Below the pieces are notes generated by a model. It was not told where the DNA came from and did not search any database. It worked only from the letters and a program-made list of their open reading frames with translations. Made by a program: the position numbers and the translations under genes. Shown here piece after piece: positions 1 to 64,000 of a stretch of 64,000 bases of DNA; within the stretch, counting starts at the first letter, position 1; the number at the start of each line of letters is the position of its first letter. The stretch is from Moniliella sp. 'wahieum' (lineage: Eukaryota), in assembly GCA_003971905.1 (NCBI GenBank), contig RSEE01000129.1, positions 1-64,000 of the forward strand. The letters run 5' to 3'.

Positions 1-505
1 GGGAGAGAGCCGAGGCGATAGCGAGCTACCCGAAGGGGGAGAGTTATGCCGAGGCGATAGCGAGCTACCCGAAGGGGACAGAGTTATGCCGAGGCGATAG
101 CGAGCTACCCGAAGGGGACAGAGTTATGCCGAGGCGATAGCGAGCTACCCGAAGGGGACAGAGTTATGCCGAGGCGATAGCGAGCTACCCGAAGGGGACA
201 GAGTTATGCCGAGGCGATAGCGAGCTACCCGAAGGGGACAGAGTTATGCCGAGGCGATAGCGAGCTACCCGAAGGGGACAGAGTTATGCCGAGGCGATAG
301 CGAGCTACCCGAAGGGGACAGAGTTATGCCGAGGCGATAGCGAGCTACCCGAAGGGGACAGAGTTATGCCGAGGCGATAGCGAGCTACCGAAGGGGACAG
401 AGTTATGCCGAGGCGATAGCGAGCTACCCGAAGGGGACAGAGTTATGCCGAGGCGATAGCGAGCTACCGAAGGGGACAGAGTTATGCCGAGGCGATAGCT
501 CGCTA
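1..505. repeat. 40-bp tandem array (~12.5 units), running off the window start
   Basis: Unit GAGTTATGCCGAGGCGATAGCGAGCTACCCGAAGGGGACA repeats head-to-tail with no spacers. Two units lack one C and the last is partial. Confidence 0.97.
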
Positions 506-570
506 CGAAATCGTCCGCTCTATGCAGCATATGCCCTCCGTTTTTCGATTGGACCACCGTTCAAAAGTTA

Positions 571-610
571 CACCCCCCCATCCCTAACCCTACCCACCCC
601 GACCCACCCA
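571..610 (+). repeat. Degenerate telomere-like C-rich tract
   Basis: CACCCCCCCATCCCTAACCCTACCCACCCCGACCCACCCA contains CCCTAACCCTA at 582-592 and abuts the 28S fragment. Confidence 0.45.
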
Positions 611-722
611 ACTGGCTTGTGGCAGCCAAGCGTTCATAGCGACGTTGCTTTTTGATCCTTCGATGTCGGCTCTATCATGCCGTAGCAAAATTCGGCAAGC
701 GTTGGATTGTTCACCCACCAAT

Positions 723-767
<45 letters not shown>

Positions 768-1140
768 ATCCTACCGTAACAAGCGAGTCGACAGTAGTTC
801 CGGCGAGTACGAGAGGAACACCGGGGCCGGGCCTCCAGTTGAGCACCTGTCCGACCGGGCAGAGGTGCGCAGCCGGCCCGCCGAGTAACACCTGAACGCC
901 TCTAAGGTGGAACTCGTGCTGGTACGCTCGCATGTGCGCTGGATGGGTACCAATAGGCGCAAGCCGTACACCACGGGGGGGTCTCTGTGGCGGGGCGACG
1001 CCCCACCACACGCCCCACAATATACACTTGAAGCACACTGCAAATCCCCCGCATACGACGGGGCATGGTCCGAGCGCCGTACGCCGTAGAGTGGGCTTGT
1101 TCCCACGATCGGCTGAAGCCCATCTCGGCACCTCTGATTC
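610..1140 (+). rRNA. 28S/25S LSU rRNA, 3' fragment only (part of domain V to the 3' end)
   Basis: Universal eukaryotic LSU motifs AACTGGCTTGTGGCAGCCAAGCGTTCATAGCGACG and GTGAGCTGGGTTTAGACCGTCGTGAGACAGGTTAG, sarcin-ricin loop AGTACGAGAGGAAC at 806-819, CTGAACGCCTCTAAG, and 3'-terminal GTAGAG..CTTGTT..ACGATC..CTGA..TGATT. Confidence 0.95.
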
Positions 1141-1162
1141 CCCCCCTCCCTCGGGAGGGGGG
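1141..1162 (+). other. 3'-ETS hairpin immediately after the 28S end
   Basis: Perfect stem CCCCCCTCC-[CTCG]-GGAGGGGGG, in a position analogous to the RNase III-processed 3'-ETS hairpin of yeast. Confidence 0.55.
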
Positions 1163-1569
1163 TTCCTGACCAAGTCCCAACCCTACCCCCGAAAAAATAT
1201 GGAAAAATAGCGCGCCTGCGGCGCAAGAAAGAACGAAAAGAGGGAAAGAAAAGAGGGAAGACTGCGTGAGCGGCGCCGGACGCTCTATCAGGTTTGAGCC
1301 ATACCCTTTTACTTGCCCCGTTTTCCCCCCCGTTTTACCCCGCTGCGAGCACCCCCAAACCCTACTGACCACCGCTCGCTCCACTGCGGCGAGTATCCCC
1401 TGGGGGTGTCGCTAGGGGGCTCCCTAGGGTTTCCCTAGGGTTCTCCCTTGTGGATTCTCCCTCCTCCCCCCCTCCCCTCCCTTGTACTCTCCTACTGGGC
1501 TAGCCCCAGTAGGGTTGCCCCTTGTCAATATACGCCCCCCCCCATACCCCCCCTCCAAACACCCTGTGT

Positions 1570-1687
1570 ATCCGCGGCCATAGAACTGTGAAAGCACCGC
1601 ATCCCGTCCGATCTGCGAAGTTAACCACAGTATCGCCCAGTCAGTACTACGGTGGGGGACCACGTGGGAATCCTCGGTGCCGCGGTT
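1570..1687 (+). rRNA. 5S rRNA
   Basis: 118 nt ATCCGCGGCCATAGAACTGTGAAAGCACCGCATCCCGTCCGATCTGCGAAG...GGGAATCCTCGGTGCCGCGGTT of basidiomycete type, with paired termini CCGCGG/CCGCGG. Confidence 0.97.
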
Positions 1688-1688
1688 C

Positions 1689-1693
1689 TTTTT
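1689..1693 (+). terminator. RNA polymerase III terminator of the 5S gene
   Basis: T5 run directly after the 5S 3' end. Confidence 0.75.
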
Positions 1694-2523
1694 GCCAACT
1701 GACCCTCTGTAAGTACCCCTCTCCGCCCTCCTTTTGCACACCCACCCTCCATCGGCAGGGCCCCCCCCGTACTAATACACCCCGCCCCCATCGGCACCGT
1801 TGCGGCGCTACACCCCATTCTACCCTCCATCTTCGACCCCCCGCCCATGCCCCACAACTCTTCCCCCCGCGCCCCCACGCCGCCCACACCTCCGTCGCAC
1901 CCCTCTCCACTTCGTTCTAATACCACTTGGCCGTACCTCCAACCATTGAGGAGCTATAGCACTTCCCCCGCATACTTCCCCCTATAGAGCTCATACATAG
2001 TCGCTGCACCTACCACCGCCCCCCCTCCGTAACCGATTGGGCCCGTATATATTCGATTTGCGTCCGAGGGCAGCATCGTGCTTCCGTCGGCACTGTTCAC
2101 CCTATAGCCTCGAAGCGCGGCTTGGAATTATAATTAACCCTAGTTCATTCTGTCGCTGCGGATTCGCAACCCTAGTGCCCCGTTTGCCAGTGAACTGCGC
2201 TGGTTTTGGGGCCTGCCCCCTTCCTCTCACCACCACCACCACACGTATGCCAAGGCATCGCCCTGACCACCACCTTCAGCATGCGTGTTACCTCTGTCGG
2301 CTGAGCTCCGCGACGTGACCAATGCCGGGCCATGCCCGGCATCCTCCCAACCGGTGCTCATTTCTCTTGGCCACTCGCCCCCTTCCACAACACAGTCTTC
2401 CCCATCCAATTGCCATTTGTGTGCTGGCGAAGCGCCTAAGCCGAGGAGCGCAACATGCCGAACGTCAGCTCAGTCGTCGGCTGACCGTATGCCCTGCTTG
2501 AAGTAACTAGTAAGTCCCCACTA

Positions 2524-3333
2524 TTGCCTCGTTGCTCATCGCTGACTGTCCTGTGTGAAGATATGATGTGCCTTGTGGGATGCACGTGTCCCTATCTCTA
2601 CGTTGCGAAACCGCAGCCTAGGGAACGGGCTAGGCAATTATGGCGGGGCAAGAAGGTTTGTACGACGACGATGCACCCTCGACAAAGCGAGTGGCGCTCC
2701 CGCTTCGGGCATGTGGCAGCGGTCTGCCAACAAGTGGCGACCGGGGGCAAGAAGTGCGGCCTGTGCCGCATCCCCCGGCACCAACGCGACCAATGCCAAG
2801 ACCTGATTGATGTGTCGATCAAGGCCATTGCTCGCAAGAAAGGGCCTGAGCAAGTTGAATGCAGCGCAGAAGACATCGTGGCGAACGGGTCGGAGCGAAT
2901 CGAAGTGGCAGCGGCAGCTGCAGCGTTGGATGCGCCCCGGACAAGCGCGCGTGGTTTATCTGGAAAGAATCGTGGTCGTGTTTACTCCTCCTCCGAGTCG
3001 GAGGGGGAGGCTTTTGGCGGCGGTCAAGACGCCAGCGAGGCCCGCGACTGGGGCGATCGTGGTGTCAATTGGGCCGGTACGCCGGTCGACGCGGAGGGCA
3101 GCGCTCAACGGCTGTCTTTGTGCGCAGGGCTGCCGTTGCGGAGGCGGCCTTTACCCCTTGCCGGGTGGATCCGGCGATGGGTTGATGGGTTGGAGTCGGG
3201 CAAGGAAGGTGGGGACGGAGTGGGAAGCGAGGGGGGTGGATCGGAGGGCGAGGAGGCCGACAGCGAGGGCGAGGCGGCCAGCTCGGGGCGGGGGCCTGCT
3301 CTAGGCGGCCTCTGGTCCATCCCCCCCGTCTAG
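2524..3333 (+). CDS. Hypothetical Cys-rich protein with acidic C-terminus (exon structure uncertain)
   Basis: 269-aa ORF with CxxC-like segments (KKCGLCRIPRHQRDQC) and an E/S/G-rich tail. No family recognised. Confidence 0.3.
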   Translation: MPRCSSLTVLCEDMMCLVGCTCPYLYVAKPQPRERARQLWRGKKVCTTTMHPRQSEWRSRFGHVAAVCQQVATGGKKCGLCRIPRHQRDQCQDLIDVSIKAIARKKGPEQVECSAEDIVANGSERIEVAAAAAALDAPRTSARGLSGKNRGRVYSSSESEGEAFGGGQDASEARDWGDRGVNWAGTPVDAEGSAQRLSLCAGLPLRRRPLPLAGWIRRWVDGLESGKEGGDGVGSEGGGSEGEEADSEGEAASSGRGPALGGLWSIPPV

Positions 3334-3351
3334 CCCCTGGCGAAGCTCCTT

Positions 3352-3973
3352 CCCAGGGCAAAGAAAACACTGCCATGTTCACCACCGTCGCCGGGGCACC
3401 ATGCTAGCCATCGCCACACACGCTCTCACACGCCGCTCCCCCACCAAGCTCGTCACGTCCACCAACACTGCCACCACAGTAAACGCCACTACTTAGCAGG
3501 TGCGTTGTTGCAGCGTTGGACATACGTCTGCATGCACATCCCCCCTCCCTCCTGCTTCTATTCTGCTCACCACCCGCGTCTACTCTGCGTTGCTCTCCCC
3601 CCCACCCAGGCCCAGCATACGGCTCCACCCATCGGGCATATGCCATTTGTCGTTCTTGAGGTGAGCCTTTCGGCCATCCTGTTTGCCCGGTACGTGCCGA
3701 CTCTGGCGTATCCCCTTAAAACGCCCTTGCCTCACACCACCGCAAACGCGTCGATCCTGACGTGTTTTTCCTCTCTCTCTTACTATAGCGGATTCTTCCC
3801 TCGTGACCACTACCGCCAGAGCATCATGGTCCCCGCCCTGCTCGACAACCCACTGCCCATCCCGGGGGGAACTGACGAGCCTGACTGGGAAACCCGGCCA
3901 CGTCAAGTGATCCGGGCCAAAGGGGATAAAACAGTGCCATGTTCACCAACGTCGCCTGGGGCACCATGCTAGC
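3352..3973 (+). repeat. Diverged ~55-bp direct repeat pair (about 3352-3408 and 3916-3973)
   Basis: AAAACACTGCCATGTTCACCACCGTCGCCGGGGCACCATGCTAGC versus AAAACAGTGCCATGTTCACCAACGTCGCCTGGGGCACCATGCTAGC. Confidence 0.85.
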
Positions 3974-4859
3974 GGGGATGCCCTTGTGGAACATCACATA
4001 CGAGTCAATATCATAGGCGCCGACCAACGCGACCCTCGATGTTATTGTCTCGCCACTGTCCATCGCCGGCCTATCTACCTGCAACCCGCCAAGAAACGGT
4101 TTGCCACTGCGTACGAGCGACTCTGGCATGAAAGTGGTGGCAAATGGCCGCTGCAGCCCTTTTATGAGTCCCCATCGGCCCTAATACCGCCCTGGCCCAG
4201 CTCTGTCTAGCGCAACTGAGTGCCGATGACTATGCCCCGAATCGGCAGTGGTTGGACGAACGGCTCCCCCAGCCCTAGCGACTCTGGATGATCTCAAGAA
4301 GCACGATCAAAACCACAATCTCTGCCACAGTTGCTGTCCTGGCTCGACTGTATCGGTACGTTCGATGACCCGTCCATCCGTTGGGATGCTCTTCTTCTTC
4401 CTTCCTGGCACCCCGCCGCGGTAACAGGTGCGACGAAAGGGGGTGAAAGGAGAGAAACAGCGCGAGGAGGAAGACTTGCTAACCCGCACATCTCTCAGCA
4501 GGAGCAGATGGGCACCATCCCAACTCTCACAACTGCGTCAGATGATGCACTATTCCCGTCTTGGTCAGCACACCACGGGGGGGTGGGGACCACAACGTGT
4601 TACAACAACTGGAATGATACGGAGGTCCGACTGGCGTATCTGGTGACCAAGAAGGTACGTATATGATGATGATCTTTTCAGGATCGTGACGCAATCCGAC
4701 TAGAAAAGGAACCGGAGGGGACGATATACTTACTGGATACACTTTGCCTTATCAGTTTGACCAAGCTTCGCAAGATGCCGAGCACTGGACCGCCAAGTTG
4801 TTTGTCGCCATGGAAGGCACTGCCCACCCCCCAAAGCAGCAGCTCCCTTGAATAGTAGA

Positions 4860-6700
4860 GCTACCTTTGGCTGGAACACTATGCATGGCTCAGTGTTGAC
4901 TAGCACCTCCGTGCTTCATCCCTTGCCGCCTCATCTACCTTGCCCCAGCTACGAATGTTCCTCTTGACTGGGATACCCGGGCGTGGCAAAGCTGCCGTCG
5001 GCACTGTTCGCGTAGGACTGTCTCTGCCCTGCTGGCCTACGTTGTGATGGCGGTACGTTACCCACGTTCTCTTGTACTGTCCAAATTACTGACAACCCAA
5101 GCAGCTCAAACACCGCACCAAGGAACCTGCCTGGATCAATACCCCTTTTCCAAGCATACGAGCGTACGCGGTGGCCATGGAGGCACTGCCCCACTTGACG
5201 ATGAGCAGCTACTGTGGCGAAGAAAGTACCCGCTCCACTCCCCCTTCGGTGGGGTCTGCTCGGACGATCCTGATTGCCATTTGGCCGGGCAGGGACGTGC
5301 GAAGGGGATGTCGGACCTGCATCCGGGTCTTTTAGCGGCCGGGCGCCGCCCTACGGGATAGCCAGCTGCTTCTGGGCAACACAGCGGACGCCTTTAACGC
5401 CGTCTGCAGCGATTCCGTCTGCAGTGCGGGTCTGGAGCGACTGCTGCTTGTGCGAAAGGGAGAGAGACTAGGTTGGTAGTTTTTCTTGGCCGCAACGAGA
5501 GATGTTAGGCGACACACAGCGAGCACCCCGACGAACAACAAACAAGCGACCACCTCCGCGCTCGGCGCCCTCGCGGAGTCCGAGGAGCAGCTCGCAGGGC
5601 AACGCCATGGACATGGCCTCGACGCGAAGCAGCTGCAGAGCATGGTGCTGGGCGGGACAACGGCCAAGGAAGGGGGTAGCCAAATGGCTGCGGCGACGGG
5701 GACAACGGGGACGACGGCGGTGAAGGCGAGAGGGGGAGACGAGACGCGAGGGGAAGCAGGATGCGCGACCAAAAGGCGCACTAGGTACGCTGCGTTCCGG
5801 ATTGGCGGGTCGGTAGACAAGGCGCCGCTTGCTTGGTGCGCTGTGCTGCCGAGCGTGGCAAACGCCTACTGCTGTCCCCAAGAATCGGCAGTGTGGGTTG
5901 GTTCGTGGCCAGGTCCGGCCGGTAAGGACGGGCCAGCCAAGGAGGGGGTACGTGGGTCGGGAAGCCACGCGCGGCGAGGGTCCAGTCGCGGGAGTGTGGT
6001 GCCGATATGGGTGCAGGTGTCCCCCTCGGCACAGCGCTGGGCCGCTCGGTTTCGCGGCGAGCGTTGCGTCGTCGCGTTGCGGCCGCCGCGTCGGTTGGCG
6101 CGCCCACGCAGTTGCAATTCATCTACATCGGCTGCGGCCACCACCTACAACCCTAGCTCCGCGCCGAATTTAATCTCGTCGCGTCTGCGCGGCTTTTGCT
6201 TCTGCGCCAACCAGCACTGTGGGGCCGCCGCTGCAGCTCGTGTCCTAGCTTTTTCTCCTCTCGCTGTGCACCAAGGCGGATGCGTGCTCATGGGGGCGGG
6301 GCCCCGCTTCTTGCTGCTCATCCTTGTCCATGCAGCGCTCGATACGAGGGCGCGGCTGGGACGCAGGCCTAGACGCGTCCCAGGCCTAGGCGATGGTCTG
6401 CAGCAGCATGCCGAGCAGGACACGCTGTTCCTTCACCCGCCCACCTAGAGTCGTGGGTACGACGAATCGGGCCTTGCCTGCAAACGTGAATCGTGTCTTC
6501 CCGAATCGGCCGCTTCTGTTCCAAGCGCGGTCGACATCGTGCGTGGCGGAATGCAAATCAACCTGAAGATGGCCCATCCATGGGGTCCTGACAACTGGAC
6601 TGTGCGTGTGGTGGCAACGAGGGCGGCAGTATGGATCGCCCTCTTCCCTTTGCTGGGCAGCAACATGCATCATGCACATCTCTCAGAGCCAGCAGCGCCC
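4860..6700 (+). pseudogene. Copy 1 of an unidentified tandem paralog family (disrupted)
   Basis: Intron-like 5053-5104 resembles 9488-9547. Block 6100-6600 aligns by eye with 10080-10430 and 16220-16560 (GGAATGCAAATCAACCTGAAGATG). Confidence 0.5.
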
Positions 6701-6849
6701 CAACCAAACGCAACACCACTCGCGGATGATTCATTTGCTGGTATTTGCCGCCCTCCCATTTGCGTTGCTTGCCACATTGCCCAACGGCAGCGCGCCAACC
6801 TCACTCCTCGATGGAGCGCCGACAGCCCGCTTGTATCGATTTTAGTTGT

Positions 6850-8700
6850 CCCCCCAAATCGGCCGTGCTTGGGTTCCCATGAGTAACCATTTTCCACAAA
6901 CCGGCTCGAGGGCAACTATCGTGCCCAGGAGAAGTGGACCCATTACCTCTGAACAGTTGTGCGTGCGTTTGGGCTCGTCGGAGTGGGGTGAAGCAACAAG
7001 TTTTTGCCACATCAACCTTTGGAGTATTCCTGGCATGGGTATGAGCTTTACCTTTGCAACGCGGGTGCCAGCAATGACAACATTCCCTTTTGCTAGCAGT
7101 TGCGCTGGTAAGGTGGGATTGGATATCGGGCCCTCCATTGCTGTGAGGCTGCACGTACCGCTGCTTCCTCCATCGACGAACGAGGCTGGGCTCGTATCGT
7201 TCATGTCCCCCATGGCGGTGTTGCGACCAAGACGGGGTTACGCTTCCATCAAGGTACACTGTGACGCGGTGTGGCATCTAGTTCTTCTGCTTCTGTTGCG
7301 TTTACATCCGCAAAAGCCTGTCGCGCCGCCGCCTTCCTTTCGGCCTTACGGCCACGCCGAATTGCTAGACATGCGAATCCTTTTTACGCTGTCTTGCGAG
7401 GCGTTGATACCGCTCTACCGACTATGTGTTACTCTGGTACGAAAGCACCCATGTCTTGCTCTGCGGCGATGTACTGACCAGCTCACTAAACAGGTACAAA
7501 TATGCCTGCCGGAGCCGAATAGCCGATGGAAACAAGTAAGTGGTCAGTCCGCCATCTGCAGAGGCGTCCCTTCGCACCAAATTAAACGTCACGACGGGCA
7601 GCGGCAACCTCGGATGGTGGCGGGGGGGTTGCCAGGTCCCGCCGTCCGCCTGGCCTGGGATCGTCCCCAATGAACACAATGGGCACGCTTTGCAAGAGAG
7701 CTTGAGGTTCATTATAAAGACGCGAACCAAACCATTGCCAGCTTATACCGCGTCGTTGTGTCGATGAAGAAGGAGACGCGCATCCGGAGATGGTTTCGCT
7801 CACGCCTGAGGAATGGGGGGCGGCCTGGTGGTATGAGACCAACAGGATGAAAAGAATTGGTCCTACTGATCGTCCCTCATGATGTGTTTGGTCGCGATGC
7901 ACACTTCTCTCAGGGATTACCGATCCAGGATGGGCCCAGCGCGCCAATTTCTTGGTGTGGATGTCGATGCTTGTACGTGGTCCTTGTGCTTCTTGTAGCC
8001 CAAGTTGCTGACATCTATCATTAGCCAAGCGCAGCATCGGAGGCAATCGGGCCGGACGCATCATGCAGCCCTTCAACTCGTCACGTCAACGCCCCACAGT
8101 CGTTCAAAGTGCGAATTGAGACGCACGCCGACACGGCACTGCCCTGTTTGGTTATCGGCGCTGCACCACAAGCCAAGCAGTCCGGATTCGCACTCCCCGC
8201 GGTTCCGCCGACAAGGAAGGCCCCAAGTTGCTATCGAGGAGCAAGTGCTGTTCGCTGCTGTTTTGTTATGCGGGGCCGGTACAGACGTGGAGAACGGGTG
8301 CGGGGGACGAGCGGCCGCAGTGCGTTGCCTTTCGCACAGCCACAGCACTACGAAAGAAGATGGGGGTCGGCGGCGACAGGCTTGCCTGCTCCCAGAGAAC
8401 GCGTTTGCTGACCGAGCAGGCCTGCCCAGCCGCAGTTCTATCGCTTCACCGAGCTCGAGACCCGGCCTGTCATGACCATTTAGGGGGATGATGGGCGCCG
8501 CATCTCGAACCCCTGAAGAGGATGCAGATGGTGTGGTTAGCGTCAATGAGCCTCACTCTCGATTGGATATTGAGGATTGATGCGACGCTTGGTCCGCCGC
8601 GCTTGCCGTTCGGGTGGGCTGTCGACCACCCCCAAACCCAAGCCGTGTCGGAGTGAATTCTCAGCCTCGCATCTTCTGTCTGCCACTCCCTGATCATTCG
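6850..8700 (+). pseudogene. Copy 2 of the unidentified tandem paralog family (disrupted)
   Basis: Introns 7437-7493 and 7973-8024. Region 7000-8050 aligns with 14850-15900 (GKVGLDIGPSIAV versus GKVRLDMMPSIAV), and 8050-8640 aligns with 10530-10900. Confidence 0.5.
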
Positions 8701-9019
8701 CCACTCCCTTATCATTTACATTTCCTCGTTCCCCCTCCCCCTGTCTTCGGCCCCCCGGTGCTGCTGGGCCGGGTACCCACACGGCGAGCTCCTGGTACGG
8801 CCCCTGCGTCATGCCCTTGTGCATGCAAAGACAGCGGCTGTCATCGCGGCAGTCGTCGTTGGAGCGGCGGTCCAGTTAGTCGCTCGAATTGTCTCGTTCT
8901 ATCTGTCCCGCAACAATCACTGTTCCCGCGAGCGCATGTGTACCGCAGGTCCTAACCAAAAGAAGCAAGGCGGTGGGTATGCCATCCCGTCAACCTGGTC
9001 TGGCTTAATGGCCTCCTGA

Positions 9020-10950
9020 CTATTTTTGTCCCGAGTCGATCTAAGCTGTCTTGCTCGTGCTTGCTCGTGCGTTACGTGCACATCTAAGGCACATCATCTT
9101 GGGGAACTCGTTGCTGGCATTGCATCCCGGGAGACCCAAACATGTCCATCTATTCATTGCGACTGCCCGACATATATCGCAGCGATCCCGCCACAGACGC
9201 CTCTGAACCCCAGCGCCCAAGGAACATCATTCGCCACCAAACGGCCGCGTGGCGACTGCAATGTTGGGGACTGGTTCCGCTATTCTTCCAGTGCAGCGCG
9301 CAGCTTCATGAGCCCCTGGTACTGTTTGCGTGCAGGCTGTAAACGTTGTCCATGCCCTACAAATGTGGTGCGATGTCTCCGCAGTTACCAACGATAGGAT
9401 AGCTGCTGCCGATATGGGCGGTTTATCTGCAACACTTGATGTGCACATTCGTTTCGACCAAGCTTGCTGGCTCACATTGTGGTGATGGTACGTTGCCCCT
9501 GCTCTCTTGTACTCTCTTGTGGTGCGAAATACTGACAACCCACGCAGACCGAACACAGTACCAGCAGTAATTGGGACGAACGTACTAGCCCAAGGAAACT
9601 GGTTGCATCAATGCCTCTTATCCACCGCATGCGACGCGGACGCGGTGAAAGTGCAAGCACTGCTCCGCTTGACGCCGCCCTCGCAAGGCAAGTGCGCGCA
9701 CTGCTCTCCCCTCGTTGTACGGAAGGCGCGGGTTGGGCTTTGCGCAGCAAGGGACGTGCGCAACCAGTGTCCGACGCGCTCCACGCGCCTGCTTCAGCAG
9801 CTGTGCACCAGGCCTGCGTGGAAGCGACCTGTGCCTGGCCAACACGGCGGGTGCCTTGCGCGTGGGAAGCGCTCCCTGCTGCAGTGCAAGTCCACAGAGC
9901 TGCTGCTCATGACAGGGGAAGGGGGGCTGGGTTGTGATATTCGTGGCCGCAACCACAAAAGGCGGCGGCGGACGCAAGCCAAGCAGCCCCGCAATCGGCC
10001 GCAATCGGCCGCCTCTGCGCGGGACGCGCGAGAAAGGGCTGCTCCCGCCGCGGGGTTAACGTTTAACGTGCGTTTGCCGCTCGCTTGGCGCGCAGAAGTT
10101 CCTCCACATTGGCCGCCGCCACACCGCCCAAGCCTGGCCCCGCGCCAATTCTGGCCTGGCTGCGTTTGGGACCGGTTTGCCTCTCCACGACCAACACGCT
10201 GGGAATCTGCTATGCCTCGTGTCCTTGCTTCCTTCATCCTTGCGCTACCCGCCAAGCCGGATGCGTGCTCACGGGGGGGCACGCCCCTGGGCACCGCTTT
10301 TTGCTGTCCATCCTTGTCGATGCAGTACCCGAACTGGCTGCGAGAAGGCGGTTGCGTTACCGAGCTCGACACGATGCGCAGCGGTGGAATGCAAATTAAC
10401 CTGGAGATGACCCACCCATGGGATGCCATACCTTTGATGGTGGTGATGCCTGTACGTGTCCATTTCCTTCTGCTGGAACCCAAGTTGCTGACGTTTCACC
10501 TTAGCTGGACGGAGCACCAGAAGCAATGTGTGCGCACATAAGCGGGCCTTAACTCGTCGCGCCCACGTCCCCCCAGCCAGTTGCGCAAGGCGCCAATGCA
10601 GGGAATATTGGCAAAGGCACGGTTCCCGCTCCTGCGGATGTGCCAGCAGGGAAGGCCTCTACGGCTGGCGAAGATCAGATCCTGCTCGATGCTGCTGTGT
10701 TGAGGGGCGGGTGCGTAGAGCAGGTCCGGGGGGGGTGGCTGCTCTTCATTACCCTTGTTGGATCCCTGAAGAGGATGGAGACGGGATTGGATAGTGTCGA
10801 TGAGCCTCACTCTCGATTGGGTACTGATCATGGATGTGACTGCCTGGCTCGACACGCTTGTTGGTCAGGTGGACTGGCGACCACCACCCAACCCAAGCTG
10901 TGCCAAAATGAATCCTCCACCTCGCCTCTTTTGCTCGGAACTCGCAGCAG
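9020..10950 (+). pseudogene. Copy 3 of the unidentified tandem paralog family (disrupted)
   Basis: Introns 9488-9547 and 10452-10504. Shares ATGAGCCTCACTCTCGATTGG with ~8545-8570 and the GGMQINL motif with ~6545. Confidence 0.5.
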
Positions 10951-13199
10951 GGCTGTGACCCCATTGCGTCTCCCTTTGTTCTCCCCTCCCGAAGTCGCGC
11001 CCCCCACGCCTCCGCTGCCCGCACAGACCGGCCAGGTCCTGACCCAGTATGACTGGGTGTTCCTTAATATGGAACCCGCATTGATCCCCGCCCAAAACTG
11101 ATCGAAAATGGGTCGAACTCTCGGCCTGGTCCCAGCAGCAGCCCCAAGCTCTTCCCCAACTCACTCCCGGTGCTGGCCGCAATGACCTCCACGACGCACA
11201 AGCCGTTCCGCACAGCGAACGCATTCCTCATCACAACCTTACTGCCGCCGACCATCAACGTCATTCATACTAAAGACGAAAACAATTATCCGCACGACCC
11301 TACTCAATACCAGGGCCATGATTCTCTCTACTGTTGTACATGTACGACGACGACCCCCACTCACACTTCTCTGGTATGATGTACTGACCGACGCGCTTGT
11401 GCAGGCCGGAACGTACAGGTATGCAGACGGAGATGGATCATCAAGAGTGTCCGAGCACTAGTGCAACCACATGGATCAAACCAGTGCCCGCTTTTCATTT
11501 ATATGTGGGAGATGTTAATGGTTCCTATTGAAGCGCCAAGTCGTATGCCTCCAAGCTCCGTCTCGTCTTGGCTCCAATATCCTGCATATTCGAGTACCCT
11601 CTCCCCTCTAATCCCAAATGGGAACCAAGTCCAAGGGATAGTGCGGCAAATTGTGCGTCGGCTAGACATTCGTTACAGAAGGCGATCGAGGCGAAGGGCC
11701 CGAGTGAACAAGAAAAGGTTCCAATGCGTAACGTGGCTCGACTTAAAAACACAATGTGCAAGGTGTGCAAACGCAACGTGCCAAGAGCCTGGACTTCTGC
11801 ATTGGGGATTGTATCACCTGACTGATGCTCTTGCGAGTCAACAATGGGTCAAACCACTCGCTACCCCTGCCTGAAATCCCCCAGTTGCCCCACTGGTTGT
11901 TCATTTTGCGGTTCGTGCTTGCAGCAACCCCTCCGCCATCTGTTTCGCTCGAGACGAGAGAAACGTATCTGGCACAGGCCAAACTCCCCTGGGTAGGTGA
12001 GCAGCAACGGCACCAGGCAAGTCATCCGGGGCGACAATCGGGGCAATGTGGTCGGTCAATGGTAGGACCAAGTTGGCATCCCGATGTCCGTCGCTTTGGG
12101 CAGATCAGTCTTGCTCTCCTCTTGGCTTTGCTCCACAGGCCAACGCATCGACTTGGGCAGCGAGGCGAACGTATGGGTGCACCAGGTGGGTGATCGGCAG
12201 CCAACGAGAGGCATTCGAGCCCGCCCCTCGTCATGGCACAAGGAAACGACGACGGTTTTGCTCGCCTGCCAGGATACGAAGCTGCTGCCTCCTGTGACTA
12301 CATCGCTCGGCTCCTGGCTGATCGAGAAAGCAGAAGCGCTCGATCCCAGCTGGAGGTCGGTGGTGCCCTCAAATCCAGCGTCCACATTTCCTGGCCACGG
12401 GGTCATGACTGGGTTGCGGGACATTCTGGCCACTATGGTAGAGCCCGAGCCATTCAACAACACTCAGCGAGTCGGGCGCTGCTACGCCACTATCACCCGC
12501 ACTGAGATCGCGATGGCAAACGCAGGTGCTCCAAAGAGCCCATCCATATCCAACGGCCTAACCCCTTCGACCTTCGAGACAAGACGCGCGGCGCCTATTT
12601 TACGTCGTATTTGCCATCCGCTCGCCGCCGTCCTGAGGCACACGCGCTGTGTAAGGAGATGAACACCTTGTTCGACATAGAGGCCAAAAAAAAGCACCAG
12701 CGTACAATCCTTGTGCAACGAGTGCGTAGCTCTGTTCCCTTGGTCTTCGCTGCGGGTGACTCCACCTGTGGTTACACATCCGCTGTGCAAGCTAAGGTAT
12801 AAGGATCACTGCATCCAAACGCGCCACCCCTGTAAGACATGGATCAAGGTGCTTTGCTTGATTTCCCTGCCGACCACGTTGCAAAACCACAGCCTAGGAG
12901 TCGGACTATGGTACTTTGGCTGTACAAGAATGCAAGACTAGAAGATGTGTATTCGCAGAACGTTCTGGACTGCGTGCGCTACTTTGGCTACGAATGTGTC
13001 CAAGGCGCTCTTGAATGGAGATGGGGCGGGCAATGGCAACTTATTCCTTCTCCGCATTTCCACCGCCACCTTATCCTCCGCCTTGCCCGCCGTCTGGAGG
13101 TCGTGGCGAATCATGTGCCCCCTTCCGTGATACGCGTGAACTATGCCGGTGGGAACTAGCGTAACACCAACAGCTCAGGCGCGCACGGGCTACGCCATG

Positions 13200-14837
13200 C
13201 AGTCGGTGCTCAGCCCAGTCTGGCAGCCGAAGCGGACCACCCGGCAGTTCCGCAGTCCCGATTCGGATCCATTGTGGAGTGCGCTGTGCTCTCGCCGCCG
13301 GGCAGCACAATGGTGCGGCGTCAGTTCAAGGAGGCGGCCGGTCGATTGGGAAGAGCGTATTTGGATCATCCCGATGATTACGCCGTGTTCAACCTGTTTG
13401 CCCTGTCGAAGGCGGATTTGCGGGGGGGGCTCTTCGGCCGACGTTGTGCCACCCTGAAGGCGTATCCGGAGGTGGCTTGACCGCCAACTATGGAGACGGG
13501 CTCTGCAGAGCGCCAGCGTTCCGATGATTTGACCCATGCACACCGCTAGGTCAAAGAGGGAATGCTGGGGCGTGCGGCGCGTACGCTGCGTCCCCAGGAT
13601 GCGGCGGTGGGGTTTGGGCCGGAAACGGTTGAGGCCCTGGGTGCGAAGCATCCTGCAGGCCCGAAGAACCCGCTGGCTGGTTTGGTGGTTCGGCAAATGT
13701 CGGAGCGGGACCCGCCTGGTTAAACAGGCGACACCGCAGCGGCGAACGCCGGTGAGCCACCCCCCCAATGGTTTTGGAGTTGGATGATAAGGACATCTAT
13801 CGCGCGGCAAGCAGCTTCTCCCGGGACGTGGGCGGAGGCGTGGGCGGATGGTCGGTTTCTTCTATAGTTGGCTTTAAAGCGCGATGACTTTAGAGCGGCT
13901 CTCAAGCCAAGGCGGTGCCATGTTTCATGGGACGTGCCCGGGTGCTCAGCTGTTGTGCACCAGTAGGTTGACGGCACTTGCGAAGCCTGACGGTGGAGTG
14001 AGACCGATCGCCTGTGGTGAACTTTACCGCGTAATGGCCAAGGCACTTCTTCTTTATTGGGATGTGGTTACTCCTCTGCTCCACACGCAGTTGGGCGTCA
14101 AGTCCAAGGGCGGGGTGGAGCCGATTGTGCGGCTTATGGATCGTTGGTTAGTGGGGAAGAGAAGGACCCGGCTTGGGCCAAGTTCAACTATGTGCTGTCG
14201 TTGGACTTTAAGAATGCGTTCAACTCGATCGACCGGGCAGCGGTGGCCCAGGCGGTGAGTGACTATTCGCCCGAGCTCCTTCCTTTCTTTCGTTGGGCTG
14301 ATGGGAAGCACACCCAGTTGGTGTTGGGTGGTGCAGGCGGCTTTGGAACCCTCCTGAGCCAGCAGGGAGTGAGGCAGGGCGACCCCTTTGGGCCCTTCTC
14401 TTCCGGCATCCGGGCTGCTCGAGCAGGCGCAGCGCACGTTGGGCGACGATGGGTTGGTGGTGTCCTATTTGGATGACACTTATGTATTGTCGCGCAATGT
14501 CAATGCGTTGCAGCTGGTCTCGCGTGTCGTGGCGCAGAGCAAGACGGGGCTGCAACTCAACCTGAGCAACACGAAGACTATCTCGACGCAGAAGTTGCGT
14601 CTGGAGGGCGGCACCTTCCTCGGCTCGTGCGTGGGTCCCAGAGAAGCTCGGCTCGCTTTTCTGCAGGCAAAGGTGGAGCCTCAGGCGGCGCTTTACCCCT
14701 CCTTGCACGGGATGTCGCTGCAGGACCCCTTGCTCTTGTTGCGCGTGGCTCTGCAACAGAACCTGCGGCACCTGCTCCGCTCGATGCAGACGGACGACCT
14801 GGCGGACCAGCTCCACCAGATCGCTGGTGCGAGGTGA
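13200..14837 (+). mobile_element. CRE-clade (MoTeR/Cnl1-like) non-LTR retrotransposon, RT region, truncated
   Basis: Frameshifted motifs GMLGRAARTL..ETVEALGAKHP, SRLTALAKPDGGVRPIACGELYR, QLGVKSKGGVEPIV, LSLDFKNAFNSIDR, QGVRQGDPFGP and VVSYLDDTY. Homology stops near 14837, before any C-terminal restriction-like endonuclease. Confidence 0.9.
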
Positions 14838-14839
14838 CG

Positions 14840-16700
14840 ACAATCGGGGGGGCGGATCCGAGCTAGGAGGACGGTCAGAAGTGGCACACGGTTCTTTTCT
14901 CCTTGCCAGCCCGTATGGGTGGCTTAGGCGTTCGGGCGCCACAGTGGTGGCATTCCGGTTGGTTCCATCCACAGCTACTGGTAAGGTGCGATTGGATATG
15001 ATGCCTTCCATTGCAGTAGGGAGCTCGTACCCCTGATGAGACTGGCTCACATCGCTCCTGTCCCCCAGGGTGGTGCCGTGGCCAAGATGGAATCGACGCT
15101 GTGATCAAGGCACACCTGGACGCGATGTGGTATATTGTCGGTCCGCTTCTGTTGAATGTTCACATCCGACACGCCTCTCTCGCCCCCACCTGCCTTGCCG
15201 CCTTGCCACCACGCCGAAGTGCCAGACGTACAAATCCTTTTTCACACTGTCATGCACGATGTACCCACAATCTGTTCATCAGGTACAAAGCCACCCGAGC
15301 CTTGCTGTACTGTACTGTACTAACCAGTGCACTAGACAGATCCGAATACGCTAGACGTGGAGAATAGCCGATGGAATGAGCAAATGGTCACCCCGCTATG
15401 TGCAGAGGCATTCCCCGCACCAGATTAACCACCCCGCCAGGCAACGACAACCTCGGATGGTGCCGGGGCAGGTTTGCCAGGGCCGTACCAACGTTGACCG
15501 GGGGGGCGCTGCAGATGAAAACAACGGACAGGCGCTGCAAGAACTTGAGGTGCAAGATAAAGGCATGGATCGAGTCATTACCAGCTTCTGCCGCAATGTG
15601 ATGCATGAAGTAGGGGCTGCGCCTGCAGATTGCCTCGCCCGAGCCGAGGAATGTTGATCAGATATGGGGGCGTGGAGGCAAACAGGATGAAGAGCTGTGC
15701 CGCTACTGATTGTCCTCCGGGATATGCTTGGCCGCGGTGCCCGCTTCTCGTTGTGCTTACCGACCCCACGATGGGCCCAGCGCCACCTTTGTTGGTGTGG
15801 ATACCTGGACGTGGTTCATATCCTTCTGCGGTGGCCCAAGTGGCTGACATTTCGGATTGGCCAGACGCAGTTGGAGCGCCCACATTCGTGCAGCCGTTGT
15901 CACATCAGCGTCCCTAAGCAGTCGTGCAGGGCGTTCAAGGAGAGAGTACCTCCACTGCGTGCTTTGGCCATAGGCAGCAGCATTGGCAAAGGCAAGGCAT
16001 GCTTCGCACTCGCCCGCGGCTTCGCCAACCGCGCAAGAAGGCGGCGGCGCACGCAAACCCAGCAGCCCCACGAACAACCGCCAGTCGACCGCCCCCGCCA
16101 CGCCGCCCCGAACAGCGGCTGTCCGTCGCATCCGCGCGTGGCTCATGGCGGCGGAGTGGGCTTGGCCAACCGGCTGAGGGTCCCCGTTGGGGCTGACGGG
16201 TAACCGCCTGGCTTGACGCGCCGAAGCAGTCGCAATTCATATATTCATCCGGATGGCTGCGGCCAGCCGCCTATAAGCCTGGCACCGCGTCCGATTTGAT
16301 CTCGTCGCGTCTGTGCGGCTTTTGCTTCTTCGCCACCAGCCATCACTTGCGGACCGCTGCGGCCCTCGTGCCTTCCTCTCGCTGCGCACCAAGGCGGATG
16401 CGTCACGGGGCGCACACTCCTTGCGTCCGCTTCTTGCACCCCATCCTTGTTCTTCAACACCCGAACTAGCATCGAGCGCGCGGCTGGGTTAGCGAGGTCG
16501 ACACTGCGTGGTGAAATACAAATCAACCTGAAGGCAGCCCACCCAGGGGGTGCCGTAACATGATGGGGGTGATGCCCGTACGTGTTCATACCTGTGCTGC
16601 CAAACCAAGCTACTGGCGTTTCACATAGCACGCAACAGACCGGCTGGCCAGAGGGGATGGGGTATGTTTGGTACGTTCATCTCCGAAGCACCTGTCGGCG
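14840..16700 (+). pseudogene. Copy 4 of the unidentified tandem paralog family (5' part abuts the retroelement)
   Basis: Intron 15283-15339 is homologous to 7437-7493. A degenerate donor GGACGT lies at 15807 and another intron at 16578-16628. Block 16020-16560 resembles copies 1 and 3. Confidence 0.5.
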
Positions 16701-19029
16701 TGTAATGCATCAGAAACCACACCCTACCGCACTGTTTTTTTCCCCTGGTCCAAGCCCAAGCTCCAGGTGAACAAGTTGAGGACGCGTAGCAGGCTGTCTT
16801 GCGGGTCTCCATGGGCTGAAATAGGCGGGAAGCTGGCGGTGGCGGAAGACACGCTGCGAGTAGTGCTTCCAGTGGGCCACGGCGCTGGCGATTGTTGCTC
16901 GCAGTGGTTAGTCCGAGTGATGGAGCAGGCGTGCGTCGCCCGAAGAGCGTTGCAAGCTTTACTAGAGTGAACTGACGCCCTGGCTGCCAAGCCCAGCAAT
17001 GGCTGCCTCTTCCCGCCGCTGTTATGAATACCCACGACTCGTCGACATCCATGCATCCGTGGATCTGTCCGACCCAGTCAATGCTAGTCCGATTGATGCC
17101 CACATTCTCCATTCCCCTCCTCCTTCAGCAGGCTGATCTGCCGTCATGGCCCCGTTTCCGTCATTCTCTCTGCCTCGTGCGTGGAGCCCCCTCTCCCTTC
17201 GGTCCGCTTTTTGGCCCAGCTTTTCCACATGTCCTGCGACAGGCATCGGTTTTGCTTCCTACCCTCAAGCGACTGCTACGCCTCTCCCTGCTCCTGTTTG
17301 GCCTCTGCTTTCCCTTCCCCGACGGACATTAACTCGCCCCCCCGCCGTATTGGACACAAAAGAGTGTTGCGTTCGGATGGTTAGTTCGCGTCGCGCGGGG
17401 GGCTTTGTATTCAAGCTGGGAAGAGATTTCAACTGGAAAAGTGTCACATGCCAGTGCTCTTGTTAGGTATTCTGGCTAAGCCCACGTGGGAAAAAGAAAA
17501 TCAACCGGGGCGGGGAACCGGGGGGGGAAAGAGAGCATAGGACGACAGAGTAAGTAGGAAGATGGGAAAAGTATCCCGACACAGGGTCGGATGCGGTGCC
17601 ACAGACCGGGGGAGCCACCATCAAAAGAGGGGGGACAACACGCCAGTCCCAGATCTCCTGTGGCAACCGCAGGCAGGTGCTTGGGTAAGCTTGGGCGCAC
17701 CGGCGATGTCGAGGAGGAGAAGGAGAGAGAAAGAGAAGCTGACAGGCTGAGAGGGCTTAGAGTTTGAGTGCTGAGGCTGAGGCGGCTGAGCGCTGGGGCC
17801 AACGTACGGCGGAAGCAGGGTGCGTCACGCGTGACGCGCGTCAAGCTTGAAGCTGCAAGTTTGATATGACGCCTGAAACTTGAAGCTTCTGGCAAGCTGA
17901 AACTTGGCACTGCACCGTGCGGGGGCGGCGGGCGGCGCTGGGGAAGAAGACGAGGCTGGCCGGGTGCCGGCGCACCCTGTCGCGCGCAACACGGGCAGCC
18001 CGAGGCAGCGGGCAGGCCGCATCGGGCCGACTGGTGCTCGCCCAGCGGCTGTCCCGCGTGGCGCTGCGGTGCGGCGGACGAGCGTGGGACTGGGCCGGCG
18101 CAAGAGCAGCGCGCGGCCCAAAAAAAAGGCAGGCGATGCAGGAACAGCGCACGTGCCGGCAGCCGAGTGCGCATACGTGCAACCCACACCCGCCATCCCA
18201 CATCCCCACACCGCCTTCCGCCGAGCATGGGTTGCGTGCTGCGGCTGCCGCCTGCTGCCGCGCGGAACGCTCGGGCGCTCGCATGGCGCAAGTCCGCGCC
18301 GCCCACCCTCCGCCCTCCCTCGCCCCACGCCTCCCTTGCCGCCCGCCCACGCCCTGCCCCGCCTCCCGCGAATCATCCGCCCATCCGCGCTCCCCTCGTC
18401 CCCTCGTATCCCTCCCCCCTCGTCTCCCTCTTCCCCTCGTCTCCCCCCCTTCCCCCACCACCCCCTCCGCGCCCTCGCCATGCCGCCATCCGCTCCCCCC
18501 GTCGTCGGCGTGCCTGAACCAACCTACAAGGCCCGCCGCGTCCAAGTCGCCGTGTCCATCTGGGCCGGCTGGGTGGCCCTGTACTTGCCCAGGTGTACAA
18601 CCTCGTCATCTACCCCATGGCCGCCGCCCTCTTGGCCCTTACCTCCTCGCTCCAGCGCTCCTACGCAACCGCCCACGGTGTCGATCTCCGCTCCTGCGCC
18701 GCCGATGTATCTCTCCCGCCCCGAGCTCCCCGCCCGCGTCCACGGTAACCGCCCCCGCCCCTCACCCACCTCCCGCCCAAGCGACGAGCCTGCTGCGCTC
18801 GGCTTACATGCGCGGTATGGACGGATACACGCGTTTGTTGGGAGCATTGACGAATGCAACCCGGGGGCTCCCGGACAAGCAACCGCTCAGCCCCTCGCCG
18901 AGCCGTGCCGCCGGCAGCGTTAGCGCCTCGTCCCAGTCGGAGCCTGCGCCGTCCAAGCTCTCTGCTGTATCGCATTCTCCACCCTACAGTCCATCCACGC
19001 CGCACGCAACTTTGTCCAACCCTTCCTCG

Positions 19030-20048
19030 ATGCGGGCGCCCCGCCTCCCTTGCCCGAGTGTTGGGGACACCGTGGCGCCTCGGGCGTGTTCCGGAGAATA
19101 CGATGGCCTCGTTTGAACGTGCGGTTGAAGACGGTTCCGAGGGCATTGAGACGGGTGTGTCTTTTTCTGATTTGTCTCCCTCTCACGTGGGAGCTCCCGA
19201 ACTAACACGGTACCCACAGATGTGCACATCACCCAGGACAACGTCATTGTCATGTTCCACGATCCTTCGCTCGAACGCACCACCGATGGGCATGGCTTGA
19301 TTCAGGACCAAAACTGGTACGGCGGGGTGGAGCTGGTCCGGACAACCAAAACGCCTGTGCAGCAAATCCCTCGGTTGAGCAACTATGCGACCTGATGATG
19401 CGTCCTAACTGCCGCCACGTCAAAGCAAACATTGACATTAAGCCGGAAAACGATCCGGCACGCCTGTTCCCGCTGATGGGCGAGCTGGTACGCAAGTACC
19501 CCAACTGGGAGACTGATTTGGCCCCACGTATCCTGCTTGGCTGTGGCATCCCAAGTTTATCCCTTATGCCGTGCAACACGTTCCCGAGCTGACGCGCATG
19601 CACATTGGCGGCAGCCCCTCCGTTGCGCGGCAGTACTTTTGGCCGTACGTGAGCGGTTTCAGTATGCAGTTTGCCTCCCTTCTTCCAGCGGAGGGGCAGG
19701 CGTTTTTGCGTGACGCCAAGGCAGCCGGGAAGACAGTGACCGCCTGGACGGTCAACTTGCCCGATGAAATGGTCGAGGCGTCACGGTGGGGAGTGGATGC
19801 CGTTGACGGACAACACGGCCACCTTTCATCGTCTGCGCGAAGATTTGCGGAAGGACTTTGTCGCGACCGAGCGCAAGTACGTCTCGCCGCTCTGGGCCTG
19901 GTCCCGCTGGCGCTACTACTCCTGGCCGGCCTGGGTGTTGCAGACGACGCGACTGGCTGTCCTGGAGATGCGCGCGAAACAGCCGTTTGCCTTTACGCCA
20001 GAGCAGTACGAGACGCTCGAAACGCTCCTGGAAAAAAAGCAAGAGTAA
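19030..20048 (+). CDS. Glycerophosphodiester phosphodiesterase (GDPD; Pgc1-like phospholipase C)
   Basis: PECWGHRGAS..ENTMASFERAVEDGSEGIET/DVHITQDNVIVMFHDPSLERTT, NIDIKPENDP, WTVN. Intron ~19155-19219. The true start may be upstream (~18480). Several indels. Confidence 0.88.
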
Positions 20049-20592
20049 CGACAAGTAGAACACATCTTGCCTTGGCCATCTGCCCTTGGAACGCATCGCT
20101 TTGGTATCGCCTCATCTCATTCAATGTACATGTTCATCGGGACTCTCCGGGCCCCGCGGCTGCTCCCCTGGGAGGGGCAGTGTGCCGTGTACCCGACCTG
20201 TGCGCGCTGAGCTCGGCGCTGGCTAGCGACTAGTGGCTGCGGGATATAGGGAGTGGCTGCGGCAGATCGATAGAAGGTGCCAGGGAGAACAGCGGGTAAG
20301 CGTACCGGTGAGGTGGCTGGGGGCCGTGCTATGATTGTGGCCACTCGTAAAAAGCCGGCGGAGCGCGGCCGGGGCACGGGCCACTGTGGTTATTTATCAC
20401 TAGAAAATCACCGCAGTCTCCACACTGGCGCCCTGGCAGGAGCGGGGCATGGACCAAATGAAGCGAGAAGAGACCGTGCTTGCTGGGCGGATGGACGCGG
20501 CAGGTTAAAGCGTCGGGTGTTGGCTTGTGGGTCTGCTCCTTTTCCATCCCCCCTAACCCCCATCCCCCTCGTGCCCTGCTCCGCTTACCAGG

Positions 20593-22225
20593 ATGCCTCT
20601 CGACATCGACGCGGTGCGTGCGCAGTTCCCTGCGATCCAAGCGAACCCCAACTTTGTGTTTTGCGAGAACGCAGGTGGGTCGCAAGTGCTAGGCTCGGTC
20701 GCCGACGGGGTGCGGGACTACCTGCTGGAGACGAGCATCCAGCTCGCGCCTACCCCTTGGCGCAACAGGCCATCGCATCGATCCAGGATGGCACTGCGGC
20801 AGCAGCTGTGTACGCCGATGCCGAATCGCCCAACTGCATAATGACTGCAGCATCCTCGACGCAGATGGTGGAGAACCTGTCACGGATGATTGAGGGTACG
20901 ATCATCCGACAACGGCGCGGGCTGTACCAAGGCCCTGAGCCCACGTGGAACGAGGCGATGAAATCATTGTCCCAAGCGGACCACGAGGCGAACCGGGGTG
21001 CGTGGCTTCGCTTGGCAGAGCGGCAAAAGCTGGTGATCAAGGAATGGCCATCACGCCTATCCCCAACGAAGCTGAGCGCAACCCGTATGCAGTCGAGCTC
21101 AATGTGGCATCGCTCGAGCCTCTGCTAGGCCCGCGGACTCGTCTCGTTGCCTTCACCGCCTGCTCGAATGTGCTGGGTAACTTGACGCCCATCAAAGCGG
21201 CTGCGCAGGCCGTCAAGCGCAAGGCGCCCCAGGCTTACACCATGGTGGATGCCGTAGCGTTTGCCCCACACAAGCGAGTGACTCCGCGGGAATGGGGCGT
21301 GGACATGGTGACCTGGTCCTGGTACAAGGTGTATGGCCCCCATACGGCGAGCATGTACCTATCGCCTCGGGTGCGTGGGGTGGTGATGGGCCCGGCCGAT
21401 GCGGATGAGAAGGACGCGCTGGGTGTATGGAAAGATTCGTACCTCCTCTGCCCTTCTCACCAAGAACAACCACCACTTTTCATTCGCTCGAAAGCATGTA
21501 TTCCTTCCAGCCTTCGAGCCAACAATATGAGTTGGTCGCATCCATCAGGTATGTTTCCTTTTTGATTTACTCTTAGGGTTGTGCTGGTGCTGTACAAACG
21601 AGACACTGACGACGCCGAATGCCTTTGTGCTGCGTGCTCTGCTAGGGACATTGTAAACTACCTCCTATGGATTGGCCAGTCTGGCAAGACGGCAGCGCCG
21701 AAGCGAGTGGACTATGCTTCGCTCTATCCTGACGCGGGTGGGGCTGGATACGCGAGTGCCAATGGATCGACGTCCACGGGGGAAGGGGCCAAGAAGCTGA
21801 TGACACTGCAAAACCAGATGAACGAGTCGTATGACGCGATCAAGGAGCAAGAGCGGGGCCTTCTGAGTGAACTGATGGGCTTCCTTACATCGGAAAAGAT
21901 GCGGGCCAAGGGGGTGCGGGTGGTGGGGACTGAGTCGGCGGATCCGAATGTGCGTGCCCCACGGTGGGCTTTGTGATTGTCGACGCGACTGGGCGGGCGG
22001 CGGGGGACAAGAGCCAGCGGTTTGCAGCAAGTGTTGATTGAGCAGGTGGGCAAGCGGATGGGGCTGCAGCAAGGGCACATGTACGCTTACGCGCTGCTGG
22101 TCGCACCGCCACTGTCGATTGCCGAGGCGGACGGGGTGGTGCGGGTGTCGTTTGTGCACTACAACACCATTGGTGAAGTGCGGGAAGTGTGCCAGGCGAT
22201 CGAGTCGGCACTGGCCGCACTCTAA
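20593..22225 (+). CDS. Class V PLP-dependent aminotransferase / cysteine desulfurase-like protein
   Basis: LDIDAVRAQFP..ENAGGSQV, SQADHEANRGAW, RTRLVAFTACSNVLG, VDAVAFAPH, SWYKVYGPH (PLP lysine), GVVRVSFVHYNT. Intron ~21549-21645. Confidence 0.9.
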
Positions 22226-23951
22226 AGAACTCAAATGAAAGAGGATCGATCTACTCGACAGCCGACTTGACGACTTCATGCAGTAGTGTGTGTACATGTA
22301 AGAGTTAGAGTATTCTATCTTCCCCGAGCGCCTCGAGCAATAATCGCTTAGGAAAGCCTCCTTTAGGTGAGGAGGCAATTCCAGTGCTGTTCTATTGTGC
22401 CGCAGTGAATGGTACACCATACTATAGGAAGGTTTAGGAGTATGTGATCGTATACTAAGCGTGGCAGCTATATCCTCTGTGCTATACCCCCTTCCTTTTC
22501 ATTCTTGCACTGGAAGTTCTTTTTCAGCTCACAGTCCCGTCTCAGCACCTTGATGCACCACCACCACCTCCTCAAAAGCCCACCGCCTAGTCACGCGCTC
22601 GACGATGGCATGTCAGACTCAGGAACAACGAACTACATTTGTGTCTTCTCTAACGGTCACGGTGTGGCCTTGCTGGGAATCGAGAGAGGGAATCGAGAGA
22701 GGGGAACCCAAAAATTCTCCGTCACCTGAAACATGGGGTGGGATTCGATAAACAGATGTATAGTCCGTAAACGGGAGTTTCTCACTCCTACGAATCGTAT
22801 CCTGTTATGCCCATAACAAGCTATAATAGTAATGGGGTAAGTAGTAGTGCTCCCAAAATGGAAGAGACCAAAAAGGGTGTGGGAGCGACTCGGCTATGTG
22901 ACATGTCACGCCTGTGGATCAGAGCCTGAGAATGATAGTCCCGACTTGTGCTGTTGTGTGCACACTCATGAACTGAATCCAGGTAGGCATTTGTATGGTG
23001 TCGGCGACAATAGACCGGGGAGCGATCCATAGGCAAATGTGCATCGGTATGATCTATTGGGAGACCCCATTCATTACGCAAAATCAACGCCCAGTTCCCA
23101 CTTGGTCTTCGTTATGGCGTCTTCGTTGTGGGAGCCGACGCGATAATTCGGAGGCCTGATGAGGAGGGGCAAAATGCCCACACTGGGTGATGAGTAGACG
23201 TTCTTTGCTTTTACCTCATCGGGGCCATTGCCCTAGGGAGGTGGATCTGTTCGATGTTTTTTGCATGCACGGCACCCCTTCCCACTTGCTCAGCTACCCA
23301 CGGCTTGGCGCCGCCGTCCTTTCCGCACCCTGAGGATCGCCATGGCCGTCACTTGCTCACACACCATGCATCACAAGTGGGTGTGGCAAGGACCGCCTAT
23401 TTGCCCGGCCTTGGGGTTGAGCAGGGTTAACCCACCTGGTGCCACAACAGGACCAAGACGGGCCTGGCCGGCCGGCCGGCCGCGGAGGATGTGAAGTGGA
23501 GACAGGTGTGGCGCCCCACGCACTGTCCCGCTCTCGCCGCCCGACGCCACAGGATTACATGCAGCCAGTGTGTGCCTGCCTGCGCCTGCCCCCCTCTGCC
23601 CCCCCCCGGCGGAGCAGAACCAAAGGCCGCACACTGGCACCACGCCAGCCGCGCACTGCTCCACTTGTGATAAAACCCTGGCCGATCAGCTCCGCTGCTG
23701 CATTAGCGACCAACCCAGCCACCATGCATCCAACATCCATCATGCATCATCTATCATCCCCCTAGTTATAGTAATTCGTACACGGCACACAGGAATCTGC
23801 GCTATGGCCAGGGCTGATTATTATGGTTATCGATTATCATGACCGACGAGTGGTAAGCATTGGGTCGACTTTTGGACCTTCTTCACCATCTTCTTCATCT
23901 TCACCACCTCCGCCTTCCTCCCTCTCCTCTTCACCACTTTTCTTCCCGGTC

Positions 23952-26918
23952 ATGAGCCGCCTGCAGCACTACGCGCCGGGGGGGGACTACCAGTCCCATG
24001 CGGAAGTCTCTTCATTGTCCGTGGCCGCGGTCTCCCGCCGCCGCCGGCACCGTCCGCAGTGCAGCACCCTCCGTCGTTCGCGCCGTACAGCAGTCCCAGG
24101 CGCAGCCCAGATGGCAGTCCTCATCCGTCTCACAGCGTTGCCTCTCTCTCGTCCGTATGGCTACCACGGTGCCTCGTCCGTGATGGGCTATGGCGAGGGC
24201 TATGACCACGATGCTCAGCATACACTATCAGAAAAATGCCCCGTTGGAGGAGTTGGAGTCGATCAAGGCCCTGTATTACCATCCCCCAGCGCCGCGCCAA
24301 GTGTTGTACAGGTATGTTTCATCCGATCGCTATTACCCCCTCAGTTATTGGGTTAGTTACTGACTGACGTCTCCCCTTCATTACTACCCCGCTGTAGCCT
24401 GTGCGATGGACCGATGCCCCACTCCACAGAGTCCAGCACGACGCTTTATGACTAACGATCGGGTCTTAGTACGACCGACCTGATCCCAGATGACAGTGCG
24501 TCGGAGGTAGAGTCGCAGGTGGCTGGGCACAACGGCAAAACCTGCCCCGGCGGGGGACGACTCGCCGGGTCAAGCTCACCAAAGGACACTGGATTGTCGA
24601 GCACCAGGTGCCCACTGCGATTCTCAACTCGTTTGAGCCCACTGGACGCAAGGGAATAAGACGTCCGAGTTTACCCACATGCGCTACACGGCGGCTACGT
24701 GTGATCCGGACGATTTTACCAAGGACAAGGGCTGGACGTTACGCGCTTCCGATATGTACGGACGCGACACGGAGCTGTTGATCGCCATCACATATTACAA
24801 TGAGGACCGCATTTTGGTCGCTCGTACCCTGCATGGCGTGATGCTCAACATTCGCGACATTTGCAAGTCCAAGTCGTCCAAGTTCTGGCGCGCCGTTCCG
24901 CCGAAGAAGGCCGGCCAGGCTGGCAGCGAATCGTCGTCTCACTTATCTTTGACGGAATTGACCCGTGCGACAAGGGGTGCTGGATTTGATGTCGACAGTG
25001 GGCGTGTACCAGGATGGGGTGATGAAACGGGAGGTCGATGGGAAAGAAACGGTTGCGCACATCTTCGAATACACCACCCAACTCTCTGTCGATCCCAAAC
25101 CTTCTCTCGTTCAACCCCATGGCACTGACGAGGCGAACCTTGTTCCGGTCCAGATGATCTCTGTCTCAAGCAGAAGAATTCCAAAAAGATCAACTCGCAC
25201 CGCTGGCTTTTCAATGCGTTTGGTCGCCACCTTGAACCAGAGATGTGCATCCTGTTAGATGCAGGGACCAAGCCAAGCCCCAAAAGTCTGTATTACCTGT
25301 GGGAAGCCATGTACAACAATCCTAATCTTGGAGGATGTTGCGGTGAGATTCACGCGATGGTCAAGGGCGGACGGAAGTTGTTGAACCCACTTGTTGCCGC
25401 CCAAAATTTTGAGTACAAGATGAGCAATATCCTGGACAAACCCTGAAAGTGTCTTTGGTTACGTCTCCGTCCTGCCCGGTGCATTCAGTGCCTACCGCTA
25501 CCGCGCCATTCAAGATCGTCCCTTGCAGCAATATTTCCATGGCGACCATACGTTGGCCGACCGGTTGGGAAAGAAAGGCGTGCACGGGATGAATATTTTT
25601 ACCAAGAATATGTTCTTGGCTGAAGACCGGATCTTGTGTTTCGAGCTGGTCTTCAAGCAGGGGAATCGTTGGACACTGGGGTACGTCAAAAAGCCAAAGG
25701 TGAAACAGACGTGCCGGAGGGTGCCGCCGAGCTGATCAGCCAGCGCCGTCGCTGGCTTAACGGTTCCTTTGCTGCCTCGGTCTACTCTTTAATCCATTTT
25801 CGGAAAGTGTACCAAACGCACCACAACTTCATCCGCATCTTTTCCTTCACATTCAAGCGATTTACAACATTGTCGTCCTTTTCATTACTTGGTTTGCACT
25901 GGCCAACTACTGGCTCACCTTCTCCATCATCATTGGTTTTCTCCCGGACAACATTCTGCATTCGTCGAGCGAAACGGTGCTCGCGGGGCTCCACTGGTTC
26001 AACCTTGGGTGCGAATGGGTGTATGTTTTTTTCTTGATCCTTCAGTTTGTTCTCGCACTCGGAAACCGTCCCAAAGCGGAGGCGCGTCTCTACATTCTTT
26101 CCTTCGTTGTGTTTGCTTTTATGAGCACGTACCTCATTGTCGTCTCGCTCTGGCTCACGGTCAATATGCTGCAAAATCTCAAGCAGCAGATCGATGGTGC
26201 CCACTCGTTTTGGTCATCATAGCCAATGCGCAATCCACCACGGTGCTGATTGCCAGTTTGATCGCTACGATTGGTGTTTATCTCGTTGCTTCACTCATGT
26301 ATCTCGACCCATGGCACATGATCACCTCCTTCCCTCAGTACATGGCCATTGCCCCAAGCCTGATCAACATCCTCAACGTCTACGCCTTTTGCAACCTGCA
26401 CGATGTGAGTTGGGGCACAAAGGGAGCAGACAAGGCGGATGTGCTGCCGTCGTGGACACGAAAAAGGCCATGGCGGTGGATGGGACGGTGGAGGAGGTGG
26501 TACAAGAACAGAAAGACATTGATGCCACTTTTCGCGAGGTGGTGCTGCGTAGTTGCGCCTTTAGTGATGGAAGAGCACAAGGAAAAGCCACTATGGACGA
26601 CAGCAACAGATGTTCCGCACACGTCTCGTCATTTTTTGGATCTTAAGCAATGGTGCGCTGATCATCACGATCCAATACCTATCAGGACTGCACTACAACC
26701 AAACCGACAAGCAGATACAGGCCGAAGAACAAAGAACCAAGGATACTACTTTAAGGCACGTCTACTTTCTATGCGTCCGAACTACACACCACTAACATCT
26801 GTTTTTACACCTTCTGTAGGCTTTGCTCTGGACTACTTTTGGGATTTCGTTTCAAGTTCTGTGGTTCTTGGTCTTTTGGGCCACAAGGCTCATCCGGATG
26901 CCGTGCCGAAAGTCCTGA
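23952..26918 (+). CDS. Chitin synthase, class III
   Basis: [77 protein letters not shown] (25741-25755), [10 protein letters not shown]. Introns ~24312-24397 and ~26756-26819. Confidence 0.95.
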
Positions 26919-27632
26919 TCTTCTTCTTGCCTGCTGACACCTCGGGGGGCTACATGCATATGCGTGACCCCCTCGCACCCGTCCCTTTTGGCCCCACGAT
27001 CACTTTTTCACCCTGCGTCAACAGCCGCTTCACCAACACAATATGGGATGCCCCCTTCTTCTGCACTGGGTGACACCATGCCCTCTGTCTCCTTTTCTAG
27101 CTCTTCCACCCCCTCCCCTTGCCCTACATTCGTTCTCGTCGCTTACTCGCTCTCTCATCACATCCACACGCTCGTACGGGTGCATACGGCTCGCACCCTC
27201 CCGCTCCCTCACAATCGCTGCACACATCACCTCAATTGTCACGTAGAAAACAACTTCCCAGCGCAGACCGAGAAGTCGTGCTTAACGTTCAACACTCTCA
27301 GCAGCGCTCTGCGCACACTCTCGCACACACCCGGCCCCATTTCCTTCCCTCCTTCCGGCTCTCTTCGACCCCTGTCCCTTACCTGGCTCGTCTCTCTTTT
27401 CAATGTTCCTGGCTGTCGATCCCCTGGTTTATCAAACAAACAAAAACATGCTGTTTTCAGTTTTGTGCATTCTTTTGCGATCCCAGTGAGGTTGCCTTGC
27501 CCCCCCCTTCTCTGTCGCTCTCTCCCATTGTTAGGGGGCGCTCCGGTTTTCTCGGGACGCCGAGCCCCCATGTCGTAGATCTCATCCAAACAAGTGTCAC
27601 GCGTCAGTCCCGTTAGATAGCTAGCGAGAGAG

Positions 27633-28671
27633 TGTCAGAAGGAACCATATCCATGCCGCGGATACTGTCCGCGGAGAGCCAAAAGGGCGAACCGGACTTA
27701 CAGTACAAAGCTTCGTATCTGCGGTGCCGGTCTTGGCAGGACCCTACACCTACTGTGGCCCATCGGATCGCGGCTTGTGGCAGAACAGAAAGCGCTTTGC
27801 CTCTTACTACTGTAGATCCCCTCTTTATACTCCCTGTCTTGAGGCACTTGAGGCCTGGTTCCTCCTGATATAAGCAGCCAGGTCTAAGGCTTGCTATAGC
27901 TGTAGTCCATAATAGGAGATGGAGGTGGGGGAAAGGATGAGGCTGAGGTATATATGCCTCGGAGAAGAAGCACTGCGAGCTGAATCACACGGAGGAAGAA
28001 GGGGAGCATAGTCCAAAGGGGGAAAACAGGGTCTAGAAACAAATTAGGGACCAGTCAACTTGGTGATCAAACGGTGATCAATGGGCTGATCCCGACCAGT
28101 CCTTATCGACCATCCTGTCTTTGGTCTCCTCGACTTCCCGTTCCTCTCTGGGAAGCCCCTTCCACTTCTATACTACCCTTACGAATTTACGACTCCCGTC
28201 GAGTCCGCTGCAAGCCGCGGTTACTCTTAGTAGCGCTTGCTCTTCTTTAGGACCCCCTCTGATTCCGCGAAGTACTACAGCGCGTCGAGTTTAGTGACGC
28301 TGCCGGTCCCACAGCGTTACCGGTTACCCCGGAGCTCCTGGACCGCTTCAACTGGTCCGAGACGACCTACGTACGCGGCTCCTGCCTCGGGGGTCTGAGC
28401 TGCGGCCTTTGCATGCAGACAGCCACCCAAACAGTAGGGTGTCTCTCCCTCGCCTCTACACACCGCTCGGTTCAGCCAGATCTGAGGCAGGACCCTAAGT
28501 ACGAGACTCCGATCGGCCTACGAGGGTTTATACCTACCCTAAACTACAGGGCACCCATGCTCTCTCCATGTCGGATCGCCGCTCGCATGGGTGCCTAACG
28601 CGCAACACCGGACTGGGTGTATCGAGTATCGAGCGTCGCGTATCCCTGTCCGATCACATGCAGACTTGACA
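27633..28671 (+). mobile_element. Solo LTR-like repeat, copy A
   Basis: Starts TGTCA and has TGACA near 28667-28671, with TATA-like GATATAAG at ~27868. Long stretches are similar to 46885-47647 (CTTACGAATTTACGACT..TGCAAGCCGCGGTTACTCT). No TSD found and the right end is uncertain. Confidence 0.65.
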
Positions 28672-29497
28672 TACCAAAAAGACACCCGTCGCATCCTACT
28701 CGACAGTATTTATAGCTGCGCCCTGCGGCCTGCCAGCTCCCACGTGATCGCGTGACGCGTCCCAATCCCGCAGGACGCGCTGGCGGAAGCCCGGCAACCA
28801 GCGCAAGGGGCCAGGCGGGGGAGCATGTCGAGTCAATGTTAGCAGCACAGTTCTGTGACAATGTGGCATGCATGACATGGCTTGTGCCATGCATCATGCA
28901 TCATTGATTCGCATGGGGCTGCGGGCTGCGGACCTGCTCGGGCTGTGCGAGCTTGCGGCCAAAGCCCCTTGACCGGTGACCGGTGACCGGTGACTAGCTT
29001 GAGCTTGTCTGTGACGAACGGACACATGGTCGATGGCCAGGGTCACCGGTCACTACTCAATGATTAATGATTTCATGATCTCAGATCCCAATGGTCATCG
29101 GCATGGATGCCTTGATCACCCCGATTGCATCCAGGCACTGGGCGTGTGTTAGGCGAGCTGGGCGTGGCGCGTGCTGGGCTGGGCTTGGCCGCAGCCACAC
29201 TGGCCTCCGTTCTGCTGCCAGGCGGCGTTCGACCGACGTTCGATGCATGGGTTGAGGCACTGGCGGGCACACGCTGCACAGCACCGCCCAGCCCCCCTTC
29301 ATTGTACCGCGTCTGCGGCACTCCGCCGCCAGCGCCAGCAGCACAGCTCCGTGCAGCCGCCACGGAAGCGAGGAGCTCCCTGCTGGTTACGCGGTACCGT
29401 GACCAGTTCCTAGTTGCGGGCCACACCAGTCGCCCCCTCGCCTCGGTCCACTCAGCGCTTCCCTTGCCTTCGCTCCTCCAGCTCCCAACCACGCTTC

Positions 29498-31431
29498 CAT
29501 GGCTGTCCTTGCGCGCGCAACCCCGCGCCTCCGCCCCGCGCCCTGCGCCCCCGCCAGGCCCCCGCCCTCGCCCGCGCTGCCAGCGCCTCGACAGGCACCG
29601 ACACCACCCCGACCTCCCCGACGGCGGCTCGGGCGACACCTCCACCGACCCCGGCTCCGGTGGCCAGCACACCTCCACCAACGCCGACGGTGGCAGCGGC
29701 GGCACCACCACCGCAGCAACGATGGCGGCAGTGGCGGTACCACTACCGGCGACACTGGCGGCGACGATCCCACCTCCACCACCCTGGCACACCACTGGCC
29801 ACCCGACCACTACCGATGGCAGCGGCAGTGGCGGCACCACCACTGGCCCCTCCCCCAGCACAAGCCCCACCCCAGGCAATGGAGGGAGCGGTAGCGGCAG
29901 CGGCAGCGGCAACGGCAGCGGCAATGGCAATGGCAACGGCAACACCTCTACCGATCAAACCTCTTAATCCCCCACCACTCAGTCCCAACCTCCATCCACG
30001 TCGCCTTCTGACAACCCACCGCCCAGCACGTCCCCTTCCACCCAGGGCGGGCAGACGAGGAGCACCATCACCACCCAGGTTACTGTTACACCAACTGAGT
30101 CTAGCTCCCCCACCCAGACGACGGTGATTGTCACCACCAGTACCCCGTCTGTGCCGACCACGACACAGCAGACCCGTTCGACTTCGTATGAGACCACGTC
30201 GAGATCTTCCTTTGTCACGGATACGGTACCTCCACCTCTCATTCGACTCCTCCGTAGGTTTTTCTTTTGCTTTTTCTTCTTCTTCCCCCAGTCTGCCTAC
30301 TGACACCTCACCCTTGTCTGCCCCTCATATCATCTGTTCCACAGCCCAACGACCACAGGCAAGAGCGTTGTGACCTCTGTCAAACAGATCACGATCACCT
30401 CCTCGCTGAACAACGGGTACACCACCATCACATCGTCTAGTACGTTTTACGCCCAGAGCACCGCCACTGGTTCGACAGGATTCTTCTCCAATCACGGTGC
30501 TGTCGGCGGCACATTTGCTGCCGTTGGCGTGGTTGCATGCGTCTTGCTTGGTCTGTTGGTGTGGCTTTTGGTTCGGAAGCGCAAGCAGCACCGCATGGAC
30601 GCAGACATCGTGGCAGCCACCACAGCCGGCGCAGCTGCCACACGCCAGCCGTTTGACGATGACGATGACGATGACGACGACTATGAGTTGGAGGACACCG
30701 AGATGGAGCAGCACGGTGGTGCTGGGTCGGATGGGCGGTATGCGAGTGGCCTGTTGGTGCCCTCAGCGGGAACTGGGCCACAAGGTGCGTATGGCGACTA
30801 CGGTGCGTATGCTCACCCGGCCACACGGCAGGGATTCCCATCGGACGTGGCGGCCTACTCGAACCCCAGCTCAGCGCCGTACGGGCACGACCCGTATGCC
30901 ATGTACGGCTCCACCGGGTCGGAGGGTGCGGCGGGTGTCGGCGGCCGGAGCGGGCGTTGGGGAGGCAACGGGTCGGGTTCGCATGGCCCAACTGGATCCC
31001 ACACTCCTTCGGCCGAAGGGGGCTATTCGACGCCGGGCGAGTACCCCGAATACGGCAATCCCTACGGCTACCCAGTGCCGCAGGGCTACTACGGGCAGCA
31101 ACCTGGAGATGGGTACGGGCGATCTGCTGAAGAAGCGGCAGCAGCGCAGGCGTATGCAGGCCAGCAAGGGTCCTACTCGACGCACAGCACGCACATTGGG
31201 CCAGTCGCGCCAGCACGCCCGGGCGCCAGCTGGGTGGACATGCACTGTATTCGGACGCGGAAGTGCCGCTCGTGCTTCGGGTTCAACCCCGACGGAGGCC
31301 AGGCACATGTACAACACCAACCCATCCCCGAGACTGTGTCGGGCCCCACGACTGCCGATGCGGCGCACGTGATGTACTCGGACCAACACGAGGACGGCGA
31401 GTCGTTGACCAAAACGCACGGGTCGAGGTAA
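29498..31431 (+). CDS. Ser/Thr/Gly-rich single-pass membrane protein (Mid2/Wsc/Skg6-type cell-surface sensor)
   Basis: Long T/S/G-rich ectodomain, then GFFSNHGAVGGTFAAVGVVACVLLGLLVWLLV-RKRK and a Tyr/Gly/Pro-rich tail. Intron ~30225-30344. Start approximate. Confidence 0.75.
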
Positions 31432-32498
31432 CAGACTCGGTTTTGCCGTTCTCTCTTTCTTGCTCGTTCGCCTGCCTGTCGCAACGCGGCACCCATTTTG
31501 CTTCGTGTCTTCTATGTATTCCATTCCCTCGATGCTGTGCTCCCAACCCATCCCATGCCATCCACGCTGCCCTCGCCCTGACTGGCCTGTCGCTAAAGCA
31601 CTCTTTTACTGTTCTTGGGCTGTCGTTTTGCCATTCTCTGACTCGCACGCCATGTCGCCCAGCGGGTTGAGCCGGACCAGCCTGTGCTCGTTAATCATTG
31701 CGTATGCCCCATGGATTAGTGTACTGCCCTTTGCGCGCCGCAGCACCAGCTGGGCCCAGCACAATAGGATGGGAATGGGATGGGATGTGGTGGCGGAGCT
31801 GGCGGCGAGAGATCAATTAATGACGATAAGAGAGTATGACGATCTGCGTATGTTGGCACCGGATAGATGCGCCTGGCAGGCGCACAGCGTTTCTGTGTGT
31901 CCACTGGGTCGCCTTCGACGGTTAAGACATGCAATCATCACAACAGATATCGACTGTGGGGGGGCGATGCTGTTCAGACGGGGGGAAGGCTGGACGAGAC
32001 TGATTATCGATTAAGGATTAGAGATCGATTAGAGCCCACGCTCTGATGTGCTGTGGAGTGTCTTTGCTTGCAGTTCTCTTCGCAGCAGAGCGGGCTTAGC
32101 GCTAAGCCTTAGCTTAGCGCTTAGCACAAGTTACTAGCTACCCCAGGTGGATTAGGTAACGCACTCCAACGTGTTTCCTCAATTGACCCGCATTCCTGCG
32201 CGAGACGGGTGATGGTGGCGCAGCAGTAGAGCGCGGCCACATGCGGGTGCCACGGTCACAAGCCAGTCACGTGGCCACTGGCCCACTGGTAGTTTGAACA
32301 GCTGCAGGGGACATGGGATGGGATGGGATGTGGTGTGATGCACATGTGACTGCGCGGTGATGCCTGCCCAGGACTGCGTCCCACGCGCACCCTGTCCGCG
32401 TCGAGCAGTGGACCGGCGGTGAGTTCGTCCCCTCCCACCGCCGTCTTCTCGCCGCGCCGCTCAGTGGGCGTTGCCACCCTCGACCCGCGGGGACAGCC

Positions 32499-34802
32499 AT
32501 GACCAACCTCGTCCCGGCCGTCTGGCCCTGGCCGCTGCATTGCTCGTGTCCTCGCCGCCCCCGTCGACAGCCCCGACGGCACCGCCAGCGTCGCCCCGCC
32601 AGCGTCGAGCACGCCCCACCCCCGCCATGGGTCCAGCTCGACACCACTTCATTTCGTTCTTGTAGCGCATGGAGCATGGTACGTTTCTCCCTGCCTTCAC
32701 GCCTGTTGGCCTGCTGACCTGCTGACCTTGTCGTTTGCGGTGGCACACAGGCTGGTCGAGTTTGTTGACGCCAAGCACGAGAGCGAAAAGTTTGCTCCGA
32801 CCTGGGCCGAGCTGGCGCGCAACAAGCAGTCCTTGCGCACCGACTACCCGCTGCGCCCTTTGGGCTTGCACAGGTCGACTGCAAGTTGTTCATGAAGCTC
32901 TGTATGGAAGAAGACATCAAAGGCACTCCTTTTTCATTGCGTACCAAGATGGGGCCAAGTCCACCACTCCCTACATGGGTCCGCGCGACTACGCCTCTCT
33001 CGCCGCCTGGGTGGATGAGCAGGCAGCGGAATATCGCAAGGTGAAGGGTGTGCCTGACACTCCCTCATCAGCAACATCATCGCCCTTGCCATCGCCTTCG
33101 ACCTCACATCGCCCTCGACCTCCCTCGCCTTCAGCGTCGCCCTCGTATTCTCCGTCTTCTTCCTCTCCTTCATCCTCTTCAGCTTCCGCTCTGTCTTCCT
33201 CCTCATCGCCATCCCTCCCCGCCTCCTCCGACCCATCCCCCCACACTCCCTCATCCCTGTCCCAAGAGGAATCTTTCGGAGGGATCATTCTGCTCCCGCG
33301 CCCCCGCCGCACCGGCCCAGTCAATCGACCCTAATGGACCCAATCCAAAAGGGATCATGTTGCATTATGGCCAGGCGCCAATCCCAGATGAAGCGGCATT
33401 TTCTGCCTGGCTCTCCTCCACCGGCGGTCACGGCCCCAGCTTTGTCAGGTTCATGGCGCCCTGGTGCCCGCATTGCCGCCACATGGGCCCAGCATTTTAC
33501 AAGGCAAGCTCTTCGCTCCAAGGCCATGTGAATGTAATCGAGGTGGACTGTGAGGCGCACCAAGACGTGTGTCGTAAGTACCACGTTAACAGTTTCCCTA
33601 CGCTCCGCATGTACAAGGACGGCACTGCGACCGAGTACGTGGGTGGCCGATCGCATGACGCGATGGTTAAGTGGGCACTAAAGGCTGGCGCTTCTGCCCT
33701 CCATCCAATCGTCGCCTCTGAATTGGCCCAGTTGGCTAAGCAGCACGACATTTTCTTCCTCTATCTCTTTTCGCCCGGGACGAGGGACGAGGAACGGGTG
33801 AGTGCTTCCCCCCTCCCCACCCCCTGCTTGAAGCCACGGTACTAATCCCCACGTTTCTTTAAGACCCAAGTCAGGAATGCTACCTCGGTTTTGCTGGGAA
33901 AGGACACGTTTGCTTTGAGTCGTCCGATCCGGCCCTACTGGAGCACTACAGTTCCTATCTCACCCTGGTCAAGGGAGTGAGTTGGCGCGGCACTCTCTGT
34001 CGGGACTGTTGTGTTCAAGGACCACAATATCAAGACGCCGCACGCCAAGATGAACCTGGCCGCGTTGTCGAAGCAGGATCCTGTGGGCCAGATCCGATCG
34101 TGGGTACACAGCGAACGGTTTCCGAATGTGGTCGAGCTTGTTTCGACCAACTTTGCCGATGTCGTGTTCAACGATGCAGGGCTCAAGGTGGTTCTGGCTG
34201 CTGTGTCGGATGTGCACCATGGTGGGAACCTGGTGGAGAGGGCTCGGGATCTCGCGAACGAGAGTACGAATTGGCCATGTACCGCCAAGTCGCTGCTGAC
34301 TGGCGGTCGCAGCCACGCGACAACCAAATCCTGTTTCCTGGATCGACGCGGACCGGTGGGCTACCGCGATCAAGTCGTACTTCAACACGCGAGGGATCGA
34401 TCTTCCGAAACTATTCTTGGTGGATGGAGGAAAGATGGTGTACTACGAGCTGCCAAGTGACGCTGTAGCTGCTGCTCATGCTCGCCCCTGGGTTCACTCG
34501 GCCCCGGTGTTTGACCGTCTCGCTGCCATTCTGGCTGGTCAGGTTAAGCCAAGAGCATGGAGACGTACGTTGACCGCAGCATGCATGTCACCTCGTCGCT
34601 AATCGTCGTTTTGGTTGGCACCTACTTCCGTCACCCGTTCCTGGGCACCATCATCTTGCTTGCCTTGATTTACGGTGCCTTCCGATTCGTCACCCACTTC
34701 CAACGTGGTCGTCATGGTCTCTCCACCGACCGGAGATTGACCTCGCGCAGCGCATTGCCCCTGACCAAAGTGTCAGTGCTAGGCAAGTCCAAATCGGGCT
34801 AA
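32499..34802 (+). CDS. Membrane-anchored multi-thioredoxin PDI-family protein (Eps1-like)
   Basis: Degenerate first Trx domain (FAPTWAELA..AQVDC), second Trx domain FMAPWCPHC..IEVDC..SFPTLRMY, C-terminal TM helix and KxKxx ER-retrieval end (KSKSG*). Introns ~32679-32750 and ~33798-33863. Confidence 0.85.
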
Positions 34803-35607
34803 GGCGGAGCGTCGGTGCGGAACCATGTCCGATGTCCGGTCTGAGATCTGATGGGAGGGAAGTCGAAGCACATCCGCTTTGGGTAGCTCGTTGATTTTGT
34901 CATTCAATCAACCACCTTCCATTGCCACTTGGCCGCCGGGCTCACCCCTGTATCGGTGTTGCACCCGTACCTGCACAGCACTGATGATTCATGAGCAGAA
35001 GGATCCGAATGGCTGCGCAGAGGATAGTGGTCATGAAATAGGAGACGCGGATAATATAATTCTACCCCGAAGGCTGCATAATGTCAAGCATCGTGCGGGA
35101 ATGGCTGTAAGATTGCCGATTATAGCTGTCGCCCTTGGGGATGAATATGTCACTAGCCGTTACCACATATTTAGACCATAATGCACAACGGTAAGGCGCA
35201 GAGATTCACCAAGTTGGAAAGTACCCCAAACTCACCAAAGCCAGAACAAACTAGAAAGCCAGAACAGCAGCGATCACACACGTTGAATCCCCCCCTAACC
35301 CCGAATCCACTATTGACACTGAGCACATTGAGCAGTGAGTCTCCTAGTGAGTACTGAGTCCGTGAGTGGGACTACTCAACTCGGTGCCATCATTTATCAT
35401 TGTACTAAATGCACTGCTGAGGGGGATGAAAGGAGGCGACGGCTGGCAGTACGATTCACACAGGCTACGCCAAACGGGGCACGCGGTATCGGCTGGGACG
35501 TGAGTTGCGGTAGAAGACGACAGTGTGAGAAAAGGGTAGACAGAGCCTACGGGACCATGCTCGTGTTTCGTTCATACCCTGGGCAAGGCAATGTCACCCA
35601 ACACCGA

Positions 35608-37687
35608 CTATGTAGGCCACACCAGGCCAAATGGCATATGGACCCATTGCGAGGGCTCATAGCGGACTCGCCAGACGGGAGGGCCGAACGCCAAAGAAGA
35701 AAGCGAGGAAGCAAATCCCAGCGATAACAATAAGTGAGGGATATGGGAGAGATGGCAGGGGGGGGGTGGGGATGATTGTCCAGACTGATCAGGAAGAGTG
35801 ACGATAGAAAGGCGAGAGGTGGAGCGCCACAGGGAGAGGAGAAAACGACTTCGCCAGAAATTAGGCCTGAACCCTTTGGTCCTCTGAGACAGGAGAAGGG
35901 GGTAAGAAGGTGATCTTGGATGCTGATGCCGTGTCAGGGGATGCGTCATCGGAGTTGGTGTCCGAGAGGTACGCAAGGGAGGGTAGGACTCCGGGACCGG
36001 GCGCGGGACCGGAAGAAGAGCAACGTTTTCCGGGTAAGCAGGCCGAGTCTGTTCAATGTCGTGCAAAATGTCTTGGAAACACCACTCGACCGCCTCGGCC
36101 GCCCAAAAGTGGTCGCAATGTTCCGCCTCGGGCTGGCGTTTCCAGCGCAAGAGACGAACATGAGGTTCGTGGTGCTTGATTCGATCGATCACCGGCTGTG
36201 TCAACACCAAAAAGTCCATCCCGCCCGAAAAGATGGAGAGAGGGGGGAAGTCGGCTGTCCACCACGGTTCCGTGGTCGCTGGCAAGGCACATCCACGCGC
36301 TGCAAAGCCCCCCTTGCCCGTCCACCAATGGATGCTAGCACTGCTCACGGGTTGCGGAGCAAAGCGGAACATCTTGGCCTTACGGCGGGAGAGCCAGTTG
36401 GCATCGGTCCATTCGAACAGAAACGCAAACATTTCGTACCCCAGCCGAGCATAGGGCAGCGCAGGGGTCCAGTCGTAGGAGATGCGCATGAGTGGGATGT
36501 AGTCCAGCCAGCCAAACAGTTTACCCCAAGTGACGGGACCAATTAGTTGCAGCAGCGAAATGGGGAAAGATTGAGTTAGGGGTCCCGCATAAAGTGCCGG
36601 TGCCAGCGCTGTAAAACTGGACAAGTGACGCCCCAAAGCCGGGCAAAAGCCTCGGCTAAGCGCGAGAAACATGATCATGTTACCCTGCGAGTGACCAATG
36701 TAGGCCAGTTGGTCGTACCCCGTGTCGGCGCGGATCCAGTCAACCAAAGCGGGCAAATCATACTGCGCCAGATGCTCCACGGTCCAGTCCCAGAACTTGG
36801 GATCGGAACGAGAGTACCGCTCATGGCCCATATCGAACACGGCGCGATTGTTACCCAAGAACACTTGGTAGCCGCCCTGCCGTGCGAGCCAAAAAGCAAT
36901 GCTCCGCTCCTCGCTCGTCACAAACGAGCCGGACGACTGGAAGAGGCCATGCATGATCAGGACGGGGTAGCCGCCTTGGTGCACCATCCGATAGAAGGTG
37001 AGCGATCCATGCTGAGACAAGCAGCAAAGTCGAGACAGAGAGAGATGAAAACGAACGTACCTTTTCCATCTGCATGCTTCTCATGTGCCCGGGTGGGATC
37101 CACGACGCGGTGAAGGCGTAGGTGGTATCCATCTTTGGTAGTTACCGTCTCGTCGATGATGTCAAATCCACAGGAACGCGCATAGTAGCCCACATCTTTG
37201 ACCAGCTTCTCGTTTGCCCACCGTGCAGGCTGTTCCCACGCGTGCGCCGCGCCTGCCTTATTGGCCGGATCCTGATCGGGTGGGGTAGCAGTGCGCGAGT
37301 TGGCGGACGAGGGGGGGGCGTGGGTGTGGCAGCGGAAAGCAGGCCGCGCACATCCCATGCCGGGGCAAAGCGCTCGATGGCGCGGGTGAGCAGGGCCCAG
37401 ACGACAACGAGGATGAGAAGAGAGAGAGAGGAGAGGAGCGTGGCGACGAGCTGGGCCCGGTGAAAGCGGAGCTTGTCCGGCCACGTCGTATAGGGCCGCT
37501 GCACCAGCGCGGGCTGGGATGGAGAGGCAGCCATCGAGGGGCAGTGAGGCGCGGGGGACACGAGGGGAAGCGGAGCGCAGGCACGAGAAAGACGCGTCCG
37601 GGCAGACAGGGCCAGGGGCAGGGAGGCGAGGCCAGTGGGGGTAGAACAAAGTAAAGCCCTCTGAAGATTCCCAGTCGAGTGGAGCAT
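35608..37687 (-). CDS. Lipase / sterol esterase (Tgl1/Yeh-like alpha/beta hydrolase)
   Basis: VTTKDGYHLRLHRV, VLIMHGLFQSSG, VFLGNNR, YDLPALVD, nucleophile motif GHSQG, GGMDFL, EHCDHFWA, N-terminal TM segment. The C-terminus beyond ~36000 is uncertain. Confidence 0.9.
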
Positions 37688-39417
37688 CCCCCGAGCGGGA
37701 CTAGTGACTAGTGACTAGCGACTAGCGACCTAGTAACCGGCAGCCGGGAGCGGAGGATGGGGTGAGGCGGTGACCGTTGACCGGTGAGGCAGGGTGCGGC
37801 GGCCGAGCCAGTGGGGCAGCGGCGCAGGCAGGGCGGCAGCCGGCGAAGTGGCTGCGACCCACACTCGCTGGGTGCGCGCCTTGAGCCTCGCACGGCGCCA
37901 GTGTCAGCGGGGCAGTGCAGCGATCGCCGCATTCACGACAAGCGCGAGAACGAGGCAGGGCGCCTGTCTGCGGGGCAGCCCATGCGGCGCGTGCTTTGCC
38001 ACTGCGCCCCGTGGGGGTCCATGCTCAAGCACTGGGCGGGGACTGGCGTGGGCCCAGCGTTGGTGCGCCCAGTGGCACCGCGTCCAGGGCCCAAGGCCAA
38101 GCCCAGAAGCAGCAGGCACAGGAGAGGCCGCTGCTGGCGCTGACAATCATCGATCAGCAGCGCTTTCAGTCTGCAGCATCGAGTATCCCCGGCCATCTAG
38201 AACGCTCGTCGATCCCCCGATACTACAGCAGCAGAGAGCCTGTGTGCATAAACGCTCGGCGCCAAATGTAAAACCCCCAGTAGCAGCACGCGCCTGCAAG
38301 CGCCCCTGTGCACACACCCAGACCAACAGCTGATCCACGCCAGTCTCACCATTGCATCATCGAAGTTGCGCCGTGCGCGTGACCGCGTGACCAGTAACTA
38401 ACTGGTAACCCGAACGGTAACGCGTAACGCGTAACGGGAGTCGATAACCGACGTCGGCCATGGCCGGCATGACCAGTGATCGTGATCTCTCCTGACTAAA
38501 AGAGCTAGGTAGCTGATCACGAGCTCGGAGAGGGTGAACGCAGTGCGCGAAGTATCGAGTGAAAGCAATGTCGGTCGGAGAGAGAAGACAGATAGGGGAA
38601 GCGAACACAGGAGCGCAACGGAATGTGAGTAGGCGTGTGAAAATTGAAAGGGCAACGTGCGTTAAACGTTAAACGTTAATCCAGGCATCGCAGACAGAAG
38701 GTCTTTCTAGGAAAGCTAAGTTATCATCTCCACAACACACCACTACAGCGCTCAAAGTCGTCAACTACAGCCAGACGCATTGAAGCAAAGCCCACAAAAC
38801 AAACAAGCAGGAATGCAGATGGACACATCAGGTTTGCGAGCTTCTAGGATCAACGTTCTACGTTCAACGAGGTAATGAGTAGTAGACCAAGGTGACGAAG
38901 GGGAAGTACAGCAAGCATCTCCTGCCTCCAAGGCAGACACCTGACGGTGCGTGGCAAGAGAGGGATGGTGAAGAATGAGAATAACGAATGAACGAAAGGG
39001 GGACAATAGATCGCAAAACGATCCTCCAAAGGCGAGCAATAGAGTAGCGCCGGTAGAGGCTGGACTGGGCGAGGTGGGGAGGGGTACAGCCTCGCCAGCC
39101 TCGTTGAAACAAAGTGGGAGTGAGGGAGAGCACTTGCCATGCGACGTAAGGTTGACTGGGAAGAACGATGACTCGTCGCAAAAAAAACGAGACGCACAAA
39201 AGGGAAAATGACCAAGGCAAGTGAATCGCTGAAAGGGGATCCATACAAACCGGGGACCCTGGGCTGTAAGGCAGGATAATGAACCAGGTCGAGACAAATG
39301 GAAACAAGGCGCCAAGACGAATCAGGAGCAAAGGAGGATCAAAAACACCCACTCCTCCGCACCGAGCAGAAGAACAGACGGTGAAAAGAACCAATCGCAA
39401 GAGAGGGATGCCGGGCA

Positions 39418-40615
39418 CTAATATGAGAATGGACAAAATCGGATCAATGGGCCATACTCAAGCCGAAGGATAAGGGTACCAATAAATGACGCTAACTCGA
39501 CGAGCGCATCTGAAGTGGCATCGTAGGCATGGCCATCATCAGGCATCGTGAAGGACGAGAACATGTCGAAGTTGGTCGGCATGGGGTTGGGGGGGCTCGG
39601 AGCCAACGACGTTGGGCTCAAAGTGGTGAGGGCCACCGGGGAACCCGACAATGGCGAACCAGCGGGAAACTCGGAGTGACTGAACGGCGACGATGTTCCG
39701 GGCGAAACCGACATTGACATCTGTTGGAAAAACATTGAACCATTCATGTCTGCAGACACCTCATTCGAAGTGGAAAAGGAACCCGCAGCTACCGTTCCGT
39801 ATTGGCCCGGGATGGCTGTAGGTACCGTCTCGGGTTTGGTGACAATGGACTGCGAAGAGAATGGAATGGGGGCTGCGGCTGCCGAAGAAAAATCGTCGAC
39901 AGGAATTGTACCGTCATCGTACTCAGCTAGACCAAACTCGTCAGCCGCAGAGTCAATGCCATCCAAACCCGAAAGGCCACCTGTGCTCTTGCGCCCAACG
40001 ATGCGAGCCGTAGGCTTGTCCTTAGGAACATCCGCCAGCGCGACTGGGAGTACGAGTTCCGGAACAGTCTCAATATAGTTTGTAGACCATTAGCAAGGCG
40101 ATATTCGTTGAGCTGCTCCGTTAGCACACGGGTGCGGTCGTGCAACTCGACCACCAATTTGCGGTACATGGCCTCCTGCGCAAGCGAGTCGGCAACAAAT
40201 TGAAGAGAACGGTTCACAATGAGCAATTTGGAGGGACGGCGGACCTCTGAGATGGATGGGATCTTTGAGGCCAGGTCCTGATAGGGATGATGGGGAATGA
40301 TGTGGTTAGCACAGATCGATGAAAGGAAGCTCAAGGACATACCAAAAAGCGCTGGTTCAAACTGTCACGGCGAGCACGCTCAATTGCATTGTGGTTCGCC
40401 CGCTTCTCCGGATTGCCCTTGCGCTGCAACACAGCCGAAGTGGCGCTGCTCACACGGCGAGGAGGTTGCTTGGGGCGGCCAGATGCGGGGGGGGAAGGGC
40501 GACGGCCTGCAGCAATGGCCGCGACAGTGGCGGTGGACGGAGCCTGCCTCATCTTCTTCGATTGAGGTTGCTGCGGAGCCGCAAAGAAATGGGGGGGAGG
40601 GGGGAGGACAGCCAT
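39418..40615 (-). CDS. bHLH transcription factor
   Basis: EKRANHNAIERARRDSLNQRFL, intron ~40279-40343, DLASKIPSISEVRRPSKLLIVNRSLQFV, then a coiled coil and Ser/Pro-rich tail. 3' end approximate. Confidence 0.88.
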
Positions 40616-42645
40616 CGTGTTGAGACAGTCAAGAGGAGAAAAGGAGGAGTGGAAAGGGTGGAGAGAAGGGGTTGATGTAAGGTCGCTGGAGAGTCCAGGA
40701 GTACACCGAGCCAGTCAAGAGATCGTCGCGCCCGAAGGGGAGATCAATCCTGCAGTCTACAAGGTGACGAAGGTTGGGAAAGAAGGAGGGGGGAGGCGCC
40801 GAGCCGTACTTTAGCGAAAGTCGTCTGCGAGGCGGAGCTGAGAAGGGATAGCAAGCAAGGTTAATATCCAGCGTCGAGGCTCACGGTGCAAAGAGTCCCG
40901 CCATTGTCACCCTCGTGGCATCCATTCACCACAACCACTCATAGCGCTTCAGCAGCAGCAACAGAAGCGGGATGCGGGCGAACAGCAAGGCCAGCGCGGG
41001 CGCCAGAGGCACGACTGCCACCAAGCACCTTGGGGGGATAGGCTACTCACGAGCTGGTGGTGAGGAAGGGAAGGGCAGGAACGGCATGCCACCCAGAGAA
41101 CGGGAGGCACAGAGGGGGGGGCAGGACAGGCATGGGACCAGTGTGCGGCTGACTTGGGGCGCGGGAGCGGGGCCGAGGGACGACAGGGGATGGCAGGCTA
41201 CGGCAGCTCGCAGGGGGAGACTGCGCTGCCGGATGATCGATGAAACTGAAGCTTGAAGGGGGCAATGCACACAGGCGCCGAGCAGAAGCTCATGGCCGAA
41301 CTCCAAGGGCAGTGCGCTGGTGCCTGCTGGGGCAGCGCTCGCGCCTCCTCAGGCGTCAGGACGGAGACGCCGTGGGACGGCAGCGGCGCTCCGCCTGCCT
41401 GCCTGTGCCCGCGTGTACCTCGGCCCCATAGCCCTGGGGCCTGGAATGGGCCTGAGAAGTCACAGTGACTAGGGACTAGGGATTAGTGACTGAGTAGTAC
41501 GAGCCTCGATAGTGATGGGGACGGGTGGCCGCCACCGGTGACCGCCCGAGTAGGGAGTGTCGCTATAAATAATCACCAGCGAGAAGAAAGGCGTGGGGGC
41601 ACTGTGTTGGATATGATAGCAGACGCTGTGGCAGGCAAGCATACTCATGCACTCATGACACTGCCCCGCGGCAGGCGGTCCGGCCCCAAACTAAAGCCCT
41701 CACCGGCACCTGGCCTCACCAGCTCACTCACTATCAGTCTGACTAGTACTGCCCTGCCCTTGCGCGTTCTTAGCTCGGCTCAGCCTGAGCGCTCAACGGA
41801 AGAGGCACAGGGGGAAGTGACCCACTCGGCAATGCACTGCGGCGGTATCGGGGTTAGTTTGTGTTCGAGTGCGCGCTTAGGATTTCGCCATTGCGAGTGC
41901 ATATCCTGGTGCGTGCTCGGTGAGGTGCTGAGACCATCAGGTGCTTCGTCCGAGCGAAATGTTTGCTACATCAGCCATAGGACCTAGGGGCAGATGTGCT
42001 TAATGTGCTCAATCTGCTCGTCTAGCTGCCACTATGCGCTACGCCAGAAAGAGCCTTTACTGTCCAGAATAAGATGATTGCGGTCCTCTACTGCCGCCTT
42101 CCGACGGCACAGGATTGCGTGGTGAAAAGGTATCACGACAGATTGTGGTTTCATGATCGTACAGCTCCACGAGCTCTGTTATTCTCAGTTCGATTCTGGG
42201 CGCAGTCATTCTTTTCTGTTTTGCTCTTTTTTCATAGCACTTGGTCTCCCCGCCGTCCTTAGCTTGTCCTTCGCGGATGGCAGAGCAGCTATTGGTTGGA
42301 GGCAGTTTCGAGGTAGCAAGTATAGCTCAGCCTCAGCGCTCAACCGGAGGAACATGCATCATGCACCCCACTGCTCTCCCTTCATGTCATGTCATCATTG
42401 GCGACTGACTGCGGTTGTGAGGCTCGCTCCGATTTCCTATTCTGCATTCCGCACATCTCGCTCTCTTTTTCCGTTTCCCCATTTGCCCATGTTCCCTGCC
42501 CGACGCCGCAAGACGCCTCTTGTTTCTTCCCCGAACGATCGCACCATTCTCCCTCTTTTCTGACTGGACATTGGTCTCTCTCGCTTCGACCCGATTGTGT
42601 TAACTATTATCGTTCATCACTCTCATCCGGCGAGCCCGACCAAGA

Positions 42646-44244
42646 TGTCCGCGACCCCCAACCAGCAGGATCGCAGTAGTAACCCTGCCAGTAACCCTCT
42701 CGTTCTGTGCGGGGCCCCGTGCGCGTTGGGCGCCTCGGATGATGGTGATGGTGGCGGAGGGAGGTATTGGCGGTGGCGGGGAAGCGAAACAAGGCGCCCC
42801 GGCTAGCGCAGCCCCGATGGCTCAAGACCCTTCTCTGGCGGCTGTGCCCCCTGCTACCGCAATGGCGCTGGACGAGCTGCAGGCAGAGAAAGGCCGCGAA
42901 GACTGGGCCTATGAGGCCGAGAAGATTCGCGACGATAGGGCCCACATTCAGTTCCGGCGGGAGGCCATAATGTTGGAGGAGAAAAGGGCCGAGGCCACAG
43001 CGGCCGTGGAGATGTTGCAGCTGTCGCAGATGACTCAACAGCCAGCGCGCGCCGCTCCTAATAGCGGTGGCTCTGTCAATGAGCAACGCCCCGCCTTTCC
43101 CAGGGCCGAGCCCGCCGCGTCCCAACCTGCACCTACATCTCGAGACCTGGAGATGTTTGAACCGGTCCATTTCCGCCCGTCTTCCAGTGCCCACCCCAGC
43201 AAGAGCGACCGGACTTCGGCTGAAGAGGTGGTTACTTCCTTCGAAATATACGCTCGCATCGCCCTTGGTCGCCAGCTGACGATGAAGAAAAGATCGACTG
43301 GTTCATGGGATTGATGCAGGGTGGAGCTCTTCAGTAGATCCGGCAGTATGGCTCGGAGCTTGAGCTACCTCTCAATCGACGCACCTCACCTGAACTCCAG
43401 TCGTGGCCGGCCTTTCGGGCTGCATTCTTGGCATATTGGGGTGAACGCATCCCGCAGCACGCCCTACAGCGCGGACAATGGGAAAGAGGCCCAGGTCGCG
43501 AAAGTCCAGGCTGTGGGAGTAACGATAGGTGCGCAAGTATCCATTGCGACGGAGCAACACTGGGTGGCCAGTCTCCAAAGGGATTTGTCGGTGCGACATC
43601 AAAGAGCGTGGAACCGAAACCGCACATATTCTACAGCGGTCCGCTTATCTGGAATATCGGGCGCTGAGCCAGGAGGGGTCAGCATCTGACTATGCCGTCC
43701 AATTGTACGACTACTGCGGTGCTGGAGCCCTAACGCAACTCACGAGCAGTTCTATTGGGGCTTCCTTCATGGGCTCCAACCGCGAGTGCGGGACGAACTT
43801 GCCGCTCGTGGTGAGGCCACACATGTCGACCGAGTGTCATTTGAACAGCTGGCCACGGCGGCCATCGACATCGACGAGTCCTTGAGCTTGCGCAGTATAC
43901 CCGAGCCAGTGGGCAGTACCGACGTCGATCCGCAGATCATCACAGCGAGGGCGGTGCGATATCGTCAGCGGAGGGCGCAGGGGTCCTGCTACTACTGCGG
44001 TTCCCGGGAACACAACATTTCTCACTGCCGCTTGCGAGCTCATTACCGCCTCTCCAGTCCGGATGACTGTCATCCAGCGGGGCTGGAGGTGGGACCCGCC
44101 CTTTTAGTTAGAGGTATGAACTTACGAACGTTTCGACGGCCAATCGGAGACGTGTACGGTATATCTGGCTTTTCAAACGCTGAAGTGACCGTGGCACATA
44201 TGGTAGGGAAGTATAGGATGTTTACAGAGGTTACAATAAGCTAA
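42646..44244 (+). mobile_element. Ty3/gypsy-like gag remnant
   Basis: Coiled-coil N-terminus, capsid-like segment (LSQEGSASDYAVQ; FxHGLQPRVRDEL; EQLATAAIDIDE) and CCHC knuckle CYYCGSREHNISHC. No pol follows. Confidence 0.75.
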
Positions 44245-44310
44245 AGCACAAGCAAGGTCGCTAATATTTAGGTGCAGTCGGTGCACTGCGGACAAAGGGC
44301 TTAGCCACGA

Positions 44311-46441
44311 CTAATAGGTGCAATGGCTACCGCTTTCAACTGAAAGAAAAGTGAGCTCCGCCAGGCCGTGCGTCGCTAGTAGGACTGTGCCTAATGGCCC
44401 AATAAGTCGAAGATTTGAGGGATGCATGGTGCTCCGCCTCGAAAAACTCATCAACCATATTGTTTGTGGGATCCAGGAGATGTGTAGCTCTTCCGCGACT
44501 AGCCTTCGTACATCTCCACGTACATCTCCCAGAGGTAGGGTCTGAGCCGTAAGTTGGCGCTGGCAACCAAGTCGTAGGTTCGGAGCCGGAAGCCGTCCCC
44601 TCTCATTGTAGCAAATAGACTGCCGACGAGGTGCACTTGGCATCCTCGATGGGCAATGCATCCGCCTTACGATCGCGTACAACGGTACGGGGGAAGAGGT
44701 ACCCTTGCTCAATCACAGAAGTTCGAAGGCTCGGGCGACTGGTCGTCAGAGAGTAGACACGTATCTGCTTTGCACCACCCGCAAACGAGTAATCCAGCGC
44801 AATGCAGAGACTTTCAAGGGTTAACACACTGGCGCGACCATCATCCACAGATAAACGGAGAAGTTGATTTACCGTCAAAGAAACAATGGACATAAACCGA
44901 GCGCATGTTCCGTCGTCCAGATTGAGCAACACAATTCGCCCCCCCGCATATGCAATCAACAAAACTCGGTACTTGCTATCCAGGCCCATACTAATCGGCG
45001 GATGCGTGTACTTCGCAGATTGAGGCAAATTGTGGGCTAGTGTTTCACGTAGGGAGGAGAGACTGAGGGCCTCCCTCACATAAGCCAGGGGGGTCCTTCC
45101 TCTCCTCTCCCGGATGGTGTCAAATACAACCCTCGGTGGCCGCGGCCAGTACGTGCTGCTGTCGTCACTGTCACTAGCCATGGCCCAGCCATTGCACGAC
45201 GCCTCCATGACAAGTGGCTCGTACCACTTTGAAGAAAAAATACCTCCAGCCTTTGTTGGTAGTGGAGGGGGCTCGTCCACCTCCCCCGTAGGAAATCAGT
45301 CCCAAGCAAAGGGACTTATTCCACTTTCCATCGCCAGATTCCGTTACGCGAAAAACAATGAATCGCGCTCCGATTCTCAGCGTCAAGTACCCGCAATGCA
45401 TCAGAGTCCCGAGAATATTCCTCACCGTTGCCACGTACACCCGTTCGGCATCATGGGTAAAGGTGGCCACCCTCCCTTCTAATGCCTCGTTGAGAAGGGG
45501 ATGAAGCACGATGCTGTTTCCACTTTTCAGGTCGTAACAGATCACCTCCTGGCTCGCTTCCGGGGACACCAAGAGCAGGTCCTCCCCAAGCTCAGCCTGG
45601 GTGTAGTGCAGGCAGGCCATCTCTTGCGGCAAAGGAACTGGGTCAGTGTCCATCCCTTTCTTGGAACCACAGGTCGGTACAACTGACCTGGTGCCTCCGG
45701 AGCAAAACTGAAGAGGTATTGCGAGGTAACACAAACATCTTCGCCCACTTGGAGATCCCGCGTCCACAGCACATCTAGCGAATCCAGATTGAGTGTTGTT
45801 ACCCGGCTTCCCTTGGAAATAAGCGCCAAAATACGATGCGACCGAAGAATCCGCATCCTGGTGTCAGCATTGCTAGGGTGGACGTCGTGGACGAGTTGCT
45901 GGAACCGCTGTACCGGCACCACAGCAATACGACCCTTTTTACCATGAGGTAGGCGACCAAGATAGTATTGTTGCAAATAATCGACCTGGACGAGTGCCTT
46001 CCAATTGCGCGCAAAATGCATATAACCTCCTGTTTCGTCCTCATATTGAACTGCCTCCAGTGAGGTATCGGGTGGAACAAAAGTTTGGTGTGCACGTGTG
46101 CTCCAAATCTCGTCCGAGTCGAGCAAACGATTGAGAAATGGCTGGCCTGGCTCAATGTTGCTAGATCTTTGACAGACACAAGGGGACTAGAGAGGATCTG
46201 CGCGACAATTTCAAGAGGCAGACGGACTGAGGAGAATCATAGGAGTAAGAGTGTGCTGTTTTTGCCCCTCGATTATCTTTTGCGGCTTTGGAACACTTCT
46301 TTGGCTCATCCACATGTCTTCCGAATGGAGCAAGCAGTGGAGGTCTTGGCTGGCCTTGCTTAGTGCAGGTAGATCTTTCAATTCATGGGGGCTGGAAAGA
46401 ATCTGTGCGACAATGCAAGACGGTAGACGGAGGAGGATCAT
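44311..46441 (-). CDS. F-box protein with two tandem F-box motifs (frameshifted)
   Basis: MILLRLPSCIVAQILSS..KDLPALSKAS..LLHSEDMW and, 67 codons later, MILLS.RLPLEIVAQILSS..KDLATLSQAS..LLDSDEIW, followed by a long C-terminal region in several frames. Confidence 0.7.
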
Positions 46442-46884
46442 TTGGTGAGGATATATATGAACGTGTATACCACAGTTTTGGTTTGTTATCGACGACCGTT
46501 ATTGTTGTTTTGCACAAGTCCTCTTCGTGGCTCGAGTTGGGTTTAAGACGAGGTAGGGTGGTGGAGGGGTTGTTTTGGCTTGGTTTTGTCGGTGCAGGAG
46601 AGGAGGCAATGGGAGGGAGAAGCGTGGAACGTCAGCTGCCCTCTTTTATATCCTCACTACTTACAGTTGTCCTCTCAGCCTCCTCTCCTCGGATTTGCCC
46701 CTTCCATTCTATAGACAGCAACAAAAAGAGTCACGAGGGGGGTTCTCAGATGCAAAAACAGCTCACACCTCAAGGGTGCATGAACTCTCTCCGCTTAGGT
46801 CAGAAGTCTGTGCACGTCTCATGTTATTGGGCGCTCCGGTCATCTCAATTCTCATCGAAGCACACACGCCACTCCCACAACACT

Positions 46885-47647
46885 TGTGAGTAAGAGTCAC
46901 TACTCAGCACGGACCACACTTGCCTCGGATATTTGCCGCGGAGAGCCAGGACAGGACGGGACTTAGCGGTACGAAGCTTCGTATCCGTCGCATCCGGTCT
47001 TGATAGAACTCCACATCGACTGCGACCCACAGGATCGCAGTCTGGGAAGAACAGGCCGCCCTTTACCTTTTACTACTGTAGATTCCCCTTTCTTCTGTTG
47101 ATGCCTGTTCTGATGTTACGGTATATAAGCAACCCGGTCTGAGGCTTGCTGGCGGTGATCCTCACCGCCCAACCCACGTCTACCCCCGTCTATTACCCAC
47201 TTCTATACCCCCGACTTCCCTCTTTACTCTTCAATCTTCACCCTTATACGCTTACGAATTTACGACTTACGTCGAGCACTCTGCAAGCCGCGGTTACTCT
47301 CATCAGTAGCGCTTGCTCTTCTAATTTAGGACTCTGTCTGTTCCCGCCAACTACAGCGTACCAAGTGTGGTAACGCCGCGAGGAACAGAGTAACTTCGGA
47401 GATCCTGGACCCCTTCAATTGGTCTTACGACGTACGAACACGGCTCCTACCTCGGAGGGTCTGAGGTGCGGCCTTTGCACGCAGGCAGCCACCCAAACTA
47501 GAGGGTTTCTCCCTTGCCTCTACGTACACCCGCTCGGTTCAACGTTCAACCAGGATCTGAAGCAGGACCTATATAACGTACGTAACTCTAATGCCATGTC
47601 CAAGGGCTTTCACCCCGAGACGGAGCTCGACCCATGATATCTCCACA
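46885..47647 (+). mobile_element. Solo LTR-like repeat, copy B
   Basis: TGTGAG...CTCCACA ends and TATATAA at ~47123. Collinear similarity to 27633-28570 but lacks the ~240-bp internal segment of copy A. Confidence 0.65.
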
Positions 47648-47849
47648 CAAATGCTGATACCAGAGGAGAAACGATCACTGCCGCACTAAGAGAGCAACAG
47701 CTGATGAATACAACAGATGAAATACAATAGAGTAACTAATACTTGACTGATGTTACTCACGAACCTACTAGTATATGGGTGACCATCATAGGGGACATGT
47801 GGATGTGTATACTCTACACTTTCACCTTGGGGTGCTGACGAAAAGAGTC

Positions 47850-48500
47850 CACGGAGCCCGAGAGAGGATGATCTGTGCGATTTATGGACGAAGTGCCCTC
47901 CCCTCTTCCCCCTTTCGTAGTGTGGAATCCGAATAACACGGCAACCACATTCACATACGCATTGTTCTCCTGGTTGCCACTGTATTATCCACAACGCAAC
48001 ACCAGCAAGTTCATGACTGCCAGGTGGTTGGGCTCCGGACGCACCGATGCCCGCGGGAGTGTACATCACACAGGAGTCGCTGTACCACCCCATATAGGAA
48101 GGATATAGAACACGCTGCCTGTGACCGGCAACGGCAGATGGCCGAAAGCCCAGTCGAGCCCATCCTCTCTCCTTGAAGAAGTGAGCTCTCGCGAGGCCGT
48201 GCGTCGCCAGGACTGCCTGATGGCCCAAAAAGTCGAAGAATTGAGGGACGCATTTTTGTGCTCGGCCTCGAAAAAGGCGTAAAAGACGTAAAGACGTATC
48301 CCGCACCGTTGAGCAAGAAAACAGAACTGATCTGGTCAGTAACCGGCAACCCCGCCCCTGTAGTACTCACTCGTAGATGTACTTTCTATCTAGCAGAGGT
48401 ATATATGCTTGATCAAAGATCAGGCCTGGCTTTGTCTCCTCTTCTAAGCACTCTGGAGAGGCCAGCGAATGGTTACCTTCTGCCATATGTTCGCGAAACA
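47850..48500 (-). pseudogene. Paralog fragment of the F-box gene C-terminal region
   Basis: 48175-48276 resembles 44342-44447 (GTGAGCTC..AGGCCGTGCGTCGC..AGGACTG..AAGTCGAAGA.TTGAGGGA). Peptide AVLATHGLARAHF versus TVLLATHGLAELTF. Confidence 0.5.
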
Positions 48501-49669
48501 GCACGCTGGTGATGATGTTCTGGAGACTAGTAGTGCTCTCTACATCTCTCCACTACTAGACCCACCTACTACAACAGGCCCATAACCAACATTTCATCCA
48601 AAGGCGGGTACAGTAGTGACGCTCTCCAAAAGCTATTTGAATACGGTGCGTGAAGTCAAGCTCCTATAACCACCCTCTACTAACATCGTTCAGGTCCCGG
48701 GGAGCTTGAACTGCCTCCGTGGCAACCAACCGCGCACGATCGAAACTTGAAGGTCTACTTTCTGAGTTTCTGTTAGTACGAAGAGAGCTCCTCCTCTAGC
48801 GCCTATTATTGCTAAGGAGCGCATTCGAATCCTGGGACGTACTGGCCGCGCATCATCACACGCCGCTCTCCTCGCAGTATGGCCGACATGGCGACTGATT
48901 CAACTCTATTAACTCCACCCAGCCTGCTCTTCAAGCGCCTCTGTCTCTACGCCCCAACCGACATTCCCTTTTGAGGGGGAAATGAGACGTGTCTTGCAAA
49001 TTCCCAACTTGTAGGACGAGTCTGCCCTGTACTCCGTCTTGCTGTGGACCAGAGCCTCTGTTGTCCAGCGCTAACCACTGCAACGCCATTTTCAGCGTCA
49101 CCACTGTCCCCCCATCCGGGCACAAATTGACGTACGCCGTTGCCGCTCCGTTTTCGCCCAGCAGACTATCTAACTGTTTTCGCGCATCGCACCGCAAGCT
49201 ACCTGCTGGACTGGTCGAGTGCATGGGGGAATTTCTATAGTAGGGCATTGCGGATATGCATCTCTTGCAAGGGAACCCCGAAATCTGGACCGCTTTGGGT
49301 GTGACATGCCAGTGACCCGTGCGCAACTCACCCGCACCCGCCACGCCATGCCCAAGGAGTCCGGGCGCAAGCCGAAGAGGAGAGGCACTGAGCTAAGAAG
49401 AGGGGTGCGGTGAGGCAGGTTAGCCCATTGGGCGGCTGTGTGTGCGTGAGTGGGGCGAGGCATTGCAACTACGATCTGCACTACATCTCCTTTTTCAGGC
49501 ACACACAACTAACAACTCTTCCGGGCCCATCTACATACTTAGCAGTCCGTCCATCCCAGAGAAACGACACCAACCATTGTGCAACTTGCATTCAAGGACA
49601 CGTCTCCATGCGTGTGTCACCATTAGAAAGTGGGCTACATCCCACAGAGCAAAGTCACAGTTACCGCAG

Positions 49670-52019
49670 TTACTGCGTTGGCGCCCGAGTCTGGCTTTGC
49701 AGCAGAGCCAGGAGTTTTTGTGTCCGAGGACGAAGAGGTGGGCGTGCCACTGGGCGGACGAGGGTTTCGGACGAAACTGCTGTGGCCGGTTGGGGCGGAG
49801 TAGAAGACGCTTGCGCCTCGGGAACAGCCGACGGAGCAGAGGCAGAGGCAGAGGCAAGGTAGGCACCGCAAGGGTAGACCCCCCAGTCGGGTTCTGCAGA
49901 AGACTGAGTAACTTTTGTGTCGTGTCCGACGATGGCGGGGTCAGCTCGGTACTGGGCGTGACGGGAGTGCTCGACAACTCTCCTGTGGCCGCTTGGGGAG
50001 GTACAGAAGCCGCTTCCACCGCGGCAGCAGCCGGCGGACCAGAGTCCGAAGTAGGCTCTGCAACCGTGGGAGGCGAGTGCTGAATGGGGGCTGGGGCGGG
50101 CATAGGCTCGGGTGCAGTTGCAGAAGATTCAGACGCCACAGGGATAGCGGGCTCAGGTTTAGTATCAACAGTAGAAGAAGCGGCCAAACCTGAGGCAGCA
50201 GTCGAGGCCGGGGCAGGCTCCGCATCAGGAACCGTCACTGAAGCATGATTCTCAGCTGGTGCAGAAGCAGAAGCAGGGACTGGAGCTGGAGCCGCAGCCG
50301 GAGCCGCAGCCGGAGCTGTTTCAGGCGTAGGAGCTGCAACCGGAGCCGGGGCAGGAGCTGGAGCTGGAGCTGGAGCTGCAGCCGGAGCCGGGGCCTCAGC
50401 AGGGGCCGGAGCCGGGGCAGGTGCAGGAGGGGCCTCAGCCGGCGCTGGCACCGGAGCCGGGGAAGCCGACGGGGCAGCAGTGAGCGTCGTAGCCGGGGGA
50501 GGGGCTGGTGCAGCTCCGCTGAGGCCTGGCGCGTTCTTAAGACTAGACAGGGAAGCTAGCAAGGCTTGCACCTTTTGGGTCTGGTTGGGGTTGACCACCG
50601 GAGCAGCCGGGGCGGCGGGGGCAACAGGGGTGCTGGATGCACCAGGCGCGGCGGGGCTGCCCGAGACAGAAGGTGCCTGAGTCTGGGCCGGAAGGCCGGG
50701 CGGGGGGGTCATCACGCTTCGTGGGCCCCACTGGGAGGCGGCTGGTCGTACCGCGCCGGGCTGCGTGGGGACGGGGCGTAGGGTGGACTAAGCGTGGGCG
50801 GGGCGTAGGGGCTTGGGCGGCCCCAGGAACGACCGGTGGAGGGTCCGGATACACCGCGCTCAGCGGGCGCAGGCGCGGGCGGAAGTCCTTGATGGCCGTG
50901 AGGGTGGCCTGTTCTTCGTCCCGCGCAGGCACGTCCCACACCAAAGTCACGTCCCACGTCCCATTGGGAGGAACGGGCTTCTTGTGAAGGTTGTCAAAGC
51001 CATGACAGCCACGCGCGCATCAAAGTAGTCCACAATGAACGTTCCCGGGCGCTCGGGACGGATGGACTTGATCTCGCCGATCTTGTCAAAGGTAGTTTGT
51101 ACCAGATCCTGCGACAGGTCATGGGCAATCACCCCATTGTGCAGCAGGGAGACGCGGATCGTGCCCTGGTTGCTAGTCCGGGTGCAGGGTTGGCGGTAGT
51201 CCTCCGGGCGGGGGAGGTTGTAGTGGATGTCGATCCCGCGGCGGCCATTACCAAAGACGTAGCCATGCAGGTTGTGCTTGGCCTCCATCGCGGCGCGCAG
51301 ATCGAAAAAGGTAATGAAACTAATGCCGCGCTTGGCAATCAGATCAAAGAGGGTCTTGACCTCGCCATATTGGCCAAACACACTGCGAATCTCTTCGACG
51401 GGCGTTTCAAAGTCAAAGTTGCGCACAAACAGCGTCCGATTCGGACGCTCCTTGCCCTCGGCCCGCACAGGCACCTTGCCGGGGATCTCACGGCGGCGCG
51501 GACCACGGTCGAACCCATCACGACCACGGTCATGGAACGAATCACGACCGTACGGTTCGCGTCCATGCATTGGTTCACGCGCAGGGGGTTCGCGGCCATA
51601 GGGATCACGGCCATAGTCACGTCCCCAGGCGGGAGGGCCGGGGGCGGGGGCGCGGCGCCGTAGCCATAGGCGCCGGGGGGAGGCCATAGCCGTAGGGGTC
51701 GGCGGGCGGGGCGTAGCCGGAGGGCGGGGCGCCATACGCCGGCGGCGGCTGGCCGTAGGCGGGGGGCGGATAGGCCGGCGCGTAGCTGGACGGGGGGGAG
51801 GCGTAGGCGGGGCAGCCGGGGCAGGCGGGGGGTAGGACGGGTAGTAGCCGGCCGAAGGCACGCGGGGGGCGGCGCCATAGGGGCGGGGCGGCGCATAGGA
51901 CGCCGGGGGGGCACTGTCACCAAAGTCGCCGTCGTAGGCGCCGCGCTGGCCGGGGCGCGCCGCGCCGCGGGTGCGGGCGGGCGGGCCGTCGTAGCTGGCA
52001 TATGGGTGGGGCGGCTCAT
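49670..52019 (-). CDS. RNA-binding protein with Mei2-like tandem RRMs and Pro/Ala-rich tail
   Basis: RPNRTLFVRNFDFE..FGQYGEVKTLFDLIAKRGISFITFFDLRAA..IDIHYNLPR..NQGTI..GEIKSIR..IVDYFDAR, with a Pro/Tyr-rich N-terminus. Confidence 0.85.
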
Positions 52020-52590
52020 GGGGGGGTCTGGTCTGGTCTGGTCTGGTCTGTCCGGGGCTGTCGTGGCAGGAGGGCGCGGAGTTAGTGCAGGCCGTGGCTT
52101 TCGGGCAAGGGCCGACGCTGTCGTGCTCGCGGGTCGGGGCTGGCGCGCGGCGGGAGGCGGCGCTGGGGATGGCCCACGCGGTACTCACGGAGAAGGCAGG
52201 AGACAGGGGACGCGGGCTCTCGGGGCTCAGCTCTCGAACGCTCGTCTGTTCTTTCCGGGGCTGGCAGAGAGCTGTGGCAGGCAGGCACAGCAGGCACAGC
52301 AACCAATCCGTGCAGGTCGCCGCCAAGCAGAACGCCGGCGGGGTTAGAAGCGGTGGTGGCAGCACACAAGCGAGCAGCCGCAGCTGCCTCGCCAGTGCGC
52401 CCCTCCGACGCGCGTTCCGCCCGCCACGGCGCCACTCTCCCGGCGGCCGGTGCCCGTCGGTGCAACGCTGCTCTGTTCCGCCTCGCAGCAATTTTTCTAT
52501 TCCGTCTCGCCCTCTCAGCCCGCGGTGGCCGTCGCCCTGACCCACCCAGGCGAGCCCACACCCCCCACCAACCGCCGCCACCGCGACAGC

Positions 52591-54279
52591 ATGACCTCCA
52601 TCGTCGACAGTGGCCTGCACAAGGGCCGCCTCAACGCCACCGCTGCCGCCGCTCCCCAGGCGGCCATGCCCGCCTCCATCCCCGTGAGCGAGAACGGCAC
52701 GCCACTCTTCACCTGCATGTCGTGCGCCGTCGCCTTCACCGGCGCCGTCGAGCAGCGCGACCACTACCGCAGCGAGCTCCACCGGTACAACATGAAGCGT
52801 CGTGTGGCCAACCTCCCCCCGTCAAGGCGGATGTGTTCAACGCCAAGATCCAAGAGCACGCTGCCGCGGCCCAGGCCGAGTACGACACGGCCGACCAGGC
52901 TGTGGGCAAGTGTGTCCCGTGCGGGTACGTTGCTCTTCTTGCTGGCTGGGGCTGCACCTGCTCATACTGACTTACATGTTTCCCCCAGAAAATCGTTCGC
53001 GTCGGAGAATGCATACCGCGATCACTTGGCGTCCAAGAAGCACAACCAGACGGTGGCCAAGAAGGCCAAGAAGGCGCCTTTGCCACCGAGCACGTCGACG
53101 GACCCTCCGCTTGTGTTCCGTGTGGCTCCCTCCATGGCGCAGGTGGCAGAGGAAAAGGACGAAGAAGACGAGGACATGGTTTCCCAGCCCAAAGCACCTC
53201 TTCCTCAGCCGACCGCACCGGTGCACAAGAACATTCAGGAAGCCTTTCTCTTTGTTCCGGAGGATGCGAGCGAGGAGGAAGTGCAGAAAGCGCTCAAGGA
53301 GCGCCTGGCCACTGCTGAGCGCTTGGACGCGACCAAGGCGTGCATGTTCTGCAAGGAGGACTTTTCCCACGCTCATACGGATCCCGAGGCTACCTTGGCC
53401 GCGCTTCTTGCCCATCTGAGCAAGGCTCACAGTTTCTTCATCCCCGAGCAGAGCTACTTGGTGGATAAGAAGGGTCTTCTTCAATACCTCGCAGACAAGA
53501 TCTATGTTGCGCACCTGTGCATTTGGTGTAACGCGCGCAGCAAGGTCTTTGGCTCGACCGAAGCCGTACAGGGACACATGGAGAACAAGGGGCACTGCCG
53601 GATTGCGTACACGACCGAGTCGGACCAGATGGAACTGTCGGACTTTTATGACTTCTCCACCTCGTATCCGGATGCGGAGCTGTACGAGCGCAAAAAGGCG
53701 GAGCGGGCGGCCAAGAGGGCAGCCAAGAGCCGCAAGGGTCTGACAAGCGGAGAGAAAGGCGAGTGGCAGGCCGAAGGTACGGAACAAGGGGACGAGGACG
53801 AGTGGGAAGACGAAGATGTGGAGATGGAAGAGACCGACTCGGACTCGGACTCGGACTTGTCAGATGACTCGGGTGACTCGGACCTGAGCGAGCAGGAGGG
53901 CGGGGTGCGCCTTGGCGACACGGAGTACGAGCTGGTGCTTCCTTCGGGCACGCGGATTGGGCACCGAACAATGAGGCGGTACTACAACCAGCGGCAGACG
54001 GGAGAGAACCGGGACCAAGGATCTGGGTTGGCGCGGAGGCTGTTGCCTGCTCCGCGTGGACGGAACCAGGCCCCGCTCCCGGACGATGGCGCGGGAGGCA
54101 AGTTGACAATCACCAATCGCGGGGGCAACCACATGCTGGTGCGCAACCGCGGCGAGGCGCGCGAAGCCAAGAAGCTCGAGACGACGTTTGCCGACAATCG
54201 TCGTTCCCAGCGCTTCAACCTCTCGGTTGGAATTGCCAACAACCAGCAGAAGCACTTCCGTGCCCAGTACCTCCAGTGA
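52591..54279 (+). CDS. REI1: Cytoplasmic pre-60S maturation zinc-finger factor (Rei1/Reh1/ZNF622 family)
   Basis: FTCMSCAVAF..QRDHYRSELHRYNMKRRVANLPP, KSFASENAYRDHLASKKH, HSFFIPEQSYLVD..GLLQYL, HMENKGHC, ELVLPSGTRIGHR..RYYNQ. Intron ~52925-52988. Confidence 0.93.
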   Translation: MTSIVDSGLHKGRLNATAAAAPQAAMPASIPVSENGTPLFTCMSCAVAFTGAVEQRDHYRSELHRYNMKRRVANLPPSRRMCSTPRSKSTLPRPRPSTTRPTRLWASVSRAGTLLFLLAGAAPAHTDLHVSPRKSFASENAYRDHLASKKHNQTVAKKAKKAPLPPSTSTDPPLVFRVAPSMAQVAEEKDEEDEDMVSQPKAPLPQPTAPVHKNIQEAFLFVPEDASEEEVQKALKERLATAERLDATKACMFCKEDFSHAHTDPEATLAALLAHLSKAHSFFIPEQSYLVDKKGLLQYLADKIYVAHLCIWCNARSKVFGSTEAVQGHMENKGHCRIAYTTESDQMELSDFYDFSTSYPDAELYERKKAERAAKRAAKSRKGLTSGEKGEWQAEGTEQGDEDEWEDEDVEMEETDSDSDSDLSDDSGDSDLSEQEGGVRLGDTEYELVLPSGTRIGHRTMRRYYNQRQTGENRDQGSGLARRLLPAPRGRNQAPLPDDGAGGKLTITNRGGNHMLVRNRGEAREAKKLETTFADNRRSQRFNLSVGIANNQQKHFRAQYLQ

Positions 54280-55014
54280 TCTTTTGCTGATCGGTCCCGC
54301 TACCCTACATTTGATGCACCTGGTCCTTGTATTTCACACTGCCATTTGAATTTCACATGCCCCCTCCGATTCAGATCAGACTAGAGACTAGCTTACGGAG
54401 GTGTTGGCGGACGCTAATGCGGAGAGAGGGAGTGGCAGTCGGAGTGGTGTTAGCTGTATACACAAGAGGCTGGGCCGACCGTATCGGCCGTGGCACCGCC
54501 GCAAGCCTACGGAGCGCGGACACCAGCCATGTCAATCCGTCACGTGATGCCTCGTATCGCCGGGTTTCCAGCGCGCGTGCTTGTGGCTGCCAAGGTTGCC
54601 CCCCGTGGTCTATCCGGAAGCATGCTCTAGCCGTAGCCTCGCTTTGTCGACTCATCGATCATCCTCGTCTCCTTGTCATCATCATCATCATCACCATCAT
54701 CACCCCGATGCGAGCTGCCCCCCGCGGCGTCACGCGTCCTTCGACCTCGGCCACTTGCTCACCTGCACACCTGCACACCAACAAAAGCACGTCACCGGCG
54801 ACTTTTCCTTGGTGGCGATTTCGCATTAATTGCCCAAACAGGCCGAAAAGACGTACGTACGTAGCATGGGCGGGCTCTTGCTACTTTGCGCTTAGTGCTT
54901 ATGAAAGACAGCCCAGCACGTCCTCTCTCGGTTATAACCGTTCCATGGTCCACGAGCGTGTCCACCACCTCGGTCAGACTTCTACCTGCCCGCCACGCCT
55001 CCGACCGGCTTAAG

Positions 55015-56286
55015 ATGGTGTCGTCGGACTTTACGCCGTTGCACTCGCTCGTGGGGGGGCTGATGTTAACGTGCGGGGTGTCGGGCATGCTGGGCATGTT
55101 GGGGCAGGTGCTGGGCATTAGCGGCATGTACCACCGCACTGTTGACCTGCTCGTTCGTCCCCCCCTTGCCGTTGGCGGAGCCAAAGGCTCGCAGGGGCAA
55201 AGCGTAGTGCAAGCGCGCTCGACGGCCGTGTGGTTCACCGCGGGTCTGGCGCTGGGCGGAACGGTGCTGGGCACGTTCCGGCCCGCCCTCGAGGCCGGAC
55301 TGGGGACACGGCTGTTTGACCCGGACCAGGTGGTCCCGCGCGGGTCGCTGGGCTGGCTGGCGCTGTGCGGCGCGCTGGTCGGGTTCGGGACCCGCTGGGG
55401 CGCCGGGTGCACTTCGGGCCACTTTCTCTGTGGTCTGAGTCGGTTCAGTCGCCGTTCCATCGTTGCTACCGCCACGTTCTTCTCGGTCGCTGTGGGCACC
55501 CACCTGCTCACCTCGGACGCTGCCGTTTCTGCCAGCGCGGGCACGGCGGGTGGCACGACCCATGCGCCCACATGGACCGTACTGGCCTTACTTCAACTTC
55601 CCCTCCTCGTCTCCCTTGGTCTGCCTTTCCTTTTTGCCCATGGCCCGCCCTCACCCACAACGCTCAAGAAGCAATGCCTCCTGGCCGATCTGGCGTCCTT
55701 GGCCATCGGTACGTCTTTCCCTCTCCCCCCATGCCCCGTGCCTTCTCTCCCGAAAAGAAGCGGCCCGCGTTGTGAGGACAACGGCTGACTGGCATTGTCA
55801 GGTGTGCATTTCGCCTTTGGTCTGGCGGTGGCTGGGATGCTGCGGCCAAGTAAGGTGTTGGGGTTCCTTTCGCTTTCGCCGGCGCGCATGCAGGGGGAAG
55901 GATGGGACCCTTCTCTGGCCATGGTCGCCCTGGGCGGGATCCTTCCCAGTGCGGGCATCTACTTTGCATGGCTCGCGCCGCGGGTGCAGCGACAGCGCGC
56001 ACTAAGTACGCCGGGTACGGAGCAGGATGCAGCACGAGCCAAGCAGGCGCCTTGGTTGGACCTTGCTTGTCCCCTCTGGCGCCTGCCCACGTCGCAAACC
56101 CTTGACCTGCACCTCGTCCTGGGCTCGGCAGTGTTTGGCGTGGGATGGGGGCTGAGCGGACTGTGCCCGGGCCCGATGATCGTTTCCTTTGGCTCGGATC
56201 TCGCGCGCGGATCGGCGTCCTGGCTCGGAACTGGCGTGCTGTTGCTCTCCATGGCGGCCGGCGGCCAGCTGGCTGCGGCCGTGTAA
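55015..56286 (+). CDS. YeeE/YedE (TsuA-type) sulfur-compound transporter family membrane protein
   Basis: FTPLHSLVGGLML..GQVLGISG, GALVGFGTRWGAGCTSGHFLCG, FAFGLAVAGM.RPSKVLGFL, WDPSL, GSAVFGVGWGLSGLCPGP. Intron 55709-55801. Confidence 0.92.
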
Positions 56287-56302
56287 GAAGTAGCTTTGCA
56301 GG

Positions 56303-56380
56303 GGTGGGCGCGTGGGAGCGTGGGCGCGTGGGAGCGTGGGCGCGTGGGAGCGTGGGCGCGGAGCGCGGGGAGCGGAGCGT
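56303..56380 (+). repeat. G-rich minisatellite (GCGTGGG[A/C])n
   Basis: GTGGGCGCGTGGGAGCGTGGGCGCGTGGGAGCGTGGGCGCGTGGGAGCGTGGGC, just after the YeeE stop codon. Confidence 0.9.
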
Positions 56381-57294
56381 GGAAGTGGGTCTTGGATTCG
56401 TGGATTCTTGGCGCCCAACACCTATCCCAAAGCCGGCTCTACGGTGCACTTGAGCTTTCCCTCGTGCAAGATCGAGGCTCTTTCCTGCGTTGCTTGTTGC
56501 TTTTTCTGCTTGACCAAGTGGACAAGCTGCCGCTCTTCAACCTCCAAACTTCACTCCAGTCACTGAACCGCCCCAGTCCACCTCCGAGCGCGGGGTAGCT
56601 AGTACCTAGTACTTAGTACCTCGTCGAATGCTTCACCGACTGGCATCCCTGTCAGCATCACGAAACATCTGCCGCGTCGGGCGCGTCACTAGTCACTGTC
56701 GGGTGCCATCTCCCCACTTCCAATCGATCCTCGGAACCAGGGAAACACAGAAACACTTTCTGATCATCTCATCTCTCTTCCAATCCATTCCGTTGTCATC
56801 GACCTGAACAAGTGCTCGCATTAACCATTCAATAGTATGTCACGGGAACGCGGGGCCGTGCCAGAGCCAGACCACAATCTTGTGTAATACGTCGGCTGCC
56901 CTACACATGGATGTTGGCGACAGCGCGGTACGCCCACCAGGGCGGGCGCAACCGTGTCTGCCCTTTACCTCGTCAGAGGACGATCTCAGACCGCCGCAGA
57001 GGCAGGGGATCGAAGTCCCCCTGGCCCGAGCTAGACAGCGTATTGCCATATACCGTATTTGCATTCCAATCCTACCCAGCTACCCTGCCCGAGCCAGCCG
57101 GGGTGTGACCGGGGGCAGGCGGGCAGGCGCATGCGATCCTGAGAAACAAGGTGCTATCCAATGAGAACGGGGGCTGCGGTTCGCCGCACATGTGGACTCG
57201 ACATGAGAGGAGGAGGGCGGGAGGGGAGAGGAAGGGGGGAGGGGGGAGGTAGGGGCCCGAACTACCTTCTTGGCCGGGCACCGGCCACCACACT

Positions 57295-59350
57295 TTAAGC
57301 CGGGATGGTGGGCATGCTTTGTGCCTCGCGTTCTTCGAGCGGGACGGTGAGGCTGACTCCGAGCCCGGGTTGCCTGTGGCTGTACCCACCTCGCCGGGAG
57401 GGACTGGGCCTGGACGTGCTGCAAGACACTGCGCGGCGGGTTGCCGCACCGGTCCTTGCCGTAACTAATCTTGGTCGTTTGGTAGTCCGCATGGTTCTTC
57501 ATAGCACCAATCGCTTTGATCGCGTTTTGGATGTTGCAAAAGTTGACAAACGCCTGAACACAACCCAACACAACACAACACAACACGAGGTAAGGTAGTT
57601 AGTTAACCATAGATAGCATCGAGAGCGGGGCCAGAACAAGGCGCCACAAGGAACAAACAAGCACGTACGCAATTTTTCTCCCGCAAAAAGTTGACCTGCT
57701 CAATCTCGCCAAAGTCGCCAAAGTCGCGGCGGAGCTTCTCTTCGGTGTGGAGAGCAGGGTCGGTAATGTTGCCGACATAGACATTGCGCGAACCGCCAGC
57801 CTGGACGGCCATCGCAATGGCGGGGGACAAGGGCCCCGAATGCTTGCCCCACCCAATTTTCAACCGCCGATTGTGGATCATAACGCCCGAGTAGGACGCC
57901 ATGTGGAAAAAGGCGAGCGCAGCATGCGGATCGACAAAGGTGACAAACGCAATGTGCTTTTCGGGGATGTAGCGAATGGTCTGCAGCAAACCACCTCGAA
58001 CGTGGTTGCAAATTTCTTCAGTGGTCGTTTCGGAATGGATGTTGCCCAAGTAGACGGTGCGGTTGCCCAGTTGCGAAAGCGCGGCAGCCGCGGTCGCAGC
58101 GGCAGCGGTGGCGAGTGCGGCAGGCGTACCTTCCTCGCCCTCTCGCTTTTCCCCCAGGTCGGGCGTAATGTTGAGATAGGGACTTGAGAGGGTACCGAGC
58201 GAAGCCGAATAGCCCAGCGACGCGGCGGCTGCGTACCCCATCGCAGCGGCCTGATGGTTGTGGGCTTGGTTTTGCTGCTGGCTCTTGGGCACGTAGGCGC
58301 AACGATCTTTACCATAGTTGACACGTTTGTCGTGCCATGCGGGCTCAGCAGAGAGTAGCGACGACCTTGATGGCGGTTGCGATCGAAAGGAAGTGGACAA
58401 AAGCAATGTTGCGGTCCCGAACCACCTTGACCTGGTCAATCAATCCAAACCGGCCCAGCTCGTCCCGCAGCGCTTCCTCGGTCCAGCTTTCCTCGAGGTT
58501 GCCCAGATAGACATTGCGCGTCGCATTGTTCTGTTGCACCGCCGCAGCCACTTGCTGGGGCACGGGCGTGTTCTTGCCCCCGCCAATTTTGAGCTCCGAC
58601 GAATGGAGGGAAAGGTGCTTGACACATGCGTCGGCATGGAACGCCGCTGCAGTCGAAGGGTCAAGGAAGGAGATGAACGCGCACGCCTTCTCGGGCAAGA
58701 TGCGCACACTCTCGATCGGACCAAACTTGACCAGGTTCAGCAGCTCGTCCAGCGACGCATCGCCCGGAAGATCACCCACGTACACCGTCCGCCCTGGGCC
58801 GTGGTGGTGGCTTCCAGCAGGACCCGCAAGCAGCGGCGTGGCACCGCCCACGAGACCTGGCATGCCCATGCCCATCCCGTACGGCGGGCCAAGCGCCGGT
58901 GAACCGTAAAAGCCGTATCCTGAGGCAGGACTGAGAAACCCGGGGCCAAAGCCCGAGGGCGGGACCATGCCGTAGCCTGGAGAGGGTCAGCATGTATGCT
59001 AGATTTTTTCTTTTTCGTTGGGAACGGGAAGGGGAAAGGGACATACCATTGGGGTTGGGCGAAGCGTCGGGGTTGGGCGAAGGAGAAAGAGAACCGGCGG
59101 GAGAGACGGCGTACATGGTAGGCATGGGGGGAGGGTACATGCCGAGGCCGGGCTGGGGGGCACGAGGGATGCGGTCGTTGGGGGTGGGGGGATAAGCGTA
59201 TCCGTCGTCGGTGCCAGACTGGTCTGGGTGGTGCCCGAAGCAGGGAAGAAGATGGGGGTGCCGGGGGGAAGGGGGCTGACGGGGACGAAGGCGGCGTCGT
59301 GGGCGTCGTGCGGGACAGGAGGCCGGCGGCGTAGGCAGGCGCAGGCGCAT
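57295..59350 (-). CDS. MRN1: Four-RRM RNA-binding protein, Mrn1 (S. cerevisiae) / Nrd1-Msa2 (S. pombe) family
   Basis: RTVYVGDLP..FGPIESVRILPEKACAFISF, ATRNVYLGNL, VNYGKDRCA, NRTVYLGNIH..RGGLLQTIRYIPEKHIAFVTF, RRLKIGWGKHSGP, SRNVYVGN, ISYGKDRCGNPPR. Two introns. Ends approximate. Confidence 0.88.
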
Positions 59351-60130
59351 GGCAGAGGCAGGAGGGGGGCGGAGGGGGGGTGCGGGCCATGCTGGCTGTG
59401 CGGGGGGGGGGGGGGGGGGGGGGGGTGCTGCGGCGGGGCGCGGACAAGCGAAGAGGCAGCGGAGACGAAGGGAAACAAAAGGCGGGGCCAGGCGAGCCAG
59501 GCAGCGCAGACGAAGGGCAAGCGAGCGGGGGGGAGGGGGGAGGAGGCGGCGGCGACGACGGCGGTGGCCACGACGACGACGGCAGCGGGAGTGGCAGTGG
59601 CGGGGCAGGCGGTGGGACAGAGCAAGGGGCGGCTGGGCGACGCTCTTAATGCGCCGGCGGCCTGCGCCGAGCCGCAACTGCGGCCACCGGCGCGCGGGTG
59701 GTGGGGTCGAGCGCTGTTTGCTGCGCGCTGCCCTCGGCGTAGAGCGGGCACAAACGCACACTGGCCCCCTGCCGCCGCCCACATTGCCGGCGCGCGCGGC
59801 GGCCAGGATCAGCGCCGCCACACTGGCCCCCTGCTGCGCCCAGCGTGCTCCACACCCCGCCTGCTGCCACGCCCGGGCACCCCCCAGTGTTCCGTGTCAC
59901 CGCTCACCTGTGAGGCCACTGGGCCACTAGGCCACTGCGCCCCGCCTCGCTTTGCCCGCCATGGCCTGCGGCTGTCCCAGGCTGTCCCAGGCTGACCCCT
60001 GCCGCCCCTCGCCGCCAGCGCCCCATTGTTGGTCTGTCATTCTGGCCATGCCTGCGCTGCGCCCCACCACCATCTCCTCATTCCCCATTCCTCATGGCCC
60101 AAGCCAGCCCCATGCATTCACACCTTGCTT

Positions 60131-61911
60131 CTACCAGCAGAACAGAGCAGCCCCCACCATCGCCCTTGCCTTCAGGGCCAGGTAGTGGCCTGCGTCATCA
60201 TAATGGCTGCGCGCACACGCACAGCAGTGGCATAGGCAGGGGGCACAAGAAGCCATTGTTATATCCACACGTGGGGGGGGGGGAGGAGAAGCACCCCTCG
60301 CTGCCACGCCCTCCGCCCCTCGCACCATGCCCACCTGCCACACGACTCTCAACGCCTCACACACCTTGGGCAGCACAGGTGCGTCCGGCACGCTGCCCAG
60401 CGGCGACATGGCCTTGTCTGTGCTGGGCGTCTGCATCTCCGGACTGGCCTGGCGCGCAATCTCGTCCGACTCTCCCTTGCTCACCTTTTCATCGGCCGCC
60501 GGGGCGGCCGCACGGGCCGCGATCCGCTCGGCGCGCATGCGCTGGTGGGCTTTGCGCCGGCGCGACTCCCAGATCTTGTACTCTTTGCCCTTGTAGGAAA
60601 ACGAGCCCCAGGCGTCCCTCGGCCCACATGCGGTAGTTGAGGTAGGCCGCGATGACCGCCCAGAAGAGGGCGTACGAAATCGTCGCGCCGTAGCTCCACG
60701 AGTTGTTCTGGACAGTCTAGAGTTAGCATGGCATCCCTTTTGGCTCCTCCCAGCAAGGTATAGGTAGCCCACAACAGCCCGAACGAGGAAAGAACGTTTC
60801 TTCTTCACGTACCCAGCCAAACAGCGAATTCAGAATACTCCATCCCGTTCCGCCCCCCTTGTCCTCCGGGTTGCCCGTGTCGAAGTGGACAAAGACGTTC
60901 CACGGTGCATAGGAGCCAGGGCCCGAGCCCGACTCGGCCGCCGCATCGCCGACCAACTGGACATACTTGTAAAACTGAAGGTAGTACACCGCACGGGAAA
61001 ACATCCCAGCCGCAATGATCAGCAGCGCACACGTCGAGAACAAGAGGAACATCTTGACCCGCTGGCCCATGCGCCCCCGCGCCAAATCAGAATACCAATC
61101 CCAAACCCGATGAACAACCCGACAATCGCGGGAACGGAATGGAACTCGCCGGCAGTCCGAGCGAGACACCGCCAATGAACACCACGCCTTCCAGCCCCTC
61201 ACGAAGCGTGGTGATGAGCGGGATGGTAAACATGACCCATTCTGGCTTGCTGCGCATGGAGGCCAAGTTGGTGTCTTTCTTCTTGGGTGGAAGCAAGCCA
61301 AAGAACCGACGTTTGAGCTCCGTCTCGTGGCCTGGGAGGGGGAGCGCATCGCCATGCTGGACCGCTTTGGCAGCCCGCTTACGTTCTTGCTTCTCAATCG
61401 CCTCGCGATACGCATTTTTGAGCTTGACGCTCCATTTGGCCTTGGACCGGTCGGCACGGAGAATGGCCATGCTCATGGGCAAATGAGAATGACGGCAATC
61501 AGGTTGAAGACCCTCCCAGTTCTTCGGCTTTGCCATACAGGTCATTGACCTGCGTGTAAAACACGGCCAAAAACGCCGCGCCAATGCAGAACGCAATAAT
61601 CAGCCCAATAAATGCACCGAGAAATGGATTTGCGCAGCTGCTTGATGAGAACCTTGCGCTCCAACTCGACGTGCTCGTGGTCTCGGCGTGCCATCGAAAT
61701 CATCGGGGGGCCGCTTAATCTCGTCCGGGTCCGCCCCGTCATCTCGGCCTTGGCTAGGCAGTTTGATGTCATCCTTAACCAAGGACTCGACCGAGGCCAA
61801 GAGGATACCAATGACCAACGAAGCCTCCATCGCCTCGCGCCAGGCGATGAAGAGGATGGAAGGCGCAAAGACCTTGTTGCCAGTATTGCCAATGAGTGGC
61901 GCAGTAGACAT
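60131..61911 (-). CDS. FTR1: High-affinity iron permease
   Basis: VFAPSILFIAWREAMEASLVIGILL (first RExLE-like motif), PLITTLREGLEGVVFIGGV (second motif), LLIIAAGMFSRAVYYLQ, GWSILNSLFGW. C-terminus approximate. Confidence 0.93.
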
Positions 61912-63326
61912 GGTGGTGGTCGCGTGCGCCCAGTGGTGGAAGAGGAGAAAGGATGGACTGACTGCCTAGGCGTAGGCAATCTTTATTGTTTGCTGTGAGA
62001 AATGCGCTGGGTGAGCACAGGAGGGGGGGGGGGCGAGAGACAGGTACGATATGTGAAAGGCGAGGGGCGCTGAACGTTGGTTGAGGCCTGGGGGAAGCCT
62101 GGGGGGACAGACGGATTTGTTCGCCACGGTGCCAGTGCACATGAACGCATGAACGCACTAAGGTACGAGAAAGCATGGAGTGAAATATGTAGTGAAGTAC
62201 TGCCCCTGTGACATTGAGGAGGCACGGAAGGTTTTCCGAGCAACGCAGAGCCAACGAGAGAGCTCAGAGACAGGAGAGGGCCGTAGTCCTACGCAGATGG
62301 GATGGAGTGGGAGGGGGGGGTGCGTGCTGTGCATTGCTCGTGTCGTTTGGCTTGCTCCCCCGTAGGCCCTACGAGAGAGACATGTTGGGCTACTGAGTAC
62401 TTGCGAATTAGCGCTTCGCACTTCCAGCGGTGCCTGAGCTGACTTGGGCGCGCCTCCACTGCACGGGGTGTAGCGAGTATCAAGCGTGGTGTATCTTCGC
62501 ATCAGATGGGCCAGACCGCATGTGGTAGGAGGGTACAACCGCATGTTTCGGGCGGGTTGGACGGACGTTGCGCGATTTATCGATTATCGGACTGGAGACA
62601 TGTGCGTGTTGCCATCGAACAGCATATCTGCGTGCTGGTGCGTGCTTGGCTTGCACCCTGCAACGCGAGGGAGGGGGAGGGGGAGGGGAAAGGGGCTGTC
62701 TTGTCGACTGGGACTTGAAGCTTGACGACGAACTGGCCTCAGGGCCTCAGCTGCCACTGGGCCAGAGCCCCATGGGTCTCACGTGCCCGTTCTCGAGAAC
62801 CTTTTTGCTCGCCCAGACCGACCGACTGCTACCTAGTTAACTAGTTCGCGCCCGTTTTCAGTTTGCAGTCTGGATCAGATCGATCAAATCTCAGATCCCT
62901 AGGGTCCACTGGGCCTTGGTCCGATATGTTCCGAACTTTCCTCTGCCCGCGCTCAACCGCCACCACCGCATCTCCGCGCCACTTTCGACACTCGAGCCAC
63001 GGATAATCCCGCGCGAGGATAGGCCGGGTGCTAGTTGCGCGTTGCAGTCCTCCTCGTGCCGCGGTCTACCTCTGCGATGAGCGCTTTTGGCACAGATGGA
63101 GCTGGTTGGCGTGGCGCCCAGGTGACTCCTATTGGGGGGGAATGCCTAGTTCGTGACTAGGGAGGAGGGCACATCCGATGGCGAAAGTTGCCACCGAGCA
63201 AAGCAGCTGCTTCCCCCAACCAAATAACGCAGCAGGAAGGCGCTGGAGTGGGGGTGTGATATTTCGCATCTGATGAAAAAAAACAGGGCAGCCATGCCAT
63301 CACAGCGGCAGGGGGGCAGTGTTGTG

Positions 63327-63335
63327 TTATCAGAT
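63327..63335 (-). promoter_or_regulatory. Iron-responsive GATA repressor site (SreA/Urbs1-type ATCWGATAA)
   Basis: TTATCAGAT on + reads ATCTGATAA on -, ~1.4 kb upstream of FTR1. Further GATAA cores lie at 62577-62588 and 63002-63006. Confidence 0.55.
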
Positions 63336-64000
63336 GGGGCGAGCTTCTGTCGCGGGGGCGAGTAGGTACGTACCCTAGCCAAGCTGGGGTCCACGAACCC
63401 ATCAGATTCGCGATGCGAGGCCGAGGGAGGCAAAAGGGTCGCTGGGCACGCTGCCCCATCCTGCCGCCACGCTCCCCAGACGAGTGCGAGGGCGGGAGCC
63501 GGCCAGGAACGATCATCGACATCCTCCGCATGCATAGCGACGCATGCCATCCGTCGCCGTGTAGAGTATGCTAGTGCCTGCGTCGCCGCCGAGCGCCAAG
63601 GAGAGAAACAGCATGCGTTCCATCCGCGCATCAGGGCGTGTTGCCTGTGCGCACCCTCTTCAGCTGCTCTTCACGCGCAGGAAAAAAAAACTCCTCCACT
63701 CACACGCCGCATGCGGTCGCCTGTCGGGCAGAGCATGCGATCGATGGAATCGGGTTGGTGCCATGCCCAGTGCTGGCCCCCGCGCAGGGTCCCAGCAGGT
63801 GCCAGCCCGCCCAGCATGACAGCAGAGCTATCGACTGCATCCGCCCAGCACTCGTACTCATCAAGCTTTCAGCGTCAAGCTTCACGATAGCTCTTGCATC
63901 AAGACCCTGTGTCACCCTTCCCACCCCCTTGGGCCTGCCTCAGGCACAGCCACCCTCCTCCCTCCTTCACACCTCGGCGCTCGCTGTAGTATAACTAACT

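Follow-up and report, generated by a model that had tools for sequence, protein, structure and literature searches.

A chromosome-end cassette joined to 28S rDNA at the insertion site of a retrotransposon in Moniliella sp. 'wahieum'

Cnl1 of Cryptococcus neoformans, MoTeR1 of Magnaporthe oryzae and FoTeR of Fusarium oxysporum are CRE-group retrotransposons with a restriction-like endonuclease (RLE), and their targets are telomere repeats. Target duplications of CNL1 are given as 0-13 bp in one passage of the literature (PMC12810828), and MoTeR-type elements have been associated with breakage and capture at chromosome ends in parts of another study (PMC7367193). The same parts describe breaks in subterminal rDNA of M. 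oryzae that were healed from telomere seeds of 1-4 nt in 19 of 24 events, and document the capture of ends by BIR. RLE non-LTR elements also occupy fixed sites in the rRNA genes of animals (R2, R8 and R9), and the R2 clade is marked by N-terminal C2H2 zinc fingers with a Myb domain and by a 5' HDV-like ribozyme. R9 makes a 126-bp duplication according to an excerpt of PMC6895275, and R8 and R9 changed target within rDNA according to one of PMC5035012. Many CRE elements, mostly from arthropods, were catalogued by Fell et al. (PMC13580325). Searches of literature mostly outside subscription journals, and outside Repbase and the catalogue that Fell et al. published in 2025, either of which may contain an earlier record, brought up no description of a fungal element of the Cnl1/MoTeR group that is specific to rDNA.

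Here we describe a locus of Moniliella sp. 'wahieum' at which a 28S rRNA gene fragment is joined to chromosome-end DNA, and an RLE element that inserts at the same 28S site. The junction lies at a non-random site, and it has an ordinary cap and probably an unusual cutter.

The junction and the chromosome-end cassette

The window, which is the whole 64-kb stretch of DNA analysed, starts where contig C129 of the assembly (69.5 Mb in 223 contigs) starts. Its features are listed below.

9..506, forward strand: 40-bp tandem array, 12.5 copies with 98% matches; distal part of the standard end cassette
501..609, forward strand: truncated single copy of the ~140-bp subtelomeric cassette unit
571..609, forward strand: degenerate C-rich telomere-like CCCTAA tract; it is a constant portion of the 140-bp unit, and the cassette usually meets inner DNA here
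610..612, forward strand: AAC common to the cassette and the 28S (junction microhomology), at the end of which the cassette alignment stops
610..1131, forward strand: 3' fragment of the 28S (LSU) gene, no longer functional, from the rDNA type in which the element is inserted elsewhere
610..829, forward strand: 220-nt 28S segment (225 nt when GGGAT is counted), of which one copy lies on each side of the element on C33, C2 and C158
1570..1688, forward strand: 5S rRNA gene belonging to this rDNA unit, whose homology runs to ~1995
2587..2655, forward strand: 70-nt fragment of 28S (second site) that immediately precedes the 5' portion of a related retrotransposon, whose N-terminal match is at 2698-2850
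12240..14828, forward strand: decayed pieces of a related retrotransposon (RLE at 12240-12629, 28S fragment at 12864-12898, RT at 13253-14828)

A preliminary description of this DNA had noted that LSU homology starts abruptly at 610, that the expected upstream GGGAT is missing, and that a degenerate CCCTAA tract and the 40-bp array stand in its place. All of this was borne out. Homology opened at AACTGGCTTG, BLAST against an intact unit also started at 610, the Rfam eukaryotic LSU consensus GUUACCACAGGGAU was absent before AAC, and the tract and the array were both present. The boundary between 28S and cassette is ambiguous by 3 nt, the shared AAC carrying the cassette alignment to 612. We take the site to be position 2449/2450 of the E. 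coli LSU, an insertion site of group I introns, and the homologous ATAA of the yeast mitochondrial LSU to be the place cleaved by I-SceI. When the C129 fragment was compared with the 28S copy downstream of the C33 element, none of 28 informative columns differed. A 4-nt deletion in conserved 28S at about 670, present in C129 alone among 20 aligned copies, may be decay or an assembly error. The cassette-to-28S junction is real within the assembly; of 24 sequencing runs listed for the window, none shared half of its sequence words (best share 0.17).

Positions 1-609 are the standard chromosome-end cassette of this genome, not a fresh telomerase product. Among 63 end stretches selected by match to cassette or telomere patterns, the 140-bp unit was found in 59, the 40-bp unit in 56 and a telomere-like start in 34. 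The order from assembled ends inward was (CCCTAA)n, a short fixed leader, 40-bp units, 140-bp units, the C-rich tract and variable inner DNA, so that distal cassette ends were constant and proximal ends variable. The innermost 140-bp unit stopped in or just beyond the C-rich tract in all 59 ends that hold the unit, and 57 of 59 junctions examined led to sequences other than this 28S site. The core of the tract was identical across ends, with at least 75 pattern matches in the assembly and none for a reversed control. Nor was the DNA before the junction unique for ~70 bp as had been described: 500-610 had at least 64 matches (40 of 108 candidates scored), mostly near contig ends. These end and copy counts are lower bounds from pattern and BLAST searches and from selected stretches, a second such search having scored 40 of 83 candidates.

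It had also been proposed that the break was healed by telomerase-like addition and later extended by satellite DNA. This proposal was not supported as worded: at dozens of ends the 40-bp array, the 110-bp unit and the degenerate tract recur as fixed parts in one order, indicating that they were most likely copied as one block. C129 begins within the 40-bp array, so that the true chromosome end lies outside the assembly. Telomerase is present, as TERT-like loci with a Telomerase_RBD match above cut-off were found on C1 and C25, and (CCCTAA)4 matches at contig ends represent canonical telomeres. We set aside the ideas that the 140-bp unit derives from telomerase RNA by copying beyond the template and that the 40-bp array serves as a telomere without telomerase; against them stand the position of (CCCTAA)n, outside the cassette, and the presence of TERT-like loci.

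Several further arrangements of the cassette were observed. Whole cassettes stood in tandem with short telomere repeats between them at L101 (C121), L095 (C96), L131 (C1 end), L133 (C5 end) and L093 (C87), resembling MoTeR-like arrays without an ORF; the 40-bp arrays ranged from 1 to ~90 copies. The cassette was joined to rDNA just 5' of the 5S gene, with one common junction type, in the first 2.2 kb of L132 (C3), L096 (C98) and L106 (C145). A repeated terminal unit lies distal to the cassette in L037 (C112:4800-8300, minus strand), in which a helicase motif-I-like peptide is readable by eye on the minus strand; C37, C39, C47, C135 and C136 share identical distal starts.

The 28S site and the element that inserts there

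Copies of the 28S site were counted by pattern search; the numbers are those of assembled copies, not copy numbers, and C2 and C33 look duplicated. The site was altered in 12 of 20 assembled copies: eight carried the tail of an element, two carried a 9-nt footprint of this tail and two were joined to the cassette (C129 and C112). The eight intact sites continued as normal 28S in six cases and met an insertion after 220 nt in two. The footprint copies (L016 on C219 and L017 on C53) were normal 28S in which only the 9 nt before GGGAT were the element's version. Such a replacement, by which the recognition motif is removed, suggests an abortive insertion or pop-out. A search for other junctions at GGGAT^AACTGGC, proposed in the preliminary description, yielded the C112 join along with the eight tails and two footprints.

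The C112 join reads CCCT/AAC (the slash marks the junction), that is, one telomere repeat and then a different cassette variant; the distal neighbour of this cassette is a repeat boundary also found on C135. C129 and C112 differed in 6 of 28 informative rDNA columns and in the bases adjacent to the junction, and these differences favour two events. The downstream haplotype of C112 was nearest to the C219 footprint copy. Near the 28S end, rDNA fell into two haplotype classes that differed in ~20 of 28 informative columns, C193 and C14 against the other contigs, with C69 intermediate. When 16 copies were compared, the site was altered in 9 of 10 copies of one rDNA type versus 0 of 5 of the other, C69 again being intermediate. 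Two rDNA classes and two TERT-like loci may hint at a hybrid or duplicated genome. Breaks of rDNA were not confined to this site, as indicated by the cassette joins 5' of the 5S gene (C3, C98 and C145) and by 28S fragments that begin at other points (C49 and C220). The assembly is rich in indels: two rDNA units differed by 6 mismatches versus 78 gap bases in 9.9 kb.

The insertion on C33 is a non-LTR element of 4.05 kb that encodes an RT, then CCHC and RLE. The RT domain matched RVT_1 with an E value of 1.2e-5, below the Pfam cut-off. The ORF at L033:7829-8764 contains the RLE motif C-X2-C-X8-H-X3-C-X9-RHE...E...RTD...D, and this motif fits the SLACS/CRE endonuclease pattern as given in part of PMC12857005. 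The C-terminal part matched P0002 (E 1e-25) and P0198 (E 1e-24), and a Pfam search of the N-terminal ORFs, which are frameshifted as assembled, gave no match. Relatives of ~1,000 aa were abundant, the nearest being fungal and metagenomic proteins with 40-47% identity. The nearest named ones were proteins of Tilletia, Filobasidium and C. neoformans (42-47% identity), those of C. neoformans being probably Cnl1; judged by these names, the host looks basidiomycete. R2 structures matched the RT only at profile level (E ~1e-29). A quick tree of 80 rows, with no outgroup and no named Cnl1 or MoTeR1, placed the element in a 47-row group with proteins of Cryptococcus, Tilletia and Filobasidium at a weak SH-aLRT of 77, and the decayed RT of the window on a long branch.

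Both element copies examined were frameshifted as assembled. Two copies differed by 6 substitutions and 53 gap bases in 4.06 kb; the few substitutions indicate a young family, and with an assembly so rich in indels the frame breaks may be sequencing errors. The insertion point in the 28S was ACCACAGGGAT/AAC, and the 3' end of the element lay at GGGA(T) in all eight rDNA copies. The 5' junction was identical in four of four copies, 220 nt downstream of AAC, resulting in a duplication of 220-225 bp. On C158, three elements stood in tandem, separated by the 28S segment of 220-225 bp. A SNP was common to all four left duplicates, and the right copy on C33 and C2 lacked it. With one 5' junction and a shared SNP, the 28S insertions may descend from a single insertion, and the duplication may have arisen once, or have been RNA-borne, rather than being cut afresh each time. 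Structured RNA at the 3' end of the element was not supported (z 0.83). An internal 1.6-kb piece of the element, 95-96% identical, was found in opposite orientation in subtelomeric arrays (L045 4065-5651 and L046 5573-7172; C69 and C14).

Copies outside rDNA were sought with the 3' end of the element. There were 31 matches, of which 11 were outside rDNA and 10 were examined, the C14:13.8k match and the left flank on C222 being left out. Five were close copies with the 3' end within 2 nt of GGGA; the left flank was readable in four, and these were 5'-truncated with the same 3' end. Two were copies of a related family (76-78%), and three other matches of ~70% identity were set aside as a different family. 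The six copies compared were as follows.

C63, close copy: left flank ACCACAGGGAT; duplication of ~50 bp starting at the motif (BLAST)
C127, close copy: left flank GCCACAGGG; duplication of ~5 bp read by eye, none by BLAST
C1, close copy: motif with one mismatch; 12-bp duplication starting at the motif (BLAST)
C30:609k, close copy: left flank without the motif
C49, related family: TACCACAGGGA at 20 nt before the 5' end; no duplication found
C30:694k, related family: left flank without the motif

Exact CCACAGGG was present within 60 nt of the 5' junction in three of these six non-rDNA copies, with one mismatch in one more, and was absent in two. The chance of exact CCACAGGG is 0.0017 per 60-nt flank and, by our own arithmetic, ~1e-7 for three of six. 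Its presence in three of six left flanks argues for recognition of a target sequence by the element. Judged by the bases derived from the target at the C1 and C127 junctions, the first nick would fall within ACCACA^G^G^G^AT, 2-5 nt upstream of 610; the C129 and C112 joins lie 1-5 nt from this putative nick, not necessarily on it. Telomere repeats after the element were found at none of the eight rDNA copies and five close copies elsewhere.

A second, related family of retrotransposons was repeatedly preceded by a ~70-nt 28S fragment starting with TGTCCCTATC, and the same fragment followed decayed relatives. It was found in the window (2587-2655 and 12864-12898) and in L036, L042, L043, L045, L046, L047, L023 and L034, and it also contains ACCACAG. 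This arrangement suggests that a sister family targets a second 28S site with a duplication of ~70 bp. The second site is presumably the R1 site. Fragments of 28S ending 7-11 nt into the second site, followed by an apparent decayed 28S end and 5S, were observed in L119 (C220), L143 (C49), L034 (C33) and L105 (C142).

Origin of the junction

We consider that the junction probably records the healing of a chromosome break at the place where a 28S-specific retrotransposon inserts. The endonuclease of this retrotransposon would have cut an empty site, and the end would have captured the cassette through a telomere-like seed of 3-4 nt. The element protein, a predicted endonuclease, would bind ACCACAGGG and nick the bottom strand within ACCACA^G^G^G^AT, a nick that would normally prime reverse transcription. 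If the insertion failed, the nick would become a break and the distal rDNA would be lost. The freed 3' end would face the chromosome end, lose 1-5 nt and then terminate in GTT or GTTA, a telomere seed. In C129, this 3' end would pair with AAC in the telomere-like tract of a cassette at another end and copy the cassette outwards; in C112, it would gain one telomerase repeat first and then the cassette. The same site would also yield full insertions with the 220-225-bp duplication and the 9-nt footprints that overwrite the recognition motif.

The seed observed at the join was AAC on C129 and TAAC on C112. Plain (CCCTAA)n directly at the break was not found on C129, where the tract is the fixed one of the cassette, and amounted to at most one repeat on C112, for which a brief telomerase step is possible from the form of its join. 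Recombination of the cassette with the CACCCCC tail of the element was rejected, as it would retain GGGAT, which is absent from both joins. Some observations weigh against a healed break at the retrotransposon target: gene conversion after one event could have split the C129 and C112 haplotypes, the motif is missing from two of six off-target flanks, the C49 copy showed no duplication, and the frames of both examined element copies are broken as assembled. The rDNA breaks at other points and the single 5' junction shared by the 28S insertions weigh in the same direction.

Of the two cutters named in the preliminary description, the RLE retroelement fits, in that an element with RT and RLE inserts at the same site in the same genome, and the other, the homing endonuclease of a group I intron at L2449, is the least probable explanation of all those weighed here. 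Group I introns end in G, and base 609 is C. None of the 20 site copies carries an intron, and an Rfam search of five rDNA loci at gathering score returned rRNAs only and no group I family. A search with PF05551 (His-Cys family) gave no match, but its controls were equally silent. In favour of such an intron is that L2449 is a known nuclear group I intron site, according to part of PMC3511172. The description had also considered 1-609 to be the end of an undescribed element targeting this rDNA site. An element targeting the site does exist, but its sequence differs from 1-609. Two joins at one site speak for 1-609 as an element end; 57 of 59 cassette junctions go to other sequences and there is no ORF or 28S flank on the far side, and we regard this reading as highly improbable. 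An assembly chimera of a repeat-rich end and rDNA would suit an indel-rich assembly in which C2 and C33 have identical starts and repeats flank the join, but the C129 and C112 joins, which lie at one site, differ in cassette variant and in flanks, and the 3-4 nt shared at the join are too short for an overlap error. We regard a chimera as very unlikely.

Ordinary terminal truncation of subtelomeric rDNA, healed at any exposed seed, would make the coincidence of sites a matter of chance or of one event copied to two ends. Truncation of this kind has a precedent, since fungal rDNA ends often truncate without MoTeR and are healed from 1-4-nt seeds (PMC7367193, in part), and the cassette joins many unrelated sequences, including rDNA 5' of the 5S gene. 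However, the intact rDNA unit of 10.1 kb holds 139 AAC seeds on this strand, so that by our own arithmetic the chance of a join at this one is ~1/139 (~0.7%) for one join and ~5e-5 for two independent joins. The two joins also differ in sequence and haplotype, and alterations of two further kinds occur at the same site; we consider ordinary truncation quite unlikely. Trans-mobilisation, in which the same nick was used and the RT of the element copied an inward-running cassette transcript, would make the cassette a non-autonomous passenger. The orientation of the cassette is that needed for target-primed reverse transcription, with the C-rich strand as template, as in the telomere-inserted relatives, and cassettes stand in tandem inside telomere tracts at several ends. 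On the other hand, neither upstream 28S nor a duplication is left distal of either join, the repeat boundary that adjoins the cassette distally on C112 recurs on C135, and constant distal with variable proximal cassette ends are the reverse of retro-copies with fixed 3' and truncated 5' ends. We consider trans-mobilisation unlikely, although it is the strongest of these rivals.

Relation to known systems

A wider reading has, in our judgement, about an even chance of being right: a lineage of the Cnl1/MoTeR group would have been retargeted to the peptidyl-transferase region of the 28S, R2/R9-like in a fungus. Its element would read ACCACAGGG, make duplications of a few bp to 220-225 bp and overwrite the motif with its tail, and it may be intact under assembly errors. 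Failed insertions would cut chromosome ends, which would then be recapped, and a sister family would use a second 28S site. If true, this would be a natural case of one retrotransposon group in which rDNA has replaced telomere repeats as the target, and on-target, off-target, abortive and broken outcomes would all be seen in one genome, making the target choice of an RLE and the position of its second-strand cut directly testable. The target matches the Rfam eukaryotic LSU consensus, so that a working copy would be a candidate enzyme for rDNA insertion at a non-R2 site. The scar itself is minor; its value would lie in being evidence for an endonuclease that acts on empty sites and reshapes chromosome ends.

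The element shares with Cnl1, MoTeR1 and FoTeR a protein of RT, CCHC and RLE, a fixed 3' end, 5' truncation, variable target duplications and tandem arrays near chromosome ends. Unlike them, it targets a 28S site instead of telomere repeats, with a duplication of 220-225 bp in 28S and ~50 bp off target. Among metagenome relatives (the best 80 of at least 360 confirmed), (CCCTAA)3 was found on the ORF strand in 13 of 79 loci and on the other strand in none. In the same 79 loci, BLAST and motif searches found no rRNA flank, one 32-nt match on the opposite strand being judged chance, and Rfam gave no match in the 20 loci searched; short contigs often end at repeats, which makes this absence of rDNA weak evidence. 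The telomere repeats in these sequences fit an ancestor that targeted telomeres and a change to 28S in the present lineage.

R2, R8 and R9 of animals are likewise RLE non-LTR elements at a fixed rRNA-gene site, but the host here is a fungus and the RT resembles Cnl1-like proteins of fungi far more than it does R2. The element site lies ~540 nt downstream of the TAAGGTAGC motif, which we take to be the R2 site. With R9 it has in common a fixed 28S site and a long duplication, up to 220-225 bp here and longer than the 126 bp of R9, but its kinship is with Cnl1/MoTeR. Nuclear group I introns at L2449 occupy the same rRNA position, and no intron-like sequence was present in any of the 20 copies here.

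The rDNA-telomere truncations of Magnaporthe resemble the junction on C129, as there too subterminal rDNA was cut and healed from a short telomere seed. Those truncations were mostly at MoTeR-free ends and were ascribed to replication stress in the part of PMC7367193 that treats them, whereas here two joins lie at the target of a retrotransposon. Furthermore, the cap in Magnaporthe is plain TTAGGG, whereas the cap in Moniliella sp. 'wahieum' is a composite cassette.
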